Positions 1-64,000 of a DNA stretch of 64,000 bases are shown here, one piece after another. The first letter of the stretch is position 1. Each line of letters opens with the position of its first letter. The DNA is taken from sequence record NC_047884.1; one strand, given 5' to 3'. The translations under genes were made by a program, and so were the position numbers. The DNA comes from Escherichia phage saus132. The notes beneath the pieces were generated by a model that was not told the DNA's origin, searched no databases, and saw only the letters and a list, made by a program, of their open reading frames with translations.

Positions 1-8
1 TTTAATTG

Positions 9-743
9 TTAGGCAACTTTTAATTTATCAATGAATTGTTGCGGAGTGGTACTATATTCCGCGCGTTCTTCCTCGGTCATACCTTCCCAACACATTTTTA
101 AACGTTCGGCTAGGAATTGATAATCGTTATCATCATCAAGCGATTCATCAATAAAGGTTTCACCGATCAATGTTACGCCGATTGATAGGATATCATTAAC
201 GGCTTGAGCGTCCAGCGTTTTAAATCCAGCACTTGCCGCCGCCGATAATACACCTTTATGATCATCAATCATTGTAAAATCAGCGTTAGGATATAGCTGT
301 TTAAACAGTTCAAAGTAATAAGATTTATATACAGCGTCTTTGCTGTGATATATTTCGCTAACCTTATTTGCATCAAAGTATTTATGTAATGTATCGCGGG
401 AAAATACGCGAATATTACTATTTCCGCGCCCTCGCAAGCCTTGTTTACGCAAATAAAAGTAATCGCTTTTAGACATTAAGCGAGCGGTACAAATAATATT
501 TAAAGTATTTGCATCATTCATGCACTGGCGCATATATTCAACCAACGGCAATAAAGAATCCTGCATAATTAAATCATGTTTACAGGCTTCGCGGAAATAC
601 TTATTTAAATCTAAATTCCCGTTATCATCAAAGCAAGGCGCTACACGGTGGAAAGAATTAATGATAGTTCCGTCTAAGTCCCAAATCATAACGCGGGAAA
701 TATGCGGGAAAGTGCGGGTAATATTCATATTGACTTGATTCAT
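9..743 (-). CDS. dmp: 5'-deoxyribonucleotidase, HAD-family phosphatase (T5 Dmp-like)
   Basis: 244-aa ORF; HAD motif I DLDGT near N-terminus; first gene of the pre-early block. Confidence 0.75.
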   Translation of the reverse strand: MNQVNMNITRTFPHISRVMIWDLDGTIINSFHRVAPCFDDNGNLDLNKYFREACKHDLIMQDSLLPLVEYMRQCMNDANTLNIICTARLMSKSDYFYLRKQGLRGRGNSNIRVFSRDTLHKYFDANKVSEIYHSKDAVYKSYYFELFKQLYPNADFTMIDDHKGVLSAAASAGFKTLDAQAVNDILSIGVTLIGETFIDESLDDDNDYQFLAERLKMCWEGMTEEERAEYSTTPQQFIDKLKVA

Positions 744-830
744 TTGTTACATTCTCCATTTAAGGGATTTAGGTTAATTCAATCTTGCCAGCTAATTATA
801 TTAGATTAGCTGGCAATGTTCAATTAACTA

Positions 831-1223
831 TTAATTAGTGAGGCCATACGCTAGCGCGTCACCGATAAAGGAAAGATCTTCACCATGTACGCTAGAACGG
901 ATACCCGCGCAAGTGTAAACCATCGCGCTAGCTTCTGGATTGCAGACCGGACACGGCTTAACAACTGCAAACGCTAGACCGGATTTAAGCGCATCAATAA
1001 TAATTGTTTGCACTGTCAAAGTATCAGCGTAAACTCCTTTTGCTTTTGTATGGCTTGCCACTTTGCCGGTATCATAAGCAAAGGTAGTAACCTGCAAAGC
1101 GTCGTTATAATTCAGCAAATCGAAATTAACTTGCCCCGCCTCGACGTGATAACGTTCGCCATTAGAATAAACTAGAACGATGGAAGAAGTAGCACGATCA
1201 AAAGGAATGTTTTGGTTTTTCAT
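831..1223 (-). CDS. hypothetical pre-early protein
   Basis: 130-aa ORF co-directional with dmp and A1; no recognisable motif. Confidence 0.5.
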   Translation of the reverse strand: MKNQNIPFDRATSSIVLVYSNGERYHVEAGQVNFDLLNYNDALQVTTFAYDTGKVASHTKAKGVYADTLTVQTIIIDALKSGLAFAVVKPCPVCNPEASAMVYTCAGIRSSVHGEDLSFIGDALAYGLTN

Positions 1224-1255
1224 GTTTATGACTCCAGATTATTTAATTACGGGAT

Positions 1256-1534
1256 TTATTGAAAAAATACATTTAAAGATAAATCAGTTTTACGAAAATA
1301 TGTTTCGTCGCCGTCTTTCCTTTCTTGATTAAGGTAATCGCCTGTCATTACCTGAATAGAATCTTTTCCGAAAAAGATCATATTTTCGCCAATATTACTA
1401 TCCCATACGGCATACATTCCCGCGTACATTCCACGGGTAACTAAATAAACGCAACTATCAAAAGACATTTCAGACCATGCAATATCTTCTAAACAATTGC
1501 TATCAGGGATAGATATATTAATTTTACTAGCCAT
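1256..1534 (-). CDS. hypothetical pre-early protein
   Basis: 92-aa ORF, tight spacing in same operon. Confidence 0.45.
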   Translation of the reverse strand: MASKINISIPDSNCLEDIAWSEMSFDSCVYLVTRGMYAGMYAVWDSNIGENMIFFGKDSIQVMTGDYLNQERKDGDETYFRKTDLSLNVFFQ

Positions 1535-1586
1535 TTAATAAACCTTTTATTAATGGCGGTATATTTCAACCGCCGATTAAATTTAA

Positions 1587-3251
1587 TTATGCAAAGAATT
1601 TTCCATTCTTAAAGTCAATCAAAGTACGCTGCCCGTTTGCGTATGTAATTAAATGGGTTTGCGTCCAGCTACTAGCGCCAACGTTGTAACCCATATCGAG
1701 ACTACCAGCAACGCCAGCGGTATAAACGCCGCCATAAATACTAGCCGTGTGAGTGTGGCCAGTATTGAGGCGTCCCAACTTTTTGAACTGTTTTGGATTG
1801 CCCCGACTGCCATTAATGCCGTTGTGACCATGAACACCGCATTCAATTCCTGCAATCTTGAAAGATTGGTCAGTGGTTAGGAAAATGGCGTTAAATTCGC
1901 AACCTGCAACGTTTCTAAGCGCGTAATCCAATACGTTAAAGGTATCATCTTGTTTTGCAATAGCTGCATAAATCGCGGCGTTTAGGCTGTGATACAGTTC
2001 GGCGTTTGCGGGGTCGTCTTTAATGTTAGCGTTGCGATCATCAAGCCAACGGGATAACGCCAAATCATGATTGGATTCCACGATGATTGTTTGAGAAAAA
2101 TCGCGCTCCATTGACTCCAACACGCGACCGGTATCAATGAGATCGTCAATAACTTTGTCACGTCCGGCGGCGTACTGTTTAGCTAGGAATACACCAGAGG
2201 CACGATTATGATGATTGCGGGATGTAAAATCGTGTACGTCATGGATAAACTGATATTTCGGTTTAAGAATATCAAGCAAGCTATTTTCGCCCACCCATGA
2301 TGCAACGGCGCAATCATCATCTAATTTTTCGGCGTGAATATCGCCATATTGCAAGCCTAAAACATGATCAGATGTTTTGAAACATCCGGTGGGCACAGCG
2401 CAAACGTTCAAATCGTAGAACATCCCGCTTTCGTCCATAGTTTCAAGCTGGCGAACAAAAAATTCTCCGTCGTCGTCAAATTCTACCAGTAAAGCACCGA
2501 AATTATGCAGCGCCTCGGCCTTTTGTCCTGCCTTTTGCTGAATATAGTTTTTAAGTGTAGCCGTTCCGGTGGAGTACATACGGCGCACTACTTCACCTTT
2601 TAACGCTGGCACACTTTCAGCGGTAATTTTTGCGTGACCAATTGCCAGACCTTCGATGTTTAAAGCCGTTGCAGTTTCTGCGAATCCAGAAAGCGGATAA
2701 TCTGCCGTTGGTAATACATTAATTTCAGCCATGAAAGCAAAACGGCGATTATTCAAAAACACGTTTTTCTCACAAATATATTTATCAAATGCGGGATCAT
2801 ATTTGATTTTTTCGCCGCCTTCCCCGTTCTGAAATCCGTTTTTGTTGTAAATGAATTTGCTAACAAGTAATTCAGCGCCGTAATAACTAGCGTACTGCTC
2901 AAGCGCTTTCAAAAAGTTTTTATGCGGGAAAGTATTGTTTTGAATCGACGTTAGAATAAAACGGCGACCGGATTTAACTTCCCACTGTTCAACGGTGCTA
3001 GAAACAATCCCCGCCGCTTCTGGGCGATCATCGTTTTTAATGGCTTTTACTGCCTTCGCTGCCTTCGGTTTCGCTGGCTTATTTGCTTCCAACCAGTCAC
3101 AAATTGCCGTTGAATGTTTCGGCGTATCATAAACAGCTTTTGAAATATCGTCGCAAACTTCCAATTTAGTAGCGCGTAAACGCTTACCGTAGAAGTTAAA
3201 ATCTGCGGCCATTTTCAAAATTTGAGCTTGTTTTTCTGCGGAAATATTCAT
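1587..3251 (-). CDS. A1: A1-like pre-early protein with metallophosphatase-type motifs (putative nuclease/phosphoesterase)
   Basis: 554-aa ORF; GDIHAE, VHGHNG and GHTHTAS motifs resemble calcineurin-like phosphoesterase signatures; size and position fit T5 A1. Confidence 0.7.
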   Translation of the reverse strand: MNISAEKQAQILKMAADFNFYGKRLRATKLEVCDDISKAVYDTPKHSTAICDWLEANKPAKPKAAKAVKAIKNDDRPEAAGIVSSTVEQWEVKSGRRFILTSIQNNTFPHKNFLKALEQYASYYGAELLVSKFIYNKNGFQNGEGGEKIKYDPAFDKYICEKNVFLNNRRFAFMAEINVLPTADYPLSGFAETATALNIEGLAIGHAKITAESVPALKGEVVRRMYSTGTATLKNYIQQKAGQKAEALHNFGALLVEFDDDGEFFVRQLETMDESGMFYDLNVCAVPTGCFKTSDHVLGLQYGDIHAEKLDDDCAVASWVGENSLLDILKPKYQFIHDVHDFTSRNHHNRASGVFLAKQYAAGRDKVIDDLIDTGRVLESMERDFSQTIIVESNHDLALSRWLDDRNANIKDDPANAELYHSLNAAIYAAIAKQDDTFNVLDYALRNVAGCEFNAIFLTTDQSFKIAGIECGVHGHNGINGSRGNPKQFKKLGRLNTGHTHTASIYGGVYTAGVAGSLDMGYNVGASSWTQTHLITYANGQRTLIDFKNGKFFA

Positions 3252-3359
3252 AACTAAATCAACTCCTATAAAGGGATAAATATTAATACTGGCAATATTG
3301 CCAAATATAACGCCTTACCTGAAGTGAGGACAATTTAAAAGGCGTTATAATTTGCAATA

Positions 3360-3605
3360 TTATTCTAGAATTGGCATAAGACTAGAACTAAAACCGCAAC
3401 TAATAGCCAGCGTTAAAAATATAATCGCCAGATATTTTTGTTTATTAGCTTGACGTTTAAACATATCAGCGGCATAAGCTGAATTAATGCCGATAATAGA
3501 AATTATATATTTGCCGTAATTAAATATAAATATAGCGGCAACTATAAATAAACCTAAAATAAACGCTTCACTAGGGAAGAAGATCATTTTAATAACTCCG
3601 GTCAA
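3360..3605 (-). CDS. small membrane protein
   Basis: 81 aa with two hydrophobic segments. Confidence 0.45.
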   Translation of the reverse strand: MTGVIKMIFFPSEAFILGLFIVAAIFIFNYGKYIISIIGINSAYAADMFKRQANKQKYLAIIFLTLAISCGFSSSLMPILE

Positions 3606-3645
3606 AGGGAAATTATAGCGGGGAATAATCCCCGCTAATTAAAAT

Positions 3646-4062
3646 TTATTCACCTGCGGCCTGTTTTACTTCCTCCGCTACGCCTAACAATTGCGCTACG
3701 GCTTCCAGCGTTTCCAGTTTTGCACTTTCCAGACTTGCCAGATCATCAGCGTCTTTGATAACGCCAGCATCAATGGCATGTTTAGCCATAACGCGCACAT
3801 AGTGAGCTTTACGGACACTAGACCCGCCGCCAACTTTACGCGGTTTATCACTTTTCTGGTACGCTTTTGCGCTTGTCAGTTTAGAACGTACAGAAACAGG
3901 GCTTGCAGCGCCAACGGCGGCGGCAATTTCTTTCAGGCCGTCACTGTTAGCAAATTCAATTCCGCTTTTAGCGACCATTTCAGAATACATAGAAACAGCC
4001 TTTTCGGTGTTTTCTTCGTTCCAAGAGAATTTTGCGGTTTTTTCGGTTTTAACGTTAGACAT
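3646..4062 (-). CDS. A2: A2-like pre-early protein (putative DNA-binding)
   Basis: 138-aa ORF immediately upstream of A1 in transcription order, as in T5; Ala-rich. Confidence 0.5.
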   Translation of the reverse strand: MSNVKTEKTAKFSWNEENTEKAVSMYSEMVAKSGIEFANSDGLKEIAAAVGAASPVSVRSKLTSAKAYQKSDKPRKVGGGSSVRKAHYVRVMAKHAIDAGVIKDADDLASLESAKLETLEAVAQLLGVAEEVKQAAGE

Positions 4063-4348
4063 AATTTAATACTCCATTCAATTATTAATTAAGGGATTAT
4101 GATTAACTAAATGTTAATCGCTATATATTCTATTAGCTAGAATATATAACGGAAACATTTTATTTTTATTTCCAGTTTCAAGCGGTTTATTAATTCCCGA
4201 ATATATTTATATTCTCACCTTATCCGGCTTGCCAGAGAATTAATAAGGCAACATTGTATTTATACGCTGTTTATTATTCCGTTCACGCTAGGAATATTTC
4301 GAGTTATCTTTATTGCCTAACTAAGCATGATATGTAAGGCGCATTAAT

Positions 4349-4600
4349 TTATGCGATAGCTTGCCATTTATCATCTTTCTGAATGATTTTTACAACGTCG
4401 CCAGATTTAACACGGACGTTATAAATAGGCTTGCCGTGGTTACTGCGTTCCGTTTCCGCATAGACCGCTTCAATCTTATCAAAGGGATCAAGCGCCGCAC
4501 CTTTAATACGTTCGGCTTTTCCGGTTAATTCATCCGTTTTAGTTACAAAAGGAATGAATACAGATTGACCTACTTTCGGCGCGGTAATAACGTTTTGCAT
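4349..4600 (-). CDS. hypothetical protein
   Basis: 83-aa ORF in pre-early block. Confidence 0.45.
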   Translation of the reverse strand: MQNVITAPKVGQSVFIPFVTKTDELTGKAERIKGAALDPFDKIEAVYAETERSNHGKPIYNVRVKSGDVVKIIQKDDKWQAIA

Positions 4601-4764
4601 TTTTAATACTCCGGTTTATTGGGGATTATTCCACAATAGCGCCTCGATACTTTGAAACGCTATTAGATTATAATCCGCTAGGAGTTAGCCTAAACATTAC
4701 CGTTATCCAAATTGTTAAAGAGCAGTTACTACGGGGAACATCTTAAAACCTATCGGCTAGCGTG

Positions 4765-4974
4765 TCAAGCGTTTTTTAAACTTTTTTCGATTTGATGTGA
4801 GTTATATAAATCAATCATTATATTACGCCACACCATTTCCAGACCTTGCTGCTTACCTTTCTTGTATTGCTTGAATCTGTATTTTACAGATCTTTGCGCT
4901 ACTGTCAACAAATTTTTTGTTCTGCTATCAAGTGACTTGATAGGCTTGCCAGTGATCAAAAGCGTTTGTTTCAT
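4765..4974 (-). CDS. hypothetical basic protein
   Basis: 69-aa ORF. Confidence 0.4.
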   Translation of the reverse strand: MKQTLLITGKPIKSLDSRTKNLLTVAQRSVKYRFKQYKKGKQQGLEMVWRNIMIDLYNSHQIEKSLKNA

Positions 4975-5129
4975 TTGAGATCCTCCAAAGCATATAAACC
5001 ATCCCCATCATTGCAGATTATTACCGCTTCCGAATGATTAGCATAGTATTCATTTGCAGTCTTTACCCATTGTTCGATTTTTTCGATAGTGTCGTGGGTA
5101 GCTGGATGATCGTTAAATATTATTGTCAT
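4971..5129 (-). CDS. hypothetical small protein (52 aa)
   Basis: ATG ORF whose TGA overlaps the ATG of the downstream gene (ATGA); below the track size cutoff. Confidence 0.3.
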   Translation of the reverse strand: MTIIFNDHPATHDTIEKIEQWVKTANEYYANHSEAVIICNDGDGLYALEDLK

Positions 5130-5504
5130 ATCGTCGATTCCTTATAATGTATAAGTTTACCGCCGATAGGCTTTAAGATGTTCCCTAGTTTTTAAAGAGC
5201 ATGGCGGTAAACTTCCCCGCCGTGTAGTTCGTCATTGCCGCCCTACGTGATAAATATTAGGGGAATACCGAAAAGGGCGCAACCATATTTTTGTAAAGAA
5301 ACGTAAAGACAAACGCCACCGCACCACGTCCAGCGGCGCACTAAATTTAATGAAACGGGCGCGCGAATAACACCAAAACAACCATTTTAGCAAGTAATTT
5401 TTTCATTTATATCTGCTCTAGGGTACTTGACAAAATCTAAAATCCTCGTGGTGAGGTTTTCTCGGTGTGCCCCTTATGGTTGCCTATCTTTTCCTTTGAG
5501 GCGC

Positions 5505-5531
5505 TTAGAATGCGTTACAGAGCGTTTTAGA
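5505..5531. repeat. 27-bp perfect direct repeat, copy 1 (TTAGAATGCGTTACAGAGCGTTTTAGA)
   Basis: identical 27-mer recurs at 8081-8107 in the same orientation. Confidence 0.8.
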
Positions 5532-5854
5532 CCCTGTTAATAACTTATACAAAAAGCAAAAATGAAATTTAATGAGTTATCCACTTGATTTTTCAAAAAA
5601 GTATTTTCTGCTATTATTTTTCATTGACAAATAAGTTTAGACGTGCATTGATTGGTTAGCAGACTAACAATCGCTAGGATGATAATCACGCTGGTGGATT
5701 GTAACAGCTGAAACAGTTAGCAGACTATTAATACTCTAAAAACCTATTAGCCAACTAACTATTTCATATTATATAATATACTTATAAATTAAAGAGAAAT
5801 AATAACTATAAGAAACTATCGGCTAAGTGAGAACCACTATCATTTAGGTTATTC

Positions 5855-5960
5855 ACAAAGTTATCCACAGCACAAAATAACTTGACGCAATAGGCGACGT
5901 TTTGGCGACTTATCCACAGACTTATATACAGGTTATCCTACTGTATAAATATACAGGGTA
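5855..5960. promoter_or_regulatory. left arm of ~105-bp inverted repeat carrying two DnaA boxes and a LexA-type box
   Basis: TTATCCACA at 5861-5869 and 5910-5918; TACTGTATAAATATACAGGG at 5939-5958 (CTGT-N8-ACAG); reverse complement of 8135-8250 is about 75-90 percent identical. Confidence 0.6.
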
Positions 5961-6095
5961 GAATGGTAGCAGTAACAACCGCAATCAAATTTAAGCGGCC
6001 TAGAACACGCTATACGGCGTTTTCTCACTGCTACCCTTATTATAATAAAGCCTTGTGTACGCTTACAGAGAACTAGAAATAGAAAACGCGCGGCA

Positions 6096-6209
6096 ATGGA
6101 AGCGGCAATGTTGGAAATGGTACAAAGTTTCAATATTGCTGAAATGATCGATGAAATGGTAAAAGGTATTGACATTTCAACCTTTACCCAAAATGCTGAA
6201 AGCGAGTAA
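6096..6209 (+). CDS. hypothetical small protein (37 aa)
   Basis: ATG ORF followed by hairpin plus T-run; below the track size cutoff. Confidence 0.3.
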   Translation: MEAAMLEMVQSFNIAEMIDEMVKGIDISTFTQNAESE

Positions 6210-6237
6210 TAATTAGTCTAATGTAAAGTTTTGTAAA

Positions 6238-6263
6238 GGTCGCCCTAATCGGCGGCCTTTTTT
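6238..6263 (+). terminator. putative intrinsic terminator
   Basis: GGTCGCC-CTAATC-GGCGGCC hairpin followed by TTTTTT. Confidence 0.5.
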
Positions 6264-6271
6264 GTTATAAT
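6263..6271 (+). promoter_or_regulatory. extended -10 promoter element (TGTTATAAT)
   Basis: TGnTATAAT about 58 nt upstream of the 6329 ATG; -35 weak. Confidence 0.35.
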
Positions 6272-6328
6272 GCCTTTACACCGAAACGGTGGATTGAAAA
6301 TTTTCCCCTGATTTCTAGGAGGCGTTAA

Positions 6329-6556
6329 ATGGTACATTCATCATCTTCTGCAATTTTTAACGGTATGGAATGGGTATCCGTTCCCGCTATTGTCAGCGTT
6401 ATGGTTTCTGAGTTCGGCATAGGTAAAACTTATGTTACCATTCAGGGGCTTTACGACAATGACAAGATTGACCAGCAAACCGCCGGATTTTTGCTGGATG
6501 AATTGAAAGCTAACCATTGCACTAAAAAGCAAGCGGCAAAAATTGTTTTAATGTAA
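6329..6556 (+). CDS. hypothetical protein
   Basis: 75-aa ORF; AGGAGG RBS upstream of ATG; first gene of an opposite-strand cassette. Confidence 0.55.
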   Translation: MVHSSSSAIFNGMEWVSVPAIVSVMVSEFGIGKTYVTIQGLYDNDKIDQQTAGFLLDELKANHCTKKQAAKIVLM

Positions 6557-6602
6557 TTATTAAAGGGGATATATTATCCCCTAATTTCTAGGAGCTAATA
6601 AA

Positions 6603-6752
6603 ATGGTTATTTTTCGATCTATTCTGGCTAGTATCTTGGGCGCTATTTTATCGTTGTTTGCAATAGCTTTCGGTGTTCATGCCGTTATTATCGGAGCAGG
6701 TATCGCGGGGTTTTCTTACTTGTTAGGCTGTATGACTGGTAAAGGGGAATAA
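6603..6752 (+). CDS. small membrane protein (49 aa)
   Basis: AGGAG RBS; hydrophobic; stop 2 nt before next ATG. Confidence 0.4.
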   Translation: MVIFRSILASILGAILSLFAIAFGVHAVIIGAGIAGFSYLLGCMTGKGE

Positions 6753-6754
6753 AA

Positions 6755-6967
6755 ATGTTAAAGAATGTTTCCCTTGCCCGTTCCAAAGGTTTTAAGCTGG
6801 TGGATGTTAACACGTTCGAGCGTCCAGATTGTAAAATTGAATATGTAGCACGCAACAAAAACGCTTTCCGTGTCACTGAAAAGAAATTTGACAAGCGCGG
6901 CAATTTGGTAGCCGAAACGGTTAAACACTTTGCCACTTTTTACGCTGCATTTCGTGGGGTATTATGA
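6755..6967 (+). CDS. hypothetical protein
   Basis: 70-aa ORF in plus-strand cassette. Confidence 0.5.
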   Translation: MLKNVSLARSKGFKLVDVNTFERPDCKIEYVARNKNAFRVTEKKFDKRGNLVAETVKHFATFYAAFRGVL

Positions 6968-7104
6968 AAACTTTATTTTCTATTTTGCTCGGTGCTGCTG
7001 GTGGCTTTATTGCTACCTGCTTTAAAAGTGATCCTGCACTGTTAGGCGTTTATTCGATTTGTTTTGGCTATTTGCTAGGGAGGCTGGCAGATGGTTATTT
7101 ATGA
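6964..7104 (+). CDS. small membrane protein (46 aa)
   Basis: ATGA overlap with upstream stop; hydrophobic. Confidence 0.35.
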   Translation: MKTLFSILLGAAGGFIATCFKSDPALLGVYSICFGYLLGRLADGYL

Positions 7105-7435
7105 GGGCAATCGCTTTGTTACTAATTGCCGTCCGGCATTATTAGCAAACTATTTAAACCAGCTTTCACCAGTTTATAAAGGCGTAATTAATATCTATGA
7201 GGGCAAAGCACATTATAAGATTAATGCCATTGTTGCCCGTGAACTAGCGTTTCAATTTTTAACTTTTGGATCTTGTGACGTTCAGGTTATGGGGGAAGCG
7301 TTAATAGCAGAAAATGAAAATGAATTTATCGACATTTTCCGCAAAGTATGTACAGAGCGCCTGATTATGAAAGGCGCGTATATTCAATCAACCGCTGAAA
7401 GTATAGAAACAGCGTTTCGAAAGGTGGCGCAATGA
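7091..7435 (+). CDS. hypothetical protein
   Basis: 114-aa ORF. Confidence 0.5.
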   Translation: MVIYEGNRFVTNCRPALLANYLNQLSPVYKGVINIYEGKAHYKINAIVARELAFQFLTFGSCDVQVMGEALIAENENEFIDIFRKVCTERLIMKGAYIQSTAESIETAFRKVAQ

Positions 7436-7629
7436 CTAAAGATGAAGCACTAGAAAAAATGAAACAAGGTTTCAAAGTTCGTCAAGAATACTTCACTAGT
7501 GAGGAATTTTTGTACATGAAAAATGGCGTGATCATGTCAGAAGATGGATATACTTTTAATGACTGGTTTTTCAAGATTACCCCTGCTACACGTTGGAAGC
7601 TAGACGGTTGGAGCGTCTACCGTGAATAG
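7432..7629 (+). CDS. hypothetical protein
   Basis: 65-aa ORF, ATGA overlap with upstream gene. Confidence 0.5.
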   Translation: MTKDEALEKMKQGFKVRQEYFTSEEFLYMKNGVIMSEDGYTFNDWFFKITPATRWKLDGWSVYRE

Positions 7630-7752
7630 CTGGTGGCGAAAAACACAAAGCCATAAATCTAATAATACCGCTGGGAAACATTCCCAGCGTTTACGATTTA
7701 GTAGCGGGCTTGTAATGGTAATAATAATCATTCTCATTCTAGGAGCGATGGC

Positions 7753-7992
7753 ATGGCTGTAAGAATTTTACGATATGTGGAACGTAAAGAAACCGATATT
7801 ATGCAACATCATTTAACTGATGCGCAATACGCGCAATTTTTAGAAATGCAGAAAAGCGGAGCTGATACGGCAACGCTAGGAGCGTGGATCAACTCAGTTT
7901 CAACGTGTACGCATTTTGATTCATACGGGTATACGCCAGCCGAAACCGTCCAGATCTTTGATGACTACGAGAAAGAATACATAGCAGACTAA
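7753..7992 (+). CDS. hypothetical protein
   Basis: 79-aa ORF; GGAG RBS. Confidence 0.5.
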   Translation: MAVRILRYVERKETDIMQHHLTDAQYAQFLEMQKSGADTATLGAWINSVSTCTHFDSYGYTPAETVQIFDDYEKEYIAD

Positions 7993-8080
7993 TAATAACG
8001 GGGCGCAACTATCGGCCCCGCTTTTTCTGGCCTTCCTCAAATTTCCCCTTATTAAAATACCTCCTCCAAAAATAAACGCG

Positions 8081-8107
8081 TTAGAATGCGTTACAGAGCG
8101 TTTTAGA
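8081..8107. repeat. 27-bp perfect direct repeat, copy 2
   Basis: identical to 5505-5531. Confidence 0.8.
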
Positions 8108-8134
8108 GCTATATTAGAGTTATTCACTACGCAG

Positions 8135-8250
8135 GAATACTGTATAAATATACAGTAGAATAACCTGTTGATAAGTCTGTGGATAACGCCTCAAAATCGC
8201 TAGGATTTTGTCAAGTCAAATCGTGCTGTTAATAAACCGGTGGATAACTT
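8135..8250. promoter_or_regulatory. right arm of inverted repeat with LexA-type box and DnaA boxes (inverted)
   Basis: TACTGTATAAATATACAGTA at 8137-8156; TGTGGATAA at 8178-8186; GTGGATAA at 8240-8247. Confidence 0.6.
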
Positions 8251-8279
8251 AAATAACAGTGTTTCTCACTTCGCTTTGT

Positions 8280-8424
8280 AAATGCGAGTCACTCTCATTA
8301 TCATTCGCGTTTCCCTTCCTAAATGCAAATCATTCTCATTCGTATTCCGGTAGTCAAATGATAACTATTCTCATTCGCATTCAACTTCTCAAATGCGAAT
8401 CAATCTCATTATCATTTGCATTTC
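8280..8424. repeat. four tandem ~35-bp imperfectly palindromic direct repeats (AAATGCGA..TCTCATT..TCATTCGC-like)
   Basis: units beginning near 8280, 8321, 8356 and 8391. Confidence 0.7.
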
Positions 8425-8459
8425 GGCAGGCAGGGCATTTTCTATTTGCCCTGCGCTTT

Positions 8460-9061
8460 TGTGCAAATCCGACATTTGCCCCCACGGATTACGTGCCAGC
8501 GTGCATGTGCGAATCCGACAATTTTTGGTAGTGTGCAAATCCGATGGCAAATATTTTTTATATGTGCGAATCCGACAATGAATTTTCCTAAAAACTCCAG
8601 CAATCCGCAACTGCGATGCAATCCAGCTGGGTTTACTAGAGTATGTGCAAATTCGACAAGTGTTAAGGTGTGCGAATCCGACAAGATTTTTGTGACTTCG
8701 ATGAGAGGGTGTGTGATTGTGTGGGTTTGGGGAGAAGTGCGAATCCGATGAGATTTTGGGAGGAACTACGGAAGGAGCAGCGGTGATGGTGCTTTAGCAC
8801 CGGTTTGCTGCATTTTTGGGGATAATGCGGGATGTTTTGGATAGAATTGAGATTATGGGAGATAAAGCGAAATTTTATTAGCAAAATGGGGCAAAATAGC
8901 TTGACAGGTGAAAATTCCTGTGGCTCTAAAAACTCAGGCAAATATGGGCCTTCGGCCCGAAATAATGCTGCTATTTTCAGTGTTCCTAAAAACTTTGGAG
9001 ACTCCTATCAATGTGCAAATCCGACCATAAATTTCTAGAAACATAATGTGCAAATCCGACA
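8460..9061. repeat. array of nine same-orientation 15-bp repeats, consensus TGTGCRAATCCGAY
   Basis: copies at about 8460, 8506, 8532, 8563, 8644, 8669, 8737, 9012 and 9047; irregular spacing; no credible ORF. Confidence 0.75.
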
Positions 9062-9547
9062 GTAATTTCCAGACTGACAAGAGTCAATTATTTTTCCTAG
9101 AAATAACCGCCTCCCTATAACCGCCCTGTATAGGAAACCGCCCTAGGATATGTAACGTTGGAGAGAAACTGCCTTAGAATGCGTGAGTTTTCCTAGAAAC
9201 TTAGGAGTCTACTAGAAAGTGGTGTGCCATCCTAGCAGATGAGCGGCAACCGGTGTATCATCTTGAACACAAATATTGCCTTTAAATATTATAAGGTAAA
9301 TAAAAGTTAATATACCCCCATTTCATGAGAGTTAGTCCCTCTAGGCGCGTGCGATTTGATACATCCTCCTGAGTCTCGGGGAGGAAGAACAATTGACGAG
9401 AACCTGCAAGCAGAACCGTCATCAAGTATTTTCCTACGAGGAATGATGTAAATCTACGGCCTAGAGGTAAAAACAAGTTGATGTTTTTAATCTATGAGAT
9501 TATTATAACATGCAGCTCAAATAATGTCAAGAAGATTTTGCTAACGT

Positions 9548-10273
9548 TTATAGATCGTGATTGACTTTGAGTATGACTCCCCTCGATGCCATGAAAAGGA
9601 ATGTTGCTAGGTAAGATGACTCGGAATTTAGCGCAGAATAATCTACACTTCCTCTAGGTCTAGTTTCTTGTTTAGTGTCAAGAATTGTTTCGATATCAAA
9701 CTTAACAGATCTTGCAACTTTTCTAGCTTGTTCAGGATCACGTAAGATTTCAAAGTGAGCAGCATCTAGAATATGGTTAGATGATGTTGATTCGTCAACT
9801 ATACTTAGATGAACCTGCGCAAGTGTAGATACGATTCCTAGCTTTAATTCAGATAGAGAAGAATATGGTGGTTCTACTTTCTTTGTAAGTCTAGGGAGAT
9901 GATCGTATTTACATTGCTTTTGAGGAATCATCAGAATATTAGGATAACATTCTAAACATGACTTTGCATTTCCTTCTTTAAAATGCGGGAGTTCTTTATC
10001 TGCAAAGACGTGGAATGAATCTGCTGAAAATCCTTTAATAGTAGGATCAACAGCTTGAATCAGACGACGTAAACTAATATATGAAGGAGCTAATGTGACT
10101 TCTTCTGCATCTTTATTATATTTAGGTTGCCCACTAGCATTAATATATGCTGGATAAAACTCTGCACAAAATGCTACTGCATGAGCTTCTAACTCATTAA
10201 GTTCGGAAACATTCTTTCCATTACAAGCTCTAGCTAACTTAATAATCTCTGCTAAATTCTTTTTTATACTCAT
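9548..10273 (-). CDS. hypothetical protein
   Basis: 241-aa ORF, first gene after the repeat region. Confidence 0.55.
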   Translation of the reverse strand: MSIKKNLAEIIKLARACNGKNVSELNELEAHAVAFCAEFYPAYINASGQPKYNKDAEEVTLAPSYISLRRLIQAVDPTIKGFSADSFHVFADKELPHFKEGNAKSCLECYPNILMIPQKQCKYDHLPRLTKKVEPPYSSLSELKLGIVSTLAQVHLSIVDESTSSNHILDAAHFEILRDPEQARKVARSVKFDIETILDTKQETRPRGSVDYSALNSESSYLATFLFMASRGVILKVNHDL

Positions 10274-10578
10274 ATATAATCATCCGGTTTTGGTTTAGTT
10301 TTTGTTACTGATTTCACTGAAGGATCTAACTTAATCCACGTAAACCCTAGCTGCTCAGATAAGTGAGATATATTTCTAGGTGTTATTTTTATATTTGGAG
10401 GTAACTTAAATACTAGGTCTTTAAGTAACTTCATATCATCTGAACCAATGAAGAGAATATACTGCATATCTTCTTTTTGTTCATATTCGTTTTCAGATAA
10501 TGTACTAACTCCGACTGTATGTTTATTGAGTGTGGCCACCTTACAGCGGCCTACAGTAAACTGAGTAATTATATCCAT
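10270..10578 (-). CDS. hypothetical protein
   Basis: 102-aa ORF, overlapping stop/start with neighbours. Confidence 0.5.
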   Translation of the reverse strand: MDIITQFTVGRCKVATLNKHTVGVSTLSENEYEQKEDMQYILFIGSDDMKLLKDLVFKLPPNIKITPRNISHLSEQLGFTWIKLDPSVKSVTKTKPKPDDYI

Positions 10579-11189
10579 TAACGACCTCTAGCCTTATCTG
10601 CATCAATAGCTTCGAATACTTTCGTTAACATTTCTTCAAGCTCACCATCTTTGCTAGGATTGCTCAAATGGATAGTATAAGAGTTCCTAGAAACTACGGA
10701 GTCTTCCTGTGCTCCGCGATCTTTTGCAAAGCTCATCATTGTAACGCCAGCTTTATTCCACTCGTCTACACTAGATGCTTCCCCAAACTTATATGATTGC
10801 GTATTACTTATCACACCACCACAAGGAACATTGTGCATATCCGACATTAATCTTTTATCAGAATTATTCAACATTGCGATTGGCCCCGACTGCCACGGAT
10901 CTCGAATAGTCACTGGAGTACTCGGGCGGTTCACCTCAGTCTTCACGAGTTTGTATCCTGCATCGATTAGTGAATTAATCAGATTATCCGCCGGGATGCG
11001 AGCTGTGCCAAAGATCTTACGAGCATTCATGAGCTTAGCCTGAAACTCTTTGCAAGCCTGAAGATCAATGTGCAAAAACGACAGTTGCATAGATTTAAAC
11101 TGTACTGTAGCAGTCAGATCTTTAAAGCTGTAATCCCATGTGTCGAGTTCGTGGTCTGCAACTACTTTAATGGTTTGTTGTGTAAACAT
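10578..11189 (-). CDS. hypothetical protein
   Basis: 203-aa ORF. Confidence 0.55.
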   Translation of the reverse strand: MFTQQTIKVVADHELDTWDYSFKDLTATVQFKSMQLSFLHIDLQACKEFQAKLMNARKIFGTARIPADNLINSLIDAGYKLVKTEVNRPSTPVTIRDPWQSGPIAMLNNSDKRLMSDMHNVPCGGVISNTQSYKFGEASSVDEWNKAGVTMMSFAKDRGAQEDSVVSRNSYTIHLSNPSKDGELEEMLTKVFEAIDADKARGR

Positions 11190-11374
11190 TATCTATTCTC
11201 CAGTTTATCTAACAGCTTACGAGCTGCGATATTATGTTGTTTAATTTCTCTGTTAAGAATCTCGTTCTCACAGTTTAACTCTAGATTCTTAACATTGAGG
11301 CGACTACATACAATTATCAAGCCTAGAATAGTTAAGAGTGAGCCGCCTAGTAGTACAAGAAGTAATGTTTCCAT
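11189..11374 (-). CDS. small membrane protein
   Basis: 61 aa, hydrophobic N-terminus. Confidence 0.4.
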   Translation of the reverse strand: METLLLVLLGGSLLTILGLIIVCSRLNVKNLELNCENEILNREIKQHNIAARKLLDKLENR

Positions 11375-11607
11375 TATTTGATTCCCATGTAACGTTTAAG
11401 ATATACTATGAAGTCTTCTGCTGTATGTTCTAGGCTACCTTGGGCCACGAATAGCTTGAGAGATTCACGTTGTAATTTAAGAGTAGCCACCTCTCCACGT
11501 AACTTTGTTAGATCCTCTGCTAATTCTCTGGCTCTACGCATAATAACGAAAGATACGCGTATTACTATGAATAACATAACTACTAAGACGCTTGCTACAA
11601 TTTCCAT
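11374..11607 (-). CDS. small membrane protein
   Basis: 77 aa, hydrophobic N-terminus then charged helix. Confidence 0.4.
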   Translation of the reverse strand: MEIVASVLVVMLFIVIRVSFVIMRRARELAEDLTKLRGEVATLKLQRESLKLFVAQGSLEHTAEDFIVYLKRYMGIK

Positions 11608-11894
11608 TAGTTACTCCAAATTAACATCCAACTCTTATCAAAATTAGATGCTCTATTAATTAATTCGCCCATAGAAACATTATTGTCGTCTATGGCTTCT
11701 TGTACAAACTCTTTACCAAAATCATCTAATAAGTATTCTGTATCATTTATAATGATCTTATAGAGAGTTGGGACTAAAGGATGCTGATGATTAAGTGGAT
11801 TCTCGTTAACAGTTATCTCATGCCTCCCCCACGTCGTCTTGAATAGTTTGTGGGAGAGTAGAGCTAAGGGGTTTGACCAGACTACGTACTCCAT
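11607..11894 (-). CDS. hypothetical protein
   Basis: 95-aa ORF; N-terminus overlaps upstream ORF by 77 nt in another frame, start uncertain. Confidence 0.35.
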   Translation of the reverse strand: MEYVVWSNPLALLSHKLFKTTWGRHEITVNENPLNHQHPLVPTLYKIIINDTEYLLDDFGKEFVQEAIDDNNVSMGELINRASNFDKSWMLIWSN

Positions 11895-12360
11895 CTTTCT
11901 TTAACTCCTGTTTTAACTTTTGATCTTTATTATACCAAATTATGTGCTCACCGTCAACTACAAATTTGTGGAAAGATGCTGGTACGGTGTACACTCCATA
12001 TTCTGTTAAGCGTGTCACAACTTTATGGGCGCATAATCGGCAACCGTGTCCTTCTAAGTGAGACCGTGCAGTTTGCAAGAAGTAACCACCGTGATCTGGA
12101 CAATAGATTTCAACTTGCTGTTGCATCGTTCTATACTTAACTCTTTCATACCCAAAGAACTTACCATGTGCTTCTACAGCTCTTCTAATAAAGATAAGAT
12201 TAAGTGCATCTTGCTGAAAGTCTGGATGAAGTTGTTTGAGTTTAGTTCTATTAATAGATCCATCTGACTTAGTGAATCTATTTATGGGGAATTGTAGTGC
12301 TTCCTCATACAGTAATTCATTTATTTTATCACGCATAGTATACACGAAAGGCCAGAACAA
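11818..12360 (-). CDS. hypothetical protein with Cys/His zinc-ribbon-like motif
   Basis: 180 aa; CPDHGGYF...HLEGHGCRLC resembles the Zn-ribbon repeats in the 59519 ORF. Confidence 0.5.
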   Translation of the reverse strand: MFWPFVYTMRDKINELLYEEALQFPINRFTKSDGSINRTKLKQLHPDFQQDALNLIFIRRAVEAHGKFFGYERVKYRTMQQQVEIYCPDHGGYFLQTARSHLEGHGCRLCAHKVVTRLTEYGVYTVPASFHKFVVDGEHIIWYNKDQKLKQELKKDGVRSLVKPLSSTLPQTIQDDVGEA

Positions 12361-12381
12361 TTAAGTCCTGGCCTCTAGAAA

Positions 12382-12804
12382 TTAGGTAGCGTCAATGCTC
12401 ACTAAATCCGTTATAAATTCACCTGATTCCATAGGGATAGAGATCGCAGGGTCACATTCACAGGAGGTTATCCATTCGTCCCATTTACTATCAAGTAAAG
12501 AGATAAAGCTATTAGGACTTCCTCTTTCTTTATACCTAGCTAAATATTCTTCTTTTAGCTCTCGTTCTGGATAAAGCAGAATAAAATCTATTCCAGCAGC
12601 ATGAAGAGCATCTCGTACTTCTTTATGGCTAGAAACTAAGATCAGTTTACCCTCTTCTATAGCTTGTGAAATGTGCTCAATATAGTTCGCTGGAAAGTTA
12701 TCCTTCGGGAATTTAGAAGAATCCGAATCTAGTACACGTGGAAAACACTTAGTAAAGTAAGTCTTACCACACCCTGGAAAAGCAGATATAACATTAAATT
12801 GCAT
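12382..12804 (-). CDS. small P-loop NTPase (putative nucleotide kinase)
   Basis: Walker A GCGKT at residues 11-15; 140 aa. Confidence 0.5.
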   Translation of the reverse strand: MQFNVISAFPGCGKTYFTKCFPRVLDSDSSKFPKDNFPANYIEHISQAIEEGKLILVSSHKEVRDALHAAGIDFILLYPERELKEEYLARYKERGSPNSFISLLDSKWDEWITSCECDPAISIPMESGEFITDLVSIDAT

Positions 12805-12814
12805 AATTATTTCC

Positions 12815-13198
12815 TTAGTGAAGTTGCTTGCCGTTTAAGGTCATATCAGCTGTTTCCAGAAGAGATTCGGTAATCTCACGAGAAACTAGATATTCATCTA
12901 TTGAGTGGCGGCGTTTATAGGCATAAGCATTAACAATCAGATCTAGAGCACCAAGAACATCATGAACAGTTACTTCTCCATTATTATCTAGCTCTTCTTG
13001 TGTAATCTCAATTAACTGGCCAACTGCCATTAAAAGCCCAAGAATATCTGCTGTTTCGCCTGCCACCAGCGGATTAGCACATCCTACTGTAAGATCGAAA
13101 GCATGATTGACAATTGACTGCCCATCAACGCTTCCTTCCTCAATCTGCTTCTCCAACTGCTTCATCTGCTCTAGCACTGGATTTTTCTTTTGTGTCAT
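12815..13198 (-). CDS. hypothetical protein
   Basis: start trimmed to in-frame ATG (MTQKKNPV) with AGGAAA RBS; track start at 13264. Confidence 0.45.
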   Translation of the reverse strand: MTQKKNPVLEQMKQLEKQIEEGSVDGQSIVNHAFDLTVGCANPLVAGETADILGLLMAVGQLIEITQEELDNNGEVTVHDVLGALDLIVNAYAYKRRHSIDEYLVSREITESLLETADMTLNGKQLH

Positions 13199-13607
13199 GG
13201 TAAAGATTTCCTGTATCAGTTGGAAGGAATGCCGATTGTGCCTTCGGCGGATGTTGTTTAGCAATCCAGTTGAGGATCAGTACACGGCTAGGAACGATAT
13301 CGGTATTATACCAGAAATCATGAACCCAATGTCGTGCATTTTCAAACTTACCGAACTTATACGCTTTCTTGAACAGCTCAAAACCAAAACAGTCAGGTGC
13401 AAAATCTACATCACGATAAGGAATTACCTTAGATCCGGTGAGATCTTGAATCGCTGCGTTAATCTCTGTATGCGAGAACTTCGTTTCATGGAAAGTATTA
13501 AAGAAGCGGTAATTAAAACGTCCGTTCGTTTCGACAAACAACTGGATGAATAAATCATTAAATTGGCCATCAAACCAGTAATTCTGTAATCTTTGCAGTG
13601 CTGTCAT
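13140..13607 (-). CDS. hypothetical protein
   Basis: 155-aa ORF; 59-nt overlap with downstream gene. Confidence 0.45.
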   Translation of the reverse strand: MTALQRLQNYWFDGQFNDLFIQLFVETNGRFNYRFFNTFHETKFSHTEINAAIQDLTGSKVIPYRDVDFAPDCFGFELFKKAYKFGKFENARHWVHDFWYNTDIVPSRVLILNWIAKQHPPKAQSAFLPTDTGNLYHDTKEKSSARADEAVGEAD

Positions 13608-13804
13608 TTACGAACCCCATTTATTGCTGCGATAACGCCTTCATACATGAAAGGAAGAACTTGTGAAATGTGGAAATCTTGGACTGTCCAACCAGCTTCT
13701 TGATACATAATGTTAATGATTGCACAACTTAACATAAAAGCTGGTAGAATTATAAAGTAATCCCACGTTGCTTTCTGCAAGTTAGGGTTATAAAAATTAA
13801 TCAT
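13604..13804 (-). CDS. small membrane protein
   Basis: 66 aa, hydrophobic. Confidence 0.4.
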   Translation of the reverse strand: MINFYNPNLQKATWDYFIILPAFMLSCAIINIMYQEAGWTVQDFHISQVLPFMYEGVIAAINGVRK

Positions 13805-13904
13805 CTGTTTTTAAGTCTCCGTATTACTTTGGCCTGCTCAACGATTATGAAAACGGCAACCACTAAACCGAAGATTAGGATTGCCGTAACAGTTGTTAAA
13901 TCAA

Positions 13905-14237
13905 TCAAGGCAGACGCCAAATATAATGGGCTGTCCAAAGTGTTTCTGGTTCATCGTCATGATGCATCACTAGGGACTCTGGAGAATAACTATTAGCCAG
14001 TTCTTTACGAACCATCTCACGTTCTTCACCAGTTTCAATATTTTTAACAATCACTTTCATATTAAGAGGAGTTAGCTCAGAAAGTGGTCGCCATAAGTCT
14101 TCCAGATCTGTTTTAGTTTTATTCTGGATGGATTGCAAGACTTCTAGTGTCTGAGGATCTACATTAATAAACCCACGTTCAGTAACAAAACCTAGAAACT
14201 CGTCCAGCAGGGTTAATTCACTAAAATTAAGCTTCAT
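13905..14237 (-). CDS. hypothetical protein
   Basis: 110-aa ORF. Confidence 0.5.
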   Translation of the reverse strand: MKLNFSELTLLDEFLGFVTERGFINVDPQTLEVLQSIQNKTKTDLEDLWRPLSELTPLNMKVIVKNIETGEEREMVRKELANSYSPESLVMHHDDEPETLWTAHYIWRLP

Positions 14238-14472
14238 CTTTCAGAATATCCTCGATCATGTCAGAAGATTGCTGTAGTTCGTCTACAATGCGTTTAACGT
14301 CAGTTTTTGTCACTTTACCGGCCAACATCGTGAACAGCATTGCAACGATGATGATAGGAACTGGCAGAACAAACAGTGCTACTTTACCAACGTTCTTCGG
14401 GGTCCAGGTATGATACTTAGTAACCAGAACACCAACAATAACCAGATAAAAAGCTAAGATAATTAACATCAT
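14227..14472 (-). CDS. small membrane protein
   Basis: 81 aa, two TM-like segments. Confidence 0.45.
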   Translation of the reverse strand: MMLIILAFYLVIVGVLVTKYHTWTPKNVGKVALFVLPVPIIIVAMLFTMLAGKVTKTDVKRIVDELQQSSDMIEDILKDEA

Positions 14473-14750
14473 TTCTTAATCTCCGTGATTACCTGAGCGC
14501 GCAGGACTTTAATAGGAAGTTTAGTGTTACCAACAAGAGTTTCAATATTCATTAGCTTTTCTTTAAGGAGATCTGAACGTCTTTGGGCTAATTCGATATC
14601 TTCTTCCTGTTCGACAAGGCGTTTAACTAGCCCATCATTGGTGAGGCGCATCCTCTCCATATTTTTATTAGTATTAAGAATGCCAATGATTCCACCAATT
14701 GCTGCTAAAGTCGTGAGAACTAGCAATCCAATTAAAATTTCTGTAATCAT
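14469..14750 (-). CDS. small membrane protein
   Basis: 93 aa, N-terminal TM then coiled coil. Confidence 0.45.
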   Translation of the reverse strand: MITEILIGLLVLTTLAAIGGIIGILNTNKNMERMRLTNDGLVKRLVEQEEDIELAQRRSDLLKEKLMNIETLVGNTKLPIKVLRAQVITEIKK

Positions 14751-15163
14751 TAATCCGTTACTCCATTACTACATTTAATGTAGGGGCTTATAGTTTCATA
14801 AAACTTAATTTTTACTAAGGAGGAATCATTCATTTTACAGAATCTTTTACCCTCTTCAATTTGAAGCTTGACTTCAATTGAGTCTTCCATTTTGTAGGCA
14901 TCTACTACTTCAACCCCAGAATATTTCGATAACGCTTCATCTAATTCTGTTTGTTTAAGTGCAACGTTTGCTTCTGCGAGCACTCTATTACGTTCCGCTA
15001 TTGCTTGTACTTCAGGACTAGTATAAACGTATACTTCTTTAGTTACTGGTTTTGGTAAATCTGCATCTCTTTGACTAAGCATATAGCCCGTCGTGCCCAT
15101 CGAAATACAGAGTGAAACTAAGGCACCAAGCCCTAGTGAATAGAAGAATTGGCTGTAAGTCAT
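14750..15163 (-). CDS. hypothetical membrane-anchored protein
   Basis: 137 aa, N-terminal hydrophobic segment. Confidence 0.5.
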   Translation of the reverse strand: MTYSQFFYSLGLGALVSLCISMGTTGYMLSQRDADLPKPVTKEVYVYTSPEVQAIAERNRVLAEANVALKQTELDEALSKYSGVEVVDAYKMEDSIEVKLQIEEGKRFCKMNDSSLVKIKFYETISPYIKCSNGVTD

Positions 15164-15414
15164 TATTTCTTACCTTTTAGTTGCTTAACTTCACGCTCAA
15201 AAGATGCTGCACGACGTTCGGCAGTTGCTTGATGCTCTTTCGCAAAACGTGCTTCCTGTTTTGCGAGGTTGAATGCCATAGCATTCTTGTTCAGAGAATC
15301 GTACATCTTTTTCATTGCCGGAATAGACATCTTCATGAGCTGACCTTCAAACCCTTGCATGTCCAGCAGGATAGCCAATACGTTTGCCATTTCAGTTTTA
15401 GTCATGTTTTCCAT
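15163..15414 (-). CDS. hypothetical protein
   Basis: start set at ATG after GAGAGGAAG RBS in the conserved promoter leader; track start 15432 is inside the leader. Confidence 0.5.
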   Translation of the reverse strand: MENMTKTEMANVLAILLDMQGFEGQLMKMSIPAMKKMYDSLNKNAMAFNLAKQEARFAKEHQATAERRAASFEREVKQLKGKK

Positions 15415-15446
15415 TTGAACTTCCTCTCTCATTAATTTATAAATAT

Positions 15447-15475
15447 ATTATATAAGATTTCTGGACATTTAGCAA
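15447..15475 (-). promoter_or_regulatory. T5-type early promoter (-35 TTGCTA, 17-bp spacer, -10 TATAAT)
   Basis: minus-strand TATAAT at 15447-15452 and TTGCTA at 15470-15475, followed by the conserved AT-rich leader with GAGAGG RBS. Confidence 0.6.
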
Positions 15476-15480
15476 TTAAA

Positions 15481-16011
15481 TTATTTATTTAATTCTTCTA
15501 ATGCTGGAAGCAACCCGCGAAAGACTTCCTTAACTGCTAGCTCTCCGTGAAGCTCTTCTCTTAATGTATTAGCTGCTTCAACAGCTAAATTTAGATCTTG
15601 GTATCTAAAGTAGCCACCATGTACTGGAGTACTTTCAGAATTTCTGGCTTGGACTCTCCATTGCTGGCGATCTTTCTTCCAGCTAACCCCTAGATATCCA
15701 GAATTAGATTGTGCGACTTTATTACGATTATTTTCCTGAGATGTGGCATCCTTTAGATTACACCATCTGTTATCTTTTCTTATATTATTTAAGTGATGAA
15801 CTAAATCTGGAATATAACCTTCCATATACAGGAAGGCTAATCTATGGGCTGCATATCTTTTTCTGTTTATCCCGATAAATATATAGCCATCTTTATCGGG
15901 ACTGCCAGCGATAGTTCCAGCTTTGGCTCTACCCTTACTGACTTTCCTTATAAAGTCTCCTGTATCGGGATTATATTCAAATAGTTCTTTCAGTAGTTCT
16001 TGTGTTATCAT
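15481..16011 (-). CDS. HNH homing endonuclease
   Basis: 176 aa; N-terminal EYNPDTG motif and AHRLAFLYMEGY..HHLNN.R.DNR HNH-like core; one of four paralogs. Confidence 0.65.
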   Translation of the reverse strand: MITQELLKELFEYNPDTGDFIRKVSKGRAKAGTIAGSPDKDGYIFIGINRKRYAAHRLAFLYMEGYIPDLVHHLNNIRKDNRWCNLKDATSQENNRNKVAQSNSGYLGVSWKKDRQQWRVQARNSESTPVHGGYFRYQDLNLAVEAANTLREELHGELAVKEVFRGLLPALEELNK

Positions 16012-16443
16012 TTACCAATCGTTAACGAAACCTGAGAACTCCGAAGCAAATACTAACTCAAATTTCTCAGCAATTTCAGGATAATCCTTACAGATCAGTT
16101 CGATGCACTTCTCAGGTTCCATACCGTCTTCTTCAGGATCACCGTAATACTTATCCCAAAGATCATCAGGAATAACTTGCTCAGCTAGATCTTGGAAGTT
16201 CACTAACTGATAGCGTGGAGTATCCTCATTAATAAAGATCTCATGCAATTCCTCAGATACTTCTCCCTTATAATCGGAAATTAGCAGAGCATTGCAAGCA
16301 AAACATTCCCACATCATCAAACGCTCAGAAATAGGGTTCGATTTGTCTTGAACATAGGACTGAAAGACTGCCTTAAAAGTAGCTTTAACTTGCTCAAACT
16401 TATCAGCTGTTGCGATTAAGAGTGCTTTATCAATCTTTTGCAT
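16012..16443 (-). CDS. hypothetical acidic protein
   Basis: 143-aa ORF with promoter and RBS upstream. Confidence 0.5.
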   Translation of the reverse strand: MQKIDKALLIATADKFEQVKATFKAVFQSYVQDKSNPISERLMMWECFACNALLISDYKGEVSEELHEIFINEDTPRYQLVNFQDLAEQVIPDDLWDKYYGDPEEDGMEPEKCIELICKDYPEIAEKFELVFASEFSGFVNDW

Positions 16444-16473
16444 TTTGATTCCTTCTCATCAATTTATAAAGTA

Positions 16474-16502
16474 ATTATACAGAAAACTAAGCATTTTAGC
16501 AA
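16474..16502 (-). promoter_or_regulatory. T5-type early promoter
   Basis: TATAAT 16474-16479 and TTGCTA 16497-16502 on minus strand, 17-bp spacer. Confidence 0.55.
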
Positions 16503-16510
16503 ATGAAGTT

Positions 16511-16537
16511 TTAAAATAAAAGGCCTAAGCCTAGGCC
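16511..16537 (-). terminator. putative intrinsic terminator
   Basis: GGCCT..AGGCC hairpin with adjacent A/T run, downstream of the 16605 gene. Confidence 0.4.
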
Positions 16538-16604
16538 CGTAAAGAAAGAGATAAGAACTACTATCCCTATTGCTACAAATATCTCACGAGCCATGCCATC
16601 AAAA

Positions 16605-17072
16605 TCAAACATAATTCCACGTTCTTCCTGTCTTTATATTACTGATAGTAGACTGATCTACTTTATAGATTTTGGCAATTTCGGTATTAGATCTGCCTTG
16701 TATAAGCAGACTTCTAATTTCCCATACTTGTTCTACTGTAAGCGCATCTGTAGTTAACCCATTAATTCTAGCATGCCTATTATTTTCCAGTATAGTAGAC
16801 CATTCTACATTAGATTTATGGTTATTCTGCTTATCCCCATCCTTGTGATTAACAGGTAGGTTTTCCCAGTTATCTGGTAAATCTAGATGGTATTGCGCGA
16901 CTAATCTATGGGCTTTTAACTTTTTAGGTTTACCCTTATTATATAGTGTATAAATAACATATCCATCTCTATCTATATGGGGAGTTAAAAGTCTACCCCG
17001 TGATATATTCTTAACTTCCCCATCTTCTGATACAGCATAGTTAGGATATTCTGTAATTTGTATCCATATCAT
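16605..17072 (-). CDS. HNH endonuclease (distinct subfamily)
   Basis: 155 aa; HKDGDKQNNHKSNVEW HNH motif and C-terminal helix-turn-helix-like tail. Confidence 0.6.
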   Translation of the reverse strand: MIWIQITEYPNYAVSEDGEVKNISRGRLLTPHIDRDGYVIYTLYNKGKPKKLKAHRLVAQYHLDLPDNWENLPVNHKDGDKQNNHKSNVEWSTILENNRHARINGLTTDALTVEQVWEIRSLLIQGRSNTEIAKIYKVDQSTISNIKTGRTWNYV

Positions 17073-17587
17073 TCCAACATCCAGCTAGTTTTATCATGAG
17101 AAGTATACTTACCACTCATAATATCTTCTAATCGTACAGGCGACTTTGCATACTCAACACAAACGTTAATGTAACGTGGATCTCCCATTAATTCAAAGTG
17201 AGTATGCCCATGCAAATTCTTTTTACCCCTTAACTCTCCTGGGTGCACTGGGGCATGAGAAAGCCAGAAGTTCTTATATTTAACTAAAGACTGCACATTA
17301 TCTACTACACCTACTAAGTCTGTAAAAGATAAGCCTTCTCGTTCCAAATCGTGGTTTCCCAGAACTAGAGTAGTCCTAACATTGCTAAATAGTTTTTCAA
17401 ACTTCTCCAGACCCTTTCTAGATACAAATGCGTCCCCTAAAATGAAAAATACAGTACGTTTATCCTTCATAGACGTAATAGTATCCATGATAAATTCGTC
17501 GTGCTCTTCCATACTAGAGAACATAGTTCGAAACTTAGGGATATTAACATGCCCTAAGTGTAGGTCGCTCCAAAAATAAACTTTCAT
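17069..17587 (-). CDS. metallophosphoesterase
   Basis: 172 aa; WSDLHLGH, GDAF, GNHD and GHTH motifs. Confidence 0.65.
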   Translation of the reverse strand: MKVYFWSDLHLGHVNIPKFRTMFSSMEEHDEFIMDTITSMKDKRTVFFILGDAFVSRKGLEKFEKLFSNVRTTLVLGNHDLEREGLSFTDLVGVVDNVQSLVKYKNFWLSHAPVHPGELRGKKNLHGHTHFELMGDPRYINVCVEYAKSPVRLEDIMSGKYTSHDKTSWMLE

Positions 17588-17955
17588 TACAGAACTTCCT
17601 CCGCATATTTATTCCAACCTTGACAATAGCTGCTAATACCACGAAGTTTGAATATTTCATCATGAATCTCGTGATGTTCTTTTGCTTCTTGATATCCTTT
17701 GTCAAGTTCTTCCTGTCGTGCTTGCTCAAAATCAACACGATTCTCTAGCATTTTCCAGACTTCTTCATACTCTGGCCAGTCATGCTCTACCACAACGGTT
17801 TTGAGATCCTTTTTTCCACGTTGTGCTCGACTATACCAGAGCTTAGTTAGTATATGTTCCAAAGTGGTAAAGTTACTCTGAGTGATATGCCCTAATTCTA
17901 GGGCTTTCTCAATATCAGACAACTTTATTACTACATAACGTTCTTCACGTTCCAT
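17587..17955 (-). CDS. hypothetical protein
   Basis: 122-aa ORF. Confidence 0.5.
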   Translation of the reverse strand: MEREERYVVIKLSDIEKALELGHITQSNFTTLEHILTKLWYSRAQRGKKDLKTVVVEHDWPEYEEVWKMLENRVDFEQARQEELDKGYQEAKEHHEIHDEIFKLRGISSYCQGWNKYAEEVL

Positions 17956-18818
17956 TATAGAATCCTCTGCTCACCACAGCTATCATTTTTATCTGTGGTA
18001 AATGTCATGATTTTACCGGCTTCATCATTAACTTGCGCAACCGTCAACTGCCCGTTGAAAACACCGCCAGTATCAAGATAAACACGGTTCTTATATAGAA
18101 TCGGGTAAGGAACACCAGTGTGGCCGTGGAATACGAAATCCACACTTTCAACTTCTGGTACTTCCACCGTCAATTCATCTTTAAAGCCTGTATAACGCTG
18201 GAAATAAGGATGTTCTGCACCTTGCTTAGATAGATGAAAACCAATTTCCTGAATTACATCACGATCCCACAAATATGGTTCAATATAATAACTAGGATGG
18301 TCATTAGGATCATTTTCACTTGCAGCGATATGATCAATAATATCATCCCAGTTAGGTGTATGTACATCGAATCCAGCATCTTTATACTGGAACGGTATTC
18401 CACCATGAACAACACCATATTTCTTGCCACGATGGAGTACGGTCATGAATACCGGCATTTTAGCAGCCATATCTTCTGCGATACCTTTAATTGTATCGGT
18501 ATCCAGATCATTCATTGCCCACATTCCACCATTATACATCCAGTTGGCATAGTCACCAGCAATCATAAACTGATCATGGTTGCCACGAACGCTACGGAAG
18601 CGTGGGTTATATAAGAATTTGGCTAGAACCTGTAAGTTCTGCGGGCCACGGTCAATTAGGTCGCCAACACAGACAACATAGTCACGCTTTTCTTTATATC
18701 CTGCTAGTTTAAGAGCATCTTCCAGCATATCATTACAGCCGTGAATATCTCCTACGAAGAACAGGTTAACATCGTCTGGTACTACTAACATTTCGTGCAG
18801 GTTAAATTCTTTTTTCAT
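17955..18818 (-). CDS. serine/threonine protein phosphatase (lambda-PPase-like)
   Basis: 287 aa; GDIHGC, GDLIDRG, GNHD and GHTG motifs. Confidence 0.7.
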   Translation of the reverse strand: MKKEFNLHEMLVVPDDVNLFFVGDIHGCNDMLEDALKLAGYKEKRDYVVCVGDLIDRGPQNLQVLAKFLYNPRFRSVRGNHDQFMIAGDYANWMYNGGMWAMNDLDTDTIKGIAEDMAAKMPVFMTVLHRGKKYGVVHGGIPFQYKDAGFDVHTPNWDDIIDHIAASENDPNDHPSYYIEPYLWDRDVIQEIGFHLSKQGAEHPYFQRYTGFKDELTVEVPEVESVDFVFHGHTGVPYPILYKNRVYLDTGGVFNGQLTVAQVNDEAGKIMTFTTDKNDSCGEQRIL

Positions 18819-18849
18819 TATCTGGTTCCTTTCTCAAGTTTATAGGTAT

Positions 18850-18878
18850 ATTATATCAAAAATTTTAGCAGAAAGCAA
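18850..18878 (-). promoter_or_regulatory. T5-type early promoter
   Basis: TATAAT 18850-18855, TTGCTT 18873-18878, 17-bp spacer. Confidence 0.55.
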
Positions 18879-18885
18879 CTGAATT

Positions 18886-19407
18886 TTAGGGCTGTTCTTC
18901 ATATTTCTCATACAAAGCAAATTCGCCAAATAATTCAAATCTCAATTCATTGGCTGCCTCCACAGCATCTTTCTTATGAATAAAAGTGCCACCATAAATA
19001 GACTTGCCATCTTTTTGTACTGTTACTTGCCATTTCCCCGTACTTTTATCCCAAGAAACATTTTTATAACCAGAAGTATTATCAGACCGTTTAGTAATAT
19101 TGGCTATATTTTGGGATTGTGTACAAGATCTGAGATTGTCATAAATATTGTTATCTCTAACCCTATCTTTGTGGTCTACCCGTTTTGGTAGGTATCCTTC
19201 CATGTATAAGATAGCCAATCTATGAGCTTGTTGGGCTTTACCATTTACTCGTATATAGATATATCCATTCTGCTTACTACCTGCTTTATTACCCGCATTT
19301 TTCTTATTCCACGCTAGGGATGCATCTGCCCTCTCTTTCCATGTGAACTCTCCAGTGAGAGGATTGTAATCAAGTATTGATTTAATATATTCTTGTGTTA
19401 ATTCCAT
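18886..19407 (-). CDS. HNH homing endonuclease
   Basis: 173 aa; paralog of the 15481 and 19750 ORFs. Confidence 0.65.
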   Translation of the reverse strand: MELTQEYIKSILDYNPLTGEFTWKERADASLAWNKKNAGNKAGSKQNGYIYIRVNGKAQQAHRLAILYMEGYLPKRVDHKDRVRDNNIYDNLRSCTQSQNIANITKRSDNTSGYKNVSWDKSTGKWQVTVQKDGKSIYGGTFIHKKDAVEAANELRFELFGEFALYEKYEEQP

Positions 19408-19466
19408 AATTATTACTTGCCTTTATATAATAAAACCCAGATCAGCTAAGATCTGGGTTGGATTTA

Positions 19467-19757
19467 TTAATCTTCTGGATTATCTTCCAGGAAGTTTTTG
19501 ATTGCATCGTGCATAGTTTCTTTACGAAGCTGACGACCAATCAGAATGTGGTTGGCTTCCACACGACCATTAGGGAGACGATCTGCTAGAACTACTACAG
19601 GAACCTGACGAACGCCAAATTTCTGCATAAGTTCTGTGTTATCAGTCTCTTTATGAACTTCTAGACTGTAGTCCTGTACTACTTTATCGAATACAGGCTC
19701 GAACATTTTGCACGGATTGCAGGTAGATCCCTTTAATAGATATACTAATTTACTCAT
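19467..19757 (-). CDS. thioredoxin-like protein
   Basis: CxxC motif STCNPCK; start set to the in-frame ATG that avoids overlap with the upstream HNH gene. Confidence 0.45.
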   Translation of the reverse strand: MSKLVYLLKGSTCNPCKMFEPVFDKVVQDYSLEVHKETDNTELMQKFGVRQVPVVVLADRLPNGRVEANHILIGRQLRKETMHDAIKNFLEDNPED

Positions 19758-20277
19758 GTTTATCTCCTTTAAATGGTTCATATAGGGCAAATTCCCCAAA
19801 TAATTCAAATCTTAACTCATTGGCAGTTTCTACAGCATCTTTGAGGTTTGTGAAGTATCCTCCCGAGTAGGATTTACCATCTTTCATAACCTGTACTTGC
19901 CATTTACATGTTTTCTTTGTCCAATATACGTTCTTATATCCAGAACTATTGTTCGAATACTTTAACGCATTAGCACCATTTTGAGAGACTGTAGCTTCTC
20001 GTAGGTTAAGCCATTTATTATCAGACCTAACTCTGTTTTCGTGGTCTACTCTTGCAGGCATATAGCCTTCCATGTAAAGAAAGGCTAATCTATGTGCCCC
20101 ATGCACTTCAGAATCAACAGTAATATTGATATAACCGTTATTTTGAGGATTGCCAGCAATTTTTCCTGCAAATTGCTTGTTAAAACCACTTCTATCTACC
20201 TTTCGGCTCTTCCATATAAATATCCCTGTATCTGGATTGTACTCTAGAAGTTCCTTCAATCTTTCTTGGGTAATCAC
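19750..20277 (-). CDS. HNH homing endonuclease
   Basis: 175 aa; same N-terminal and HNH motifs. Confidence 0.65.
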   Translation of the reverse strand: MITQERLKELLEYNPDTGIFIWKSRKVDRSGFNKQFAGKIAGNPQNNGYINITVDSEVHGAHRLAFLYMEGYMPARVDHENRVRSDNKWLNLREATVSQNGANALKYSNNSSGYKNVYWTKKTCKWQVQVMKDGKSYSGGYFTNLKDAVETANELRFELFGEFALYEPFKGDKHE

Positions 20278-20681
20278 AATTTATTAACTGCCTCTAAAAA
20301 CGCACGCATCACTTTAACAGTTGCAGTGCTAAGATCTGCGGTAGCACCTAAGCACTCAGATACAGCAGCCTGATAAGGGGCTTTTAGCCTGCCTTCCGGT
20401 ACTTGTACTTTCTTATAGGTTTTCTTTTTGACTTTATCCAGCATCGTTTCAAGAACATTGAGAGGCAACTTCTGACCTTCAATATTCACGCCAAGCTCTT
20501 CCATTAGCATGGTATTTAAGTCAATACGAGTAAGTTTCTTGCCCTTGCTAGACATACGAATTCCCGCCTTTTTCTCAAGTTTTGCACGCTCTGGTGAATC
20601 GAGGTCACGTAATGCGATGTTCAATTCATACGGAGCCATATTGTAATGGTTAGCCATCTGAGTATAGTAACGATCTGACAT
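20274..20681 (-). CDS. hypothetical protein
   Basis: 135-aa ORF; GAGGAG RBS. Confidence 0.5.
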   Translation of the reverse strand: MSDRYYTQMANHYNMAPYELNIALRDLDSPERAKLEKKAGIRMSSKGKKLTRIDLNTMLMEELGVNIEGQKLPLNVLETMLDKVKKKTYKKVQVPEGRLKAPYQAAVSECLGATADLSTATVKVMRAFLEAVNKL

Positions 20682-20714
20682 TTGTGAAACTCCTCTGATT
20701 CAATTTATACAAAT

Positions 20715-20743
20715 ATTATATAAAAATTTCAGCGGAAAGTCAA
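20715..20743 (-). promoter_or_regulatory. T5-type early promoter
   Basis: TATAAT 20715-20720, TTGACT 20738-20743. Confidence 0.5.
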
Positions 20744-20751
20744 TTACTTTT

Positions 20752-21174
20752 TTATATTAGTGTGCTTGATGTGGGGAATCTCTTCCTAACTAAGTACATA
20801 GTTATTGGATATATTGAATACATAAGTATAGGGGAGAAAAGGGTGGAATAAGCCGTGACTCCCCCAGCTAACATTAGTGGTATCAATGCTAGAGTAAGGG
20901 CCATAAGAATCATACCGAATGTGACAGCCAGGGCTACTGTGATGCAGTTTTCTAACTCCATCCAAAGCCAACAATATTTCGTATTTCTCTGGCAGTTGCA
21001 TTTGCAAACGCCGAATGTGCCCATAATTATATACTCTAGCCCATGAACGACTTTCTTTAATGTATCATTTTGGGTAACTAGTGCGACAACAGTGAGAATT
21101 ATCATTAAGATGAAAACTACTAGACTTATTTTCCATACTCCTAGTAATATCATGGTGAATAGTTCTGCAAACAT
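20752..21174 (-). CDS. membrane protein
   Basis: 140 aa, several TM-like segments. Confidence 0.45.
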   Translation of the reverse strand: MFAELFTMILLGVWKISLVVFILMIILTVVALVTQNDTLKKVVHGLEYIIMGTFGVCKCNCQRNTKYCWLWMELENCITVALAVTFGMILMALTLALIPLMLAGGVTAYSTLFSPILMYSIYPITMYLVRKRFPTSSTLI

Positions 21175-21249
21175 GGCTTTCTCCTATCATTAAGTTTTTA
21201 AAGCCCCCTTTGCTTTAAAAGGCGGGAATTACCCCGCCTTGATTTATTA

Positions 21250-21663
21250 TCAGACTAATTCTACGTGACCACCGTCGTAAGTACCACGATCGATCTCATC
21301 ATGATAATCACCAGAACTATTCCAGTCGGCACCAAAACGAAGTTTGATACCAAGTTCCTTACCGGCTTGTTCAAAAGCCTTCTTAACAGCCCAAAATGCT
21401 TCCAGATCTTTCCAATCAATCTTACCATTAATATATGGTGCAAAATCTATAGCGTCTCCAGTTACATGCTTACTTTTGCTAGGGTCTTTCAAGAATGAAG
21501 TACCATTAGCAATATTTTGGGCACTTTGTGCTACTGTACGAATACCTTGTACGATTGTGAAATCGTATGGGGATAGTTCTAAAGCCCTACGAGCTACCTT
21601 TTGTAGCTCGGGCTTAACAGTTGCTAATTGTTTTTCGCTATTTTTACCAAATTTAAAACTCAT
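21250..21663 (-). CDS. lys: endolysin (L-alanyl-D-glutamate peptidase type)
   Basis: 137 aa; matches recalled T5 endolysin; SKHVTGDAIDF and GGHVEL metal-site-like motifs. Confidence 0.65.
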   Translation of the reverse strand: MSFKFGKNSEKQLATVKPELQKVARRALELSPYDFTIVQGIRTVAQSAQNIANGTSFLKDPSKSKHVTGDAIDFAPYINGKIDWKDLEAFWAVKKAFEQAGKELGIKLRFGADWNSSGDYHDEIDRGTYDGGHVELV

Positions 21664-22316
21664 ATAGATCTACCTAATGATCTCCGTTGTGGGGAACAGA
21701 GCTTTGCTAAGTACTCGTTAAATTGTTCCGAATCAGCTGTATCTACGGGTTTATCCTTCCATGCAATACCTATGTATCCAGCATAGATATTATTTAGGTT
21801 GAAATATGGACAAGTGTAGACGTAATTAAAAGTAATGTTCTTAAACGCTGGTATATTTGACCCCGTATATTTATTTACTTTTACACTTAAATCCGCAGCG
21901 TAGTTAAAGCCTTCCAGGTGACGTCTATAAAGTTCAGACGTCTTATTTACTGCTTTATCGGCCAAGTCAGCCCTATCCAATTGCGCATTGCTTTCCCATG
22001 CAATAATGTTTGAATAATCATTTATAGCATCTGGTTTATACTTTACTACAAAAACGGCATCCGCACCAGTCTGGGAGAAAAGAACCATACTCTTTTCTCG
22101 TGCTACATTAGGAAAGTTATCTATCCTTTGGGTTTGAACATCCTGTAAAACCGAAGACGTGGAGAAAGTCTTTAAAAATGACATCACCTCGCTAGTGTTA
22201 CTTACAAACAAGAAAATAATGACAGCAACTAAGATAGTTAGCAGACGTTTTAGTAGTGAAGCTGGATCTTTCGCTTCTTGTAGCAGTATCGTTAATAGTT
22301 GTATAAACTTTTCCAC
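21660..22316 (-). CDS. holin-like membrane protein
   Basis: 218 aa with N-terminal TM segment, immediately upstream of endolysin with overlapping stop/start. Confidence 0.4.
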   Translation of the reverse strand: MEKFIQLLTILLQEAKDPASLLKRLLTILVAVIIFLFVSNTSEVMSFLKTFSTSSVLQDVQTQRIDNFPNVAREKSMVLFSQTGADAVFVVKYKPDAINDYSNIIAWESNAQLDRADLADKAVNKTSELYRRHLEGFNYAADLSVKVNKYTGSNIPAFKNITFNYVYTCPYFNLNNIYAGYIGIAWKDKPVDTADSEQFNEYLAKLCSPQRRSLGRSI

Positions 22317-22430
22317 TTGTAACCTCCTCTAACCACTACCATTATACTAATTCTAGAGTAAAATTACAATGTGTTTTTTAAGATCACTTCTGGAGCACAA
22401 TTTTTTGTCGTTGTCAAGAAGAATTTTAGG

Positions 22431-22461
22431 CAAAAGAAAAGCCAGAGTCGTTAAACTCTGG
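22431..22461 (-). terminator. putative intrinsic terminator
   Basis: 8-bp stem GCCAGAGT..ACTCTGGC with A/T run, downstream of the ClpP-like gene. Confidence 0.5.
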
Positions 22462-22472
22462 CTTAAAACTAC

Positions 22473-23072
22473 TTACACTTCTCCATGTTCTTCTGGATGC
22501 GGGGCTTGAGCTTTACTACACTGCTCTTTACGATAATTCGCCAAAATTTCAATACGCTTATTGATTTCTTTGCTGTTGAGATAGATATTCTTATTCTCTT
22601 TTACCATGTCCTCGATTTCATCGACAGAGAAGAACGGAAAGTAAATATCTAGCATCATATCTTCTACAAACTGGTTGTAGGATTCATAGGCTTTCTTGAT
22701 TTCTTGACCTTTCTCGCAGAATCCGCCAGAGAACGTATGTCCCATAAGCGTAGCATGTGGATGTACAACCCAACCGTGGCAAGATAGGAAGATTGTGCAG
22801 TAAGCAGAAGCACTAGGACCGAGCAGGTGTCCAATAACCGTTCCACGACAGTTAGCGATTAGGTTAGATAGCTGTGCAGCAGTATCAACATAACCACCAG
22901 GCCCATTAATCATCAGATTAATTTCATCATCTTCACCAGCCTGCATCAGTATCATTGATAGATCACGATACTCATCCGGTGAGCCTAACTCTTCGTCAAA
23001 GAAAAAGGTATACTCATTAGATTGGCGAACAGTGTGAAATAGGTTAGTCTTTTCTTCTTTCTTATTAGTCAT
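22473..23072 (-). CDS. ClpP-family serine peptidase
   Basis: 199 aa; INGPGGYV and GPSASAY align with ClpP INxPGG and active-site Ser region. Confidence 0.55.
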   Translation of the reverse strand: MTNKKEEKTNLFHTVRQSNEYTFFFDEELGSPDEYRDLSMILMQAGEDDEINLMINGPGGYVDTAAQLSNLIANCRGTVIGHLLGPSASAYCTIFLSCHGWVVHPHATLMGHTFSGGFCEKGQEIKKAYESYNQFVEDMMLDIYFPFFSVDEIEDMVKENKNIYLNSKEINKRIEILANYRKEQCSKAQAPHPEEHGEV

Positions 23073-23084
23073 AGTGATCCTTAA

Positions 23085-23837
23085 TTATCCAACTAGTGGT
23101 TCTAGCTCTAAGTCACAGAAGTGGTACACATCGGTACGAAGTGCATCAAGTCCGTTGAAGGTATTCTCAAATTTATGAGAAATGTATTTTTCAGGAATAC
23201 CGCTTTCAGACGGATGATCTGTCTCGATGCGATACTTATTAGTAATACCAGATTCAACCTTAATAAGTATGGAATCCATATCTAGAGTATTGGATTCCAT
23301 GATTAGCTCTCCCTCATTTGGAAAACGCACATCGGTAACGATTGCGACGTCTGGGTCGTCTTTATCGATGGATTGCTCCAGAATTATGAGCCAAATGCGT
23401 TCATGCACCAGCTGCCTTCCTAACTCAGTACCTACAAGCTGTAGCATTTTTCTTGGGGAGATAAATACGCTATACAGCGCATCATCAGCTTGCCCAATTA
23501 ACTGCTGAGGATCAAGGTATTTTCCTTCAAAAATAGGCCAAACGTACGAGAAGTCCTCAAACTTATCGATACCATACTTAAACCATACGTCTCTAGCTCG
23601 CTCCAGCTGAGATTGTGTGACCGTAAACCATTGGTCAATCTCCTTTCCCCTGCGCTCTCCCAGAAACTCTGGAGTTACCCCGAGGATTACGGATGCAAGT
23701 TCGTAAACGGGTTTAGCAAAACTGTAACGACGGGATAAACACGTTGGGAACGTGTCATTACACCAGTCAATCATTAATTCTGCAACGGTATCTTTTCCCG
23801 CACCAGCCTCACCATGTAAACCGACTAATACTGACAT
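23085..23837 (-). CDS. dnk: deoxynucleoside monophosphate kinase
   Basis: 250 aa; Walker A GEAGAGKDT near N-terminus. Confidence 0.55.
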   Translation of the reverse strand: MSVLVGLHGEAGAGKDTVAELMIDWCNDTFPTCLSRRYSFAKPVYELASVILGVTPEFLGERRGKEIDQWFTVTQSQLERARDVWFKYGIDKFEDFSYVWPIFEGKYLDPQQLIGQADDALYSVFISPRKMLQLVGTELGRQLVHERIWLIILEQSIDKDDPDVAIVTDVRFPNEGELIMESNTLDMDSILIKVESGITNKYRIETDHPSESGIPEKYISHKFENTFNGLDALRTDVYHFCDLELEPLVG

Positions 23838-24190
23838 TAATCTTTCCTATTTGTAATGGGTGGATAGTAAACTAAGCAACGTTTTTCTTGTAAATCTTGA
23901 CGATAGAAGCAAACCATACCAGTCAGTCGTGAAATGTAAGAGTAAACTGCTTCCTCGCATTTTGCTTTTGCATTCCAATCTTTGTAAGGTACAACAACTA
24001 CTACGCCATCTTCACCATTTGTAGCTAATTTATTTTCGAATTTGAAATCAAAACTACACGGCTGAAGTCCTTTAGGCCAATCTACATGAGCTTGCTTTAA
24101 CTCATGGGATGGCTCCGGTTTTATTTCTTCTGCACAGCCTGTGATTGTGATTGCGGCTGCAAGCAGTACTCCAAGTTTCCAGTTAAACAC
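23837..24190 (-). CDS. lipoprotein (o-spanin-like)
   Basis: signal peptide with lipobox ITGC; 117 aa; 5' end overlaps the 3' end of upstream ORF in another frame. Confidence 0.4.
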   Translation of the reverse strand: MFNWKLGVLLAAAITITGCAEEIKPEPSHELKQAHVDWPKGLQPCSFDFKFENKLATNGEDGVVVVVPYKDWNAKAKCEEAVYSYISRLTGMVCFYRQDLQEKRCLVYYPPITNRKD

Positions 24191-24564
24191 GCTAATCTTT
24201 CCTCGAACTCTTTATTCTGCTTTTTAGCAATTAATGTTACCAATCCAGGCTTTGCAGCGATAATATCTTGACGACTAAGAGCTTTATCTAACTGCTTAAT
24301 CTTTTTGTCTAGATCTGCTTGCGAAATATTATTCATTGTGAAATACTGATTCATTCGAGTCTCACGAAGTTCACTCTCAGCTTTCACCTTATTAAGGGAG
24401 GTTTCTAGAGAAGAGATTTTTTTAGTAGCTACCGCAAGATCTCCCGCTAAAGTCTCCACTTTATCTACTAAGTGATAAGCACCGAATCCGATACCTATCG
24501 CAAGACCAGCTCCCAGGATATACCACTTACCTTGCCATAGAGAACTAATAAAGTTTTTTATCAT
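24121..24564 (-). CDS. membrane-anchored coiled-coil protein (i-spanin-like)
   Basis: 147 aa; N-terminal TM then helical region; overlaps the lipoprotein ORF. Confidence 0.4.
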   Translation of the reverse strand: MIKNFISSLWQGKWYILGAGLAIGIGFGAYHLVDKVETLAGDLAVATKKISSLETSLNKVKAESELRETRMNQYFTMNNISQADLDKKIKQLDKALSRQDIIAAKPGLVTLIAKKQNKEFEERLACLTGNLEYCLQPQSQSQAVQKK

Positions 24565-25241
24565 CTTTTCATATTCCTGAATGACGTAACCGTATCAAAT
24601 CCATGTGCTGCTAGGCGGTCTTTATCAGAAATGGTAATAATATCTGGTTCTCCTGTTCCAAGCACGCCCCAGATATATTGTTCAATTCTCTGGTGTAATC
24701 GATATAGGTTGCTTTCAATTTCCTGCCACGGAATACCTGATAGGTGTAGACGCGGATTAGTTATAACCTTGAAGTATTTATTGTTATCTTTATCATTTGG
24801 AACTAATGAATCTAGAACTGCTAACGGTACTCTTAGCTCAGATAAGGCTTCTTTAGCTTTCGGGGTAACTTCATCTTGCCATGATAAGATAGACTCTTTT
24901 GGCTTCCCTCTATTTATATCTAGTAGAGAAAATCCCGTTGACCATCCATTCTCTTTCAAAACTTCTAATGCTTTGTCTAGGTTGAAAGTTTTTACTTGGG
25001 TATCCAATACATCAATATGGTACATCCAGTAAATCTCTCCTGCTAGGAAAAACGGTAGAATTTTAAAGTAGCCTTTCTTTTCACCAACACGAGCAATCAT
25101 ACGTTCTTGCATAATCATGTAGTTGCCATCATCTGGAGCCTTTATTATTAGCTCTTCAGTTTTACGCTCCCAAGCACGATCGGGGTCAAACAAGCTGTTC
25201 TGCAAATCATATACATCTGCCCATTTACTAATAATTCTCAT
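24561..25241 (-). CDS. hypothetical protein
   Basis: 226-aa ORF with promoter leader and RBS. Confidence 0.5.
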   Translation of the reverse strand: MRIISKWADVYDLQNSLFDPDRAWERKTEELIIKAPDDGNYMIMQERMIARVGEKKGYFKILPFFLAGEIYWMYHIDVLDTQVKTFNLDKALEVLKENGWSTGFSLLDINRGKPKESILSWQDEVTPKAKEALSELRVPLAVLDSLVPNDKDNNKYFKVITNPRLHLSGIPWQEIESNLYRLHQRIEQYIWGVLGTGEPDIITISDKDRLAAHGFDTVTSFRNMKR

Positions 25242-25393
25242 ATTTAATCCTCTTGCCTCAATCTATAAACATATTATATAATACTTGTGGCATCTGAGCA
25301 ACTGAAATTTTATTACAAAAAATAGCCCAGTCGCAAAATTGCAGGCTGGGCTTTGTCATTATTATTCTTGCTAGGAGGTGATTATCATCACTC

Positions 25394-25735
25394 TTATTTA
25401 CTTAATTCTCTAGCACGACGTAGCGATCCAGCGGTTCTCCATAGTTTAATGTCGTCAATAACTTCTTTATAGGGCGCAATAGTAAGACCTAGCGGTCCTG
25501 CTACCAACAGTCCAAAGAAACCAATTACACGCATGTAGAGCAAGCATTCTTTGGGAGTCATTGACTGGACAGCCTGCCTTTCCTCATCACTGTCGAACTC
25601 GTATTCTTGATCGTCTAAACGTAGGTACTTAATAAACCATTCAGCAGAATATTCATCCAGATGACGAATAACTGCAATAGCATAGCCTAAACCAATAATA
25701 AACCATGCTGCTACAATGAATAAAATAAAGCTCAT
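25394..25735 (-). CDS. membrane protein
   Basis: 113 aa, two to three TM segments. Confidence 0.45.
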   Translation of the reverse strand: MSFILFIVAAWFIIGLGYAIAVIRHLDEYSAEWFIKYLRLDDQEYEFDSDEERQAVQSMTPKECLLYMRVIGFFGLLVAGPLGLTIAPYKEVIDDIKLWRTAGSLRRARELSK

Positions 25736-25851
25736 GATATCTCCAGTTAAAGTTTAGGTCCGCGACCAACTCACCACTTACCGCACTAAGGGGCACGACT
25801 CCCTTATCCGTAACAGTTGCAGGTGACGCAACTCGGTCCTACGCGAGTTCT

Positions 25852-26136
25852 TTACTTGCTCTGCATTTCAGCACGGAATTTTTTCATCTTACGAGTTTTA
25901 CGGAAGAAGAAATAAGTAGCTACTGGCCCGAACAAGGTGTCCATAATAAGCATACCTGACATAATGAATTTGAACATCTTTTCATCGTCAAATCCTGCTA
26001 ATTCTGGTGGACGATATTTGTTTATAACATAAAGAATAACATCTTTATTTTTAGAGATATACAGATCATCAATCAGACTGTAAATCGCGACAACTGCACC
26101 AATAACAAACCACAAAGCAAATGGAGAGATAATCAT
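25852..26136 (-). CDS. small membrane protein
   Basis: 94 aa. Confidence 0.45.
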   Translation of the reverse strand: MIISPFALWFVIGAVVAIYSLIDDLYISKNKDVILYVINKYRPPELAGFDDEKMFKFIMSGMLIMDTLFGPVATYFFFRKTRKMKKFRAEMQSK

Positions 26137-26429
26137 TTAAGATCCTTTTCGTCAATTAGAATAGTAACAAACAATGGTATACAACCTGGGCACAAATCTT
26201 TACCAAACTTTTCCATTACATCCCAAAGTGGTAAGGTAATCATACCATTTTTAACTCTAGGATCTATATACTCAGCTATTCGTTTATCCGCGAATGTTAT
26301 TGCACTAGAAGTTTCTTCGTACTGTTCTGCATAGTTAGTCCAGAACTTAATATGTTCCTGTTTGAGGAAGCCTAGTACAGCATCAGTTGCTGGAATCTGT
26401 ACTAGACTGTTGAGATTTAGCTCTTTCAC
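26133..26429 (-). CDS. hypothetical protein
   Basis: 98-aa ORF. Confidence 0.45.
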   Translation of the reverse strand: MKELNLNSLVQIPATDAVLGFLKQEHIKFWTNYAEQYEETSSAITFADKRIAEYIDPRVKNGMITLPLWDVMEKFGKDLCPGCIPLFVTILIDEKDLK

Positions 26430-26802
26430 GTTCTGCTCTCCGACGTTTGCGTTCTTTCATCATGTAAGCTGCTACAACTTCATGATAGTAGTCATTAATG
26501 TTATCTTCTGGCAAGAAATGTTTAATTGTTTCTAGCTGACAGATAACACGGTAAAGATGTTTATTTGGTAGACATAGTTTCATGCCCATAACAAATCCAG
26601 AGAAGCCTGGAACACTGAACATGGGTTGGGCTTCTACGGTACCCTCGGGATTGATACTAAGTTCAATCGAGATACCCATTTTCATGCTATAAAGCTGACA
26701 ACCTTCACCATTACCGAATTTTGACCAAACAGTGAAATCCTCATCGATTTGATCTTGGATTTCTTCGACTGCATGTTTAATTCTAGGGTCTAAATTACTC
26801 AT
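26383..26802 (-). CDS. hypothetical protein
   Basis: start trimmed to in-frame ATG with AAGGTG RBS; track start 26880. Confidence 0.45.
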   Translation of the reverse strand: MSNLDPRIKHAVEEIQDQIDEDFTVWSKFGNGEGCQLYSMKMGISIELSINPEGTVEAQPMFSVPGFSGFVMGMKLCLPNKHLYRVICQLETIKHFLPEDNINDYYHEVVAAYMMKERKRRRAERERAKSQQSSTDSSN

Positions 26803-27094
26803 CTTCACCTTCAAAGCCGCAGTCATAACGGCAAGTAAAAGAATCAGAACTATTAGTACGTTGAGTAGTGATTTCACCACGTTTACTAACAGTAATAGCC
26901 GGAGTAGAGAAGTTTTTATTAGTATATATTTCTACTTTGCCATTACGTTCTTTTACATCACGTACTTTACCATATTCGGTGGTAATGCCATTCTGCTGAA
27001 CTTTAACATTACCATTTTTCATAGAAACTTTGGTAGATGCCAGAGAACCGAAACTAACTGCTGAGATTACTAGAGCAATAATAAACTTATTCAT
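26795..27094 (-). CDS. secreted/periplasmic protein
   Basis: signal-peptide-like N-terminus MNKFIIALVISAVSFGSLAS; start trimmed. Confidence 0.45.
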   Translation of the reverse strand: MNKFIIALVISAVSFGSLASTKVSMKNGNVKVQQNGITTEYGKVRDVKERNGKVEIYTNKNFSTPAITVSKRGEITTQRTNSSDSFTCRYDCGFEGEDE

Positions 27095-27368
27095 CTTCAT
27101 CGTCCTCTTTACAGTCACGGCATACATCATAATCATTGAAAGAATGTTCGTGAGCTTCACACCACCAAGAACAAGAATCGCACAAGAAAATTTCTGTTTT
27201 CTCTATTGCCTGTCCAAGCAGTTCGTCTGCTTCATCTTCGGTGATTTTCAAACTACAAACATCAGCAACACGTTTAACAATCATTTTACCTGCTTCATGA
27301 TAAGACATACAAGTCCCAACAACATCATGCTCAAGTACGTGAACAGCACAGTCTAGGCGAGTTTTCAT
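27087..27368 (-). CDS. small Cys-rich protein
   Basis: 93 aa; CDSCSWWC and CRDC motifs; promoter leader upstream. Confidence 0.45.
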   Translation of the reverse strand: MKTRLDCAVHVLEHDVVGTCMSYHEAGKMIVKRVADVCSLKITEDEADELLGQAIEKTEIFLCDSCSWWCEAHEHSFNDYDVCRDCKEDDEDE

Positions 27369-27398
27369 TTCAAAGCCCTCTCATCAATTTATATAAAT

Positions 27399-27427
27399 AT
27401 TATATCAAAAGGAGAGGGTTTTAGCAA
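27399..27427 (-). promoter_or_regulatory. T5-type early promoter
   Basis: TATAAT 27399-27404, TTGCTA 27422-27427, 17-bp spacer. Confidence 0.55.
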
Positions 27428-27444
27428 ATGAATTATTTACGAAA

Positions 27445-27798
27445 TTAGTCGTAGCACCACCATAACCCACGCTTACGTAGGTCATGATCGCAGTTGTAGT
27501 CGTAATTTTCCGGATCTTGCATAACACGATGCAGTTCCATACGGTTTCCTTGACGAACCATTTTGTTAGAGTGCCACTTGACGGCTTGGCTGATAGAATC
27601 CCAGTTGTAACCATCCTTCTTCTCATATTTAATGATATCGTCTTGTAATTCCTTTTCAACTTCTTCTCTAGTATACGGGACTGCTGGCTCCTTCAAAGCA
27701 AAGAAACGACGATTGTACCCAAGAGTAAAGTTGAATTTAGAACGATGTGCATCACGCCAGTGACGATTTCCCGATTGTTTACGATATGTACGGCTCAT
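27445..27798 (-). CDS. hypothetical protein
   Basis: 117-aa ORF. Confidence 0.5.
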   Translation of the reverse strand: MSRTYRKQSGNRHWRDAHRSKFNFTLGYNRRFFALKEPAVPYTREEVEKELQDDIIKYEKKDGYNWDSISQAVKWHSNKMVRQGNRMELHRVMQDPENYDYNCDHDLRKRGLWWCYD

Positions 27799-27857
27799 AA
27801 TACCTCCATTAAGTCTGTTAAAGTAACTTAATGTGGTCTAACTTCAAAATATAACAT

Positions 27858-28043
27858 TTAGTAGTCTCCGTTATCGTTGTATACTACCCCACTGCTAGGG
27901 AGTTCTTCTGCTGTCACATTCTCGAATTCTATAGAACTTCTATGATTTCTAGCCAGTTCGATTGCTTCTTCCGCAGTTTCCGCAACAACAATAGCTGTAC
28001 CACCTAACCACAGGCCGCTATAGTTCACTTTAAAAATTTTCAT
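27858..28043 (-). CDS. hypothetical small protein
   Basis: 61-aa ORF. Confidence 0.4.
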   Translation of the reverse strand: MKIFKVNYSGLWLGGTAIVVAETAEEAIELARNHRSSIEFENVTAEELPSSGVVYNDNGDY

Positions 28044-28107
28044 TTCGAAAATCCTATATACAAGAAAACCCCAGACTACGTATTCAATAGCTGGGGTTTA
28101 TTATTAA

Positions 28108-28407
28108 TTAGATAATTTCGACAATATCCTGAGTTACAAAACCGTCGAATTCATCAGAGATACCACCTGTAAAGGTGATGCCCATAATCATTGCATCCAT
28201 CTTTTTAATCTCCGAGATTTTCATGCCTGCTTTACTATTCTTATAGTATTTGCGAGGATTCCCACACATCCAACAAGAACAGATGCAAGGAGTGGTAGTG
28301 ATAATGCCTAACCTCTTAGGGCTTTCTTCATGTGGGAAGACTGTCCAATACTTCTTGCGATTGTTTTTCACACGTTGCCGGTGATGGCGTCTTAATGCTC
28401 GATCCAC
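28108..28407 (-). CDS. small radical-SAM-like protein (NrdG-like glycyl-radical activase candidate)
   Basis: CICSCWMC gives C-x3-C-x2-C; GITFTGG resembles the NrdG ISLSGG region; only 99 aa, so tentative. Confidence 0.4.
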   Translation of the reverse strand: MDRALRRHHRQRVKNNRKKYWTVFPHEESPKRLGIITTTPCICSCWMCGNPRKYYKNSKAGMKISEIKKMDAMIMGITFTGGISDEFDGFVTQDIVEII

Positions 28408-28488
28408 ACATTTCTCCTAAAACTTGGGAGATAAATGGAGTTTGCTCGACTACCTTGCGTAGTTGGGAGAAATCGTATCCAAACCCCA

Positions 28489-28857
28489 TTATATCGCCTG
28501 AGTAAATGTACGACTAATAACGTCGTTCTGTTGTTCACGCGTCAATGCGTTAAATCGAACAGCATAGCCAGAGACACGGATGGTCAACTGAGGATATTTT
28601 TCAGGATGTTTCTGTGCATCCAAAAGCTGATCACGGCTTAACACATTGACATTTAGGTGCTGACCACCCTCGACTTGAGGAACCACTTCTACATCTACAA
28701 TGCGGAAGGCCTCAGGGTCAAAATGAGGTGTGATACCCTCTAGATCTTCAACTAGAACCTTTTGTTTAAGTTCACCATCTTTAGAATATAGCTGAATGAT
28801 CTGGTTATCATGAACAAGGTTAATTACGCCAGACTTAAGACTTTGATATGCTTTCAT
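28489..28857 (-). CDS. grcA: autonomous glycyl radical cofactor GrcA/YfiD homolog
   Basis: 122 aa; C-terminal [32 protein letters not shown] matches recalled E. coli GrcA including the RVSGY glycyl-radical motif. Confidence 0.75.
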
Positions 28858-29040
28858 TAGATCTCCCTGATGTTAGAATTTGGCTCAGCTTTTTGTTAAC
28901 CCAGAAGCAAGATAAAAACTGGGAGGCAGGCTGTTTATTAAGTGAATACCCGATAATCGCTCGTAGTCCGGCTTGTGGATTGATAGTCCCATTCAGTTTA
29001 ATAAACACAGAGATCTGGCACAAAGGCCTGATCTTATCTT

Positions 29041-29116
29041 TGGTAGTTAGTAGTGGAGTTGAACCACTGTAGTCGCTCCGTATGAAGGAGGTGCATAACC
29101 ACTCTGCCAACTAACT
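29041..29116 (-). tRNA. tRNA-Met-type (anticodon CAU; could be Met, fMet or Ile2)
   Basis: 76 nt with encoded CCA; acceptor AGTTAGT/ACTAACT; T-arm AGTGG-TTCAACT-CCACT; anticodon loop TTCATAC. Confidence 0.6.
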
Positions 29117-29122
29117 ATAATT

Positions 29123-29198
29123 TGGTACTCCGACTTGGGATCGAACCAAGATTTGACGATTATCGGTCGCCTGTTCTAACCTGTTGAACTATCAGAGC
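29123..29198 (-). tRNA. tRNA-Ile (anticodon GAU), non-canonical C33
   Basis: encoded CCA; T-arm CTTGG-TTCGATC-CCAAG; anticodon loop CCGATAA; acceptor with G-U pairs. Confidence 0.5.
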
Positions 29199-29199
29199 A

Positions 29200-29493
29200 T
29201 TACATCATTTCATCCAAGTAAGAAGTATACTGGTATTTAGCTTCCCCAGTTTTATCTACTTCGACTTCTGTTCTAGGTACTTTTCGTACCAGACCGTGAA
29301 TCATCTTGTACTGAATAGACTTAGATGGTTCGTGATCTTTTGGAAAGACTTGTTTAACCGTTACTACTTTGAAGCCTTCACGAGGTGTTAATACAACAAC
29401 TTGATCACCTTCTTTAATTTTCCAGGACTCAGGAAATTCATAAGTGTAGCGTTGACCACCAGTTTGGAACACGACAGAAAGATAACGTTTCAT
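29200..29493 (-). CDS. hypothetical protein
   Basis: 97-aa ORF; promoter leader with GAGAGGG RBS. Confidence 0.5.
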   Translation of the reverse strand: MKRYLSVVFQTGGQRYTYEFPESWKIKEGDQVVVLTPREGFKVVTVKQVFPKDHEPSKSIQYKMIHGLVRKVPRTEVEVDKTGEAKYQYTSYLDEMM

Positions 29494-29567
29494 TTGGTTT
29501 CCCTCTCATTAATTTATATAAATATTATAACAAGAAATAAGAGAGAAGGCAAATGAATTTTTAAATT

Positions 29568-29642
29568 TGGTGCTCCCACCAGGAGTCGAACCCAGTTCAG
29601 ATGCTTACAAGGCAACTGCATCGCCAGCAATGCTTTAGGAGC
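29568..29642 (-). tRNA. tRNA-Thr (anticodon UGU)
   Basis: encoded CCA; acceptor GCTCCTA/TGGGAGC; anticodon loop CTTGTAA; T-loop TTCGACT. Confidence 0.6.
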
Positions 29643-29652
29643 AATAAACCCG

Positions 29653-29817
29653 TCATTTCAACGGGATTTCTTTTTCAAATACAGGAGACTTATCAGACAT
29701 TACTGTCATCGCCAACTGCTGAAGAAACTCGAAGGATAGTGCTAGGCGTTCGTCACCAAGCTCAATCTCTACACGTTTCTTTTGTTTGTCAACCTTTAGT
29801 TTCAGGTTATCAGCCAT
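29653..29817 (-). CDS. hypothetical small protein (54 aa)
   Basis: ATG ORF between tRNA genes; below track size cutoff. Confidence 0.3.
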   Translation of the reverse strand: MADNLKLKVDKQKKRVEIELGDERLALSFEFLQQLAMTVMSDKSPVFEKEIPLK

Positions 29818-30031
29818 CTTCGGATTCTAGTTGCTCGGCTACTGCTAGCCAGTCTGGTAAAAGAAACTTAGTACGAAACTCTTCATAAGGTTCTTCTGGA
29901 TAAAAGCTAAAATTTGCTTTCTCATCATTCAAGATAACAGAGCCGTCAGTTTGTTCGTATGCTAGGTATGTTTCTCCAATAACAATAACTCGTTTATTGT
30001 TACTTTTATCACGAAACTCAAAAACGTGCAT
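29810..30031 (-). CDS. hypothetical protein
   Basis: 73-aa ORF. Confidence 0.45.
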   Translation of the reverse strand: MHVFEFRDKSNNKRVIVIGETYLAYEQTDGSVILNDEKANFSFYPEEPYEEFRTKFLLPDWLAVAEQLESEDG

Positions 30032-30048
30032 AAATGTTTCCTTAAAGT

Positions 30049-30124
30049 TGGAGCGGCTAGAGGGAATCGAACCCTACTCAGCGGGGCTTGGAAGGCCTGC
30101 GGCACAACCCGTGTGCTTAACCGC
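30049..30124 (-). tRNA. tRNA-like gene, isotype uncertain (possibly Gly UCC); weak anticodon stem
   Basis: 76 nt; good acceptor and T-arm (TTCGATT) with CCA; only a 3-bp anticodon stem around loop CTTCCAA. Confidence 0.35.
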
Positions 30125-30132
30125 TTATTGTT

Positions 30133-30210
30133 TGGCAGGGGATATTGGATTTGAACCAATGATCTCGACTTCAAAGGCCGAAGCTTTAGGCCAAGCTAAG
30201 CTAATCCCCA
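30133..30210 (-). tRNA. tRNA-Gln (anticodon UUG)
   Basis: T-arm ATTGG-TTCAAAT-CCAAT; anticodon arm TCGGC-CTTTGAA-GTCGA; CCA encoded. Confidence 0.55.
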
Positions 30211-30216
30211 ATTGTT

Positions 30217-30292
30217 TGGCTGGAATGTCTAGGATCGAACTAGAAACCTACGGTGTCAGAAACCGTCGCTCTGCCAGTTGAGCTACACTCCA
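30217..30292 (-). tRNA. tRNA-Gln (anticodon CUG)
   Basis: T-arm TCTAG-TTCGATC-CTAGA; anticodon arm ACGGT-TTCTGAC-ACCGT; D-stem GCTC/GAGC. Confidence 0.6.
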
Positions 30293-30300
30293 ATAATTTT

Positions 30301-30501
30301 TTATTCTACAGGAACCGTGGCGATTGGATCAGGCTCTTCTAGACGTTTACCATTATGATCAACACGGATAATGCCACAACCTTCACAGATTACAACAGCA
30401 CCATAGCCTTCTTTAACTTCGGCTTCTGTAATCAGACCAGAAAGATCACCAGTATCTCTTCCCCACATATCAATAGAGCATTCTTTGCAGAAATCAGCCA
30501 T
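30301..30501 (-). CDS. small Cys-containing protein
   Basis: 66-aa ORF; CKEC...CEGC. Confidence 0.45.
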   Translation of the reverse strand: MADFCKECSIDMWGRDTGDLSGLITEAEVKEGYGAVVICEGCGIIRVDHNGKRLEEPDPIATVPVE

Positions 30502-30525
30502 ATTTTATTTCCTGTTTAAGTTAAT

Positions 30526-30600
30526 TGGTGCATCCTCAGGGAATCGAACCCCGATCGTAAAGTTCGTAGCTTTACATTCTTTCCGTTGAAATAAGGACGC
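30526..30600 (-). tRNA. tRNA-Arg (anticodon ACG)
   Basis: T-loop TTCGATT; anticodon arm TAAAG-CTACGAA-CTTTA; CCA encoded. Confidence 0.55.
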
Positions 30601-30606
30601 AATATT

Positions 30607-30683
30607 TGGGGTGGCTAGTGGAATTCGAATCCACATAGGCCTGATTCACAATCAGGATCATTAACCAATTATGATATAGCCAC
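30607..30683 (-). tRNA. tRNA-His (anticodon GUG)
   Basis: perfect acceptor GTGGCTA/TAGCCAC; T-arm GTGGA-TTCGAAT-TCCAC; anticodon loop TTGTGAA; discriminator C. Confidence 0.65.
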
Positions 30684-31063
30684 AATTGAATACTATTAGG
30701 GGATGATCAGTCCTCCATTTGGCCGTCTAAGGTACCAAAGTTAGTCATTCTGCGCACAGGTTTTTCTCCTGATTCTTTCTTGCGAATGCTCTCTAGTAAT
30801 ACTCAATTGTGGCGGCTCTCCGAAACTCTTCTACTCTAGCCTTAGCAGCTTACTCCCGAACGCATGTCGGGAAAGTCTTACTAAGAACATCAAATAGCAC
30901 CGTTACACTTTGAGCCATTGAATATCAAGAAGCAGAAGGACTTGAACCTTCATGAGATAGACCATTTATCTCAGCCTCGTTTTCGGGTATCTTATGAGGA
31001 GTGGATGTTCCCCTTACGCCCTTTAGGAAGCCCCGTCTACCGATTCCGGCATACTTCAAGATT

Positions 31064-31153
31064 TGGCAGAAGATAATGGAGTCGAACCATCACCGTATCA
31101 CTACAGCGGGCCGGTTTTCAAGACCGGTTACGTACCACTACGTCCTATCTTCT
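31064..31153 (-). tRNA. tRNA-Ser (anticodon UGA), long variable arm
   Basis: 90 nt; anticodon arm CCGGT-CTTGAAA-ACCGG; about 19-nt variable arm; perfect acceptor. Confidence 0.65.
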
Positions 31154-31380
31154 AGTATTTGTTCTACTTCTTTTCGAAGATCTTCTGGATTATCATGATA
31201 GGTTGTTTGCCATACATAAATAACTCCAGCATCACATGCTTTATCAAATATTTCTCGCTCAGGAAGTTTCATGCCCATTGCGTACTTGATATGAAACTCT
31301 AAAGCTTGCTTACTAGGGAATGTATGACGCAAGAAAAACTTATCATTAGCTAAATCCAACATCATAATCTTGACTTTCAT
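31138..31380 (-). CDS. hypothetical protein
   Basis: 80-aa ORF; 3' end overlaps tRNA-Ser 5' end. Confidence 0.45.
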   Translation of the reverse strand: MKVKIMMLDLANDKFFLRHTFPSKQALEFHIKYAMGMKLPEREIFDKACDAGVIYVWQTTYHDNPEDLRKEVEQILEDRT

Positions 31381-31401
31381 TTATATTCCCTATTAGTTGT
31401 T

Positions 31402-31477
31402 TGGTGGAAGAAGAGAGATTCGAACTCTCAAGCCTGCTTTAACAAGTCAGCCACTTTCCAAGCGGTTTTCGTCACCT
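31402..31477 (-). tRNA. tRNA-like remnant (canonical 3' half, 5' half does not pair)
   Basis: CCA, acceptor 3' strand and T-arm GAGAG-TTCGAAT-CTCTC present; Asn-like loop TTGTTAA with weak stem; no complementary 5' acceptor strand. Confidence 0.3.
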
Positions 31478-31653
31478 AATCGATTTGCTCTTCCGTAGAT
31501 CTCAGGATTAAATCATAAACTTCATTAGCGGATACTGGAAGTATGAGATTATACATCTTTTGGTCATACCTCTGACCATACTCTATAAACACATACTCTT
31601 TAGTCAATGTATTAACAGCTAACCAGATATCAGTTATAGGAGTTTTCATCATG
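31476..31653 (-). CDS. hypothetical small protein (59 aa)
   Basis: ATG ORF overlapping the 5' side of the tRNA-like element. Confidence 0.3.
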
Positions 31654-31668
31654 AGTTAATCCAATGTT

Positions 31669-31749
31669 TGGTAGGGATGGAGGGACTCGAACCCACACCC
31701 GAAGACTAGAACCTAAATCTAGCGCGTCTGCCAATTTCGCCACATCCCC
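31669..31749 (-). tRNA. tRNA-Leu (anticodon UAG)
   Basis: anticodon arm CTAGA-TTTAGGT-TCTAG; 9-nt variable region; CCA encoded. Confidence 0.5.
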
Positions 31750-31756
31750 ATTTTAT

Positions 31757-31975
31757 TTAGTTAGAAATAAATAGTAACCCTGCAACAATGGAACCTATGC
31801 CACTGAATACCATTATCAGCATAGCTTCTAAGCTGATAAAGCGGACGTTATATGGAGCGCCCCAAGAATAATCAGTAAAGAAAGTTTTCTTTTCTTTAGC
31901 TAAATCTTTAATAGTTCTAAAATAGATAGCTAGTGCTAAAGCTGCAAGAACTACAGAGGCTGCTAAGAATACCAT
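31757..31975 (-). CDS. small membrane protein
   Basis: 72 aa, two TM segments. Confidence 0.45.
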   Translation of the reverse strand: MVFLAASVVLAALALAIYFRTIKDLAKEKKTFFTDYSWGAPYNVRFISLEAMLIMVFSGIGSIVAGLLFISN

Positions 31976-31994
31976 ATTATTTCCTTAATTTGTT

Positions 31995-32070
31995 TGGTGG
32001 AGTCACTCAGAATTGAACTGAGTTCCACTGCTTGCAAGGCAGTAAGTTTAACCAAATAACCTATGACCCC
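31995..32070 (-). tRNA. tRNA-Ala (anticodon UGC)
   Basis: G3-U70 wobble in acceptor (GGGGTCA/TGACTCC); anticodon arm ACTGC-CTTGCAA-GCAGT; CCA encoded. Confidence 0.65.
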
Positions 32071-32075
32071 GAATT

Positions 32076-32154
32076 TGGTGGAGAATAACGGAATCGAACC
32101 GTTCTGATGTCCTCGGTGCAAGCGAGGTGTCCACTCCATGCAGACCCATTCCCC
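32076..32154 (-). tRNA. tRNA-Ala (anticodon UGC), second divergent copy
   Basis: G3-U70 in acceptor (GGGGAAT/ATTCTCC); anticodon arm CCTCG-CTTGCAC-CGAGG; 7-nt variable loop. Confidence 0.55.
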
Positions 32155-32509
32155 AAAATCTTTAAGTTTACTAAGGCTATTAGCTCGGTGTGCGTATTAC
32201 CCTCAGACATTATCCAGTAGAGGATAACCGCTCTTCACAAACCCGATACACTATTCAGTTGCCGCTGAATCTAGTGGACTAATCTAGAACTTCTCCCGAG
32301 TCGTAGGGATCGTGCTTTTTGGCAGCCAGTCCTAGGTCGAGCTAATACCTTAGTGAACTAAATTGATGGATATCAGACTAATTTTGCTACGGCGTTTATC
32401 CTGAGGATCTCTTTTTCGGTAGCTCTGCTAGTGTAGACGTCATACACCTGATATCTAGGCAGCTATTTTCACATCAATTTATATAAATATTATAACAAGA
32501 AATTAAGCA

Positions 32510-32863
32510 TTAAGCAAGTACATTTTTAGCGATTTCTTGTAGTTCCTTAACGTCGCTAACGAAAAGGTAATCAGAGCTTCCAGAGTGCATACTCTGCATA
32601 ACCACACCACCATCCGGTGCATCTTCTTTCAAAGTAATACCTAACCAGAACTTGGCAAAACTAGGTGTTACCTCACCTTGACTTGCCTTGAACACATCGC
32701 CTTCTGTGATCTCTTGACCAGTGGAGAGTCCCATGTATGGTACGTTCAGATCAATATCTTTGTAGAACTCAGCTAGATCTTGCTCGAAATCCCAACCTTT
32801 AGAGATAGCGAACTCCATTGTTACATGACCGAAATAGCCTTGAACCTTGCTTGATAATTGCAT
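32510..32863 (-). CDS. hypothetical protein
   Basis: start moved to ATG after AAGGA RBS (track start is TTG). Confidence 0.5.
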   Translation of the reverse strand: MQLSSKVQGYFGHVTMEFAISKGWDFEQDLAEFYKDIDLNVPYMGLSTGQEITEGDVFKASQGEVTPSFAKFWLGITLKEDAPDGGVVMQSMHSGSSDYLFVSDVKELQEIAKNVLA

Positions 32864-32888
32864 TTGCAATTCCTTATTTTGAGTTAAT

Positions 32889-32962
32889 TGGTACTCGGTG
32901 ATAGAATCGAACTATCGCAACCGCCGTGTAAAGACGGGGTTCTCCCATTAAACTAACCGAGC
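32889..32962 (-). tRNA. tRNA-Val (anticodon UAC)
   Basis: T-arm GATAG-TTCGATT-CTATC; anticodon loop TTTACAC. Confidence 0.55.
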
Positions 32963-33095
32963 AAAAGACGTCCTATAATATAGGCTTCAACTACAAATTC
33001 ACAGAAACCTGCTAAAAACATACCTATTGTAAAATCGGCAGAGAATACATAGGAATCTTTTATTTTCTGCTTCATTAAGTAAAACCAGATAGTCA

Positions 33096-33413
33096 TTAAA
33101 ATCTCTCCATTCTAAAGCCAATGAAGTAAGGTGCATTACATGGAACATGCTTAAGATCTTTAAGAGTAATTTTACGTCCTAAGCGTCGTTCCATACAAGT
33201 GAAACATAGAACAATATCTTTGGGCTGCTCTTTTCTTATCTGATCCCAGACCCAATCTTCAACCATACACATTTCATGGTATTGTTCACAGTCTCGACAA
33301 TAGTGACACTGATGTTCTGGTACTTTTTGATTTTTAATACACAGTTCAGTAAAGCGTTTTCCGGCTCTGCCAGACATTTCTGATATTGTTTCTAGAACTT
33401 TGTTAATATTCAT
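33096..33413 (-). CDS. Cys-rich zinc-finger-like protein
   Basis: 105 aa; HQCHYCRDCEQYHEMC and CFTC motifs. Confidence 0.5.
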   Translation of the reverse strand: MNINKVLETISEMSGRAGKRFTELCIKNQKVPEHQCHYCRDCEQYHEMCMVEDWVWDQIRKEQPKDIVLCFTCMERRLGRKITLKDLKHVPCNAPYFIGFRMERF

Positions 33414-33430
33414 AACAAATTCCTTTAAAT

Positions 33431-33509
33431 TGGTAGACCGCCTGGGACTCGAACCCAGAACCTTCCGGTTAAAAGCCGGGTGCTGCTAAACCAATTGAGC
33501 TAGCGATCT
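33431..33509 (-). tRNA. tRNA-Lys (anticodon UUU)
   Basis: T-arm CTGGG-TTCGAGT-CCCAG; anticodon loop CTTTTAA. Confidence 0.55.
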
Positions 33510-33511
33510 AT

Positions 33512-33676
33512 TTAGTACATATATACTTCTTTAATAGAGTAGACTTTTAAGTAAGGATGATTAATACCAAATTCCGCCATCACTTCGTTTTCATCTTTAC
33601 CGTAATGGGCTAGTGGATACTTCTTACGATCTTTGCTAGAACGTAGATCACTTACTTTTAAGCGAAATAATTTCAT
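33512..33676 (-). CDS. hypothetical small protein (54 aa)
   Basis: ATG ORF between two tRNA genes. Confidence 0.3.
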   Translation of the reverse strand: MKLFRLKVSDLRSSKDRKKYPLAHYGKDENEVMAEFGINHPYLKVYSIKEVYMY

Positions 33677-33697
33677 TTCGAAATCCTTCTATTAAAT

Positions 33698-33775
33698 TGG
33701 AAGCGGGTGTAGGAATCGAACCTACCTCTTTCTAGCTTATGAGACTAGCGATCTCTACCAGAGATCTAACCCGCA
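33698..33775 (-). tRNA. tRNA-Met-type (anticodon CAU), mismatched 1-72 pair
   Basis: anticodon arm CTAGT-CTCATAA-GCTAG; T-loop TTCGATT; U1/U72 mismatch. Confidence 0.55.
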
Positions 33776-33781
33776 ATTGTT

Positions 33782-33859
33782 TGGTCTCCGTGGGAGGATT
33801 TGAACCCCCGACCCTACCGCCCCAAACGGAACGCTCTGGCCAAACTGAGCTACACGGAG
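33782..33859 (-). tRNA. tRNA-Pro (anticodon UGG)
   Basis: perfect acceptor CTCCGTG/CACGGAG; anticodon loop TTTGGGG; D-stem GCTC/GAGC. Confidence 0.6.
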
Positions 33860-34336
33860 AATATTATCTTTTTAACCATAGTAAGGTTATACCTAACATG
33901 GTAAATCCAGTACCCAGCCCAATACTTTTTTCTATGAAATTGAAGGTATCAGTATTGACTGCGGTAATTAGTATAGGTATAGACCATAGTACCATGAATA
34001 CTTGAGCTATCTTATATTTCACTTTGCTTTCCTTCTTAACATTTTATAAGATATATTATACAGAGAATTAAGCAAAGTAGCAAATGAATTTTTAATAAAT
34101 TTACTTATTGCGTAGGCCACCTGGAGGGTTCAAGCCCCACGGCTGACAAAGAAGTTTGCGAGACTTCTCTTAAACGCCAGAATAGACCCGCCGATCTATC
34201 GGAACCTACTCAATAAGTAAACTTTCATTTACTTACACCTACCTGGTCGGGAGGATTTTCAGCGACTAGAACCGGCCGGAAACTCATCGCCTTGTTTATC
34301 TAGGAGTCCGTTCTCTAGGAAGCAGAAACCTAAATT

Positions 34337-34410
34337 TGGTGCGGTCGGAGGGAATCGAACCCTCAACTTCTGGTTGGCAACCAAAAATTATACCTTTTAA
34401 CTACGAACGC
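34337..34410 (-). tRNA. tRNA-Gly (anticodon GCC)
   Basis: T-arm GAGGG-TTCGATT-CCCTC; anticodon arm TTTGG-TTGCCAA-CCAGA. Confidence 0.6.
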
Positions 34411-34608
34411 ATAATAAGTCAATCTAGGCAGGACTTGAACCTGCTATCACTTGTGCGGATTTACGAGAACCATTCTTTCACTCGAATCGAACGAGCTTCT
34501 ACCCTCGGCAAGCTGGTGTCCCCTCTCCACCACGCTAGAATGTTTGATAAAGAGTCCGGTGTAGCAATCCGTAAGGGTGCACCTACTGTAGCCTTTACTC
34601 TTTAAATT

Positions 34609-34684
34609 TGGTACACCCACTAGGACTTGAACCTAGAACCCTCCGCTTAAGAGGCGGTAGCTCTAACCATTGAGCTATGGATGT
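34609..34684 (-). tRNA. tRNA-Lys (anticodon CUU)
   Basis: T-arm CTAGG-TTCAAGT-CCTAG; anticodon loop CTCTTAA; D-stem GCTC/GAGC. Confidence 0.55.
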
Positions 34685-34690
34685 ATTATT

Positions 34691-34767
34691 TGGCGCGACC
34701 GATGGGATTCGAACCCACATTCTCTCCCGTGACAGGGGAGTACCATTACCAAGCCAGCCCCGATCGC
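34691..34767 (-). tRNA. tRNA-Asp (anticodon GUC)
   Basis: anticodon arm CTCCC-CTGTCAC-GGGAG; discriminator G; CCA encoded. Confidence 0.6.
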
Positions 34768-34776
34768 ATAATTTGT

Positions 34777-34962
34777 TTACTCAGCTTTGAGTTTTTCGAT
34801 AGCTTCCTCAACCTCTTTTAGAGCTTCACGACGTGCATTCTGTTGCTGCATATCTTGAATTAATGTCAGTTTTTGGTTTTCAATTTCTTGATCCCAAACC
34901 TTAATATTATTAATCAGACTATCACGATCAGCTTCTAGTCGAGCAATTGCACGAGTTGTCAT
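34777..34962 (-). CDS. hypothetical coiled-coil protein
   Basis: 61-aa ORF. Confidence 0.4.
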   Translation of the reverse strand: MTTRAIARLEADRDSLINNIKVWDQEIENQKLTLIQDMQQQNARREALKEVEEAIEKLKAE

Positions 34963-35065
34963 ATCTATTTCCTCAGTTGTTAATGAAAAATGGTATCTGT
35001 GACTGAATTCGATATCAGCAATGATAGCTGGTTGGCTACCGGTTTACTTAACTCTACACAGAATT

Positions 35066-35143
35066 TGGCGGTTCCTGCTGGATTCGAACCAGCAACCCTC
35101 AACTTAACAAGATGCCGCTCTAACCAATTAGAGCTAAGGAACC
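35066..35143 (-). tRNA. tRNA-Asn (anticodon GUU), weak anticodon stem
   Basis: perfect acceptor GGTTCCT/AGGAACC; T-arm GCTGG-TTCGAAT-CCAGC; loop TTGTTAA; two stem mismatches. Confidence 0.5.
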
Positions 35144-35638
35144 ATATAAGTCAGAACTAGAGTTAATACGTTCTAGATATTTACTAAGATCCCTAGAATT
35201 TATACTAAACCACTCATGTTCTTTTAAGTCTTTGAAATATTGGTGAATTTGTTTTTCACCTTTTCGTTTGTCAAACCAAAACGACCAATGCTCTAGTTTA
35301 TAGTCCCTATAAGGACTATAAGTTTGATACTGAGCTAATCTCTCTTTTGGATTTTGACTCATACCTATTTTATACTGGTTTTTCCATGCAGGATTACTGA
35401 TACAGTATACAAAACCTTCAGAAATAGGAAGCTTATTTTCCTGTTTAAACTTTATAAAGGAAAGTGCGGCAAGTTTCCTCGAATACAGAGTATTTGTATT
35501 CTTTTTGGTATTACCACTGGTTCCTGAAAGATTTATATACTCTTCCATAAATCTTTGGATTAGTTCTGTGGTTATGTAGAAAGGCTCATTAGTAACAATG
35601 CCTTTCTCTACCAAGCTGTCAAAAACTTTTGTATGCAC
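35120..35638 (-). CDS. T5orf172/GIY-YIG-like domain protein
   Basis: 172 aa; GFVYCISNP...YKIGMSQNPKERLAQY resembles the T5orf172 core. Confidence 0.5.
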   Translation of the reverse strand: MHTKVFDSLVEKGIVTNEPFYITTELIQRFMEEYINLSGTSGNTKKNTNTLYSRKLAALSFIKFKQENKLPISEGFVYCISNPAWKNQYKIGMSQNPKERLAQYQTYSPYRDYKLEHWSFWFDKRKGEKQIHQYFKDLKEHEWFSINSRDLSKYLERINSSSDLYGSLALIG

Positions 35639-35659
35639 TACTTCTTTCCTTTAGTAATT

Positions 35660-35734
35660 TGGAGCATCCTGTTGGAATTGAACCAACCTAGACGATTTTG
35701 CAGACCGTCACCTAAGCCACTCGGACAAGGATGC
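35660..35734 (-). tRNA. tRNA-Cys (anticodon GCA)
   Basis: perfect acceptor GCATCCT/AGGATGC; anticodon loop CTGCAAA; T-loop TTCAATT. Confidence 0.65.
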
Positions 35735-35737
35735 AAA

Positions 35738-36010
35738 TTAATCTACTTCACACATATCATCATAGCCACAAGTTGGGCATTCCCAATGACATTCGTCATG
35801 CTCACCGCATTGAGCACATTCATAAATCTTTGGCTTTTCAACTTCTTCTAGATTAATAAATTCTAGATCATCGAAGTTACCAATGGATCTGGCATAGTAA
35901 CCATCGCCTGCGTCATAACCTGATTTACCACACTCACACATCTTAAACTCACGCAGATGTGTGAAGATATGTTCAGAGCCACAACACTTAAATTTAACTA
36001 ACTTTTTCAT
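35738..36010 (-). CDS. zinc-ribbon protein
   Basis: 90 aa; several CxxC pairs. Confidence 0.5.
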   Translation of the reverse strand: MKKLVKFKCCGSEHIFTHLREFKMCECGKSGYDAGDGYYARSIGNFDDLEFINLEEVEKPKIYECAQCGEHDECHWECPTCGYDDMCEVD

Positions 36011-36059
36011 TTGCTTCTCCAGTTCAATTTATGTAATAATTATACAGAACTTTAAGCGG

Positions 36060-36347
36060 TTAAGCAACTACATTTTTCAGAAATATGATGCCTTTCTTTT
36101 TCTTCTTATACTTCCACGTTAACGGGTTCTGTCGATTATGAACGCTTGAGATCTTTGTCTCGTCAAAGTTCTTCAATACCATGTAATCACAGGCCAACTG
36201 TTCTAGTGGAATGTGATCTCCGTCAAAAGCGTAAACGTAAGGCTGTTGACTGGCACGATAATGATAGACTTTGTTAATTCTGCGTTTCAGTGACTTATCC
36301 GCACAGTAAATAAAGAAGTTTTCAGGATGCATCAGCATCTCCTTCAA
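36060..36347 (-). CDS. hypothetical protein
   Basis: 95-aa ORF; track start is TTG, a likelier ATG lies 9 nt in. Confidence 0.45.
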   Translation of the reverse strand: MKEMLMHPENFFIYCADKSLKRRINKVYHYRASQQPYVYAFDGDHIPLEQLACDYMVLKNFDETKISSVHNRQNPLTWKYKKKKKGIIFLKNVVA

Positions 36348-36349
36348 AT

Positions 36350-36424
36350 TGGTGCACCCTGTTCGAATTGAACGAACCTCTCAAGCTCTTCAGGCAAGCG
36401 CTAATCCATCTCAGCTAAAGGTGC
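36350..36424 (-). tRNA. tRNA-Phe (anticodon GAA), anticodon stem with two U-U mismatches
   Basis: T-arm GTTCG-TTCAATT-CGAAC; loop CTGAAGA; CCA encoded. Confidence 0.45.
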
Positions 36425-36430
36425 AAATAT

Positions 36431-36507
36431 TGGCAAACCTACTAGGACTCGAACCTAGACCGTACGGTTTTGGAGACCGACATGCTGTCCAGTAACACTC
36501 TAGGAAT
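36431..36507 (-). tRNA. tRNA-Trp (anticodon CCA)
   Basis: T-arm CTAGG-TTCGAGT-CCTAG; anticodon arm TCGGT-CTCCAAA-ACCGT; two U-U mismatches in acceptor. Confidence 0.5.
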
Positions 36508-36515
36508 GCAGAAAT

Positions 36516-36592
36516 TGGCGTCCTGTGCGGGGATCGAACCCGCAAATCCTACCTTGAAAGGGTAGTGACTTTACCAGTTTGTCTAACAGGAC
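36516..36592 (-). tRNA. tRNA-Glu (anticodon UUC)
   Basis: perfect acceptor; T-arm GCGGG-TTCGATC-CCCGC; anticodon arm CTACC-CTTTCAA-GGTAG. Confidence 0.65.
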
Positions 36593-36599
36593 TTAAATT

Positions 36600-36690
36600 T
36601 GGTGTTGGATGATGGAGTCGAACCACCCGAGACCCTTCCGAGTCGGCAGATTTACAGTCTACTTCGCTACCTCTACGATACTAATCCAAC
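36600..36690 (-). tRNA. tRNA-Tyr (anticodon GUA), long variable arm
   Basis: 91 nt; perfect acceptor GTTGGAT/ATCCAAC; anticodon loop CTGTAAA; about 18-nt variable arm. Confidence 0.6.
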
Positions 36691-36879
36691 ATATTTGAAT
36701 GAAAAGTAAGTCGGTTAAACTCAAGGTGGAATATTTCAGGATTTCCTGACTTTACCCCTAAAAGCAACTCGCTTAATTACTTCTCATTCAGATATGTTTC
36801 CAAATTAGATAAATATTATATCAAGTTTTAAGGCACTGAGCAAGTCAAATTTTAAAGAACTTGCTCAGTGCTGTATCAG

Positions 36880-37173
36880 TTAATCAAATGAAGGAGTGAC
36901 TTTCAAAGTGAATGGAAGTTCGAATACCTCTTCACCTTCATCAGTAACAGTGACTACTCGACCCTCTAGCTTATTCATGCTGATTTCAACATCAGCCGTA
37001 GCATCAGGAGCCATACCAGCCTCAATACATTGAGCTTTGATCTCTGGAAGAAGTTCTACATTGTAGAAATAAAGCCACTCGATCTCACCTTCCCAACCAC
37101 CCCAGGATTTACATACTGAGCTTTCAATACCAGTTGCTGCAAAACGTTTTAACATTCTGATTCCTCTCATCAA
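36880..37173 (-). CDS. hypothetical protein
   Basis: 97-aa ORF. Confidence 0.45.
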   Translation of the reverse strand: MMRGIRMLKRFAATGIESSVCKSWGGWEGEIEWLYFYNVELLPEIKAQCIEAGMAPDATADVEISMNKLEGRVVTVTDEGEEVFELPFTLKVTPSFD

Positions 37174-37244
37174 CTTATATAACTATTATAGCAGAAATCT
37201 TAAGCAAAAAGCAAGTACATTTTTAAAATTTCTGCTTGGAGGAG

Positions 37245-37517
37245 TTAAACTCCTGATTCTTCAGCCAGATCAAGCCCAACCAATGTGATTGCCATAATAG
37301 CCGCGCCATGTTCTTTCTCTCCTAGCTCTTTGGCTTGAGTGAGAATATTGAGGAATTGCTTTTGAAAATCTGCAACTTCTTCTGTCATGCCTGCTTCAGC
37401 AATAATTCCTTTCAGCATAAAGCGTTGTGCCGTAATTTCAGGATTAGCCATTTGTTTTCTCCAGTTATTTAGAATGTAAGCCAAACTTAGGATCATAGCG
37501 ATCGTAAGTAGTACCAT
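37245..37517 (-). CDS. hypothetical protein
   Basis: 90-aa ORF. Confidence 0.45.
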   Translation of the reverse strand: MVLLTIAMILSLAYILNNWRKQMANPEITAQRFMLKGIIAEAGMTEEVADFQKQFLNILTQAKELGEKEHGAAIMAITLVGLDLAEESGV

Positions 37518-37602
37518 TAGTTGAAGCCTTGATGCTATGAAAACGACAATACATAAATTTACGCAGTGCTTTCTTAATAGCTTTCATTTTATTTCCTTAA
37601 TT

Positions 37603-37679
37603 TGGTAGGGGTGGTGGGATTCGAACCCACAAAACCTGAATTTTAAGTCCAGTACCTATGCCAATTCGATTACACCCCC
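37603..37679 (-). tRNA. tRNA-Leu (anticodon UAA), short variable loop
   Basis: T-arm GTGGG-TTCGAAT-CCCAC; anticodon loop CTTAAAA; 77 nt. Confidence 0.45.
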
Positions 37680-37687
37680 ATGTAATC

Positions 37688-38041
37688 TTAGCGAATCTCT
37701 AAACCCTGGAAATATCGAGGGAATGGAGAGCCAACTTCAAAATTGATGCCCCAGTTAAGTTCAACGAGTTCAGATTTATTAAGATCTAGGCCATTACCTT
37801 CAAAGATATAGCCGTAAACCGCAGGGAACATAGCTGCTAGATCTTCCATATCGGAATGAGCATTGTGTTCTTCACGTAACTGCTCAAACTCTTCAAAGAA
37901 CTTTTCTAGGAAGAACTCAGGTACGATGAACGTTACCACATCAGTAGAATCATCAGTACGATACACCGTAGCTTGGAACAAGCCAACACCTAAAAGGTTT
38001 ATTGCCGGAGTAGTAAAAATATCCATCTTAACCTCGCTCAA
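37688..38041 (-). CDS. hypothetical protein
   Basis: 117-aa ORF. Confidence 0.5.
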   Translation of the reverse strand: MSEVKMDIFTTPAINLLGVGLFQATVYRTDDSTDVVTFIVPEFFLEKFFEEFEQLREEHNAHSDMEDLAAMFPAVYGYIFEGNGLDLNKSELVELNWGINFEVGSPFPRYFQGLEIR

Positions 38042-38213
38042 TGTCTAGAGAAATACCACATTCAGGATTAATACCAGAACCATTACAATATGTACAAACG
38101 TATGTATTATACCGTGTATCACCGGGTTCAGCATCGTTCCACTCACCTACTCCGAAGCATTTTGGGCAGGCACACTCTTCTAGCTCTTGCTTGAGTTCTT
38201 GAAATTTGGACAT
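38028..38213 (-). CDS. small zinc-finger protein
   Basis: 61 aa; CPKCFGVGEW and CTYCNGSG motifs. Confidence 0.4.
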   Translation of the reverse strand: MSKFQELKQELEECACPKCFGVGEWNDAEPGDTRYNTYVCTYCNGSGINPECGISLDIERG

Positions 38214-38221
38214 ATAGTCTC

Positions 38222-38410
38222 CTAGTTAATTACTTTTGAGGCTTCTAAAGCATTGACGTAGTAAACGTCTTCTACTTTATACATATAGTCTACTACTTTG
38301 TCCATAGCATGTAGTTCAGATGTAGCCTTTACTAGTCTGTACCCTTGTTTAAACTCGTCCGAATGTTCTCTATCTTGTGCAAATTTAACAGAAACTATGA
38401 ATAATTCCAT
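38222..38410 (-). CDS. hypothetical small protein
   Basis: 62-aa ORF. Confidence 0.4.
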   Translation of the reverse strand: MELFIVSVKFAQDREHSDEFKQGYRLVKATSELHAMDKVVDYMYKVEDVYYVNALEASKVIN

Positions 38411-38429
38411 TAGTTGTCCTTATTTAATT

Positions 38430-38507
38430 TGGTGGCTCCCGGAGGATTCGAACCTACCTACCTTTCGCTTATGAGGCGACGGCTCATACCAAATGAGCTT
38501 GAGAACC
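38430..38507 (-). tRNA. tRNA-Met-type (anticodon CAU), third CAU copy
   Basis: T-loop TTCGAAT; anticodon arm GTCGC-CTCATAA-GCGAA; CCA encoded. Confidence 0.5.
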
Positions 38508-38512
38508 AAATT

Positions 38513-38606
38513 TGGAGGAAGATGCCAGATTCGAACTGGCACACCGTGTCTCCACAGCTACTGGCTGTTTAGCAAACAGCTCCCTTACCTTTAGGGTTAA
38601 TCTTCC
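38513..38606 (-). tRNA. tRNA-Ser (anticodon GCU), long variable arm
   Basis: 94 nt; perfect acceptor GGAAGAT/ATCTTCC; anticodon arm GCTGT-TTGCTAA-ACAGC. Confidence 0.6.
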
Positions 38607-38626
38607 AAATTTATGAATATATTATA

Positions 38627-39028
38627 TTAGAAATTTAGCTTCATGGCAAGAAAATTTTTCAAGTTTTCTGTATTCATTTCATCTAAATCCATGAGGGAAG
38701 TAAACCCATTTAGTTTTTTAGCAAAATTCTCACCAGCAGAATCATTATCGCCTACGGCTACTACTTTAAAAGGTTGTAATTTTAGCTGCTTTAGCAATGC
38801 TTTGCTAGGGGAAGATCCTAGCATTGCTAGTGCGGGATATCCCGCGTTGTGTAGTGCCACAGCTTTAAATACAGATTCTGCAACTAATACTAGGTCTTCA
38901 TTACCTGTAAGAGTTTCTAAACCCCATAGACATTGAGTAGAAGAATGCGTAAAATATTTAGCTTCAGAAGGACATTTTCCATGACCTTTAGCTGCACTAG
39001 GGTTATATGTTTGATATCCACGTAACAT
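38627..39028 (-). CDS. Toprim-like small protein (possibly N-terminally disrupted)
   Basis: 133 aa; VVAVGDNDSAG acidic motif; short out-of-frame ATG ORF directly upstream. Confidence 0.35.
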   Translation of the reverse strand: MLRGYQTYNPSAAKGHGKCPSEAKYFTHSSTQCLWGLETLTGNEDLVLVAESVFKAVALHNAGYPALAMLGSSPSKALLKQLKLQPFKVVAVGDNDSAGENFAKKLNGFTSLMDLDEMNTENLKNFLAMKLNF

Positions 39029-39213
39029 GCCAGAGAAATCATACAGTGGAACTGTTAACCATCCATGTGGAGAGAGCCAACAGTGATACTTATCACTATC
39101 AAAGCCCCTAGATTAAAGATGTTGTTTTAACTCGTCAACAGTCATATATGACTCCTATCTATAATTTATAGAATATATTATATAGAAAATTTCGGCATTA
39201 AGCAAGTGAAATT

Positions 39214-39510
39214 TTACTGAACACTGCACTGATACACTTGTTTGATACGTGTCACTGACTTCTTAGTTGGATTGATAGAAGAACCTTGCCACCAACGTGA
39301 TTCTGAGCTGAGAACAGCACCAGGAACAGCTTGTTCTTTTGGCAGAACAATATCAAAACATTGCTCACCCATATTATCTTTAATGTGTGACCAAATATCC
39401 AAAGTAAATCGTTCTAGCTTATTACAAACTTGAACTTGACAAAGTTCCTGTTGTGGAGCAGCAAATACAGAAGTAGATACTAGAGTCAATGCAAGTACAA
39501 TGCGTTTCAT
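39214..39510 (-). CDS. secreted protein with signal peptide
   Basis: start set at ATG after GAGAGG RBS; MKRIVLALTLVSTSVFAAPQ signal sequence. Confidence 0.5.
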   Translation of the reverse strand: MKRIVLALTLVSTSVFAAPQQELCQVQVCNKLERFTLDIWSHIKDNMGEQCFDIVLPKEQAVPGAVLSSESRWWQGSSINPTKKSVTRIKQVYQCSVQ

Positions 39511-39540
39511 ATTTGATTCCTCTCTCAAATTTATAAATAT

Positions 39541-39569
39541 ATTATACAGAAATTTTCTATATTAAGCAA
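39541..39569 (-). promoter_or_regulatory. T5-type early promoter
   Basis: TATAAT 39541-39546, TTGCTT 39564-39569, 17-bp spacer, conserved leader. Confidence 0.6.
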
Positions 39570-39616
39570 GTGAAAATTTCTGTATAATAGCCCTCTAAGC
39601 GAGGGCTATAACTACT

Positions 39617-40309
39617 TTATTTGTTAACGCGTACAAAGTATCCTTTATAGGCTCCCATAATAGAGTTACCTAAGAATACTAGCCACATTGCTAGGATTGC
39701 ATAAGATGCACCTGTAGATTGAGCAGTTACAAGCCAAATGTATACAGTACCAATGTTAATAGCAATCCAGATCAGCCATTGTTCAGCATATTGTTTGACC
39801 ATAAGCCACATAGCAATCACACTACCAACCGCAGTAAATGCGTCAAGCATTGGGAATGGATCAGCGGTAGTAGCAAGGAAGCTGCCGTAACCTAAAGTAG
39901 CTACTGCTAGAATCCCTAGAGTCAGCAGAGCTTGGGCTTTAGTCAGAACCTTAGTTGGAACATCTGGCAGATTACTTGGCTTATTTTTATGCCATAAGTA
40001 CATTCCATAAAACTGCATAGGAACGTAGTATAGCAGGTTTAGTGCAGCGTTACCATAAAGATCTGCGTTTAAAGCTGTAATACCATATGTAAGAACACCC
40101 ACTAAGCCCCAAATATAGTTGGAAACACGTCCTTTTGCAACCAGAATAACACAAACCACATTGGTTATTGCAGTAGCCCAATCTAGAGCTGTACCATTAT
40201 AGTTTGCTAAACTAATGAAGACAACCGCTATGAACAGCCACAGATATTCCAGAGGTTTCCAGTTTTTAAAGTCATTTACGAGATAGTTAGTCATATTAAA
40301 ACTCTCCAA
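39617..40309 (-). CDS. pnuC: nicotinamide riboside transporter PnuC-like
   Basis: 230 aa polytopic membrane protein; SNYIWGLVGVLTYG and WHKN region resemble PnuC. Confidence 0.6.
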   Translation of the reverse strand: MESFNMTNYLVNDFKNWKPLEYLWLFIAVVFISLANYNGTALDWATAITNVVCVILVAKGRVSNYIWGLVGVLTYGITALNADLYGNAALNLLYYVPMQFYGMYLWHKNKPSNLPDVPTKVLTKAQALLTLGILAVATLGYGSFLATTADPFPMLDAFTAVGSVIAMWLMVKQYAEQWLIWIAINIGTVYIWLVTAQSTGASYAILAMWLVFLGNSIMGAYKGYFVRVNK

Positions 40310-41351
40310 CGTTAAAGTGATGAATCAGCCAGTCTACTGCGTTTACTGCTTCGTCCATACGAACTTTGTAGTCCGGGGAGTCGATGTAAACAGTACGCCC
40401 TTCAGGGAACTGATTTGGAAATTCTTTCTTCATCTGCTCGAACAGTTCAGAAGTAATTGAACGATCGGAGTTAATACGTAAACCATCATCTACCCACTTG
40501 ACAGTAGGCGCTAGAACAATTACTAAATCGTAATGTTCTTCTTTTGCAATTGCTGTAACCACAGGGTTCTTACTATGTTCATAAAGTCTGTGGTAGAACT
40601 CAGTAATAAAAGCATTTGTATCCACAAACATGATCTTATTTGCAGTACGTTCTGCTTCAAACTCTAGCTCTTTGTGTCTGAACGCAATTTTACTATAGTC
40701 TTCGCTGGTAAGCAGATTTTCGTTACCAACTAGATCAACTTCACAATACGTTCGGCCATATTCTTCTACCCACGAAGTGTTGTATAGCTTCGCAAGGTAT
40801 TTTGTTAAAGTAGTCTTTCCTGAGCTTTCAGTCCCAATGATTACAACCTTACGCACGTAATCTTTACGAACTACGCTAGGAAGAAACTCCCAATACTTCA
40901 TAAGATCATTACGAATCATTGTAGCTGAGATTGGAACACGAGTCCGATCAGAATCTACAATATAATGACCAAACTTCGGCAGATATTTCTTATATTCTGC
41001 ATCATAGTCTAGTTCGCTAGAGAAAATGGTGATCTCAGGCAAATGTCCGTAATTTTCATTAAGGATTCTAGCATATTCCGGCCAACCATTCGGATATTCA
41101 GGAATATCATCTTCAATAGTGTACTCTACCGAAATGTGCTCAATATCCGCGTAAGTTTGTTCTAACCAACGAAGTCGATTCTTTAACTGTAATACTTCCT
41201 GATCACGTGTGTTCTGCTTATCCAACCAACGATTATCATGACTAACTACAACAATAACTCGTTCACACATAGTTGCTGCTGTGTTTATTAGGTTAATATG
41301 ACCACGCGTTAATGGTGCGAACTTACCAATTACTAGACCAGTCTTAATCAT
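40296..41351 (-). CDS. nadR: NadR-like bifunctional NMN adenylyltransferase / ribosylnicotinamide kinase
   Basis: nucleotidyltransferase motif GKFAPLTRGH; Walker A GTESSGKTTL in C-terminal half; start set at ATG after GAGAGG RBS. Confidence 0.65.
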   Translation of the reverse strand: MIKTGLVIGKFAPLTRGHINLINTAATMCERVIVVVSHDNRWLDKQNTRDQEVLQLKNRLRWLEQTYADIEHISVEYTIEDDIPEYPNGWPEYARILNENYGHLPEITIFSSELDYDAEYKKYLPKFGHYIVDSDRTRVPISATMIRNDLMKYWEFLPSVVRKDYVRKVVIIGTESSGKTTLTKYLAKLYNTSWVEEYGRTYCEVDLVGNENLLTSEDYSKIAFRHKELEFEAERTANKIMFVDTNAFITEFYHRLYEHSKNPVVTAIAKEEHYDLVIVLAPTVKWVDDGLRINSDRSITSELFEQMKKEFPNQFPEGRTVYIDSPDYKVRMDEAVNAVDWLIHHFNVGEF

Positions 41352-41381
41352 ATTTGATTCCTCTCTCAAATTTATAAATAT

Positions 41382-41410
41382 ATTATACAGAGAATTTAGC
41401 ATTCAAGCAA
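41382..41410 (-). promoter_or_regulatory. T5-type early promoter
   Basis: TATAAT 41382-41387, TTGCTT 41405-41410, 17-bp spacer. Confidence 0.6.
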
Positions 41411-41623
41411 TCGAATTTTTTAACTTTTTAGTGGAAAAAATCTCAAGGCATTTAGTGGTAGCACGTTGTTGCTACAATAATAGTATATGATTCTAAAGAA
41501 TTAAAGAATTAAATACTAAAGACCTTAGTTGAATAACTTATGGGCTTTTCTTTTGCCTTAAATACAGAAAAGCCCGCGCTCTCGGAGGAAACGCGGGCTT
41601 ATTTCGAAGATTACGTGTAACTA

Positions 41624-42568
41624 TTACTTATTACGCATATCCATAATCATCTGGCCATCATAACCAGTACCTACAACAGTCTGAGGAACGCCACCCTGAT
41701 ATTTTTCAGCGCGTTTCATATCAACTTCCAGCTGTTTCCAGCGAATCATCTCTGGAGTGATGGTACGCTGCAGAGCGGTGTTAGCTTCAGCTTCTTTCTT
41801 AGCCGCATACAGTTTAGCATCTGCGTCACGTTCGTTAGCTACTGCCATATTTTCACGAGCAGAACGATCAGCCTCAGCTTGCTTAACTTTCTGCTGTGCT
41901 TCTTGTTCAACACGAGCTAGTTCAGCTTTTGCAGCGTTAACTTGTTCTTCACGAACTTTGGTGTTTTGTACCTGTTCCATGATTACCGGTGGCAGAGTAA
42001 TATCCTGAAGGAATACTTGCTTAACGGTGTAGCCATAAGGACGCGCATACTCTTCTACTTCTTGCTGAATAGCGGTTTGCAGTTGAGCCTGAATCTTAGC
42101 GTCGAACAGATCTTGTGCTTTTGGTACAGACTTACCAAACTCACGAATCGTAGACAGCATCTTCTCTTCAACGTACTTGTTCAGAGCTTGATCCTGAGTA
42201 CCTGCGTTAACACGGTTCATAGGAGCTTTAGCACCATCAAACTGCAACATAACGGTAATGTCAACTGTAGACTTAAACTTATCCTGGCTAGGAACCTGAA
42301 GTTTATCCAGTTTCATAGAAATATCTTTCGTACTAAAAGTATCAAAAGAGGCGAATGGGTTGACAATATGGAACCCCGGCAATACAGGATTAGGACTAAC
42401 TTTACCCAGGAAAGTCTGAGTTTTAACCGTACCGTCCTGAACAACTGTATAGGAATTGAGAGCCAGAATAAGAGCGCCAAGACCAACTACAGCACCAACA
42501 CCCCAACGTTTAATAGTACGAATTACTTTTTGATCGGAAGTCAGTTCTTTAGTGTTTTTAGTAAACAT
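41624..42568 (-). CDS. SPFH/band-7 (prohibitin/HflC-like) membrane protein
   Basis: 314 aa; N-terminal TM; FLQDITLPPVIMEQV motif and long coiled coil. Confidence 0.55.
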   Translation of the reverse strand: MFTKNTKELTSDQKVIRTIKRWGVGAVVGLGALILALNSYTVVQDGTVKTQTFLGKVSPNPVLPGFHIVNPFASFDTFSTKDISMKLDKLQVPSQDKFKSTVDITVMLQFDGAKAPMNRVNAGTQDQALNKYVEEKMLSTIREFGKSVPKAQDLFDAKIQAQLQTAIQQEVEEYARPYGYTVKQVFLQDITLPPVIMEQVQNTKVREEQVNAAKAELARVEQEAQQKVKQAEADRSARENMAVANERDADAKLYAAKKEAEANTALQRTITPEMIRWKQLEVDMKRAEKYQGGVPQTVVGTGYDGQMIMDMRNK

Positions 42569-42579
42569 ATATTTCCTTA

Positions 42580-42780
42580 TTATTTAGAAGAGTTAGCTAC
42601 TACAGTTACTTTAGTTGCAGAAATAAACAGGCTAGCATCCACAGCAAATTCAGGAGCTTTGATATCTCCGTTATGAAATATGACTATACCGGAGACTACT
42701 TCAAATGCTAGCGCTGTAACATCGGTGGTATTTACTTGTGAATGTTCACCTACTACTTTTACTATATATCGTGTTTTCAC
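42580..42780 (-). CDS. hypothetical small protein
   Basis: 66 aa, GTG start with AGGAAA RBS, downstream of SPFH gene. Confidence 0.4.
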   Translation of the reverse strand: MKTRYIVKVVGEHSQVNTTDVTALAFEVVSGIVIFHNGDIKAPEFAVDASLFISATKVTVVANSSK

Positions 42781-42806
42781 TTTATTTTCCTAGCAGTTAA
42801 TAAAAT

Positions 42807-42881
42807 TGGCCGAGGTGACAGGATTCGAACCTGCATAAAGGAATTTAGAAGACTCCTGCCTATCCCTTAGACTACACCCCG
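42807..42881 (-). tRNA. tRNA-Arg (anticodon UCU)
   Basis: T-arm GCAGG-TTCGAAT-CCTGT; anticodon arm GGAGT-CTTCTAA-ATTCC; CCA encoded. Confidence 0.6.
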
Positions 42882-43777
42882 TTTAGGTATTTTTAAGAAC
42901 TCTTATAAAAGCTCTTAAAGATACCCGACGGTAGGTAGGGTCAGCCCCCTCAGATTAAGCTCTGCAGCCCTTCCGTCAGACAATATCTTCCAGTTTAAGT
43001 CAGGGTGACTTTGTGGTTATGTTCTCCGTATGTGAAGAACTCGGTTAGGCTTAGGTCATGACTCCCAGCCTACTGCTGCCGCTCAACAGGAATTATCGCG
43101 AATTACCTGTACTATTGGGCACCATTAGTGACATCTCTCATGTCAGCGTTTCCCACTCTCATATTCACGCGGTCTGTTAGAATCGCACCTCCGATTTTCG
43201 ATGCGAAGCTGGATGCCTAGTCTCAGGTTAAACGGGGCACACACTAGGCAGTGATCCCGAGTTCCGAGTTTGGTTGAGGCCGTCAGGTTTCCTCGTGGTT
43301 TAGCTGTTTCGATTCTAACCTAATACTGATCAGGTGGCGTACCTCCTGAACTGTCATAGTATGTACTCCAGCAGCGAATGCTTATCCGGTATAAGCCCGA
43401 GTTATCTGATTCTTTCCGACCGCAGGATTCGAACCTGCATCTTCCACCAGTTACGGTTTGATATTACCGTTTATACTAGGACGGCAGTGTTATCACATAA
43501 GTCAGTTCGACACCCCACTAACATAAACTAGAGAAGAGTTTACGAGATTTCGGGACAGCTCCCGAGTTTTCCGCAGATTTTCAGTTCCCTATCAATAGCA
43601 ATAAGCGTTAGCTCGTAGCCTCTCTCAGAGTACTTACTAGTCTCCAACTCACCGACTCTATTCAGTGGAATAGCTATCCTAGTAGGAATCACTAAACTCA
43701 CTCAGCGTAATCGGCTCGCTGTTCTCTAATTTATGAATCTATTATACAGAATTTTGAGGCGTTTAGCAAATCAATTT

Positions 43778-44221
43778 TTAATTAAATTCGCCAGCAACCT
43801 GAGCAGCAATGCCACCGTCGTAACGACCAGGAAACTCTTCCTTAATCGCTTTCATCAGCATACCTTTTGTAATCCCAGGGTTCAACTTAACTAATTCTGC
43901 AAAGTATTTGCGAATCTCAGAATCAGATAACTGAGGCGGCAGATACTGTTGTAGCCATTTGTTCAGTATATACTCATACTGAGCAGACTGCAAGCTATAA
44001 TTATCAAGGTCTTGACCGTGAAGTTTAGCTTTCGTCTGATTAATGCTTTTCAGTTGAGCTTTTAGATAAGATACAAACTGTTCAGAAGTAATGAAGTCTT
44101 TATCAACACGCTGAAGATCTCCGATTATGGTCTGGTAGCTTTTAGCTACTTCTTTATCAGAACCATCAACCTTAGATTCCTGCAAAGCCCTACGCAAAAC
44201 ATCTAGAATATTCTCTTCCAT
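43778..44221 (-). CDS. GatB/YqeY-domain-like protein
   Basis: 147 aa; C-terminal MKAIKEEFPGRYDGGIAAQV resembles YqeY tail. Confidence 0.4.
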   Translation of the reverse strand: MEENILDVLRRALQESKVDGSDKEVAKSYQTIIGDLQRVDKDFITSEQFVSYLKAQLKSINQTKAKLHGQDLDNYSLQSAQYEYILNKWLQQYLPPQLSDSEIRKYFAELVKLNPGITKGMLMKAIKEEFPGRYDGGIAAQVAGEFN

Positions 44222-44391
44222 TATTTAATTCCCAGTGCTTGGTTAAAAGATTGTTCTGTCATAACTGCCGAGACTTTAGCGAAATCAAACTTCTTAGGGT
44301 TTGTAGTAATTTCAGCAACGTTAGTAGTTTTAACTGTTTTCGTAGTACGGATACCACGAGTATTAACACCAATAATTACAACTGATTTCAT
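44221..44391 (-). CDS. hypothetical small protein (56 aa)
   Basis: ATG ORF; TAATG overlap with downstream gene. Confidence 0.3.
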   Translation of the reverse strand: MKSVVIIGVNTRGIRTTKTVKTTNVAEITTNPKKFDFAKVSAVMTEQSFNQALGIK

Positions 44392-44459
44392 ATTTCGCTT
44401 CCTCTCATTAATTTATGAAAGTATTATACAGAAATTTAAGGCTTTAAGCAATCGAATTT

Positions 44460-44909
44460 TTAAGTTTTCTTAACCACAGGCTTGTAGAATGTATGGCCTT
44501 GAATCTTCGTTGTTTTCTTAAACTTCTTTGTCCAGTACGGTTTATCTTTACCACTATGGAAGTATAACGCTCCATGTGTTGGATCTTGTGGTAAATCAAC
44601 GTAGTATATCACTCTAGCTAAATTCTTAGCAACTTGCCAAGCCTCATCGGTTTTATCAACTTTTGGTCTCCTGGCCACCCAAGAGAACTGGTTAGACTGA
44701 TATACTACTTTACAGTAAGAATCAGGAAAAGTACCAGAGTTAACACGGTTTTTAGTAACCTGTGCAACTGCGATCATTCCTTTAGTGCCCTCACCTCGTG
44801 CTTCGAAGTAGATATTTTTTGCAATGCAATCAATCTGCTTTGAGTCGTAGGTCGCATGACTATTGAAGCTATAGGTTAGGGCAGCTATTAAAAGCAAAGC
44901 TGCCTTCAT
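44460..44909 (-). CDS. cell-wall hydrolase (SleB/Hydrolase_2-like) with signal peptide
   Basis: NIYFEARGE...GMIAVAQVTKNRV motif; start set to ATG after GGAG RBS. Confidence 0.5.
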   Translation of the reverse strand: MKAALLLIAALTYSFNSHATYDSKQIDCIAKNIYFEARGEGTKGMIAVAQVTKNRVNSGTFPDSYCKVVYQSNQFSWVARRPKVDKTDEAWQVAKNLARVIYYVDLPQDPTHGALYFHSGKDKPYWTKKFKKTTKIQGHTFYKPVVKKT

Positions 44910-44914
44910 TTTAT

Positions 44915-45232
44915 TTACTCCGGCCAATCGTACTCAATACGATTAGGGCTTTCTTGATACCCTTCGTCTAAGAGATCATTACGCATGGTCTCTTTAGCTA
45001 CTGGGTTCGAGGTTACTAGTACCACTTTCTTGGGTCTCTGACCAAATTCTAGGAGTAAACGAAGAATTTGATAACCTTCCATACCATCTACAGCCAGATC
45101 GTTATCCATATAAACGAAATGACCTGTGGTATCGGTTTTATTCAGAAACTCAACAGCGGCTTCGGGGGTTCGAATGATAATGTCCATTCCATGAAGGTTA
45201 CGCACATCATCAATCAGAATATGAAAAATCAT
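44915..45232 (-). CDS. hypothetical protein
   Basis: 105-aa ORF. Confidence 0.45.
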   Translation of the reverse strand: MIFHILIDDVRNLHGMDIIIRTPEAAVEFLNKTDTTGHFVYMDNDLAVDGMEGYQILRLLLEFGQRPKKVVLVTSNPVAKETMRNDLLDEGYQESPNRIEYDWPE

Positions 45233-45675
45233 AATAGCCTCGTCTCATCAATTTAAAAATATATTATACAGAAAACTAAACTAATTAGCAAATACATTTT
45301 TAAATTGAGAGACTAGTAAACCGATAAACAGCCTAGAGGCGCCACAGGCCATATCTTATGAGCCATGTACCTTTGATCTAGGGTTTGAATCATCAACGAA
45401 TACTTTGCATCTTTTAGCTTTAGAAGGTTAGAAGTTTGAGTGCTTTTAACTTTTCAGCTTTCATACTTGAGCGTTGATCTTTGAAGTTGTGTTGGTACTA
45501 CCAACGACCTTTTGTTTTTACGTGTCAGATTAAATGTCTGATGTAATAAACATAATCTCCAATAGATTATACTTTATAGTATGGTCAGCGGTCTTATTTA
45601 ACCTCGTATTTCAACCGCTGCTGCGAGGTAAGATGCTTGGGCTTTCGTCTACCGATTTACTAGTCTTTTAAATTA

Positions 45676-46314
45676 TTACTCTACTTCGATAAAAGTAGAG
45701 GCGTTGGACTCAGACAGAACAAAGTCAACGTTAGTTGCAAAGTCCTGGTATTCTTCGTCGTGTTGCTTGATCAGCTTTTCCAGCTCCAGCGGATCGATCA
45801 GGAACGGAGTGTTCTTGAGTTCCAGCAGGTTAAGCTGCATCTTAACTTCATCCTCGGAAGTCTTCTTGTCGCGGGTAGCCATGGTATCCTGCAAACGCTC
45901 ATACTTGGCATCAAACTGAGCCTTCTGAGTGTTAAACTTAACAGTAGCAGCATGGAACTGCTTACGCATGTTAGCCAGCAACTGAGCCTTGAGTTCCATA
46001 GAACGCTTAGCTTCGATTGCTTCCGCAACAGTCATAGAGCGAGAGCCGATCTCTACAACAGTTTCAGCATTGCTCTTGATCAGCGCAGCTTTCAGACGAT
46101 CACGCTGGGACATCATATCCAGCAGAGACTGGAAATCAGTCTTAATACGAGTAGACAGAGCATCTACTTCGATTGCAGCGCCAACTACAACTTGGTTCTT
46201 GTCCTTACCTTCACCAACAGCAATCAAAAGCTGTTGTTCAGTAGCTTTACGGATTTTAGCTTCCAGAGACTTGATAGTTGCCAGAGCACGAGTTTTAGAG
46301 ATACGAGTAGTCAT
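45676..46314 (-). CDS. coiled-coil protein, GC-rich gene
   Basis: 212 aa; AAGGAAG RBS; codon usage markedly more GC-rich than neighbours. Confidence 0.5.
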   Translation of the reverse strand: MTTRISKTRALATIKSLEAKIRKATEQQLLIAVGEGKDKNQVVVGAAIEVDALSTRIKTDFQSLLDMMSQRDRLKAALIKSNAETVVEIGSRSMTVAEAIEAKRSMELKAQLLANMRKQFHAATVKFNTQKAQFDAKYERLQDTMATRDKKTSEDEVKMQLNLLELKNTPFLIDPLELEKLIKQHDEEYQDFATNVDFVLSESNASTFIEVE

Positions 46315-46367
46315 TATTTGCTTCCTTATATGAAGTTTGAGATTTGAATTTGTTTTAAAATGGTCTA

Positions 46368-46550
46368 TTACAGACCGATTGCCAGCAGAGTGCGCAGAAC
46401 AGTATCAGAACTGTTATCAATATTCGGATTAGCGCGATTCAGCACGTTAAAGATTTTCTGGATGCCGGACTGACGCTCAGCCATACGACGCAGACCCAGG
46501 TTACGTTTTGCTACTTTACCATTTTTACGGACGTTTTTAGATACTGGCAT
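46368..46550 (-). CDS. hypothetical small basic protein
   Basis: 60-aa ORF. Confidence 0.35.
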   Translation of the reverse strand: MPVSKNVRKNGKVAKRNLGLRRMAERQSGIQKIFNVLNRANPNIDNSSDTVLRTLLAIGL

Positions 46551-46620
46551 AATTATTTTCCTTTTGTTGTTCTCTCAAATTTATGAATATATTATACAGA
46601 ATTTTGGAGCTGAAAGCAAA

Positions 46621-47322
46621 TCAAATTTTGATTTTTTCGATCATGATGGCTACACAATAACTTTCAACTAAAGCATCGAATGCTGGATCATGCTTCACGG
46701 GATAGATTCCATAACGAATGGTGTCCATCTTTTCCATTTTAGCTTTTGCCCAGCTAGCACCTTCGGCTTCTAGATCTTTATAACTATAACCAGCTTGCAT
46801 CCACTGATTACGGAAAGATCGAACGTTACCTAAGTTCCAGAATTTCCACGGAACTATTTCTTCATGGGTTCCGGCATGGAACGTATTTGCAGAGTAGATA
46901 GTCATATCAAACTCTGGGCCATTGCCGTAATACAGAGCATTATCTCCTAGAGACAATTCCATAATGTTCTGAGCCATAGAGAAGGCAGCGTAATTAGAAC
47001 CTACATCATTAGTGCAGTGATGCTTACCATCACGGAAGGCAATCAGTTTCGGATTGCGATTAGTCAATGCTTCTACTATATGGCAAGCTGAAGTACTCAG
47101 TCTAGCTTGTTCCATCCAGAATGCAATAGTAGAGGCAGTTACCTTAGCACCCGCATTAAGCTGATCCTGAACGTCTAGAGTAACGAAAACCAGATCAGGA
47201 TCTTTATCAATTCCGTGCATCGCTACAAAAGCGAAAGAAGGCATTGCGATATGAGTAGTACCGCAATTTCCTGGAGTACCTAGAGATTCAATGTCCAGCA
47301 TACCAAAGGGCTTGAATTTCAT
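46621..47322 (-). CDS. exonuclease (DexA-like)
   Basis: 233 aa; LDIESLG and KFWNLGNVR motifs resemble T4 DexA. Confidence 0.4.
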   Translation of the reverse strand: MKFKPFGMLDIESLGTPGNCGTTHIAMPSFAFVAMHGIDKDPDLVFVTLDVQDQLNAGAKVTASTIAFWMEQARLSTSACHIVEALTNRNPKLIAFRDGKHHCTNDVGSNYAAFSMAQNIMELSLGDNALYYGNGPEFDMTIYSANTFHAGTHEEIVPWKFWNLGNVRSFRNQWMQAGYSYKDLEAEGASWAKAKMEKMDTIRYGIYPVKHDPAFDALVESYCVAIMIEKIKI

Positions 47323-47352
47323 AATTATGTCCTTTATTGTTGTAGAAAACTA

Positions 47353-47565
47353 TTAAAGAGCTGTCTCTTTAATAGACTCCCACTGTTTGGGGTCTTTCAG
47401 AGGAATTTCCTCTTCTTCAAACAGGTCTGTTCCATTTTCGTTAACATCCCAGTTTTCTTCCATGATTTCTTCTAGAAGCTCATGTTTAGAAAGACGAGTG
47501 TAGTCTCTAGCAGACTTATGAGTGCTAGCACGGTTAAAATCATTCTTTGCAACGAAGTTACGCAT
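47353..47565 (-). CDS. hypothetical acidic protein
   Basis: 70-aa ORF. Confidence 0.4.
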   Translation of the reverse strand: MRNFVAKNDFNRASTHKSARDYTRLSKHELLEEIMEENWDVNENGTDLFEEEEIPLKDPKQWESIKETAL

Positions 47566-47570
47566 AGTTT

Positions 47571-47596
47571 CTCCAAATAAGAGGGGCTTTCGCCCC
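47571..47596 (-). terminator. putative intrinsic terminator (GGGGCTTTCGCCCC hairpin)
   Basis: hairpin recurs near 47861 and 53728. Confidence 0.45.
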
Positions 47597-47606
47597 CTGA
47601 TTTAAA

Positions 47607-47822
47607 TTACTTGCCCAGTAGTTTAAGGATATTTTCCTTAATAGTTTGAGCAGATTTTTCACTCTTATTGGTTTCAGCCAGTTTCAGAGCGAGTTCTTCC
47701 TGCTGTTTCTGAATATCAGCAGCAGTTTTCTGGTCAGCTTCAATACGAGCTTGAAGTTCATCAGTAATAGTGGTAAAGGAAGCAACGATTTCAGTAACGG
47801 AACGTGGTTTCTTAGAGAACAT
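47607..47822 (-). CDS. hypothetical coiled-coil protein
   Basis: 71-aa ORF. Confidence 0.4.
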   Translation of the reverse strand: MFSKKPRSVTEIVASFTTITDELQARIEADQKTAADIQKQQEELALKLAETNKSEKSAQTIKENILKLLGK

Positions 47823-47860
47823 AAAAATATCCTTAATTAGTCAGAGAAAGAGTTAATATA

Positions 47861-47876
47861 TGGGGCTTTCGCCCCA
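47861..47876 (-). terminator. putative intrinsic terminator (GGGGCTTTCGCCCC hairpin)
   Basis: same hairpin core. Confidence 0.45.
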
Positions 47877-47883
47877 TCAATCA

Positions 47884-48399
47884 TTACTTCGCTTTACGCT
47901 TACGAGCAGGTTTAGCGGATTTACGATCAGAAGCACCAGTAAACTTAATACCGATACCATAGCACAGAGCGCGAACGTTGTCACGGCTGTACTCTACACC
48001 GAAGATATTCGGTTTAACGGAGCCAAACTGTCCACGCGATTCACGCATTACGTCAGCCATTGGCTTACGCTTCTGATTGACTGCTTTTTCGTAGTCTTTC
48101 AGAGCCATACCGTTGCGGGCGAACATTTCAGCACCGCCGTTAAAGCTCAGAGTTACCGGTACAGACTTATGACCTTCACCCTTGATGAACACAACCTGCT
48201 TAGCAGTTGCGCGAGTAGAGTTCTTGGCCTTCGGCTTCTGGCGAACCGGAGCCGGAGACTTCAGGGCAGTCTGAGCCTGAGCATCAGTAGGATGCTTACG
48301 CAGATGACGTTCCAGACGAGCCTTACGATTGGCTTCGGTCTGAGCGAAAGTTTTAACTGCCGGAGCTGCCTGAGTTTTTGCGTTTTTCTGCTTAGCCAT
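47884..48399 (-). CDS. basic Lys/Ala-rich protein (putative nucleic-acid binding), GC-rich gene
   Basis: 171 aa with K/R/A-rich termini; elevated GC. Confidence 0.5.
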   Translation of the reverse strand: MAKQKNAKTQAAPAVKTFAQTEANRKARLERHLRKHPTDAQAQTALKSPAPVRQKPKAKNSTRATAKQVVFIKGEGHKSVPVTLSFNGGAEMFARNGMALKDYEKAVNQKRKPMADVMRESRGQFGSVKPNIFGVEYSRDNVRALCYGIGIKFTGASDRKSAKPARKRKAK

Positions 48400-48482
48400 T
48401 ATTTGTTTTCCTTTTTGTTGATCAATTTATGAGATATATTATACGAAATTTTGAAGCGTTTAGCAAATGAATTTTTTAAAAA

Positions 48483-48761
48483 TTATCTGCCAATCATCTT
48501 AGCTTGTTCCTCACTGGAAACGTACTGATAACCACCCTTGTTATACGCAGGAGCAGTACACAGTTTCTTGCGCTCAATTTCTTCTTGAGCTTTGCGTTCC
48601 CTTTCGGCTAATTCTTCGTCTAGGTAAACTAGACGTTGCTCCGGAGGTGGTGGAAGCCTAGTTTCTGGCTCACCAATATTTGCCTTTCTGATCTGACGCG
48701 GAGGTTGTGCGCGTTTTCTCAAAGGTTTAAATCCTAATGAATTTGAGTTGTAAATTCGCAT
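48483..48761 (-). CDS. hypothetical protein
   Basis: 92-aa ORF. Confidence 0.4.
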   Translation of the reverse strand: MRIYNSNSLGFKPLRKRAQPPRQIRKANIGEPETRLPPPPEQRLVYLDEELAERERKAQEEIERKKLCTAPAYNKGGYQYVSSEEQAKMIGR

Positions 48762-48837
48762 AAAGCCCTCCTCACTTTCAATACGAATATTATACTAAAT
48801 TCGAGGGCTTTAAGCAAGTGAATTTTTAATTTATTTA

Positions 48838-49326
48838 TTACATCTCAGCAAGTTCTTGCTCAGTAATTACAGTATTGCATAGAGCATCAACTTCTTCGTT
48901 ACCACGAATACCTGAGTGACCTTTAACCTTAACAAAGGTTGGGTTAGTATCATGGAAATTAATATACTGTTGAGTTAGTTTAAACGCTTCTTGCCAGAGT
49001 TCTAGATTAAGAGGAGTTTCACCATCTCCTTTCTTCCATCCTTTCTTCTGCCAAGACCACATCCAGCTTTCCATACCATTTTTGCAGTAAGCAGAATCAG
49101 TGTATATAATTACTGGACGATTATCTTTCTTAGTAGACCAACGAAGAACTTCAACAATTGCAGTGAGTTCCATTTCATTGTTAGTAGTTTTAGGACTGAA
49201 GCCAGATTTAGAGCCAATACGATCATCATTATCATTATAGACAACGAATCCCCACGCACCTAAACCAGGATTGCCTTTACATGCACCATCTGTATATATG
49301 TGGAAAACCGACATTATTTGCTCCAA
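48838..49326 (-). CDS. rnh: ribonuclease H
   Basis: HIYTDGACKGNPG and YTDSAY motifs of RNase HI; real start may be the second ATG. Confidence 0.7.
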   Translation of the reverse strand: MEQIMSVFHIYTDGACKGNPGLGAWGFVVYNDNDDRIGSKSGFSPKTTNNEMELTAIVEVLRWSTKKDNRPVIIYTDSAYCKNGMESWMWSWQKKGWKKGDGETPLNLELWQEAFKLTQQYINFHDTNPTFVKVKGHSGIRGNEEVDALCNTVITEQELAEM

Positions 49327-49583
49327 TCAATTTCAAGCCAAAAACCTTCACGCTGTTCATACTTAGCTTCCACAACATAACCTAGTTTGCTAAGTTTTTG
49401 CATAACGCTATTTCTAGCGTTTTCTGAGTATTCAGTCAATCCCTGGATGTGACAGTTAAATTCTTTATCTTTGATAGCTTTGTCAATCTCTACGGCAATA
49501 AGTGATTCTAAATCAAGTACTTCCTTTTTAATACTAGCAATAGTATTTTGTTTTGCTTCTAAAGCAGATAAAAGAATAGACAT
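49314..49583 (-). CDS. hypothetical protein
   Basis: 89-aa ORF. Confidence 0.4.
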   Translation of the reverse strand: MSILLSALEAKQNTIASIKKEVLDLESLIAVEIDKAIKDKEFNCHIQGLTEYSENARNSVMQKLSKLGYVVEAKYEQREGFWLEIDWSK

Positions 49584-49585
49584 AT

Positions 49586-50164
49586 TTATTCTCCAATTAC
49601 TAAAACATCATGTTGAGAAGATACACCACACATATAATCTGCACAATGCGTAAAAGCCAGATCAATGATTTCAAATATATCATCTACATCTAAATCTGTG
49701 GCTCGACAATCCGCAATAGCTAAACCTGTACGAATACTGGAAAGTACATCTTCTCCTCCACAGCCTACACCGGCATATTCAACTTCTAGGATAGAAGCAT
49801 TAGATTGGAAAATAAAGATTCTTCCTTTGTAGAGCATAATAAATTGTCCCAGATTAGGTTCAGCATATTTTTCATTTTTCTTTTCGCCAAAATCTTTCTG
49901 GTTAAACATATCACGTAATTTAGGTACTATTTCCGTATATAAATATTTATCATCGGAAATATCTGCTAAACGTGGTGGTATAGTAAAGCTATGCTCTAGT
50001 AATTGTCCCATGTAGAAGGAACTAGTGTATCCGAAGTACAAATCATCGGAGATTTTGAATACTTTCGGATTTTTAACCAGCAGTTTCGTATAGCCATTAG
50101 AACCCATACGATCACCAGCTAAGTATACTTTATCTTTATATTTAAATGCTACTATGGCTGTCAT
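49586..50164 (-). CDS. HslV/proteasome-like Ntn-hydrolase
   Basis: N-terminal MTAIVAFKYKDKVYLAGD resembles HslV MTTIVSVRRNGHVVIAGD; GVGCGGED. Confidence 0.4.
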   Translation of the reverse strand: MTAIVAFKYKDKVYLAGDRMGSNGYTKLLVKNPKVFKISDDLYFGYTSSFYMGQLLEHSFTIPPRLADISDDKYLYTEIVPKLRDMFNQKDFGEKKNEKYAEPNLGQFIMLYKGRIFIFQSNASILEVEYAGVGCGGEDVLSSIRTGLAIADCRATDLDVDDIFEIIDLAFTHCADYMCGVSSQHDVLVIGE

Positions 50165-50262
50165 TATTAAATCCTTCTGTCAAATTAGAAGTATATTATA
50201 TTTGAATTTCACTAAGTAAGCAAATGAAATTTAAATATAATAGCCCCGAAGGGCTATTTGAA

Positions 50263-50616
50263 TTAGATTATAATCAAGATTATTAGGGCGTATGTCAGAT
50301 AATGCAGTAACTGATCAAATCCTAAAGCTATCCAAAACTTAGCATCGCTTATAGCATATTTACAGCGTTGTGCTTTCCAATAATCTATAATAAAGTGTAG
50401 AATTAATTCCATAATAGCTAAAGCTATAGACATTCCTGGTGATGTGAATAGGATTAGAATTGCAAATGTTAACCCAGCATGTACTAGCGAATGGGTTAAT
50501 AATGGAAGTTTCCACCCTATTTTATGCGTCTTTCTTAGCATATATGGTGTTTGGAGTGGATAATCGGCCATAAAATGTTTTAGAAAGAATATGACAAATA
50601 ATAGTATAATTAACAT
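50263..50616 (-). CDS. membrane protein
   Basis: 117 aa, three to four TM segments. Confidence 0.4.
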   Translation of the reverse strand: MLIILLFVIFFLKHFMADYPLQTPYMLRKTHKIGWKLPLLTHSLVHAGLTFAILILFTSPGMSIALAIMELILHFIIDYWKAQRCKYAISDAKFWIALGFDQLLHYLTYALIILIII

Positions 50617-50619
50617 ATG

Positions 50620-51474
50620 TTACACCGTAAATGGATATGCAATAGCAGGATGGTGTTCATAGCCATGAACAGTAAAATCATCCTTACTTACCCACGTTAA
50701 TACATCATCCAAAGTTCTAATATTTGGATTGATTTCTAAAGTAGGAGGTGCAAAAGGTTCACGATCGAATTGCTTGTGCTCCATCAGAACATTATACTGA
50801 TCTTCATAGATATGAAGATTGATAATCTTTTGACGAGCAATACCTGGCTTAAGACCTGTAATCTGTGCCATAATAGCTAGAAGTGCATAGCATTGTACCA
50901 TATTAAATACTTGGCCCAGCAAGAAATCATTAGACCTCTGGAAAGAGTTTAGGTATAGTGTATCACCTAAAATAGAGAATTGATGGGTATGCATACACGG
51001 ACGTAGGCATCCTTTACGAAATTCCCCAGGGTTCCAAAAAGTTAAAATTTCTCCACGATCGTCAATCCCTCTTTTCAAATTATGATAGACTTTGGCTAAC
51101 TGATCAAATACCATACCATCAGAATTAGTCCAATGACGTCCTTGAACACCATAGACTCGTCCCATATCATCCTCGCCTTTACGGAATGGATTACCTAGCC
51201 AGGCAATATTTTCATTTGCATTAGCATTCCATGTATTAACACCAATAGCGCGGAATTGTGCTGCTGAGTCGTACCCACGGAGATATCCGATCATTTCCAT
51301 TATTGCTTGTTTAGCAAATGCTTTACGAGTAGTTACTAGCGGCAGTTCTCCTGCTCCTACGTTAAAGGTAAAGTCTGCATCAATAATGGTTAGGCAACGA
51401 ACCCCTGTTCTAGGATTCGTTACCCATACACCCTCTTCAATAATACGTTTTCCAGTTTCAATATATTGGCGCAT
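50620..51474 (-). CDS. thyA: thymidylate synthase
   Basis: 284 aa; [10 protein letters not shown] and [22 protein letters not shown] align with ThyA catalytic Cys and folate-binding regions. Confidence 0.75.
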
Positions 51475-52001
51475 TAATAAGTCACCAGTTCTTGTACAAA
51501 AGATAAACTTTTGTCTGCATTATGCCCTACTGCATAGTCCATCCTAGTTGCTGTTGAATTAGTCATAGTAATATGATGGTGAAGATGTACATCAGCAGAT
51601 AATGGTGTAACTGAATTAATAGTAGATACATACGCCATATCTAGATGATTATTGACGTACATTTCAAGAAGCAGAGTTGCTCCTCCTAATACTACAGTTA
51701 CTTCTTCCTTGAGGAAATCAGGCAGACTGTACCCAATATTACTTATGCGTGTGGCTGATCCTACAGAGTTCGGTAGTGGTCTATTTGCATAAATAAATAG
51801 GTCAGAATCCCCTAGTATTCTTTTTTGCAGAGTCTCAGGGAATGCTAACCAAGTTCCTGCTCCTACAATAATATTGTCAGGTGCTAGAGAATCCAAAGTA
51901 GCATAGAAGATATCTAGTTCTTCTTTGAAAGAACCCCAAGGGAGTTTACCATTGAGGCCGAACTCCCCATTCGGCCCAGTTGCATAGATTGCTGCTATCA
52001 T
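51474..52001 (-). CDS. frd: dihydrofolate reductase
   Basis: 175 aa; N-terminal [22 protein letters not shown]; ATGA-coupled to thyA. Confidence 0.7.
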
Positions 52002-53146
52002 TAGAACATACCCTCAAATTCGTTGCCAAGATCTTTCAGAGTATCCATAGATGTTTCTGTGACTTGACCTACACGATATGCTGCGCCAATCTGAATCTCT
52101 TGCGGAGCAGGTTGTAAAGATGTAGTATCCAACCAGTTCATGATCCACGGAATAGGGTTCTTAGTAATTACAGGTAAGTGGCTTGGCCATTCTACACCAA
52201 TGTGCATAAATGCGTTACGTCCTACAAAGTAAAGGTATTCTTCAAGCAGTTCTGCGTTCAAACCAATCAGACTACGGCCTTTAAAGATAAAGTGACCCCA
52301 TTCAATCTCAGTTTTCAGAGTTTTTAGGAGTTGTGTTGGTGCTTTAGCTAATGCTTCATCTACCAGATCTTTATCAAATTGCTGAAACATAATCTGGATG
52401 ATAGCTTTAGACATTTGAGTATGTAGAGCTTCATCTTTAGCGATTAATTGCAGGTTCTTAGCAATACCTTGCAGAATATCGTTCTCTGCTAGAGCAAAGG
52501 TACATGCAAAGGATGCGTAGAACTGCATTGCTTCCAGACCGTAGATTGCAAAGTAAGCATCTAACAGCTTAGCCTGAGTTTCACGTTTAACTTCAGGGAA
52601 CTCAGTTTCTGGATAAGTATTATCACCACGATGATCACGTACTGCAAGGAAATACTGACCTAACAGATACAATTCATCAAACAGTTCAACAGAATCTGCG
52701 ATACGTGCAAATGCTTCTTGGTTTTTAGTTACAGAATCAATAAATTCTGCTGGATCAGTCAGAACGTTACGAATAATATTACTATACGCACGGCTGTGCA
52801 GATCTTCGAAGTAGCTCCACTGCTTGAGCATACCCTCCAATTCAGGACGGCTTACAAGCGGCATAATAGCTGCTTCAGGAGCACGGCTAATGAAAGAATC
52901 TGTTTGGGTCTGCCATGCTAAGTTCAGGAGAGTAATTTCCTGAATATCACGCGGAAGGTTTGGCCATTGTTTCTTATCGGCTTCCAGACTGATTTCAGTT
53001 TCAGTCCAAAATTGAGAACGTTGCAGAAGTGCTAGACGCTCAAGTTCAGGATGTGCTACACGAACGTAATCTGCGATACCAAGAGAATCGCCCAGGAAAA
53101 GGTCAGCGTTAGTATGATCCCAATTCAGGTTTAGTAAAGTAGTCAT
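52001..53146 (-). CDS. nrdB: ribonucleotide reductase small subunit
   Basis: 381 aa; di-iron helix motifs; overlapping stop/start with frd. Confidence 0.8.
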   Translation of the reverse strand: MTTLLNLNWDHTNADLFLGDSLGIADYVRVAHPELERLALLQRSQFWTETEISLEADKKQWPNLPRDIQEITLLNLAWQTQTDSFISRAPEAAIMPLVSRPELEGMLKQWSYFEDLHSRAYSNIIRNVLTDPAEFIDSVTKNQEAFARIADSVELFDELYLLGQYFLAVRDHRGDNTYPETEFPEVKRETQAKLLDAYFAIYGLEAMQFYASFACTFALAENDILQGIAKNLQLIAKDEALHTQMSKAIIQIMFQQFDKDLVDEALAKAPTQLLKTLKTEIEWGHFIFKGRSLIGLNAELLEEYLYFVGRNAFMHIGVEWPSHLPVITKNPIPWIMNWLDTTSLQPAPQEIQIGAAYRVGQVTETSMDTLKDLGNEFEGMF

Positions 53147-53212
53147 TGATTTTCCTCTTTCTCACTATTTCAGGAATATTATAGCAAATCTGGTAGCGAT
53201 TAGCAAGTAAAA

Positions 53213-53695
53213 TTATAAACTATCAAGCTCCAATAGTTTAGCATCGCGCCATTCTATAGCATCCTCTAATTCTTTAAATGTTTTAGTATGTTTTACACCT
53301 TTCCTAGCTATTTGGACTTGATAAGATCCACTTGCTTTTTGGTGTATATTTTTAATACCTAACTTATTGTCCTTATGTGCTCCAACGTTCTTTCCATTAC
53401 TAAATCTGTTAGAGGCTAGTAAATTAATTGCTCTATTATCATGACGTATTCTATTATCATGATCTACTTCTTTTGGGATGTACCCATGCGTAATATAGAA
53501 TGCTAGGATATGTGCGTAGTATTTTGTACCTCTTACCTGCATTACTATGTATCCTGAGCATTTTTCCAAAGAGCCTGCCTCTTTGCCTGCAAACTTAGTA
53601 TTAAATGATTTATCTTCTCTAGGTTTGTGGGTAAAGATTCCGGTTTCTGGATTATAGTCAAATAACTCAGCTATTTCTTTGTATTTTTCTTCCAT
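53213..53695 (-). CDS. HNH homing endonuclease between nrdA and nrdB
   Basis: 160 aa; EYNPETG and AHILAFYITHGY..DHDNRIRHDNR motifs. Confidence 0.6.
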   Translation of the reverse strand: MEEKYKEIAELFDYNPETGIFTHKPREDKSFNTKFAGKEAGSLEKCSGYIVMQVRGTKYYAHILAFYITHGYIPKEVDHDNRIRHDNRAINLLASNRFSNGKNVGAHKDNKLGIKNIHQKASGSYQVQIARKGVKHTKTFKELEDAIEWRDAKLLELDSL

Positions 53696-53727
53696 AATCT
53701 AAAATTACAGCCATTATAGGCCTAATA

Positions 53728-53745
53728 AAGGGGCTTTCGCCCCTT
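53728..53745 (-). terminator. putative intrinsic terminator (GGGGCTTTCGCCCC hairpin)
   Basis: third copy of the hairpin, downstream of nrdA. Confidence 0.45.
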
Positions 53746-53750
53746 ATTTA

Positions 53751-56084
53751 TTATAATTGACAACCACCAGATGCGCATCCAGCAGCAGCTTCCTCTCCTG
53801 CACCTCCACCATTTTCAGTGTTGAAGTTTGCATAATAAAAGGTTTTCCAACCGTACTTAACAGCAGTCATAAAGTCACGAACTACTACTGGGCCGGGAAT
53901 GATTTCATTCTCGAACTTGGTGTAGTCATAGTACATATTCGTACTGATAGACTGGCTGAAGAATTTCTGCATGGTTGCTACCCATTTGATCCACTCGATA
54001 CGATCTACATCATAAGCCAGTTTATAGCTCATTAATGTATCCCAATCAGTTGCACCTGGAGCAATTGCAATTACTTTATTCACTGCACTACCCTTGATAG
54101 ATACGATCTTACGGGGCGGTTCGATAGAGTTAGTAACACCTAGCAGTACAGAGGAACTTTCACCTGGCATCTGAGCAGTCAGAACAGAGTTGCGCATACC
54201 ATATTTCAGAATATCTGCACGCAGAGATTCCCAATCCATTTCTAGACCTACAGTTACCAGTTCATCAACAGTTTTCTTGTACGTGTCGATTACCAGAGTT
54301 CCTTGCGAAGGCTTAGTACGATTAAACCAGTCACATGCACCTTGTTCTTTAGCCAGACGTACAGAGGCTTTATGTAGGAAGTAGGACAGCTTTTCAGCTT
54401 CACGGTGAATCCAGTTACGTGCTTCAACACCTTCGTAAGCCAAACCTTCTGCTGCCATTGCACCTGCTGCGTTCATCAGACCAATACCAACGTTACGACG
54501 TTTCTTAGCCGTGTATTCCATAGTTGGGAATGGATAATCCTGAATCTCGATGATTGTATCAACGAATTTCAGAAGGATGTAGCAAGTTTTCTCCCATTCA
54601 GCCAGAGATTCCATGCGGCCTAGTACAACACCACCTAAGTTACACAGAGATACTTCACCAATATCTTCTGGACGCATATCGTCTAACTGATCTTGGGTTT
54701 TATACAGTTCCGTAACGTGATGGAATGGACGGGTTGGCTGAGTAATTTCAACACAAAGGTTGGTCATACGAATCGGGTCAAGGAAGTTACCATGACGGTT
54801 AGATTCACCAATGTGATGAGCATACATACGCCCTGTTTCCATACGGATACGTAACCAAGTATCTAGGATTTCTTTTGCAGAGATTCTAGGAGCTGCTGGA
54901 ATTGTTTTTCCTTCGTGGTCGATCTTTGTAAGAGATGCCACACGTTTCTCCGCTGCCACGTAGATTTCTTCAAACTTAGCCTCATCTTCACCATAAAACG
55001 CTTCATGAACTTCTGGTGCGTAGAAGTAGGACATTAGCGTAATATCTTCGTTTTTCAGGTAACGTTTTAACAGAAGGTTGTTAAAGCTCAGAGAATAATC
55101 CATCTTATCGATTTTATTCTCGTCTGTAGCACGTTGCTGCTTAACCTGCATCAACTGAATGATTTCAGGATCGAAGTATGGATAAGACACAGTAGCAGAA
55201 CCGCCACGGGTTTGCTGAGTGTTAGCTTTTACTGAACGGTCAATGTGTCGATAATATGGCAGTTTTCCGGAATGCGGGAATGCCCCATTTCGCACCGGAT
55301 CAGCAATTGATCGGCTTTCAAGATGATACCCGATTCCCGCTCTGGCTGCGACCATTTTGAAGACGATATGCTCGGCTGTGTCGATTGAATCCAGCGTGTC
55401 AGTGGAATCCACGAGGCAACAACTAGCAAATCCACGGTCACTAGAGCGCAGGCCAACCAGTGGCGGCGTAGGAACGTTGATTTTGTGGAGCGACATTGCA
55501 TTGTAGAGGTCGATTGCATCTAGAATTGTCCAGTTAGGTTGAGATAACATCGCCATTGCCATACCCATGTAGGCAAACTGCGGGGTTTCATAAATTTCAC
55601 CAGTTGCAATATTACGACGAGAATACTTGTCGAAGAACTGTTTCAGTCCACCACTGGTGAATAAACGATCGCGATCATGATCAATAACTTGGTTCAGAGC
55701 GTCAAACTGATCATCGCTAATCCATGCACTCATGTCTTCCCAAGCGCCAACACGAACCATATGATCGTGGAAGAAACGCAGAGAAGGTGGTTCGAAGGAA
55801 TCATATAGGCGTTTACGCATCTGCGCAAGACGTAATTCCTTTGCTGGCACATCGTATGCTGGGTTATCTTTGATAAGACCTTCAGCGGCTTTAATTAACG
55901 CATCCATTAGGGTATCGGAATCTACAACACCTTTAGGTAGAGTTTTTTGAGCAGACATAGTGATGGCTGACCAGCTCACATCAACTGTTTTGCAGCCATA
56001 TACTGCCCAACCATTGAGTTTTTCAGGAGCAAAGTCTTCTACAGTACCGTCACGTTTAATTACTTTTGTAATTCTAAAGTCCAT
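53751..56084 (-). CDS. nrdA: ribonucleotide reductase large subunit
   Basis: ATP-cone VIKRDG near N-terminus and class I RNR catalytic core; start set at ATG after AAGGAA RBS (track start 56144). Confidence 0.8.
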   Translation of the reverse strand: MDFRITKVIKRDGTVEDFAPEKLNGWAVYGCKTVDVSWSAITMSAQKTLPKGVVDSDTLMDALIKAAEGLIKDNPAYDVPAKELRLAQMRKRLYDSFEPPSLRFFHDHMVRVGAWEDMSAWISDDQFDALNQVIDHDRDRLFTSGGLKQFFDKYSRRNIATGEIYETPQFAYMGMAMAMLSQPNWTILDAIDLYNAMSLHKINVPTPPLVGLRSSDRGFASCCLVDSTDTLDSIDTAEHIVFKMVAARAGIGYHLESRSIADPVRNGAFPHSGKLPYYRHIDRSVKANTQQTRGGSATVSYPYFDPEIIQLMQVKQQRATDENKIDKMDYSLSFNNLLLKRYLKNEDITLMSYFYAPEVHEAFYGEDEAKFEEIYVAAEKRVASLTKIDHEGKTIPAAPRISAKEILDTWLRIRMETGRMYAHHIGESNRHGNFLDPIRMTNLCVEITQPTRPFHHVTELYKTQDQLDDMRPEDIGEVSLCNLGGVVLGRMESLAEWEKTCYILLKFVDTIIEIQDYPFPTMEYTAKKRRNVGIGLMNAAGAMAAEGLAYEGVEARNWIHREAEKLSYFLHKASVRLAKEQGACDWFNRTKPSQGTLVIDTYKKTVDELVTVGLEMDWESLRADILKYGMRNSVLTAQMPGESSSVLLGVTNSIEPPRKIVSIKGSAVNKVIAIAPGATDWDTLMSYKLAYDVDRIEWIKWVATMQKFFSQSISTNMYYDYTKFENEIIPGPVVVRDFMTAVKYGWKTFYYANFNTENGGGAGEEAAAGCASGGCQL

Positions 56085-56207
56085 TGCGGTTTCCTTTTTA
56101 TAGTTCTCAGGATTTAGATAGTATTCTACTTTGTTTTGAGTCATTATGCAAGTACAATTTTTCAGATAAAAAGAGCCCGGATATTTTCATACCCAGGCTC
56201 GTCTGTC

Positions 56208-56450
56208 TTACCATTTAAGTTTATCGGCTTGATCAAGTAACTGCTGTTGTATTTCTCGGTTAAAGAGAATATCTACAGAAGTACTTAGTTCATTATAGTT
56301 GAAAGGCCGATTTGGATTAGAGGCTACAATTTTCCACGCTAGGGTAGTCTTAGGACTTTCTTCTCCTTCCTTACGTGTAATCATATTAGCAGCACTCAAT
56401 GAAGTACGGTGGATCTTAGTTTTGCGGTGCAGATGTACGACGTTTCCCAT
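56208..56450 (-). CDS. hypothetical protein
   Basis: 80-aa ORF between phoH and nrdA. Confidence 0.4.
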   Translation of the reverse strand: MGNVVHLHRKTKIHRTSLSAANMITRKEGEESPKTTLAWKIVASNPNRPFNYNELSTSVDILFNREIQQQLLDQADKLKW

Positions 56451-56451
56451 A

Positions 56452-57204
56452 TTACACCTTCCCCATATCCTTAAAGATATCGTAGAATGCTTTAGACTCT
56501 GGTGAGCGAACGTTGTCGATCAGTTCGATCATAGAGAAAGGAGAGTTTTCGTACTTCTCATAGACTTCCATAAGAAGTGCTAGACCTGAATCACCCTTGA
56601 TGTCTTTCTGAGCTATATCTCCACAGATAATTAGACGACAATCTTGTCCGACACGAGTCAAGAGACAGATCATTGCTTCAACGGAGATATTCTGAGCTTC
56701 ATCGACAATTACATAGGAGTTGTTGAAAGTTCGGCCACGGGCATGTTCGATAGCCAGGAATTTGATTTTCTGACGTTCGACATATCCTTTGTAGGCGTGA
56801 TCACCGATTGCCCATTTCATGCCATCGGCTATTGGTTCCAACCAAGGCTCTAGCTTTTCTGCTAGATCACCTGGGAGCATACCAAGAGATTTACCTAGAG
56901 GTTCGTTCGGACGCACGAGGATCACTTGCTCAATATCTGAGTGAATGTCTACGAGTTCCTGAGCTGCAAGAACGGACGGAATAAAGGTTTTACCAGTACC
57001 TGGTTCACCGATACCCACAGTCACTGTGTTGTTCTTGATCATATTGATATATGATTTTTGCTCACGGTTTTTACCAACTAGGGATTTAGCAACTGGATTG
57101 GCGTAATCACCAGAGAAATCTGCTTGAATTACGTTACTCTCATACTTGTTGCCACGCTTTCTTGAACCATTGCGGTTCTCTCTTTTTTGACGTGCTTTTC
57201 CCAT
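56452..57204 (-). CDS. phoH: PhoH-like ATPase
   Basis: Walker A GEPGTGKTF; start set at ATG after AGGAG RBS (track start is GTG at 57213). Confidence 0.75.
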   Translation of the reverse strand: MGKARQKRENRNGSRKRGNKYESNVIQADFSGDYANPVAKSLVGKNREQKSYINMIKNNTVTVGIGEPGTGKTFIPSVLAAQELVDIHSDIEQVILVRPNEPLGKSLGMLPGDLAEKLEPWLEPIADGMKWAIGDHAYKGYVERQKIKFLAIEHARGRTFNNSYVIVDEAQNISVEAMICLLTRVGQDCRLIICGDIAQKDIKGDSGLALLMEVYEKYENSPFSMIELIDNVRSPESKAFYDIFKDMGKV

Positions 57205-57277
57205 AAATAACACTCCTATAGTGTACTTCGCTAACAGAGGATCAACAAAAAGATCTTGTTTATCAACTTACAAATAT

Positions 57278-57306
57278 ATTATACCAATATATGCGGGAGA
57301 AAGCAA
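57278..57306 (-). promoter_or_regulatory. T5-type early promoter for phoH
   Basis: TATAAT 57278-57283, TTGCTT 57301-57306, 17-bp spacer. Confidence 0.5.
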
Positions 57307-57498
57307 CTACAATTTTAAATAAGCCTATGATATTGCATTTAAATAAAAAATTTGCTTGCTTTTATTGGGAGATGTATGGTACTAGATAATCATTTTATAT
57401 CGCGTACACGGGCGCGTGATTATACTATTTTTAATAGAGGTTGGCAAATAAAATTTTTTGACTCAGATCATGTTACAGAACTTTATAGTAAAATATTG

Positions 57499-57527
57499 TT
57501 GACATCCGCCTTCGAATGAGTTATAAT
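57499..57527 (+). promoter_or_regulatory. consensus sigma70 promoter for nrdD (TTGACA-17-TATAAT)
   Basis: TTGACA 57499-57504, 17-bp spacer, TATAAT 57522-57527; GAAGGAGGG RBS before ATG 57557. Confidence 0.65.
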
Positions 57528-57556
57528 AGTAGTCTTAGTTAGAGAAGGAGGGTATA

Positions 57557-59431
57557 ATGAATCGCAATGAAGAACTAAAATATAAAGGAATGCAGTCCTT
57601 AATTCGAAACTGCAAAGAAATTATCGAAGGTTCAGCAGATGAAGAGCTGCTGTTTAATAATGCCAATAAGCCCTCAGAACGTTTCCCTACACAAAGGGAT
57701 ATGCTTGCAGGGGAATTGAGTAAATATCTGATTCTGGAAGAAATGCCAATCCAGATTCGAAATGCTCACATGATTGGTGATATTCACTTCCATGATGCTG
57801 ATTACGCTGCGTTAGGTATGACTAACTGTTGCCTGGTTGCTTTGGAAGATATGTTGAAGAATGGTATGAAGGTTGGTAATGCTGAAATCAGTACGCCAAA
57901 CTCCATTACTACTGCGGCTGCTATTACAGCTCAGATTATCACTCAGGTTAGCTCACACCAATATGGTGGTACTTCTGTAGACCGATTAGATGAAGTATTG
58001 GCTCCTTATGTTCGTAAGTCTTACGATAAGAATCATGCGTTTGCAAAACGTTGGACTAAGGATGAAGCCAAAGCATCTGTAATGGCTACGGAAATGACTG
58101 AGAAAGAAGTTTACGATGCCTGTCAAGGTCTAGAGTATGAAATCAATACGATGTTCAACTCTAATGGTCAGAGTCCATTTATTACCTTTGGTTTTGGTCT
58201 AGGAACTTCCTGGGAAGCACGTCTTGTACAGAAAGCAATCTTAGAAGTGCGTATGGATGGTTTGGGTATCAATAAACGTACAGCTATCTTCCCTAAACTG
58301 GTATTTGTTTTGCGTGATGGCGTAAATATGAAACCTGGTGATGTTAACTATGATATCAAGAAGTTAGCTATGAAATGTACTGCTGAACGTATGTATCCTG
58401 ACTACATCAGTTATGATAAGGTTGTAGAAGTTACGGGAGACTACAAAGTCTCTATGGGCTGTCGTTCATTCCTGGCTGCTGCGGAAGATGGTGAAACTTC
58501 TGGTCGTAACAACTTAGGCGTTGTTTCCGTAAACCTTCCTCGAATCGCTATCGAAGCGGAAGGAAATATTGATCTATTCTTCGATCTGCTTGAGCTGCGT
58601 GTGGATACCGCGTTAAAAGCATTGGAGTGGAGGGTTGATCGCTTAAAATACATCCAAGCTAAAGCTGCGCCCATCCTCTATATGTCAGGAGCCTTTGGAT
58701 TACGTCTGGGGCCAGATGAATATGTGTTTGATCATTTCTACAAGCGTGCTTCTGTATCTCTAGGATATATTGGTTGCCACGAAATGTTGCAGCTCATGTT
58801 TGGTAAAGATGTAGATACAATGTCTGAGTCTTGTATCAAGTTCGTTCAACGTGTGCTACAATACATGCGTGATCGTGCTGATCAGAAGAAGGAAGAGACT
58901 CAATTAGGGTATAGTCTGTATGCTACACCATCTGAATCTCTATGTGATCGCTTCTGTCGTCTAGATCGTGAGTATTTCCCAGAGCATGAAGATATTCTGG
59001 CTAAAGGATATTACACTAACTCTCATCACCTTGATGTGGAGCGTAAGGTTGCTCCGAACGTGAAGTTCGATTATGAGTCTAACTTTACCCCAATTGCTTC
59101 TGGTGGGTGCATTTCCTATGTGGAATTGCCTGATATGAAACGATTCCCAGATGCGCTGGAGTGGGTTATTAACTATGCTGCAAGTAAAGTTCATTACTTC
59201 GGTATTAATACTCCAGTAGACTCTTGTGGGGAATGTGGATTCTTGGGTGAAACTATAGCTTCTGAGGATGGTTTCAAATGCCCAATTTGTGGCAACCATG
59301 ATCCTGAGACTCTTGAGGTAACTCGTCGAGTTTGCGGATATCTTGGAAATCCAGGTGCTCGTCCATTTAACCCAGGTAAACAACATGAGGTTATGGGTCG
59401 AGTGAAACATCAGGACATTCGCGCTAAATAA
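57557..59431 (+). CDS. nrdD: anaerobic ribonucleoside-triphosphate reductase (class III RNR)
   Basis: 624 aa; C-terminal CPICG zinc site and TRRVCGYLG glycyl-radical motif. Confidence 0.8.
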   Translation: MNRNEELKYKGMQSLIRNCKEIIEGSADEELLFNNANKPSERFPTQRDMLAGELSKYLILEEMPIQIRNAHMIGDIHFHDADYAALGMTNCCLVALEDMLKNGMKVGNAEISTPNSITTAAAITAQIITQVSSHQYGGTSVDRLDEVLAPYVRKSYDKNHAFAKRWTKDEAKASVMATEMTEKEVYDACQGLEYEINTMFNSNGQSPFITFGFGLGTSWEARLVQKAILEVRMDGLGINKRTAIFPKLVFVLRDGVNMKPGDVNYDIKKLAMKCTAERMYPDYISYDKVVEVTGDYKVSMGCRSFLAAAEDGETSGRNNLGVVSVNLPRIAIEAEGNIDLFFDLLELRVDTALKALEWRVDRLKYIQAKAAPILYMSGAFGLRLGPDEYVFDHFYKRASVSLGYIGCHEMLQLMFGKDVDTMSESCIKFVQRVLQYMRDRADQKKEETQLGYSLYATPSESLCDRFCRLDREYFPEHEDILAKGYYTNSHHLDVERKVAPNVKFDYESNFTPIASGGCISYVELPDMKRFPDALEWVINYAASKVHYFGINTPVDSCGECGFLGETIASEDGFKCPICGNHDPETLEVTRRVCGYLGNPGARPFNPGKQHEVMGRVKHQDIRAK

Positions 59432-59518
59432 TGAATCAGCCAGGTTGCTAGTCGACCTGGCTTTTATTTTATTTGCTTTCGAGCTAAAACTTAGGTATAA
59501 TTGTACAAGGAGGGCTAA

Positions 59519-60205
59519 ATGGTACGAAGGAAGTTAGATAAAGACACTATCAATAAAGATTTAGAGCCTAGAAGAATTAAGCTAATAAGTGAGTATTCTG
59601 GAATCCTTAATAAAGGCACATTCATATGTAGTGTAGGTCATACATGGGAAGCTACTGTTAATAATGTAAGGAATAGCAAATCTGGCTGTCCAATATGCGC
59701 AGGTACTTTTAAACTTACTAAAGATTCGGTAAATGAAGGGTTACGTAGTAGGGGTATTACTCTTATTGGAGAGTATAAAAATAATGCTACTAAAACTCTT
59801 TTTGAATGTGAGCATGGGCATAGGTGGGAAGCCACAGTAGGCAATGTAAAGAATAAAAATTCTGGGTGTCCTGTGTGCGATACTGATTGGAATACCCCTG
59901 GTTTTATATACATTATGTGTAGTAGTATGGGAACTAAAATAGGAATTAGTATCTCTCCTGAAAGACGGTGGAAAGAGATAGTTAAAAGCTCCAATATACT
60001 AGATTTATATATTTTTGGTGTCTATTCAATAGATTCTGGTACCAAATCTAAAAGTAGGTCTATCGAGAAACAGACTCATGAATATTTTTCAGAATATAGA
60101 TTAAAGTATACAGGATTTGCTGGATGTACTGAATTCTTTGATATATCTCCCATAGCCGTAGAAAAGCACTTAATTAATAATGGGTGTATAAAGGTAGAAA
60201 AATAA
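59519..60205 (+). CDS. T5orf172-domain protein with two zinc-ribbon repeats
   Basis: two repeats GH(T/R)WEATV.NV.N..SGCP.C, then GFIYIMCSSMGTKIGISISPERRWKEI core. Confidence 0.55.
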   Translation: MVRRKLDKDTINKDLEPRRIKLISEYSGILNKGTFICSVGHTWEATVNNVRNSKSGCPICAGTFKLTKDSVNEGLRSRGITLIGEYKNNATKTLFECEHGHRWEATVGNVKNKNSGCPVCDTDWNTPGFIYIMCSSMGTKIGISISPERRWKEIVKSSNILDLYIFGVYSIDSGTKSKSRSIEKQTHEYFSEYRLKYTGFAGCTEFFDISPIAVEKHLINNGCIKVEK

Positions 60206-60270
60206 ATAAAGTACTTGCTTATATTACTTTTATTTGATATTATATTATTATAAATTAGAGAGGAGGGTGT

Positions 60271-60630
60271 ATGAAATTAAAACCATTTATTGTTGTATCT
60301 AAACTAGGGCATTATCACGTAGGAGTAGATACAATTCAGGAAGCTATTTTTGCTGCTACAGGTGATTACTCATTACTAGAAGGTATTGGGTATCCTACAT
60401 TACTAGGAGACTTCGTAGAGCAAGAACTAGATATTACTGTCTATAATCCTATATATGAAGAACCTGAAGACTTAAAAGAGACTCTAGAATTTGTATACTG
60501 GAACCACTTACAAGTATTTAATGTTACCTCTAATGGCACAGAGGATTTCTCTTCTGCTATTAAGTATTATATTAAACAAGTTTACTATGATTATTTCTAT
60601 GAGGATATTGGAGCGGAGCTAAAAGTATGA
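60271..60630 (+). CDS. hypothetical acidic protein
   Basis: 119-aa ORF; GAGGAGGG RBS. Confidence 0.5.
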   Translation: MKLKPFIVVSKLGHYHVGVDTIQEAIFAATGDYSLLEGIGYPTLLGDFVEQELDITVYNPIYEEPEDLKETLEFVYWNHLQVFNVTSNGTEDFSSAIKYYIKQVYYDYFYEDIGAELKV

Positions 60631-60830
60631 AAAACGTAAAACATCTTAAGTATCGCTTAATTTACAACGGACGTATGGAAATAGAAGATCTAGCTCAGCT
60701 AGCGATCAATTCAGATGAAGTTACAGTTCGTGCTTTGTCCATCGAGAAGCTGCGTGCTTCTTACGAAAATCGTATTATGGAATTAGAGGAGAAACTTTAT
60801 GGCATTCTCGAGTCAGAAGCTACCAGGTGA
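60627..60830 (+). CDS. hypothetical protein
   Basis: 67-aa ORF, ATGA overlap. Confidence 0.4.
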   Translation: MKNVKHLKYRLIYNGRMEIEDLAQLAINSDEVTVRALSIEKLRASYENRIMELEEKLYGILESEATR

Positions 60831-61044
60831 AAATGTTAGTCTTATTGATCTGAATAAGCTCAATCAAGAGTTTCAGGGAGTTTTAATGAAGCACTGGGAA
60901 ACTGGTTATAAGGATGGTGTTGAATCCTGTGCTACTATGCTAGAAGTTCTTGCTGATAACCTAGTGGAGAAAGGCAATAAAGAATTAGCTGAGCTGTTAG
61001 ACAGTATTGGGCAAAACTTTAGAGAACAGGTGAAAAATGCGTAG
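60799..61044 (+). CDS. hypothetical protein
   Basis: 81-aa ORF; start uncertain. Confidence 0.4.
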   Translation: MAFSSQKLPGENVSLIDLNKLNQEFQGVLMKHWETGYKDGVESCATMLEVLADNLVEKGNKELAELLDSIGQNFREQVKNA

Positions 61045-61888
61045 ACTAATCGTTGTTAGTGGTGCAGGTTTGAGTGTAGATAGTGGTGTTCGTGCTTTCC
61101 GTACTGATACTGCTAGTGGGAAATCCTTGTGGGATGAGTACGATCTAGAGGAAGTATGTAGCTTGCCTAACTTTGAAGCTGGCTTCCGTCGCTTCTGTGG
61201 TGAAGATGATCCTAACTACTTCAGTGCTCGTTTCCCTGGCATTGATGAAGATGGTAACGATCTGTATCTCAAGACTCATGAGTTCTACAACATGCGTCGT
61301 CAGGAATTACAGACTGTTGAGCCTAACATTGCCCATCTGCGAATTGCAGAATGGTTCCAGCGTTATGGTGCGGATAGCGTGAAGAACTTCACTACTAACG
61401 TTGATGACCTTCTGGAGCGCGCTGGTATCCCTCGTGATGAAATCATCCATGCTCACGGATACTTGAAAGAGGTGATCTATCGTCGGGGTCGCAATCAAAT
61501 CATCGAAGATGTTGGATACACTGCAATTGTTCCTGAAGATTACGAATGGGTAAAACCAAACGTGGTGTTCTTTGGTGAAACAGCTCCGTGGTACATGGGT
61601 CAGATCAACCTGTTTGATACGCTTACTAGCAATGATATGGTTATTGTGGTGGGTTGTAGCAACCAAGTTATCAACTTCAACTGGGAATTATTCCCTGCTG
61701 TATGTCGTGGAACTAAGATGATGGTTGTTAACCCTCAAGTTCGTTATGATGAACAGCTTGAGTATGAGAAACGTGGTGTTACTGTATGGCGGGCTGGAGC
61801 TGCCGAAGTTTTTGGTAACAAGAATTTCATTGGTCAAGTAGAAGCCTTTATGGAAGGAACTATTTATGCACCGCAAGAGCATGTGTGA
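61037..61888 (+). CDS. Sir2-family NAD-dependent protein (deacylase/ADP-ribosyltransferase-like)
   Basis: GAGLSVDSGVRAFR NAD-binding motif, TTNVDDL, HAHG catalytic His, FFGE and VVGCS motifs; no CxxC zinc module. Confidence 0.65.
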   Translation: MRRLIVVSGAGLSVDSGVRAFRTDTASGKSLWDEYDLEEVCSLPNFEAGFRRFCGEDDPNYFSARFPGIDEDGNDLYLKTHEFYNMRRQELQTVEPNIAHLRIAEWFQRYGADSVKNFTTNVDDLLERAGIPRDEIIHAHGYLKEVIYRRGRNQIIEDVGYTAIVPEDYEWVKPNVVFFGETAPWYMGQINLFDTLTSNDMVIVVGCSNQVINFNWELFPAVCRGTKMMVVNPQVRYDEQLEYEKRGVTVWRAGAAEVFGNKNFIGQVEAFMEGTIYAPQEHV

Positions 61889-62048
61889 TCTTTTAGTATG
61901 GCCGGACGGTAGTTGGTGCTACCGTTTCGAATTTGCTACCGATGACTTCTCATGGAAGAGTGATGATTTCTGCGTTATCTATGAGGATACAGCAGAATGG
62001 AAAGAGTTCCTTATTAAGGAGGGAGAATATGGTGAAGAAGATTTTTAA
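61866..62048 (+). CDS. hypothetical small protein
   Basis: 60-aa ORF. Confidence 0.35.
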   Translation: MHRKSMCDLLVWPDGSWCYRFEFATDDFSWKSDDFCVIYEDTAEWKEFLIKEGEYGEEDF

Positions 62049-62214
62049 GGGTATCTGGAAGGGTCTAGTATGGTTTGTCAACCTAATTGGTATGATTACC
62101 ATTTATTCTCTGTTCCTATCTGTTATGTGGGGTAAAGGTGAGCTGAAGGTTCCGGTTCCTTTTACTGATGAAGTTAAAGTCTGGACGTGGGATGCTACTG
62201 GTGGAAATAAGTAA
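62029..62214 (+). CDS. small membrane protein
   Basis: start at ATG after AGGAGGGAG RBS; hydrophobic core. Confidence 0.4.
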   Translation: MVKKIFKGIWKGLVWFVNLIGMITIYSLFLSVMWGKGELKVPVPFTDEVKVWTWDATGGNK

Positions 62215-62707
62215 TACTCCTGTGATTTTCCTGGATATTGATGGGGTACTCAATTCGAGCATCTCTCACCATCATGCTCTAGACAGTGAAAAGCTGTTCT
62301 TTGGCAGTGATTGGGTTTATAAGCCATTACTCCAGGTTTTTCAGAACTTTCTTAAACCCTCCCCAATAATGATTGTTGGGGTCTCTTCATGGTTTTCTGT
62401 ACGAAATGAAATGGAGAACGTTCAGATTATGACCGGACTCGGTTTGATCGATCGTTTCCTTGGTACAACAGATTTTACTGGAGGTGGTTTATATCGGGGT
62501 AATTCTGTTTTACGTTTCGTCGAAAAACATAAGCTCAAGCATTGGTGTGTCTTAGACGATGCTGGTGCTATGATGTATCAATTTCCTACTGTTATTGTAA
62601 ATGGCAGGACTGGAGTAAACCTTCAAGATTTAAATGCTATAAGCTATATGCTGGAATTTAGTCCAGATCTTGAAATGTGTAAGGCTCTTCAGAAACTTAA
62701 GGTATAA
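62192..62707 (+). CDS. HAD-like hydrolase (putative phosphatase)
   Basis: FLDIDGVLN HAD motif I near N-terminus; start set to in-frame ATG. Confidence 0.5.
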   Translation: MLLVEISNTPVIFLDIDGVLNSSISHHHALDSEKLFFGSDWVYKPLLQVFQNFLKPSPIMIVGVSSWFSVRNEMENVQIMTGLGLIDRFLGTTDFTGGGLYRGNSVLRFVEKHKLKHWCVLDDAGAMMYQFPTVIVNGRTGVNLQDLNAISYMLEFSPDLEMCKALQKLKV

Positions 62708-62709
62708 GC

Positions 62710-63138
62710 ATGTTCAATAATATTTTCATGAAAGAGGTAAATCCTATGCTCCTCAACTTCTGGCGTTCTCTCCCTAATGGTATGTATAATGAAACCATCA
62801 ATCTGCTTAAGATTTGGTGTGAGAATAATGATATCTTCTTATCCTTTAAAGGCCCACTAGAGGAAGCTCCATGTATTGGAGTTAGTGTGGATTTAGGTGA
62901 GGGAGTAGAAGAGATTGTAGACTGGAAAGAACTCGATGAAATGGGTCTGGTTTTTGCCTTAAATCATAAGCTGTTTATGCCTGCAAATCACCGTCTTATT
63001 GTAAATTATCGCACTGGTGAAGCTCCTGCTTTCCAGGTAAATGAACGTGAGGGCTGGTCATATTCGCCCGAGGAAGTAAATGAGGGGATTCAGAAACTTC
63101 GTCGTTTCGGGTATATGATCCCAGGTTTAACTGCTTAA
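62710..63138 (+). CDS. hypothetical protein, paralog A
   Basis: 142 aa; AAGGAGG-type RBS; similar in sequence to the next ORF. Confidence 0.5.
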   Translation: MFNNIFMKEVNPMLLNFWRSLPNGMYNETINLLKIWCENNDIFLSFKGPLEEAPCIGVSVDLGEGVEEIVDWKELDEMGLVFALNHKLFMPANHRLIVNYRTGEAPAFQVNEREGWSYSPEEVNEGIQKLRRFGYMIPGLTA

Positions 63139-63147
63139 GGAGGCAGA

Positions 63148-63543
63148 ATGGAACAAGTATTTTGGCGTCAGATAGATCCTAGTTTGGTAGAGCGTGCTGA
63201 GGGGCTCCTTGCACGTTGGTTGGGGGTTGACAAGGTTAGTGTAACATTTCCGTTTACTTCTGTAACAGACCCTAGTGTAGGTGTCTTTGTGGACGAAGAT
63301 GAAGATGATGGTTGGGAAGCTGACTGGAATGAATTGTCCAGTATGGGCTTGATTGTTGCCCTCAACTTCTCTATATTCCATCCACGTGGCTTAGCCATTA
63401 CACGTGACCCCGAAACTGGTGAATCCCCTTATCTTTTGCAAGTAGAAGATGATATTTGGGAGTACACCGAAGATATTCTCGAAGAAGCTAAAGGTCAATT
63501 AAATCGCATTGGGATCTATGTTCCAGGCCTAAATGATGATTGA
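63148..63543 (+). CDS. hypothetical protein, paralog B
   Basis: 131 aa; shares WxELxxMGL(V/I)xALN and C-terminal IxVPGLxxx pattern with 62710 ORF. Confidence 0.5.
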   Translation: MEQVFWRQIDPSLVERAEGLLARWLGVDKVSVTFPFTSVTDPSVGVFVDEDEDDGWEADWNELSSMGLIVALNFSIFHPRGLAITRDPETGESPYLLQVEDDIWEYTEDILEEAKGQLNRIGIYVPGLNDD

Positions 63544-63567
63544 TTTTCATTAGTCCAATCCTGATTA

Positions 63568-63596
63568 CCGAGTCATTTTGGCTCGGTTTTCTCTGT
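63568..63596 (+). terminator. putative intrinsic terminator
   Basis: ACCGAGTCATTTTGGCTCGGT hairpin followed by TTTTCTCTG. Confidence 0.5.
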
Positions 63597-63633
63597 GCTC
63601 AAAGACACTGATAGCACCTTCGGAAAAATTTTA

Positions 63634-63662
63634 CTTGCAGGATGCTCAAAATCTTGATATAA
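63634..63662 (+). promoter_or_regulatory. T5-type promoter on the plus strand (TTGCAG-17-TATAAT)
   Basis: same -10 plus leader motif (TATAATATTTATATTGAATTGAGAGAC) as the minus-strand promoters, oriented rightwards. Confidence 0.5.
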
Positions 63663-64000
63663 TATTTATATTGAATTGAGAGACATTAGTAAAAATTGAT
63701 TTTGCTAATTTTTCTTGTTTACAATCCGCAATACGGAACAGTTAGGCTGCCCCATTAAGGGTTGTTTTAACTATTACTAGTGTTTATACTGCATTAGTTA
63801 ATTATCAATTAAGTGATCTGCGTACCCTGAATTCGGAAAGGTAAATCCAAACCGTGCATATTTAGCTCGTTATATAGGCAGAGCTTTATATGGGGGTGCG
63901 AACGAAAAGAGCAGCGAATGGTGACACGTCCAGTAGCCACCTACCAATAGGATAGTGAGGGCAATCAGAATCGGCTTAGCGGCCAATGACCTAGGTTCTG

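What the first reader, a model, noticed from the sequence alone, without database searches (positions are those of the whole stretch)
42882..43777. About 900-nt ORF-free transcribed region between a T5-type promoter and tRNA-Arg
A consensus early promoter near 43725-43760 fires leftward into roughly 850 nt with no credible minus-strand ORF, elevated GC relative to the neighbourhood, a single T-arm-like hairpin (43415-43440) and then tRNA-Arg(UCU). A promoter-driven non-coding stretch this long in a compact phage genome suggests a large structured RNA or cluster of small RNAs.
Basis: seen in the sequence. Interest (0 to 1): 0.7.

Follow-up and report, generated by a model that had tools for sequence, protein, structure and literature searches.

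The report
RNAX: large structured phage RNA
The gene-free stretch is real and encodes "RNAX", a roughly 850-base folded non-coding RNA with a built-in tRNA look-alike, which T5-like phages conserve, GenBank lists only as a "stable RNA with unknown functions", and which resembles the giant phage RNAs GOLLD and ROOL in setting.

Summary
A PN25-type early promoter (-35 at 43769-43764, -10 at 43746-43741) fires leftward into 853 nt (43734-42882, minus strand). This stretch has no ORF over 53 aa and is GC-rich (0.45-0.51), and it ends at tRNA-Arg(UCU) (42881-42807).

The window is phage chee130_1 (MF431736). The homologous stretch is annotated in BF23, DT57C and DT571/2 as "rnaX, stable RNA with unknown functions", so its existence is known. 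No Rfam family matches, and no paper in the searched library describes it.

About 45 relatives in five groups of T5-like phages carry it at 630-1300 nt. Invariant sequence islands are separated by helices that covary:
- tRNA-like element plus next hairpin: 86% of cells paired against 33-47% in slid controls.
- 3' domain: 96% against 33-49%, with 15 pairs changed on both sides.

Only the transcribed strand folds unusually well (z -3.96 against -0.86).

Anatomy: a dispensable 5' domain, a swappable tRNA-like module (43485-43414), a mid domain, a hairpin with an invariant palindromic loop (GUCAUGAC), a three-way junction and a terminal hairpin.

The viable T5st0 mutant lacks RNAX entirely, so it is accessory. 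Its function is unknown. My best guess is a self-associating scaffold RNA like GOLLD or ROOL.

The parts
43741..43769 (-). Early sigma-70 promoter of the T5 PN25 type: -35 TTGCTA (43769-43764), 17-nt spacer, -10 TATAAT (43746-43741). The conserved downstream box is TTCATAAATT. Predicted +1 is A at 43734.
   Evidence: Found by the promoter scan. It is conserved in all relatives that keep the 5' domain. BF23 annotates the homologous site as promoter P16-17. The resemblance to PN25 is from my own knowledge.
42882..43734 (-). RNAX, the whole predicted non-coding RNA (853 nt). It runs from the predicted start to the base before tRNA-Arg, where RNase P cleavage would create its 3' end.
   Evidence: Homologous to the annotated rnaX of DT57C and BF23. 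No ORF. MFE z-score is -3.96 on this strand and -0.86 on the other.
43520..43734 (-). 5' domain, which is variable and dispensable. It holds a hairpin CAGCG/CGCUG (43721-43703) whose loop GCCGA can pair with UCGGU (inside 43658-43650) as a putative pseudoknot. It also holds the hairpin CGGGA-GCU-GUCCCG (43566-43550).
   Evidence: Absent in T5 and DT57C. Replaced by an HNH endonuclease ORF in mar003J3 and bux. Pectobacterium phage DU_PP_V shows one compensatory change each in the hairpin stem and in the loop pairing. The pseudoknot rests on that single lineage.
43486..43518 (-). Nearly invariant motif in front of the tRNA-like module: GUGGGGUGUCGAA-N14-AACACU.
   Evidence: Conserved from Escherichia and Salmonella phages to Pectobacterium and Serratia phages. 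As a search pattern it found 31 T5-like contigs out of 33 IMG/VR matches, and nothing credible in 185,579 bacterial genomes.
43414..43485 (-). Embedded tRNA-like module (TLS). It is a cloverleaf with a G1.A72 mismatch, a conserved U5.U68 mismatch, a 3-bp anticodon stem with a 6-nt loop, and no encoded CCA.
   Evidence: Rfam tRNA 29.3 bits against a threshold of 29. Covariation in all four stems. The anticodon differs between orthologues: ACU, UAG and CAC by ARAGORN, UCA from the record's annotation. Eps7, GSW6 and an SH9-like phage carry a 47-nt three-way hairpin module instead.
43380..43396 (-). Hairpin H1 (GCUUAU-ACCGG-AUAAGC), just after the tRNA-like module.
   Evidence: Compensatory changes at 2 of 6 pairs. 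One pair occurs as C-G, U-A and A-U.
43073..43379 (-). Mid domain. It contains the conserved single-stranded motif GCUAAACCACGAGG (43304-43291) and several hairpins. Two alternative sequence types exist among relatives.
   Evidence: RNAalifold on 11 sequences of this type predicts 74 pairs, 22 of them with compensatory changes. That alignment is not curated, so this is the least resolved part.
43046..43072 (-). Hairpin presenting the invariant 8-nt loop AGUCAUGA. The palindrome GUCAUGAC lies at 43062-43055.
   Evidence: The palindrome is identical in all 42 unique sequences. The stem varies between genera: UAGGC/GCCUA, UAGAC/GUCUA, AGGU/ACCU, GUGAC/GUCAC, GCCACC/GGUGGC. Unconstrained MFE puts the palindrome in the loop in 18 of 23 unique contexts. 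GAGTCATGAC is unique in the 64-kb window.
43021..43040 (-). Hairpin Ha (GUUCUUC-ACAUACG-GAGAAC).
   Evidence: All 5 pairs predicted by RNAalifold show changes on both sides.
42997..43011 (-). Invariant hairpin AAGUCA-CCC-UGACUU, enclosed by CCA/UGG. It repeats the GUCA/UGAC half-sites of the palindrome.
   Evidence: Three of its 6 pairs never vary, one shows a compensatory A-U to U-A change, and two depart in a single sequence (98% of cells paired). Duplicated in wild-type T5. Absent in Serratia phage Slocum.
42925..42979 (-). Three-way junction: a closing helix with one internal mismatch, two hairpins, and the conserved junction UUAAU.
   Evidence: The same topology appears in the MFE of 15 of 16 unique segments whose helix sequences are almost entirely different. 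Eight of the 10 closing-helix pairs show changes on both sides.
42887..42924 (-). Terminal 17-bp AU-rich hairpin that ends RNAX, 5 nt before tRNA-Arg.
   Evidence: z-score -5.8. 97.9% of cells are paired, with G-U/G-C and U-G/C-G switches. It is kept in Klebsiella and Citrobacter phages that have no tRNA directly after it.
42807..42881 (-). tRNA-Arg(UCU) with encoded CCA, co-transcribed directly downstream.
   Evidence: Called by ARAGORN and by Rfam at 49.3 bits.
41570..42780 (-). Rest of the predicted transcription unit: a 66-aa ORF (42780-42580), a Band 7/SPFH membrane protein gene (42568-41624) and an intrinsic terminator (41600-41570).
   Evidence: ORF list. Pfam Band_7 at E=8e-20. The terminator scan finds no terminator-like site between the promoter and 41600 on this strand.
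43778..44221 (-). Upstream neighbour: a 147-aa protein with a weak YqeY/GatB-tail-like match. It is context and a possible partner only.
   Evidence: Pfam YqeY 25.4 bits, below the cut-off of 27, E=1.7e-5. Annotated as 'tRNA amidotransferase' or 'YqeY domain' in relatives.

Best explanation
The region encodes RNAX, a large (853 nt here) highly structured non-coding RNA of T5-like phages.

**Shown**
- It is the homologue of the annotated 'stable RNA' RNAX.
- It is conserved at the level of RNA structure across at least five groups of T5-like phages that infect Enterobacterales.
- It is modular: a dispensable 5' domain, a swappable tRNA-like module, and a conserved core.
- It is dispensable for laboratory growth of T5.

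**Inferred**
- Host RNA polymerase transcribes it early from a PN25-type promoter, as the first part of a precursor RNAX-tRNA-Arg-ORF66-SPFH.
- RNase P cleavage at the 5' end of tRNA-Arg releases it just after its terminal hairpin.
- The tRNA-like element is probably a structural arm rather than a decoding tRNA.

**Most likely mode of action (speculative, about 0.25-0.3)**
RNAX acts as an abundant RNA scaffold that pairs with itself through the invariant self-complementary loop AGUCAUGA, forming a dimer or higher oligomer. It would then serve an accessory role linked to the phage tRNA island (translation, tRNA metabolism or defence evasion). That would make it a functional analogue of GOLLD and ROOL.
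For: **Identity.** The window is 100% identical to MF431736. Megablast and blastn of the region match about 510-530 T5-like phage records. The homologous region is annotated 'rnaX ... stable RNA with unknown functions' in DT57C (636 nt) and BF23 (784 nt, with promoter P16-17).

**Structure.**
- tRNA-like module plus H1: 85.9% of cells paired against 33-47% in slid controls. Twelve pairs changed on both sides against 2-5. Zero of 500 shuffles reach this.
- 3' domain: 95.7% against 33-49%, 15 pairs against 1-4, zero of 500.
- Three-way-junction topology is kept in 15 of 16 unique segments with unrelated helix sequences.
- Hairpin Ha has 5 of 5 pairs compensated.
- The mid domain has 22 of 74 predicted pairs compensated.
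- MFE z-score is -3.96 on the sense strand and -0.86 on the antisense strand.

**Not coding.** No conserved ORF and no Pfam match.

**Transcription unit.** Promoter and first terminator are given.

**Dispensability.** The T5st0 record places its deletion junction between remnants of T5p066 and T5p079. Wild-type T5 RNAX has no blastn match in the 25-45 kb stretch of st0 that spans that junction. T5st0 is routinely propagated (10.1101/2022.09.22.509047).

**Self-association lead.** The palindrome is invariant in 42 unique sequences. It sits in a hairpin loop whose stem covaries, including in the distant Serratia phage Slocum, where the rest of the 3' domain differs.

**Parallels with GOLLD and ROOL**, all from PMC12286853: phage-encoded, near tRNA islands, non-essential, conserved 3' and variable 5' part, tRNAs sometimes inside the linker, and kissing loops that build homo-oligomers.
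Against: - No expression data were available here. 'Stable RNA' rests on a database note whose experimental basis I could not read.
- The 5' end is uncertain by 7 nt.
- An invariant palindrome gives no covariation, so self-pairing is not demonstrated. It could equally be a protein site, or pair with the GUCA/UGAC hairpin at 43011-42997.
- The loop also contains GGAG and AUG, so ribosome binding is conceivable.
- No GOLLD or ROOL homology was found.
- The 3'-domain alignment was fitted to the model's structure, which inflates the percentage paired (caveat stated in the tool description).
- The sequences are related, so shuffle counts are not probabilities.
- In this phage the tRNA-like module does not fold into a cloverleaf on its own.
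- Loss in T5st0 shows there is no essential function.
Confidence: 0.7

Rival explanations
1. RNAX is a decoy or sponge. Its tRNA-shaped arm and conserved single-stranded motifs would titrate a host factor, for example a tRNA-targeting defence nuclease, RNase P, CCA-adding enzyme, EF-Tu or ribosomes. This would protect phage translation. On this reading, oligomerisation is irrelevant.
For: - The tRNA-like module is embedded and keeps odd features (U5.U68 mismatch, non-canonical anticodon loop) across genera.
- RNAX lies at the edge of the phage tRNA island.
- T5 tRNAs are reported to counter PARIS and retron toxins (titles and abstracts of PMC11464382 and text of PMC10644984).
- RNAX is accessory and lost in T5st0.
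- The neighbouring gene has a weak YqeY (tRNA-binding tail) match.
- GOLLD is reported to pull down ribosomes.
Against: - Eps7, GSW6 and SH9-like phages replace the tRNA-like module with a plain 47-nt hairpin module and keep the rest of RNAX. The tRNA shape therefore cannot be the essential active part.
- About 780 nt of conserved non-tRNA structure would be unexplained.
- No target is identified.
Confidence: 0.15
2. The region is a cis-acting leader or processing platform. On this reading RNAX has no function of its own. Its folds only control processing, stability or expression of the co-transcribed tRNA-Arg and the downstream SPFH operon.
For: - It is in the same transcription unit, with no terminator before 41600.
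- The terminal hairpin lies 5 nt before the tRNA.
- tRNA-like elements are known processing signals (own knowledge: the MALAT1 mascRNA).
Against: - The downstream partner is not conserved. Klebsiella phages have no tRNA there. In YZU-L1, 26175I and GSW6 a 510-nt ORF follows RNAX instead of the tRNA, and bux has the same ORF inserted between RNAX and its tRNA-Arg. Serratia phage Slocum has tRNA-Leu. The RNAX core persists in all of these.
- 630-1300 nt of covarying structure with invariant loops is far more than a leader needs.
- Other tRNAs in the same island are expressed without it.
Confidence: 0.08
3. The region is a graveyard or cluster of separate small elements. These would be decayed tRNA genes, footprints of homing-endonuclease traffic, and perhaps a few independent small stable RNAs, with no overall fold.
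For: - One tRNA-like element that annotators variously call tRNA-Ser, Sec, Pro, Val, Leu, OTHER or pseudo.
- HNH ORFs insert here.
- Large insertions, deletions and mosaic module exchange between phages.
- A truncated tRNA fragment in Slocum.
- The same island holds several short stable RNAs.
Against: - Only one part resembles a tRNA by Rfam or ARAGORN.
- Invariant non-tRNA motifs persist across genera.
- Helices that enclose 55-300 nt covary.
- Strand-specific folding energy indicates purifying selection on one large RNA.
Confidence: 0.05
4. The region is a DNA-level element, such as a replication origin, nick or recombination site or protein-binding palindrome. Alternatively it is a coding region read in an unusual way.
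For: - The palindrome GTCATGAC is also a perfect DNA inverted repeat.
- T5 records annotate a nick and a 'repeat c' copy nearby.
Against: - Many conserved pairs are G-U, which exist only on the transcribed strand.
- The antisense strand shows no excess folding.
- Covariation keeps RNA helices, not DNA sequence.
- The palindrome is unique in the 64 kb.
- No ORF is conserved, and insertions and deletions are not constrained to a reading frame.
Confidence: 0.02

Closest known systems
RNAX (gene rnaX) of phages BF23, DT57C and DT571/2. It is annotated in GenBank AJ604530/NC_042564, KM979354/NC_027356 and KM979355 as 'stable RNA with unknown functions'.
   Same: - Same genomic position: after the ORF076/YqeY-like gene and its early promoter, directly before tRNA-Arg(UCU).
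- Alignable sequence: about 84% identity over the 3' 360 nt, and 75-83% over the parts that blastn aligns, which cover 50-75% of the RNA.
- Same tRNA-like module, palindromic loop and terminal hairpin.
   Different: - The window copy is longer (853 nt against 636 and 784 nt).
- It has the Epseptimavirus-type mid domain and three-way junction, with different helix sequences.
- It is unannotated in its own record.
- I found no published description of RNAX structure or function.
[quoted passage not shown]
   Same: - A large RNA, phage- or prophage-encoded, of unknown function, often near tRNA islands.
[quoted passage not shown]
- tRNAs are sometimes embedded in a variable linker.
- Loop-loop contacts are important in its architecture (PMC12286853).
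   Different: - No match to the Rfam model even at E<=10.
- Different hosts: Lactobacillales, mycobacteria and marine samples, against Enterobacterales.
- GOLLD's 14-mer cage is proven, whereas RNAX oligomerisation is only a lead.
ROOL RNA (Rumen-Originating, Ornate, Large).
   Same: - Phage- or prophage-encoded, near tRNA islands.
- Abundant yet non-essential, and functions without known proteins.
- Conserved quaternary kissing loops.
   Different: - No Rfam match.
- ROOL is about 580 nt with several pseudoknots (size from my own knowledge).
- There is no sign of shared motifs.
Short stable RNAs of the T5 tRNA region (RNAI, RNAIII, RNA1, RNA2H, RNAIV, RNA3), and the T4 'species 1 and 2' RNAs (the T4 RNAs from my own knowledge).
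   Same: - Non-coding RNAs of unknown function, co-transcribed and processed with phage tRNAs.
- Homologues of six of the T5 set are present in this window.
   Different: They are 70-170 nt long. RNAX is five to ten times larger and multi-domain.
tRNA-like modules inside larger RNAs: bacterial Y RNA YrlA (PMC4201824), and MALAT1 mascRNA and plant-virus tRNA-like structures (own knowledge).
   Same: A cloverleaf or elbow mimic that lacks decoding features and is embedded in a non-tRNA transcript.
   Different: - No Rfam match to these families.
- In RNAX the module is optional, being replaced by a hairpin module in some phages.
- It sits in the middle of the RNA, not at its end.

Membership tests
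RNAX of T5-like phages (GenBank annotation) | Sequence homology to an annotated rnaX. | tested here: met
   blastn and megablast hit DT57C, DT571/2 and BF23, with the feature 'rnaX: RNAX' under the match. The multiple alignment shows shared motifs along the whole length.
RNAX of T5-like phages (GenBank annotation) | Synteny: an early promoter after the ORF076/YqeY-like gene, with the RNA ending at tRNA-Arg(UCU). | tested here: met
   The same gene order appears in the window, DT57C, BF23 and T5. The promoter is aligned with BF23 P16-17.
RNAX of T5-like phages (GenBank annotation) | Accumulates as a stable RNA in infected cells. | not testable with these tools
   The only support is the database note. 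No transcript data for T5-like phages were found in the library.
tRNA (Rfam RF00005), for the element at 43414-43485 | Cloverleaf that scores above the family threshold. | tested here: inconclusive
   29.3 bits against a threshold of 29. ARAGORN makes no call in the window. Orthologues score 26.6-39.6 bits. The four stems covary. The isolated window copy does not give a cloverleaf as its MFE.
tRNA (Rfam RF00005), for the element at 43414-43485 | Canonical 5-bp anticodon stem with a 7-nt loop, and an anticodon identity conserved among orthologues. | tested here: not met
   The stem has 3-4 bp and the loop is the 6-nt GUAACU. The anticodon is called ACU, UAG and CAC by ARAGORN. GenBank records call it SeC(UCA), Pro or 'OTHER'.
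tRNA (Rfam RF00005), for the element at 43414-43485 | Fully paired acceptor stem. | tested here: not met
   Pair 5:68 is unpaired in 13 of 16 sequences and pair 1:72 in 9 of 16. Read from the sequences, these are U.U and G.A.
tRNA (Rfam RF00005), for the element at 43414-43485 | Presence in all orthologous loci, if it were a functional tRNA gene. | tested here: not met
   Eps7, GSW6 and the SH9-like contig have a 47-nt non-tRNA module between the same flanks.
GOLLD / ROOL / OLE large ornate RNAs | Match to the family covariance model. | tested here: not met
   cmscan of 42000-44500 at E<=10 returns only tRNA and chance hits. Seven relatives at E<=1 give the same result. These families are in Rfam according to PMC12286853.
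GOLLD / ROOL / OLE large ornate RNAs | Large, multi-helix, covariation-supported fold, phage-encoded and next to a tRNA island. | tested here: met
   This is a resemblance of kind, not homology.
GOLLD / ROOL / OLE large ornate RNAs | RNA-only homo-oligomer (dimer or nanocage). | not testable with these tools
   The only lead is an invariant self-complementary hairpin loop.
   No hit at E<=10. ARAGORN finds no tmRNA.

The most novel reading that the evidence does not exclude
RNAX is a third, enterobacterial class of giant 'ornate' phage RNA. It would be functionally equivalent to GOLLD and ROOL although unrelated in sequence. It would assemble into an RNA-only dimer or cage through the invariant palindromic loop AGUCAUGA, with the tRNA-like module as the variable 'linker' cargo. 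It would act on the translation or tRNA economy of the infected cell. Because it sits in T5 and the BASEL-type phages of E. coli K-12, it would make the unsolved question of what such RNAs do genetically testable.
Probability: 0.2. Interest if true: 0.85.

Novelty: new member of a known kind. Interest (0 to 1): 0.6.

Why it matters
T5 is a classic model phage, yet one of its longest non-coding features has only a database label. It has no Rfam family, no published structure and no known function. In many GenBank records it is overwritten by spurious 'hypothetical protein' calls and by contradictory tRNA calls.

Large structured RNAs next to phage tRNA islands (GOLLD, ROOL) are a current puzzle, because their hosts are hard to work with. 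RNAX shares the setting and some of the anatomy in phages of E. coli and Salmonella, and a natural deletion mutant (T5st0) already exists.

Even if the analogy fails, a covariation-supported family of 0.6-1.3 kb RNAs deserves a curated model. So does its swappable tRNA-shaped module and its invariant palindromic loop. That model would also correct the annotation of more than 500 phage genomes.

Tried and rejected
- **Rfam.** Gathering thresholds on the whole window and E<=10 on the region gave only tRNA hits. There was no tmRNA, RNase P RNA, intron, 6S, GOLLD, ROOL or Y RNA.
- **Coding.** ORF lists, Pfam on the two longest internal ORFs, and ORF positions in 20 relatives showed nothing conserved.
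- **Metagenome scan.** The pattern AACACTGCCNNNNTNGTNTA was too unspecific. 
- **Bacterial-genome scan.** The 18-base motif gave 6 hits. None has RNAX features, and the four I read lie in unrelated sequence, so I judge all six to be chance.
- **IMG/VR scans.** These returned almost only phages already in GenBank.
- **Alignment.** MAFFT alignments put the three-way-junction helices out of register and misplaced the Klebsiella insertions. Structure-aware MAFFT was not installed. I therefore used a covariance model seeded on five Epseptimavirus sequences, and the first run had to be repeated because the palindromic terminal hairpin also matched on the reverse strand.
- **Other pairings.** I considered a GNRA-receptor motif in the palindrome hairpin, a mini-ORF or Shine-Dalgarno reading of GGAGUCAUGA, and a loop-loop contact between the motif before the tRNA-like module and the Ha loop. 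None is consistent across the sequence types.
- **Literature.** Searches for RNAX, T5 stable RNAs, T5 transcriptomes and ncRNAs of Demerecviridae found nothing relevant. The T5 re-annotation paper I tried by PMC id is not held.
- **Distant relatives.** I did not reach the more distant T5-like phages of Vibrio, Proteus, Providencia or Aeromonas, so the outer limit of the family is unknown.
Full report
**1.

The region is 100% identical to Bacteriophage T5-like chee130_1 (MF431736, genus Epseptimavirus) at the same coordinates. There, the stretch between CDS P1301_0079 and tRNA-Arg carries no annotation.

- A sigma-70 promoter, TTGCTA-17 nt-TATAAT, lies at 43769-43741 on the minus strand. It is one of only two consensus sites in 3 kb.
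- The promoter is followed by the box TTCATAAATT. From my own knowledge this matches T5 early promoters such as PN25 and places +1 at 43734.
- Between the stop codon of the upstream gene (43778) and tRNA-Arg(UCU) (42881-42807), the longest minus-strand ORF is 53 aa and the longest plus-strand ORF is 65 aa. Neither has a Pfam match.
- GC rises to 0.45-0.51, against 0.33-0.41 on either side.
- The 'T-arm-like hairpin' belongs to a complete 72-nt cloverleaf at 43414-43485. It scores 29.3 bits on the Rfam tRNA model, just over the threshold of 29. ARAGORN does not call it.

**2. It already has a name**

The homologous region is annotated as misc_RNA 'rnaX / RNAX, stable RNA with unknown functions' in three records.
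- DT57C: 636 nt.
- DT571/2.
- The BF23 tRNA-region record AJ604530: 784 nt, preceded by 'promoter P16-17' and followed by tRNA-Arg.

Wild-type T5 (AY587007) shows an 837-nt unannotated gap there, with a pseudo-tRNA in the middle. BF23 and DT57C start RNAX 7 nt downstream of my predicted +1, so the 5' end is either 43734 or 43727.

No paper in the searchable library mentions RNAX, T5 stable RNAs of this size, or a T5 transcriptome. Rfam 15 has no matching family even at E<=10. Seven relatives also give only tRNA hits.

**3. Distribution**

- Megablast and blastn find the region in about 510-530 phage records, all with T5-like genome sizes where listed. The named hosts are mainly Salmonella, Escherichia and Klebsiella, with a few Shigella, Citrobacter, Yersinia and Pectobacterium records.
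- Following the neighbouring hydrolase gene also revealed a diverged homologue in Serratia phage Slocum.
- The nearly invariant motif GGGGTG-NN-GAA-N14-AACACTGCC retrieved 33 IMG/VR stretches. Thirty-one of them lie in 104-123 kb T5-like genomes, or in the BF23 tRNA-region record.
- The six matches in 185,579 bacterial and archaeal genomes show none of the other RNAX features. The four I read lie in unrelated sequence, so I judge all six to be chance.
- As far as I could see, the element is therefore specific to T5-like phages of Enterobacterales. More distant T5-like phages were not reached.

**4. Anatomy**

RNAX length ranges from about 630 to 1300 nt. Alignments show islands of near-invariant sequence separated by segments that differ completely between lineages yet form the same helices. 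In window coordinates, minus strand:

(a) **5' domain, 43734-43520.**
- It has a hairpin at 43721-43703 whose loop can pair with 43658-43650, and a second hairpin at 43566-43550.
- The domain is missing in T5 and DT57C. An HNH endonuclease ORF replaces it in mar003J3 and bux, so it is dispensable.
- Only the Pectobacterium phage provides compensatory changes for the hairpin and the pseudoknot.

(b) **Invariant motif** in front of the tRNA-like module, 43518-43486.

(c) **tRNA-like module, 43485-43414.**

(d) **Hairpin H1, 43396-43380.**

(e) **Mid domain, 43379-43073.**
- It includes the conserved motif GCUAAACCACGAGG and comes in two alternative sequence types.
- RNAalifold on 11 sequences predicts 74 pairs, 22 of them compensated. 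The alignment is uncurated.

(f) **Palindromic-loop hairpin, 43072-43046,** with the 8-nt loop AGUCAUGA.

(g) **Hairpin Ha, 43040-43021.** All five pairs are compensated.

(h) **Invariant hairpin AAGUCA-CCC-UGACUU, 43011-42997.**

(i) **Three-way junction, 42979-42925.**

(j) **Terminal hairpin, 42924-42887.** It is 17 bp long, with z = -5.8. It lies 5 nt before tRNA-Arg.

**5. Is the fold real?**

- *tRNA-like module plus H1* (16 sequences, MAFFT alignment, structure set by me). 85.9% of cells are paired, against 33-47% when partners are slid by 1-3 columns. Twelve pairs changed on both sides, against 2-5. Zero of 500 shuffles reach the observed values.
- *3' domain.* I built a covariance model from five Epseptimavirus sequences with a hand-drawn structure and aligned 25 distinct homologues to it. 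95.7% of cells are paired, against 33-49%. Fifteen pairs changed on both sides, against 1-4. Zero of 500 shuffles reach this. Eight of the ten pairs in the helix that closes the three-way junction are compensated.
- *Caveat.* That alignment is fitted to the model, and the sequences are related, so these numbers overstate independence.
- *Model-free check.* Folding only the segment between two conserved anchors gives the same topology (closing helix, two hairpins) in 15 of 16 unique sequences whose helix sequences are almost entirely different.
- *Strand specificity.* The 853-nt sense strand folds with z = -3.96 (0 of 20 shuffles as stable). The antisense strand gives z = -0.86. Together with the many conserved G-U pairs, this places selection on the RNA, not the DNA.

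**6. The tRNA-like module is not a working tRNA**

- Its four stems covary, but pair 5:68 is unpaired in 13 of 16 sequences. Read from the sequences it is U.U, and it is also U.U in the Serratia and Pectobacterium phages.
- Pair 1:72 is unpaired in 9 of 16 sequences (G.A).
- The anticodon arm has a 3-4 bp stem and a 6-nt loop. No CCA is encoded, whereas the neighbouring tRNA-Arg has one.
- Annotators and ARAGORN assign it to Ser(ACU), SeC(UCA), Leu(UAG), Val(CAC), Pro, OTHER or pseudo.
- In Eps7, GSW6 and an SH9-like genome the same flanks enclose a 47-nt module. It has a closing stem and two small hairpins in place of the cloverleaf.
- Klebsiella phages carry a version with an enlarged anticodon arm.
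- I therefore read it as an exchangeable peripheral arm on a conserved helix. Whether RNase P or RNase Z cut at it is unknown. The invariant AACACU directly upstream could pair with GGUGU, but there is no variation to test this.

**7. The palindromic loop**

- GUCAUGAC is identical in all 42 unique sequences, including Slocum, where the remainder of the 3' domain is not alignable.
- The stem below it changes between lineages: UAGGC/GCCUA, UAGAC/GUCUA, AGGU/ACCU, GUGAC/GUCAC, GCCACC/GGUGGC.
- Unconstrained folding puts the palindrome in the loop in 18 of 23 unique contexts (window copy).
- The 10-mer is unique in the 64-kb window, so it is not a repeated operator.
- An invariant self-complementary sequence held in a loop is the arrangement used for kissing-loop dimerisation (own knowledge: the HIV-1 dimerisation site). 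It is also used in OLE, ROOL and GOLLD assemblies.
- This is a lead, not a demonstration. The loop could instead bind a protein, or pair with the invariant GUCA/UGAC hairpin at 43011-42997, which Slocum lacks. Through its GGAG and AUG it could also contact the ribosome.

**8. Expression unit and dispensability**

- The scan finds no terminator-like site on the minus strand between the promoter and 41600-41570.
- The predicted primary transcript is therefore RNAX, then tRNA-Arg, then a 66-aa ORF, then a Band 7/SPFH protein gene (Pfam E = 8e-20).
- RNase P processing of tRNA-Arg would set the RNAX 3' end (inference).
- The downstream partner is not conserved. Klebsiella phages have no tRNA there. 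In YZU-L1, 26175I and GSW6 a 510-nt ORF follows RNAX instead of the tRNA, and bux has the same ORF inserted between RNAX and its tRNA-Arg. Slocum has tRNA-Leu. This argues against RNAX being merely a leader.
- In the T5st0 record the deletion junction lies between remnants of T5p066 and T5p079. Wild-type T5 RNAX has no blastn match in the 25-45 kb stretch of st0 that spans that junction.
- T5st0 is a standard, readily propagated laboratory strain (10.1101/2022.09.22.509047).
- RNAX is therefore accessory under laboratory conditions, like ROOL.

**9. How it most likely works**

- *Shown:* a conserved, modular, structured, non-coding element. It is dispensable and specific to T5-like phages.
- *Inferred:* early transcription, release by RNase P, and accumulation as a stable RNA (the last from the database note).
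- *Speculative (about 0.25-0.3):* it self-associates through the palindromic loop and acts as an RNA scaffold connected with the phage tRNA island.

The comparison with GOLLD and ROOL concerns what it may work like, not homology. The shared features are:
- phage origin and position next to a tRNA island;
- large size and non-essentiality;
- a conserved 3' part and a variable 5' part;
- a tRNA in a variable region;
- conserved loop-loop contacts.

The covariance-model test for membership failed.

*Rival readings:* a decoy for tRNA-binding factors (0.15), a cis-acting leader (0.08), a graveyard of small elements (0.05), and a DNA element or hidden coding region (0.02).

**10. Verdict**

The element is not new as an object, because RNAX has been in GenBank records of relatives for years. 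It is essentially uncharacterised, however: no Rfam family, no published structure, and inconsistent annotation across hundreds of genomes.

New here are the covariation-supported domain map, the optional tRNA-shaped module, the invariant palindromic loop, the family range, and the explicit link to the GOLLD/ROOL problem.

I rate it 'new member of a known kind', with interest 0.6.

Noticed in passing
window 30810-30916, 30917-31060, 32235-32347, 34109-34209, 34418-34542, 34991-35063 (minus strand): The window holds homologues (81-97% identity) of six other short 'stable RNAs' annotated in T5 and DT57C: RNAI, RNA1, RNA2H, RNAIV, rna2 and RNA3. All are of unknown function, and none matched an Rfam family at gathering threshold.
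   Followed up: partly
window 43778-44221 (minus strand): The gene just upstream of the RNAX promoter has a weak C-terminal match to the YqeY/GatB-tail family (25.4 bits, cut-off 27). From my own knowledge this domain binds tRNA in GatB. It could be a partner of the tRNA-like module or of the phage tRNAs. In T5st0 only the first 173 nt of its T5 homologue (ORF076/T5p079) remain.
   Followed up: no
L009 115-597 (mar003J3); L020 415-897 and 1528-2037 (bux): A 160-aa ORF, annotated as putative HNH endonuclease in mar003J3, replaces the RNAX 5' domain in these phages. In bux a 510-nt ORF is also inserted between RNAX and tRNA-Arg. RNAX therefore tolerates, or attracts, mobile-gene insertion at its edges.
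   Followed up: partly
L025 about 7775-8004 (wild-type T5, minus strand): T5 carries an internal duplication of the AAGUCACCUUGACUUAAACUGGAA module of the 3' domain, separated by an extra hairpin. The covariance model matches twice.
   Followed up: no
L019 419-1333; L007 648-1694; L021 and L022; L023 396-1074: Many GenBank records cover RNAX with three to six short 'hypothetical protein' CDSs on either strand. They also give the tRNA-like module contradictory names (tRNA-Sec, Ser, Pro, Val, Leu, OTHER, pseudo). These look like annotation artefacts.
   Followed up: partly
L146 about 5125-5190 (Serratia phage Slocum): Just before tRNA-Leu, the Slocum homologue contains a truncated tRNA-like fragment. 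It has an anticodon arm with CAU, a T arm and an ACCA end, and ARAGORN does not call it.
   Followed up: no
window 43734-43727 and L002 872; also L013-L015: The box TATAAT-N2-3-TTCATAAATT recurs at other early promoters of the same region in several T5-like genomes. One example lies about 680 nt upstream of the RNAX promoter, in front of the DUF7616 gene.
   Followed up: no
window 41624-42780 (minus strand): A 66-aa ORF followed by a Band 7/SPFH membrane protein is co-transcribed with RNAX and tRNA-Arg. This layout recalls NfeD-SPFH gene pairs (own knowledge). T5 and BF23 lack the 66-aa ORF.
   Followed up: no

What the first reader, a model, noticed from the sequence alone, without database searches (positions are those of the whole stretch)
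45676..48399. GC-rich genes embedded in AT-rich surroundings
The 45676-46550 and 47884-48399 genes have visibly higher GC and host-like codon choice compared with flanking genes. They may have been acquired from a bacterial host or be codon-tuned for very high expression; the 47884 product is a highly basic putative nucleic-acid-binding protein.
Basis: seen in the sequence. Interest (0 to 1): 0.4.

Follow-up and report, generated by a model that had tools for sequence, protein, structure and literature searches.

The report
Codon-tuned early phage genes, plus RNA
Three early genes of a T5-like phage are G+C-rich because they use the host's fast-translation codons behind very strong promoters, which is ordinary, but one of them is always followed by a conserved folded RNA that matches no Rfam family.

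Summary
The window is the left 64 kb of a T5-like phage (Epseptimavirus). Genes 47884-48399 (171 aa), 45676-46314 (212 aa) and 46368-46550 (60 aa), all on the minus strand, rank 1, 3 and 4 of 108 genes for G+C. The G+C excess comes mostly from synonymous codon choice. Their codon use matches E. coli ribosomal-protein genes (CAI 0.67-0.70; phage mean 0.41; z = 6.5-9.7 against resampling), not average E. coli genes. No E. coli genome holds a homolog. The same bias is kept in distant orthologs. The only other phage genes this biased are the major capsid protein and the DNA-binding proteins D5, D11 and D3. The 171-aa gene sits behind the ortholog of T5 promoter P-H207. So the cause is translational selection for high expression, not host acquisition.

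An unexpected result: the 'intergenic' 45310-45666, just 3' of the 212-aa gene, is a structured RNA. It has a 21-bp closing helix, 7-nt repeats (NUNAAAG) and a covarying stem-loop. It follows this gene family in 54 of 57 viral and 57 of 60 bacterial loci and has no Rfam match. Its function is unknown.

The parts
47884..48399 (-). 171-aa gene, ortholog of T5.089, Pfam DUF7022. The protein is very basic (pI 10.9, +27). It has the highest GC of the window and CAI 0.70.
   Evidence: (PF22887, 268.7 bits)
48438..48466 (-). Sigma-70 early promoter (TTGCTA, 17-nt spacer, TATAAT, A-rich upstream). It is nearly identical to the stretch annotated 'promoter P-H 207' in the T5 record.
47861..47876 (-). 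G+C-rich hairpin with a GAAA loop (UGGGGC-GAAA-GCCCCA), 8 nt after the stop codon of the 171-aa gene. It is a likely 3'-end or stabilising hairpin.
   Evidence: dG -17.4 kcal/mol, z -4.2
46368..46550 (-). 60-aa gene, ortholog of T5.086, phrog_5252. It is the most basic protein of the phage (pI 11.9), with CAI 0.67. It is the first gene of the two-gene unit that also holds the 212-aa gene.
46591..46619 (-). Early promoter (TTGCTT, 17-nt spacer, TATAAT) for the 60-aa and 212-aa genes. It is conserved with the promoter annotated upstream of T5.086.
45676..46314 (-). 212-aa gene, ortholog of T5.085 (97.6% amino-acid identity). The predicted protein is a helical bundle with a DIP1984-like fold. It has the highest GC3 of the window and CAI 0.70. 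The 'tail fiber protein' label on it looks wrong.
45310..45666 (-). Structured noncoding RNA element directly 3' of the 212-aa gene. It is closed by a 21-bp helix (45666-45646 pairs with 45330-45310).
   Evidence: z -5.4; 10 double-sided changes in KKP_3711, none broken
45395..45485 (-). Array of about 7-nt repeats, unit N-U-N-A-A-A-G, inside the RNA element.
   Evidence: (autocorrelation peaks at lags 7, 14, 21, 28)
45327..45392 (-). 3' stem-loop domain of the RNA element. Helix P1 pairs 45382-45378 with 45336-45332. This is the only match to covariance model R1 in the 64-kb window.

Best explanation
These are three early (class II) genes of a T5-like phage. Their raised G+C is a by-product of selection for the synonymous codons that E. 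coli and Salmonella use in their own most highly expressed genes.

Each unit starts at a near-consensus sigma-70 early promoter with a good ribosome-binding site. For the 171-aa gene this is the ortholog of T5 P-H207. The phage therefore makes these proteins fast and in large, stoichiometric amounts, as it does its capsid protein and its DNA-binding proteins D5, D11 and D3.

Shown here: the composition anomaly, its synonymous origin, its match to host highly-expressed usage, its conservation in orthologs, and the promoters.

Inferred: that the protein levels are actually high.

The 171-aa DUF7022 protein (pI 10.9, partly disordered) most likely coats or binds nucleic acid. This is an inference.

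The 212-aa protein is a helical DIP1984-like protein, not a tail fibre. Its gene is followed almost everywhere it occurs by a roughly 300-360-nt folded RNA (closing helix, 7-nt repeat array, covarying stem-loop). It therefore most likely acts on or with this RNA. I think the likeliest arrangement is an oligomer that reads the repeats, but this is an inference.
For: Composition and codon use:
- CAI against E. coli ribosomal-protein and elongation-factor genes is 0.70, 0.67 and 0.70. These are ranks 5-7 of 153 phage CDS. The phage mean is 0.41 (sd 0.11), the E. coli reference genes score 0.68 on themselves, and ordinary E. coli genes score 0.44.
- The codon table matches: CTG 0.75 (reference 0.79, rest of phage 0.20), CCG 0.63 (0.66, 0.16), ATC 0.77 (0.73, 0.30), CAG 0.86 (0.82, 0.49). 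There are no AGA, AGG, CGA, CGG, ATA, CTA or TTA codons. GCG, GTG and ACG are rare, unlike in average E. coli genes.
- The reference-free Nc ranks the same six genes lowest among 91 genes of at least 100 aa.

Company and expression:
- The other top genes are the major capsid protein, D5, D11 and D3.
- D5 was among the most abundant proteins in phiR2-01 proteomics (PMC8624392).
- Elevated CAI in highly expressed phage genes is an established pattern (PMC2266997).

Conservation of the bias in orthologs:
- T5: 0.63, 0.53 and 0.60 against a mean of 0.39.
- KKP_3711: 0.59, 0.62 and 0.71.
- Spivey DUF7022: 0.57.

RNA element:
- Sequence conservation and folding.
- Co-occurrence with the gene.
- Covariation of its helices.
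Against: - No direct expression data for these three genes were available. The phiR2-01 supplementary tables are not held.
- Lys AAG is preferred (0.81 and 0.62) although the E. coli reference set prefers AAA. Adaptation to the host pool is therefore not perfect.
- The 60-aa gene is short, and its GC excess alone is only z = 2.9.
- The AlphaFold model of the 171-aa protein is weak (pLDDT 64) and has no fold or PDB-sequence match. Nucleic-acid binding rests on charge alone.
- Nothing shows that the 212-aa protein binds the RNA. The protein is not basic (pI 6.2).
Confidence: 0.85

Rival explanations
1. The genes were captured from a bacterial host or another G+C-richer genome and still carry the donor's composition.
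For: Their GC (0.45-0.50) is close to that of E. coli or Salmonella. The 212-aa family does have chromosomal relatives in Bacillota at 29-38% identity.
Against: - No match in 5,426 E. coli genomes.
- DUF7022 was found almost only in T5-like phages or phage-sized contigs.
- Codon choice fits host ribosomal-protein genes better than average host genes (log-likelihood gain 0.13-0.27 per codon). GCG, GTG and ACG are avoided.
- The bias is maintained in orthologs down to 34% identity, where a transferred composition would have decayed.
- The bacterial relatives are in Bacillota, not in the phage's hosts.
Confidence: 0.04
2. The G+C excess only reflects amino-acid composition (Ala, Arg, Gly and Pro-rich basic proteins).
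For: The 171-aa gene has GC2 of 0.459 (z = 2.5). With phage-average codons its sequence would still reach GC 0.444, against a phage mean of 0.395.
Against: - Amino-acid composition explains about half of the excess in the 171-aa gene.
- It explains almost none in the 212-aa gene (expected 0.397, observed 0.460) or the 60-aa gene (expected 0.402, observed 0.454).
- GC3 and CAI are strongly deviant given the protein sequence.
Confidence: 0.08
3. The composition reflects a second, overlapping gene on the opposite strand. Long antisense ORFs cover both genes: 195 aa and 190 aa here, 265 aa in T5.
For: The antisense ORFs span nearly the whole genes.
Against: - All of them lie in the codon-aligned antisense frame. 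In that frame stop codons can arise only from sense TTA, CTA or TCA.
- These three genes contain none of those codons, against 4.6% in other phage genes.
- The ORF antisense to the 171-aa gene shrinks to 87 aa in T5.
Confidence: 0.02
4. The conserved stretch 45310-45666 is a DNA element, such as an origin of replication or an array of protein-binding sites, rather than an RNA.
For: Short repeats at a fixed spacing and inverted repeats are also typical of origins and iteron arrays. No transcript data are available.
Against: - Several helix positions are G-U pairs on the gene's strand. There are four invariant ones in the 21-bp closing helix and more in helix P1. On the other strand these would be A-C mismatches.
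- The repeat period is 7 nt, not one DNA helical turn.
- The element is always on the gene's strand and 3' of the gene.
- In Solibacillus it lies between the stop codon and an intrinsic terminator.
- In phages it lies within same-strand tRNA clusters.
Confidence: 0.1

Closest known systems
Translational selection on highly expressed phage genes (host-preferred codons in capsid and tail genes; Lucks et al. 2008, PMC2266997; early T7 and lambda work cited there)
   Same: CAI and GC3 are raised relative to the rest of the genome given the protein sequence. The codon set is that of host highly expressed genes. The major capsid gene of this phage shows the same signature.
   Different: Here the signature lies in non-structural early genes of unknown function, not in head or tail genes. 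Lys codon choice (AAG) departs from the host optimum.
T5 early promoter P-H207 and its relatives (P-N25, P-N26), as annotated in NC_005859. From my own knowledge of Gentz and Bujard 1985, these were selected as very efficient E. coli promoters.
   Same: The window stretch 48400-48482 aligns almost base for base with the annotated T5 P-H207 stretch. Both have TTGCTA, a 17-nt spacer, TATAAT and an A-rich upstream part.
   Different: Promoter activity was not measured for this phage. The papers that report promoter strength are not in the held library.
PDB 3KDQ, an uncharacterised conserved protein of Corynebacterium diphtheriae (from memory, the DIP1984 family)
   Different: Sequence identity is 14%. 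No Pfam or NCBIfam model matches. The phage protein is about 60 residues longer. The function of 3KDQ is also unknown.
TRAP and HutP: oligomeric RNA-binding proteins that read evenly spaced short repeats (from my own knowledge, HutP reads UAG triplets with 4-nt spacers, a period of 7 nt)
   Same: The RNA next to the 212-aa gene carries two runs of a short motif (AAAG core) with a 7-nt period, in both phage and bacterial copies.
   Different: There is no sequence or fold similarity to TRAP or HutP. Oligomeric state and binding are untested. The array lies in the 3' region of the protein's own gene, not in a 5' leader.

Membership tests
Genes under translational selection for high expression | Codon adaptation far above what the protein sequence and genome-wide usage predict | tested here: met
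   CAI z = 9.7, 6.5 and 7.1; 0 of 2000 resamples reach the observed value. Nc ranks 3 and 5 of 91.
Genes under translational selection for high expression | Preferred codons are those of host highly expressed genes, not of average host genes | tested here: met
   Correlation of codon fractions is 0.84 with E. coli ribosomal-protein and elongation-factor genes, 0.67 with ordinary E. coli genes and 0.65 with the rest of the phage.
Genes under translational selection for high expression | Bias maintained in diverged orthologs | tested here: met
   T5, KKP_3711 and Spivey.
Genes under translational selection for high expression | Measured high protein or mRNA abundance | not testable with these tools
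   There is only indirect support. The P-H207 ortholog lies upstream, and D5, which shows the same bias, is abundant in phiR2-01.
Horizontally acquired host gene | Homolog present in host genomes | tested here: not met
   No coding match in 5,426 E. coli genomes. DUF7022 was found almost only in T5-like phages or phage-sized contigs.
Horizontally acquired host gene | Composition of an average gene of the donor | tested here: not met
   GCG 0.06 against 0.35, GTG 0.08 against 0.37, ACG 0.02 against 0.26 in ordinary E. coli genes.
Pfam DUF7022 (PF22887) | Score above the gathering threshold over the full length | tested here: met
   268.7 bits against a cut-off of 27; residues 1-169 align to profile positions 1-166.
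Phage tail fiber protein (label on the 212-aa gene and phrog_1491) | Fibre-like fold and location in the late structural module | tested here: not met
   The model is a helical bundle (pLDDT 89). No fibre protein is among the listed fold matches. The gene lies in the early region behind an early-type promoter. Relatives sit in bacterial chromosomes and in tRNA clusters.
DIP1984-like proteins (PDB 3KDQ) | Shared fold | tested here: met
DIP1984-like proteins (PDB 3KDQ) | Significant sequence-profile relationship | tested here: inconclusive
   Profile against PDB gives E = 0.11. No Pfam or NCBIfam hit.
Any Rfam 15 RNA family (for 45310-45666) | Covariance-model match | tested here: not met
   No match at E <= 1 in the window region. 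No match at gathering scores in 20 related loci other than tRNAs. Nothing at E <= 10 overlaps the 3' stem-loop domain in the Solibacillus copy; one chance-level hit lies further upstream in the 3' region.
Conserved structured RNA | Base pairs kept through compensatory changes | tested here: met
   Helix P1 is 98-99% paired. Pair types at one position are UA 30, AU 13-21, CG and GC. The covariation score is 0.54-0.58, against 0.17-0.19 in shuffles and at most 0.15 with slid partners, in two separate sequence sets. The closing helix keeps all 21 pairs through 10 double changes. Caveat: the alignments were fitted to the model.
TRAP/HutP-like repeat-reading ribonucleoprotein | Evenly spaced short RNA repeats | tested here: met
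   Period 7 nt, unit NUNAAAG.
TRAP/HutP-like repeat-reading ribonucleoprotein | Oligomeric protein that binds the repeats | not testable with these tools
   Only a monomer model was made. No binding data exist.

The most novel reading that the evidence does not exclude
The 212-aa protein (T5.085 family) and the folded RNA encoded right after it may form an undescribed protein-RNA module. It is shared by many large virulent phages that carry tRNA clusters (T5-like, rV5-like, SPO1/Bastille-like, T4-like contigs, jumbo phages) and by Bacillota chromosomes. In this reading an oligomer of the abundant protein reads the 7-nt repeat array. The complex would act in RNA metabolism around tRNA clusters, for example control of read-through, processing or protection of tRNA transcripts, or a decoy for tRNA-directed host defences.
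Probability: 0.5. Interest if true: 0.7.

Novelty: new member of a known kind. Interest (0 to 1): 0.45.

Why it matters
The composition anomaly itself is a textbook effect. It is still useful, because it marks three proteins of unknown function as probably among the most abundant early products of T5-like phages, alongside D5, D11 and D3. It also shows that the 'tail fiber protein' label carried by many of the 742 phage records with the 212-aa gene is probably wrong.

The larger gain is the RNA. It is a roughly 300-360-nt structured element with clear covariation and no Rfam family. It is tied to one protein family in 742 phage records and more than 200 bacterial species, and in phages it often sits inside tRNA clusters. 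That gives a defined, testable protein-RNA pair in a model phage, T5, whose early functions and tRNA region are still poorly understood.

Tried and rejected
- Host acquisition. Rejected on homolog searches and codon pattern.
- Amino-acid composition as the sole cause. Rejected except as a partial factor for the 171-aa gene.
- Overlapping antisense genes. Rejected, because the open frame follows from the absence of TTA, CTA and TCA codons.
- Literature. There are no papers for T5.085, T5.086, T5.089 or DUF7022. The P-H207 strength papers are not held. The phiR2-01 supplementary proteome tables are not held. The T5 RNA polymerase-binding study (PMC7472727) and the DRT4/ORF55 study (PMC12783706) concern other genes.
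- The afdb50 fold library was unavailable.
- Tandem Repeats Finder does not see the 7-nt array, which is too degenerate.
- A covariance model of the whole 370-nt element was not attempted because of the size limit. I used nhmmer plus a 69-position model of the 3' domain instead.
- The T4-like relative shows only moderate codon bias (Nc 42.9), so high expression outside T5-like phages is not established.
Full report
**What the window is.** A megablast search shows that the window is the left 64 kb of a T5-like phage. It differs at 4 of 64000 bases from MF431736.1, 'Bacteriophage T5-like chee130_1', genus Epseptimavirus. The three genes in the finding lie on the minus strand in the early region, between the tRNA cluster and RNase H. 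They are 45676-46314 (212 aa), 46368-46550 (60 aa) and 47884-48399 (171 aa). In the T5 reference record their orthologs are T5.085, T5.086 and T5.089.

**Checking the observation.**
- Among the 108 annotated CDS of the window the three genes rank 3, 4 and 1 for GC (0.460, 0.454, 0.502; mean 0.390, sd 0.035). They rank 1, 8 and 2 for GC3.
- The highest-GC 500-bp stretch of the entire window is 47901-48400.
- The genes lying next to or between them (46621-47322, 47353-47565, 47607-47822, 48483-48761) are ordinary. The anomaly therefore belongs to single genes and not to a region.

**Where the G+C comes from.**
- I rebuilt each gene 2000 times from the same protein sequence, using the synonymous codon frequencies of the rest of the phage. 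Expected GC is 0.397, 0.402 and 0.444. Observed GC over the same codons is 0.463, 0.463 and 0.506 (z = 6.0, 2.9, 5.3).
- Codon choice therefore explains nearly all of the excess in the 212-aa and 60-aa genes and about half in the 171-aa gene. The rest in the 171-aa gene comes from its Ala, Arg, Lys and Pro-rich composition (GC2 z = 2.5).

**Which codons.**
- I built a reference from 29 E. coli K-12 ribosomal-protein, elongation-factor and rpoA genes, and a background from 34 ordinary genes.
- CAI against the highly expressed set is 0.70, 0.67 and 0.70. The phage mean is 0.41 (sd 0.11). Ordinary E. coli genes score 0.44, and the reference genes score 0.68 on themselves. No resampled sequence reached the observed CAI (z = 9.7, 6.5, 7.1).
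- The table is explicit. CTG makes up 0.75 of Leu codons (reference 0.79, rest of phage 0.20). CCG is 0.63 (0.66, 0.16), ATC 0.77 (0.73, 0.30) and CAG 0.86 (0.82, 0.49). Only CGT and CGC are used for Arg. There are no ATA, CTA or TTA codons.
- For Ala, Thr, Ser and Val the genes use the T-ending codons of ribosomal-protein genes. They avoid the GCG, ACG and GTG of average E. coli genes.
- This pattern separates 'tuned to the host's translation optimum' from 'copied from the host'.
- The effective number of codons, which needs no reference, gives the same result. The lowest values among 91 genes of at least 100 aa are the major capsid protein 30.4, the D11 ortholog 31.0, the 212-aa gene 32.2, the D5 ortholog 32.5, the 171-aa gene 34.1 and the D3 ortholog 35.2.

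**The company they keep.**
- By the T5 annotation, the other genes with this signature encode the major capsid protein, D5 (a DNA-binding protein needed for replication and late transcription), D11 (annotated as single-strand DNA-binding protein) and D3 (annotated as DNA-binding protein, directly behind promoter P-N26).
- All of these are proteins needed in stoichiometric amounts.
- In the T5-like Yersinia phage phiR2-01, D5 was among the most abundant proteins by spectral count although it is not structural (PMC8624392).
- Elevated CAI in highly expressed phage genes is an established pattern (PMC2266997).

**Promoters and transcript ends.**
- The T5 record annotates 'promoter P-H 207' immediately upstream of T5.089. 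The window sequence there is almost identical: TTGCTA, 17 nt, TATAAT at 48466-48438, with an A-rich upstream part.
- From my own knowledge, P-H207 is one of the T5 promoters isolated by Gentz and Bujard (1985) for very high efficiency. I could not read that paper here.
- A second promoter of the same type (46619-46591) precedes the 60-aa and 212-aa pair.
- A stable G+C hairpin with a GAAA loop follows the 171-aa gene (47876-47861; dG -17.4 kcal/mol, z = -4.2).

**Conservation of the bias, and the host-origin test.**
- In T5 the three orthologs have CAI 0.63, 0.53 and 0.60 against a mean of 0.39.
- In Enterobacter phage KKP_3711 the DUF7022 protein is only about 34% identical, yet the values are 0.59, 0.62 and 0.71.
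- In Klebsiella phage Spivey the DUF7022 gene scores 0.57 against a mean of 0.38.
- A composition inherited from a donor would not be kept in this way.
- A blastn search of 5,426 complete E. coli genomes finds no coding match. It finds only about 60-70 nt of the promoter in ten genomes. I take those to be engineered T5-promoter insertions, but I did not check this.
- DUF7022 was found almost only in T5-like phages or phage-sized contigs. Host acquisition is rejected.

**The antisense ORFs.** Long ORFs run antisense to both larger genes: 195 and 190 aa here, 265 aa in T5. All are in the codon-aligned antisense frame. In that frame stop codons can arise only from sense TTA, CTA or TCA. These genes have none of those codons, against 4.6% in other phage genes. 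The ORFs are a side effect of the codon bias.

**The proteins.**
- *The 171-aa protein.* It is the second most basic protein of the phage (pI 10.9, +27). Its AlphaFold model is only partly confident (pLDDT 64; a helical hairpin at residues 19-47 scores 84-89). It has no fold or PDB-sequence match. A profile search of 1.8 billion representatives shows that its N-terminal roughly 60 residues (motif NRxxRLxRHLKxHPNDxQA) also occur alone in more than 100 clusters of small basic proteins. In a distant T5-like contig the order RNase H, small gene, DUF7022, DUF7230, cell-wall hydrolase is kept. I infer an abundant nucleic-acid-binding role from charge, abundance and context. This is not shown.
- *The 60-aa protein.* It is the most basic of all (pI 11.9). 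It has no informative match.

**The unexpected part: a structured RNA after the 212-aa gene.**
- *Conservation.* The 443 nt between this gene and the next promoter (45233-45675) have no ORF. Against T5 they are the best-conserved part of the 5-kb region: 92-98% identity, against 66-96% in the coding flanks, even though the 212-aa proteins are 97.6% identical.
- *Folding.* The minus-strand RNA folds far better than shuffled controls (-100.1 against -71.9 +/- 5.2 kcal/mol; z = -5.4).
- *Closing helix.* A 21-bp helix closes it: 45666-45646 pairs with 45330-45310. In KKP_3711 all 21 pairs are kept although ten of them changed on both sides. Four of the pairs are invariant G-U pairs, which exist only on the gene's strand.
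- *Repeat array.* Inside lies an array of degenerate 7-nt repeats with unit N-U-N-A-A-A-G. Autocorrelation is 0.47, 0.44, 0.39 and 0.375 at lags 7, 14, 21 and 28, against about 0.2 between the peaks.
- *3' stem-loop domain.* It spans 45392-45327.

**How widely the RNA follows the gene.**
- Iterated nhmmer finds the element directly after the gene in 79 of 82 viral copies.
- A 69-position covariance model of the 3' domain (R1) hits exactly once in the 64-kb window.
- R1 also hits once, on the gene's strand and 200-400 nt after the gene, in 54 of 57 viral loci.
- It hits in Cronobacter phage GAP31, in Bacillus phage Hobo and in the Solibacillus silvestris chromosome.
- It hits in 57 of 60 bacterial loci.
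- Phage loci that lack the gene (Spivey, L013) have no convincing hit.

**Covariation and architecture.**
- Helix P1 is 98-99% paired in both sequence sets, with several pair types per position (for example UA 30, AU 21, CG 2, GC 2).
- The covariation score is 0.54-0.58, against 0.17-0.19 in shuffles and at most 0.15 when partners are slid. The caveat is that these alignments were fitted to the model.
- Long closing helices of unrelated sequence are also predicted in GAP31 and Solibacillus (z = -5.6 and -4.6).
- The 7-nt period is present in the bacterial copies too.
- No Rfam 15 family matches.

**Context of the RNA.**
- In Solibacillus the element lies between the stop codon and an intrinsic terminator, so it is transcribed with the gene.
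- In phages the module often sits inside tRNA clusters. All nearby tRNAs are on the same strand in 28 of 28 loci that have any, and a tRNA begins within 150 nt after the element in 15 of 46 loci.

**What this adds up to.** These are very strongly expressed early genes under translational selection, not host-derived genes (confidence about 0.85). Following the 212-aa gene outward shows that it is half of a conserved gene-plus-RNA module that no annotation or RNA family library describes. How the module works is not shown. I think the most likely arrangement is that an oligomer of the abundant protein reads the evenly spaced repeats, as HutP and TRAP read theirs. I also think the RNA is released or stabilised through its long closing helix, with a role connected to tRNA-cluster transcripts. 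I mark this as inference, with roughly even odds that the protein and the RNA act together directly.

Noticed in passing
window 45233-45675 (minus strand); also L121:3211-3532, L122:3443-3512, L010:8632-8910: A conserved structured RNA lies directly 3' of the 212-aa gene. It has a closing helix, an array of 7-nt NUNAAAG repeats and a covarying stem-loop. It is present after nearly every viral and bacterial copy of the gene and has no Rfam family. It is described in the main report.
   Followed up: yes
window 45676-46314 and 47884-48399; tRNA-Lys(CUU) at 34609-34684: The 212-aa and 171-aa genes prefer Lys AAG (0.81 and 0.62). E. coli ribosomal-protein genes use 0.32 and the rest of the phage 0.36 (Fisher p about 1e-5 and 9e-5). 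The phage encodes a tRNA-Lys with anticodon CUU. The other highly biased genes do not share the preference as strongly (0.25-0.47).
   Followed up: partly
window 42882-43777, with a tRNA-like match at 43414-43485 (minus strand): This is about 900 nt with no annotated gene and high GC (0.47-0.49 in 500-bp windows). Rfam's tRNA model matches at 29.3 bits, just above its threshold of 29, but ARAGORN calls nothing there. Related phages annotate 'tRNA-Sec' or 'tRNA-OTHER' under parts of the matching stretch. It is probably a decayed or unusual tRNA region.
   Followed up: partly
window 47600-47900: The 71-aa gene 47607-47822, with CAI 0.61, has no counterpart at this position in T5 (an insertion or deletion between the two phages). 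A GAAA-loop hairpin lies just outside each end of the gene: 47582-47597 just after its stop codon and 47861-47876 upstream of its start.
   Followed up: no
window 45760-46347 (+) and 47860-48432 (+); L003 1365-2162 (+): Gene-length antisense ORFs lie opposite the two biased genes. They are explained by the complete absence of TTA, CTA and TCA codons in the sense frame and are not conserved in length.
   Followed up: yes
window 46570-46638: About 60-70 nt of the early promoter upstream of the 60-aa gene match the chromosomes of 10 E. coli genomes at 82-86% identity. These include an MG1655 derivative and the CM strains. They are presumably engineered T5-type promoter insertions.
   Followed up: no
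window 47884-48399, product residues 1-60: The N-terminal motif of DUF7022 (NRxxRLxRHLKxHPNDxQA) occurs on its own in more than 100 clusters of 60-140-aa basic proteins from metagenomes. It therefore looks like an independent module.
   Followed up: partly
window 44915-45232 and 44460-44909: The two genes downstream of the RNA element encode a receiver-like domain (Pfam cREC_REC, 'cyclic-phosphate processing receiver') and a SleB/CwlJ-type cell-wall hydrolase (Hydrolase_2). A Hydrolase_2 gene also lies about 5 kb from the Solibacillus copy of the 212-aa gene. This may be coincidence.
   Followed up: no

What the first reader, a model, noticed from the sequence alone, without database searches (positions are those of the whole stretch)
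57458..57527. FNR-like half-site pair upstream of the nrdD promoter
TTGACTCAGATCAT (57458-57471) resembles the FNR consensus TTGAT-N4-ATCAA and lies about 40 bp upstream of the -35 of a perfect sigma70 promoter for the anaerobic RNR gene. It could confer oxygen-responsive expression.
Basis: inference. Interest (0 to 1): 0.35.

Follow-up and report, generated by a model that had tools for sequence, protein, structure and literature searches.

The report
Host oxygen-sensor site before phage nrdD
A T5-like phage carries, about 70 bp upstream of the start of its anaerobic ribonucleotide reductase gene, a binding site for the host's oxygen sensor FNR that is conserved across related phages, so the phage probably reads the host's oxygen status to tune this gene.

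Summary
TTGACTCAGATCAT (57458-57471) lies 27 bp upstream of a 12/12 sigma-70 promoter (TTGACA 57499-57504, N17, TATAAT 57522-57527) that drives nrdD (57557-59431).

Within this window the match is no more frequent than chance. Related phages change the verdict:
- On the published E. coli FNR matrix the site scores 12.62, above the authors' threshold of 12.17.
- It is the only one of six such sites in the 122-kb genome that lies between genes.
- An FNR site sits at exactly this offset in eight distinct sequence contexts from E. coli, Salmonella, Yersinia and Klebsiella T5-like phages. Several are better matches (up to TTGATTAAGATCAA, 16.78).
- The half-sites are conserved about as well as the -35 and -10 hexamers (0.85-0.94 against 0.96). 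The flanks are not (0.32-0.54).

T5-like phages of Providencia, Proteus and Pectobacterium instead carry strong ArcA boxes (17.7-23.8 bits) centred at the same position. T5 itself has lost the FNR left half-site.

My reading is a real FNR site in an upstream (class-I-like, about -69.5) position. It most likely boosts nrdD under anoxia. Binding and the direction of the effect are untested, and the core promoter is consensus, so basal expression should be high. I found no prior report.

The parts
57458..57471 (.). FNR-type palindrome TTGAC-TCAG-ATCAT. The predicted centre is about -69.5 from the nrdD transcription start.
   Evidence: It scores 12.62 on the Myers et al. FNR matrix, whose threshold is 12.17. 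It lies at a conserved offset (start 41 bp before the -35) in 8 distinct contexts.
57488..57498 (+). A/T-rich stretch just upstream of the -35 (AAAAT at 57490-57494 is invariant). It resembles a proximal UP-element subsite.
   Evidence: These five columns are invariant across the 8 contexts, while the rest of the 27-bp linker has 0.54 pairwise identity. The UP-element reading is an inference.
57499..57504 (+). -35 hexamer TTGACA of the nrdD promoter
   Evidence: The consensus scan gives 12/12 with a 17-bp spacer. It corresponds to the nrdD promoter annotated in T5 record AY543070.
57522..57527 (+). -10 hexamer TATAAT. The start site is predicted at about 57534 and has not been mapped.
   Evidence: The start site is inferred from the usual distance of about 7 nt after the -10.
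57557..59431 (+). nrdD, the large subunit of the anaerobic (class III) ribonucleotide reductase. A GGAGG ribosome-binding site lies at 57547-57551.
   Evidence: Pfam NRDD E = 3e-172 and Gly_radical E = 9e-23. The source record annotates it the same way.
57419..57447 (-). Divergent leftward promoter TTGCCA-N17-TATAAT, pointing toward phoH and nrdA. The FNR site is centred about -52.5 from its predicted start.
   Evidence: 11/12 match. T5 annotates a leftward promoter at the same place. The distance from the FNR site to this -35 varies between lineages (6-28 bp, read).
56452..57204 (-). phoH-like gene, the first gene of the leftward unit, which continues to the aerobic RNR gene nrdA (53751-56144)
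   Evidence: Pfam PhoH E = 2e-61; record annotation.

Best explanation
The palindrome is a genuine binding site for the host oxygen sensor FNR, kept by selection upstream of the early sigma-70 promoter of the phage's anaerobic ribonucleotide reductase gene. In an anoxic host, pre-existing [4Fe-4S] FNR dimers would bind it, centred about 69-70 bp upstream of the start site. That is a class-I-type upstream position like the -64.5 site that drives the host's own nrdDG. From there FNR would contact the RNA polymerase alpha C-terminal domain docked on the A/T-rich stretch next to the -35, raising nrdD transcription above an already high basal level. In air FNR is monomeric and the promoter runs at its basal rate.

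What is shown: the sequence match, the intergenic location, and the positional and half-site conservation. What is inferred: FNR binding, the start site and therefore the helical phase, activation rather than repression, and the size of the effect.
For: (1) The FNR matrix was recovered from 186 scored sites in Myers et al. 2013 Table S6 with a maximum residual of 0.007. It reproduces the published threshold (uniform P(>=12.17) = 2.15e-5 = exp(-10.75)). The window site scores 12.62.
(2) Of 6 sites scoring at least 12.17 in the 121,986-bp genome, only this one is intergenic. Of 35 promoter-like sites in the window, only this promoter pair has a hit above 12 upstream.
(3) The same offset (site start 41 bp before the -35) holds in other contexts:
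- TTGACTCAGATCAA, 15.62
- TTGACTAAAATCAA, 14.83
- TTGATTAAGATCAA, 16.78
- TTGATTAAAGTCAA, 14.83
- TTGATAAAAATCAA, 15.49 (NR01, AZ21, VAH1)
- TTGACTAAAGTCAA, 13.58 (Yersinia phiR2-01)
- ATGATCCAGATCAA, 14.58 (Klebsiella phages whose NrdD is only 62% identical)
(4) Mean pairwise identity is 0.85 for the half-sites (0.94 for the TTGA/TCAA cores) and 0.96 for the -35 and -10. It is 0.61 for the 4-bp spacer, 0.54 for the linker and 0.32 for the upstream flank. The substitutions fall at the positions the matrix tolerates (1, 5, 10, 14).
(5) The distance to the rightward -35 is fixed at 27 bp. The distance to the leftward -35 varies from 6 to 28 bp (read).
(6) Providencia, Proteus and Pectobacterium T5-like phages have ArcA boxes of 17.7-23.8 bits centred at the same point, 34.5 bp before the -35.
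(7) The host nrdDG operon is FNR-activated from sites at -33.5 and -64.5, and the upstream site is necessary and sufficient (PMC10425943). Class I FNR positions are -61.5 and -71.5 (PMC6343905).
(8) No nrdG homologue was found in the phage genome. The phage enzyme therefore probably needs host NrdG, which is itself made under FNR control (inference).
Against: - The core promoter is a perfect consensus with an A-tract, so it should be strong without any activator. A large FNR effect is not expected.
- The allele in this window (ATCAT half-site) is only just above threshold. Counted within this window alone, such matches occur at the chance rate.
- The start site is unmapped. At -69.5 +/- 1 the site is 1-2 bp off the canonical -71.5.
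- Natural class I FNR promoters are rare, and in E. coli a site at -71.5 (yccA) is associated with repression (PMC3688515).
- T5 itself and the Shivani/2-3 group lack the site, so it is dispensable.
- In Vibrio T5-like phages a perfect FNR palindrome overlaps the -35 position of an extended -10 promoter. That looks more like repression.
- The slot between the two divergent promoters is small, so the shared position of FNR and ArcA sites is partly forced.
Confidence: 0.6

Rival explanations
1. The site is a chance match with no function. An A/T-rich phage genome produces several FNR-like palindromes, and one happens to lie upstream of nrdD.
For: In-window counts are at chance: 63 against 62.7 for at most 2 mismatches, and 4 against 3.1 for PWM scores of at least 12.17. 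The probability of a hit of at least 12.62 somewhere in a 343-bp intergenic region of this composition is about 1.5%. The site is absent from T5 and the Shivani-type phages.
Against: The offset is identical in eight diverged contexts. The half-sites are conserved as strongly as the -35 and -10 while the spacer and flanks drift. Better-matching alleles occur in relatives, and it is the only intergenic hit in the genome.
Confidence: 0.1
2. It is a real FNR site, but its main job is to repress or dampen transcription. Either it acts on the divergent leftward promoter (phoH and the aerobic RNR genes), where it is centred about -52.5 like the repressing -50.5 site of ndh, or it acts on nrdD itself by trapping the polymerase alpha C-terminal domain.
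For: In E. coli FNR represses nrdAB and ndh (site at -50.5), and yccA with a site at -71.5 (PMC3688515). The site lies 10 bp from the leftward -35. In the Vibrio relatives the palindrome sits over the -35 region.
Against: The spacing to the leftward -35 varies from 6 to 28 bp between lineages, while the spacing to the nrdD -35 is constant. Repressing nrdD under the only condition in which NrdD works makes little physiological sense.
Confidence: 0.15
3. The palindrome is the operator of some other protein, such as CRP or a phage-encoded regulator, and only resembles an FNR box.
For: CRP and FNR recognise related palindromes. Phages do encode their own regulators. The motif in several alleles contains GATC.
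Against: Every allele has TTGA (or ATGA), not the GTGA that CRP needs, and the half-sites are 4 bp apart, as FNR requires. GATC is lost in several alleles (AAATCAA, AAGTCAA) while the FNR half-sites stay. In other lineages the motif is replaced by an ArcA box, which points to a host anaerobic signal rather than a phage protein.
Confidence: 0.07
4. TTGACT is the -35 of an additional tandem promoter rather than half of a regulator site.
For: TTGACT matches TTGACA at 5 of 6 positions, and TATAGT lies downstream at 57484-57489. This is read directly from the sequence.
Against: The spacer would be 20 bp, outside the 16-18 bp range, and the scan reports no such promoter. The right half-site is conserved as well, which a -35 alone would not explain.
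Confidence: 0.03

Closest known systems
E. coli and Salmonella nrdDG promoter (FNR sites at -33.5 and -64.5)
   Same: The same gene function is under the same host regulator. An upstream FNR site beyond -60 does the work in the host: site 2, TTGAGCTACATCAA, scores 15.68 on the same matrix and is necessary and sufficient.
   Different: The phage has a single site, at about -69.5. It has no second site at -33.5 and no NrdR boxes. Its core promoter is consensus rather than weak and activator-dependent. No sequence similarity beyond the motif was seen by eye, so capture of the host promoter is not indicated (not formally tested).
Synthetic and natural class I FNR/CRP promoters (FF-61.5, FF-71.5; CRP at malT -70.5)
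   Same: A dimer bound one face upstream, with an A/T-rich stretch between it and the -35 where the alpha C-terminal domain can dock. The class I positions are confirmed in PMC6343905; the malT position is from memory.
   Different: Class I promoters normally have poor core elements. This one is 12/12. The phase is uncertain by 1-2 bp because the start site is not mapped.
Host global-regulator sites in the promoters of phage auxiliary metabolic genes (for example PhoB boxes before cyanophage pstS/phoA, NtcA sites in cyanophages, LexA or Fur boxes in temperate phages); from general knowledge, not checked here
   Same: A phage gene that supplements host metabolism is wired to the host regulator that reports the relevant physiological state.
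   Different: Here the signal is oxygen or redox, the phage is a virulent T5-like phage, and different lineages use two different host regulators (FNR or ArcA) at the same promoter position.
ArcA-P boxes (two TGTTA repeats 11 bp apart; Park et al. 2013)
   Same: Relatives from Providencia, Proteus and Pectobacterium carry boxes of 17.7-23.8 bits. That is as strong as, or stronger than, the best E. coli chromosomal boxes (maximum 21.4 bits in Table S3).
   Different: The window itself has no ArcA box (best 10.1 bits). In E. coli ArcA is mostly a repressor that occludes promoters, and an upstream position at about -70 is unusual for it.

Membership tests
FNR binding site (FNR box) | Match to TTGAT-N4-ATCAA above the published matrix threshold (PatSer 12.17, ln p = -10.75) | tested here: met
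   The score is 12.62 on the matrix recovered from Myers 2013 Table S6, and the matrix was validated. The conserved G of both half-sites and the 4-bp spacing are present. The outermost base of the right half-site is a mismatch (ATCAT).
FNR binding site (FNR box) | Located in a promoter region rather than inside a gene | tested here: met
   It is intergenic, 27 bp upstream of a 12/12 promoter. The other five genome hits are inside CDSs. The overlapping 55-aa ORF is not conserved.
FNR binding site (FNR box) | Conserved in orthologous promoters, with the half-sites constrained and the spacer free | tested here: met
   Eight distinct contexts share the same offset. Half-site identity is 0.85-0.94, against 0.61 for the spacer and 0.32-0.54 for the flanks. 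The site is absent from T5 and Shivani-type phages.
FNR binding site (FNR box) | Bound by [4Fe-4S] FNR in vitro or in vivo | not testable with these tools
   This needs EMSA, footprinting, or ChIP in infected anaerobic cells.
FNR binding site (FNR box) | Expression of the downstream gene depends on FNR and oxygen | not testable with these tools
   No transcript data for T5-like phages under anoxia were found in the library.
Class I activator-dependent promoter | Activator centred near -61.5, -71.5, -82.5 or -92.5 | tested here: inconclusive
   The centre is 34.5 bp before the -35 start, which gives -69.5 +/- 1 with a predicted, unmapped start site. The class I positions are taken from PMC6343905.
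Class I activator-dependent promoter | A weak core promoter that needs the activator | tested here: not met
   TTGACA-N17-TATAAT is 12/12 and has an A-tract upstream. I therefore do not file it as activator-dependent. At most it is activator-modulated.
NrdR-regulated nrd promoter | A pair of NrdR boxes (acaCwAtATaTwGtgt; consensus quoted from memory) near the promoter | tested here: not met
   Only 2 matches with at most 3 mismatches occur in the window, against 1.75 expected, and neither is near nrdD.
ArcA box | An 18-bp box scoring at least 15 bits, the cut-off Park et al. used for genome searches | tested here: not met
   The best score in the window's nrdD upstream region is 10.1 bits. The criterion is met in relatives from Providencia, Proteus and Pectobacterium (17.7-23.8 bits) and marginally in T5 (16.4 bits).

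The most novel reading that the evidence does not exclude
T5-like phages as a group have wired the promoter of their anaerobic ribonucleotide reductase gene to the host's anaerobic regulators, and different lineages use different regulators at the same spot. E. coli, Salmonella, Yersinia and Klebsiella phages use FNR. Providencia, Proteus and Pectobacterium phages (and possibly T5 itself) use ArcA. In both cases the site is centred 34.5 bp before the -35. Vibrio phages carry FNR in a different arrangement. A virulent phage that shuts off host transcription would thus still read the host's oxygen and redox state through leftover host regulators. This fits with its apparent dependence on host NrdG.
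Probability: 0.5. Interest if true: 0.7.

Novelty: new member of a known kind. Interest (0 to 1): 0.55.

Why it matters
If true, this is a clear case of a strictly lytic phage using host global regulators to match an auxiliary metabolic gene to the host's physiological state. Two different regulators appear to have been swapped into the same promoter slot in different host ranges.

- It gives a simple, testable handle on how T5-like phages replicate in the anoxic gut. Many of these phages are candidates for therapy or biocontrol against Salmonella and E. coli.
- It explains why the feature escaped notice, because the model phage T5 has lost the site.
- It offers natural allelic series for studying upstream activation of a consensus promoter: ATCAT against ATCAA (209 and 74 database records), and FNR against ArcA.

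Tried and rejected
- Simple mismatch counting and PWM counts within the window are at chance, so they cannot settle the question alone.
- NrdR boxes: none near nrdD.
- Coding explanation: the 55-aa ORF 57352-57519, which some records annotate as hypothetical, is not open in other lineages.
- Tandem promoter using TTGACT: the spacer would be 20 bp, and the scan does not report it.
- CRP site: the half-sites are TTGA rather than GTGA, and the spacing is 4 bp rather than 6 bp.
- ArcA box in the window itself: the best score is 10.1 bits.
- Start-site data: no T5 transcript mapping was found.
- The primary paper on nrdDG and FNR (PMC180968) is not held. The site positions were taken from PMC10425943 instead.
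- Literature on FNR or ArcA in T5-like phages: nothing found.
- Phage nrdG: tblastn with a T4-like NrdG found nothing with E below 2, and there is no convincing CxxxCxxC ORF.
- Limits of the matrices: weights for bases never seen in the published FNR site list were set to -5, which does not affect scores above threshold. The ArcA matrix uses 115 of the 128 published boxes (r = 0.99 with the published scores).

Full report
**What the window is.** The window is identical in sequence and coordinates to the first 64 kb of T5-like phage chee130_1 (MF431736.1, Epseptimavirus). The finding lies in the 343-bp region between two divergent gene blocks. To the left are phoH (56452-57204) and the aerobic RNR gene nrdA (53751-56144). 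To the right is nrdD (57557-59431), confirmed by Pfam NRDD at E = 3e-172 plus Gly_radical.

**The observation.** TTGACTCAGATCAT is at 57458-57471. TTGACA is at 57499-57504 and TATAAT at 57522-57527, with a 17-bp spacer, a 12/12 match. The T5 record AY543070 annotates a rightward nrdD promoter and two leftward promoters in the homologous region. One leftward promoter is TTGCCA-N17-TATAAT at 57447..57419. The FNR-like site therefore sits between two back-to-back promoters.

**Is it more than chance?** Counted within this window alone, it is not. Matches with at most 2 mismatches number 63 against 62.7 expected. To score it properly I recovered the PatSer matrix of Myers et al. 2013 by least squares from the 186 scored sites in their Table S6.
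- The maximum residual is 0.007. The recovered matrix gives P(>=12.17) = 2.15e-5 = exp(-10.75), which is exactly the published threshold.
- The window site scores 12.62, above that threshold. For comparison, the E. coli nrdD site scores 15.68.
- The window holds 4 sites of at least 12.17 against 3.1 expected from shuffles.
- The whole 121,986-bp genome holds 6. The other five are all inside annotated CDSs.
- Among 35 promoter-like sites in the window, only this promoter pair has a hit above 12 upstream. The next best is 10.77.

**Comparative evidence.** This is what changes the verdict. I anchored relatives on the -35 of the promoter that serves nrdD. An FNR site starts exactly 41 bp upstream (a 27-bp gap) in all of the following:

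| Phage or locus | Site | Score |
|---|---|---|
| Window allele | TTGACTCAGATCAT | 12.62 |
| L016 | TTGACTCAGATCAA | 15.62 |
| L025 | TTGACTAAAATCAA | 14.83 |
| L026 | TTGATTAAGATCAA | 16.78 |
| L035 | TTGATTAAAGTCAA | 14.83 |
| NR01, AZ21, VAH1 | TTGATAAAAATCAA | 15.49 |
| Yersinia phiR2-01 | TTGACTAAAGTCAA | 13.58 |
| Klebsiella phages (NrdD 62% identical) | ATGATCCAGATCAA | 14.58 |

In several of these phages a homing-endonuclease-type gene (T5orf172/MUG113, or HNH in phiR2-01) has been inserted between the promoter and nrdD, and in several the promoter's own spacer sequence is different. The site and its spacing persist all the same.

Across the eight distinct contexts, mean pairwise identity is as follows:
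- half-sites 0.85 (TTGA/TCAA cores 0.94)
- -35 and -10 hexamers 0.96
- 4-bp spacer 0.61
- 27-bp linker 0.54
- upstream flank 0.32

The substitutions fall at positions 1, 5, 10 and 14, which the matrix tolerates. GATC is not the conserved feature. The distance to the leftward -35 varies from 6 to 28 bp while the distance to the nrdD -35 never changes. This ties the site to the nrdD promoter.

Among database phages, 209 records carry the window's exact 41-bp allele and 74 carry the stronger ATCAA allele. T5 itself has TTAGCACAGATCAA (left half-site lost, score 7.2) plus an 18-bp insertion. Shivani and phage 2-3, which have a different inserted gene and promoter, have no site.

**A second regulator at the same place.** T5-like phages of Providencia (PR1, PSTCR5), Proteus (Stubb, PM135) and Pectobacterium (My1, DU_PP_V) have no FNR site. 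They share the motif TTGTTAA-N5-TGT(T/A)A. I built an ArcA-box matrix from 115 of the 128 boxes in Park et al. 2013 Table S3 (r = 0.99 with the published scores). On it these motifs score 23.8, 20.5, 19.2 and 17.7 bits, whereas the best E. coli box in that table scores 21.4.
- They start 43-44 bp before the -35. Their centre is therefore 34.5 bp before the -35, the same as for the FNR sites.
- The two TGTTA repeats are 0.95 identical across these phages, against 0.42-0.52 around them.
- Boxes of at least 15 bits are rare: 2 in the whole chee130_1 genome on both strands, and 1-2 per 6.8-kb locus.
- T5 has a 16.4-bit box on the other strand inside its 18-bp insertion. That is only suggestive, since the chance of one in such a region is about 1%.

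**Vibrio relatives.** Four Vibrio T5-like phages carry perfect palindromes with four different spacers (TTGATCTGGATCAA, TTGATATAGATCAA, TTGATCTATATCAA, TTGATCTGAATCAA; scores 16.9-17.6). Here the palindrome ends 9 bp before an extended -10 (TGnTATAAT), which centres it near -28.5. FNR control of nrdD therefore seems general in the family. This arrangement is different, though, and would more naturally repress unless the true start site lies elsewhere.

**Mechanism.** With the start site predicted at about 57534, the site is centred at -69.5 +/- 1.
- FNR activates from -41.5 (class II) or from -61.5 and -71.5 (class I) (PMC6343905).
- The host nrdDG operon is driven by a site at -64.5, which is necessary and sufficient, helped by one at -33.5 (PMC10425943).
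- Host nrdDG is FNR-regulated in Enterobacteriaceae, Yersinia and Vibrionaceae (PMC1805755).
- An invariant AAAAT lies just upstream of the -35 at 57490-57494. This is where the polymerase alpha C-terminal domain could dock between FNR and sigma (inference).

I therefore propose class-I-type stimulation under anoxia. Because the core promoter is consensus, FNR is likely a modulator and not a switch.

No NrdG homologue was found in the phage genome. The phage enzyme probably relies on host NrdG, which is only made in cells that were already anaerobic. That gives a rationale for coupling nrdD to the same signal (inference).

**Caveats.**
- Natural class I FNR promoters are rare, and a -71.5 site (yccA) and a -50.5 site (ndh) are associated with repression (PMC3688515).
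- FNR represses the host nrdAB, and here the site is about -52.5 from the leftward promoter. A secondary repressive role on the aerobic RNR block cannot be excluded.
- The space between the two promoters is small, so part of the positional coincidence between FNR and ArcA sites is forced.
- Nothing here shows binding or regulation.

**Alternatives excluded.** There are no NrdR boxes. The overlapping 55-aa ORF is not conserved. TTGACT cannot pair with a -10 at a legal spacing. The half-sites are of FNR type, not CRP type.

**Novelty.** Full-text searches combining T5-like phages or Demerecviridae with FNR, ArcA and nrdD found no report. Host-regulator sites in phage metabolic-gene promoters are a known kind of feature, so this is a new member of that kind. 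The added twist is that two host anaerobic regulators occupy the same promoter position in different lineages.

Noticed in passing
L029 2391-2408, L032 2392-2409, L041 2412-2429, L042 2392-2409, L028 2387-2404, L031 2370-2387: T5-like phages of Providencia, Proteus and Pectobacterium carry very strong ArcA boxes (17.7-23.8 bits) upstream of the nrdD promoter. They are centred at the same distance from the -35 as the FNR sites of the E. coli and Salmonella phages.
   Followed up: partly
L027 (T5) 2383-2400, minus strand; L002 about 3856-3873: T5 itself has lost the FNR left half-site (TTAGC). Its lineage-specific 18-bp insertion contains a 16.4-bit ArcA box in the opposite orientation, about 17 bp further upstream than in the other lineages.
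   Followed up: partly
L046 1088-1101; L071-L073 1119-1132; L074 1130-1143: Vibrio T5-like phages have perfect FNR palindromes with four different spacers, ending 9 bp before an extended -10 (TGnTATAAT). The centre is therefore near -28.5, over the -35 region. This is a different and possibly repressive arrangement.
   Followed up: partly
window 59519-60205; L026 1825-2493; L012 1491-2354; L045 828-1499; L043 993-1493: Homing-endonuclease-type genes cluster around nrdD (T5orf172/MUG113 with treble-clef zinc fingers, or HNH in phiR2-01). One lies downstream in this window. In several relatives one is inserted between the promoter and nrdD. The Shivani/2-3 type of insertion comes without an FNR site.
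   Followed up: partly
whole genome MF431736.1 (window + L076 + L077): No homologue of the NrdD-activating enzyme NrdG was found: tblastn with a T4-like NrdG gives nothing below E = 2, and there is no convincing CxxxCxxC ORF. The phage NrdD probably depends on the host activase.
   Followed up: partly
window 57399-57420: A GC-rich hairpin (ATCGCGTACACGGGCGCGTGAT) overlaps the predicted start of the leftward transcript. A similar GC-rich palindrome sits at the equivalent place in the Providencia, Proteus, Pectobacterium and Klebsiella relatives. Its function is unknown; it could be a 5' stem-loop or an operator.
   Followed up: no
window 57278-57286, minus strand: An extended -10 promoter (TGGTATAAT) lies about 70 nt upstream of phoH. 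It matches the second leftward promoter annotated in T5 and is missed by the -35/-10 scan.
   Followed up: no
L039 2380-2393: A higher-GC metagenomic viral contig encodes an NrdD 57% identical to this one. It has a perfect TTGATTTTAATCAA about 65-80 bp before the likely start codon, so FNR/Anr-type control of viral nrdD may extend beyond T5-like phages.
   Followed up: no
window 17722-17735: The best FNR matrix hit in the genome (TTGCTCAAAATCAA, 14.02) lies inside a hypothetical-protein CDS (17587-17955, minus strand). It is probably a chance match.
   Followed up: partly
phage database hits H27 (MG065642.1) and H32 (OP045498.1): Records labelled Campylobacter phage A148 and Klebsiella phage 150049 are 99% identical to this Salmonella/E. 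coli T5-like sequence. The host labels look doubtful.
   Followed up: no
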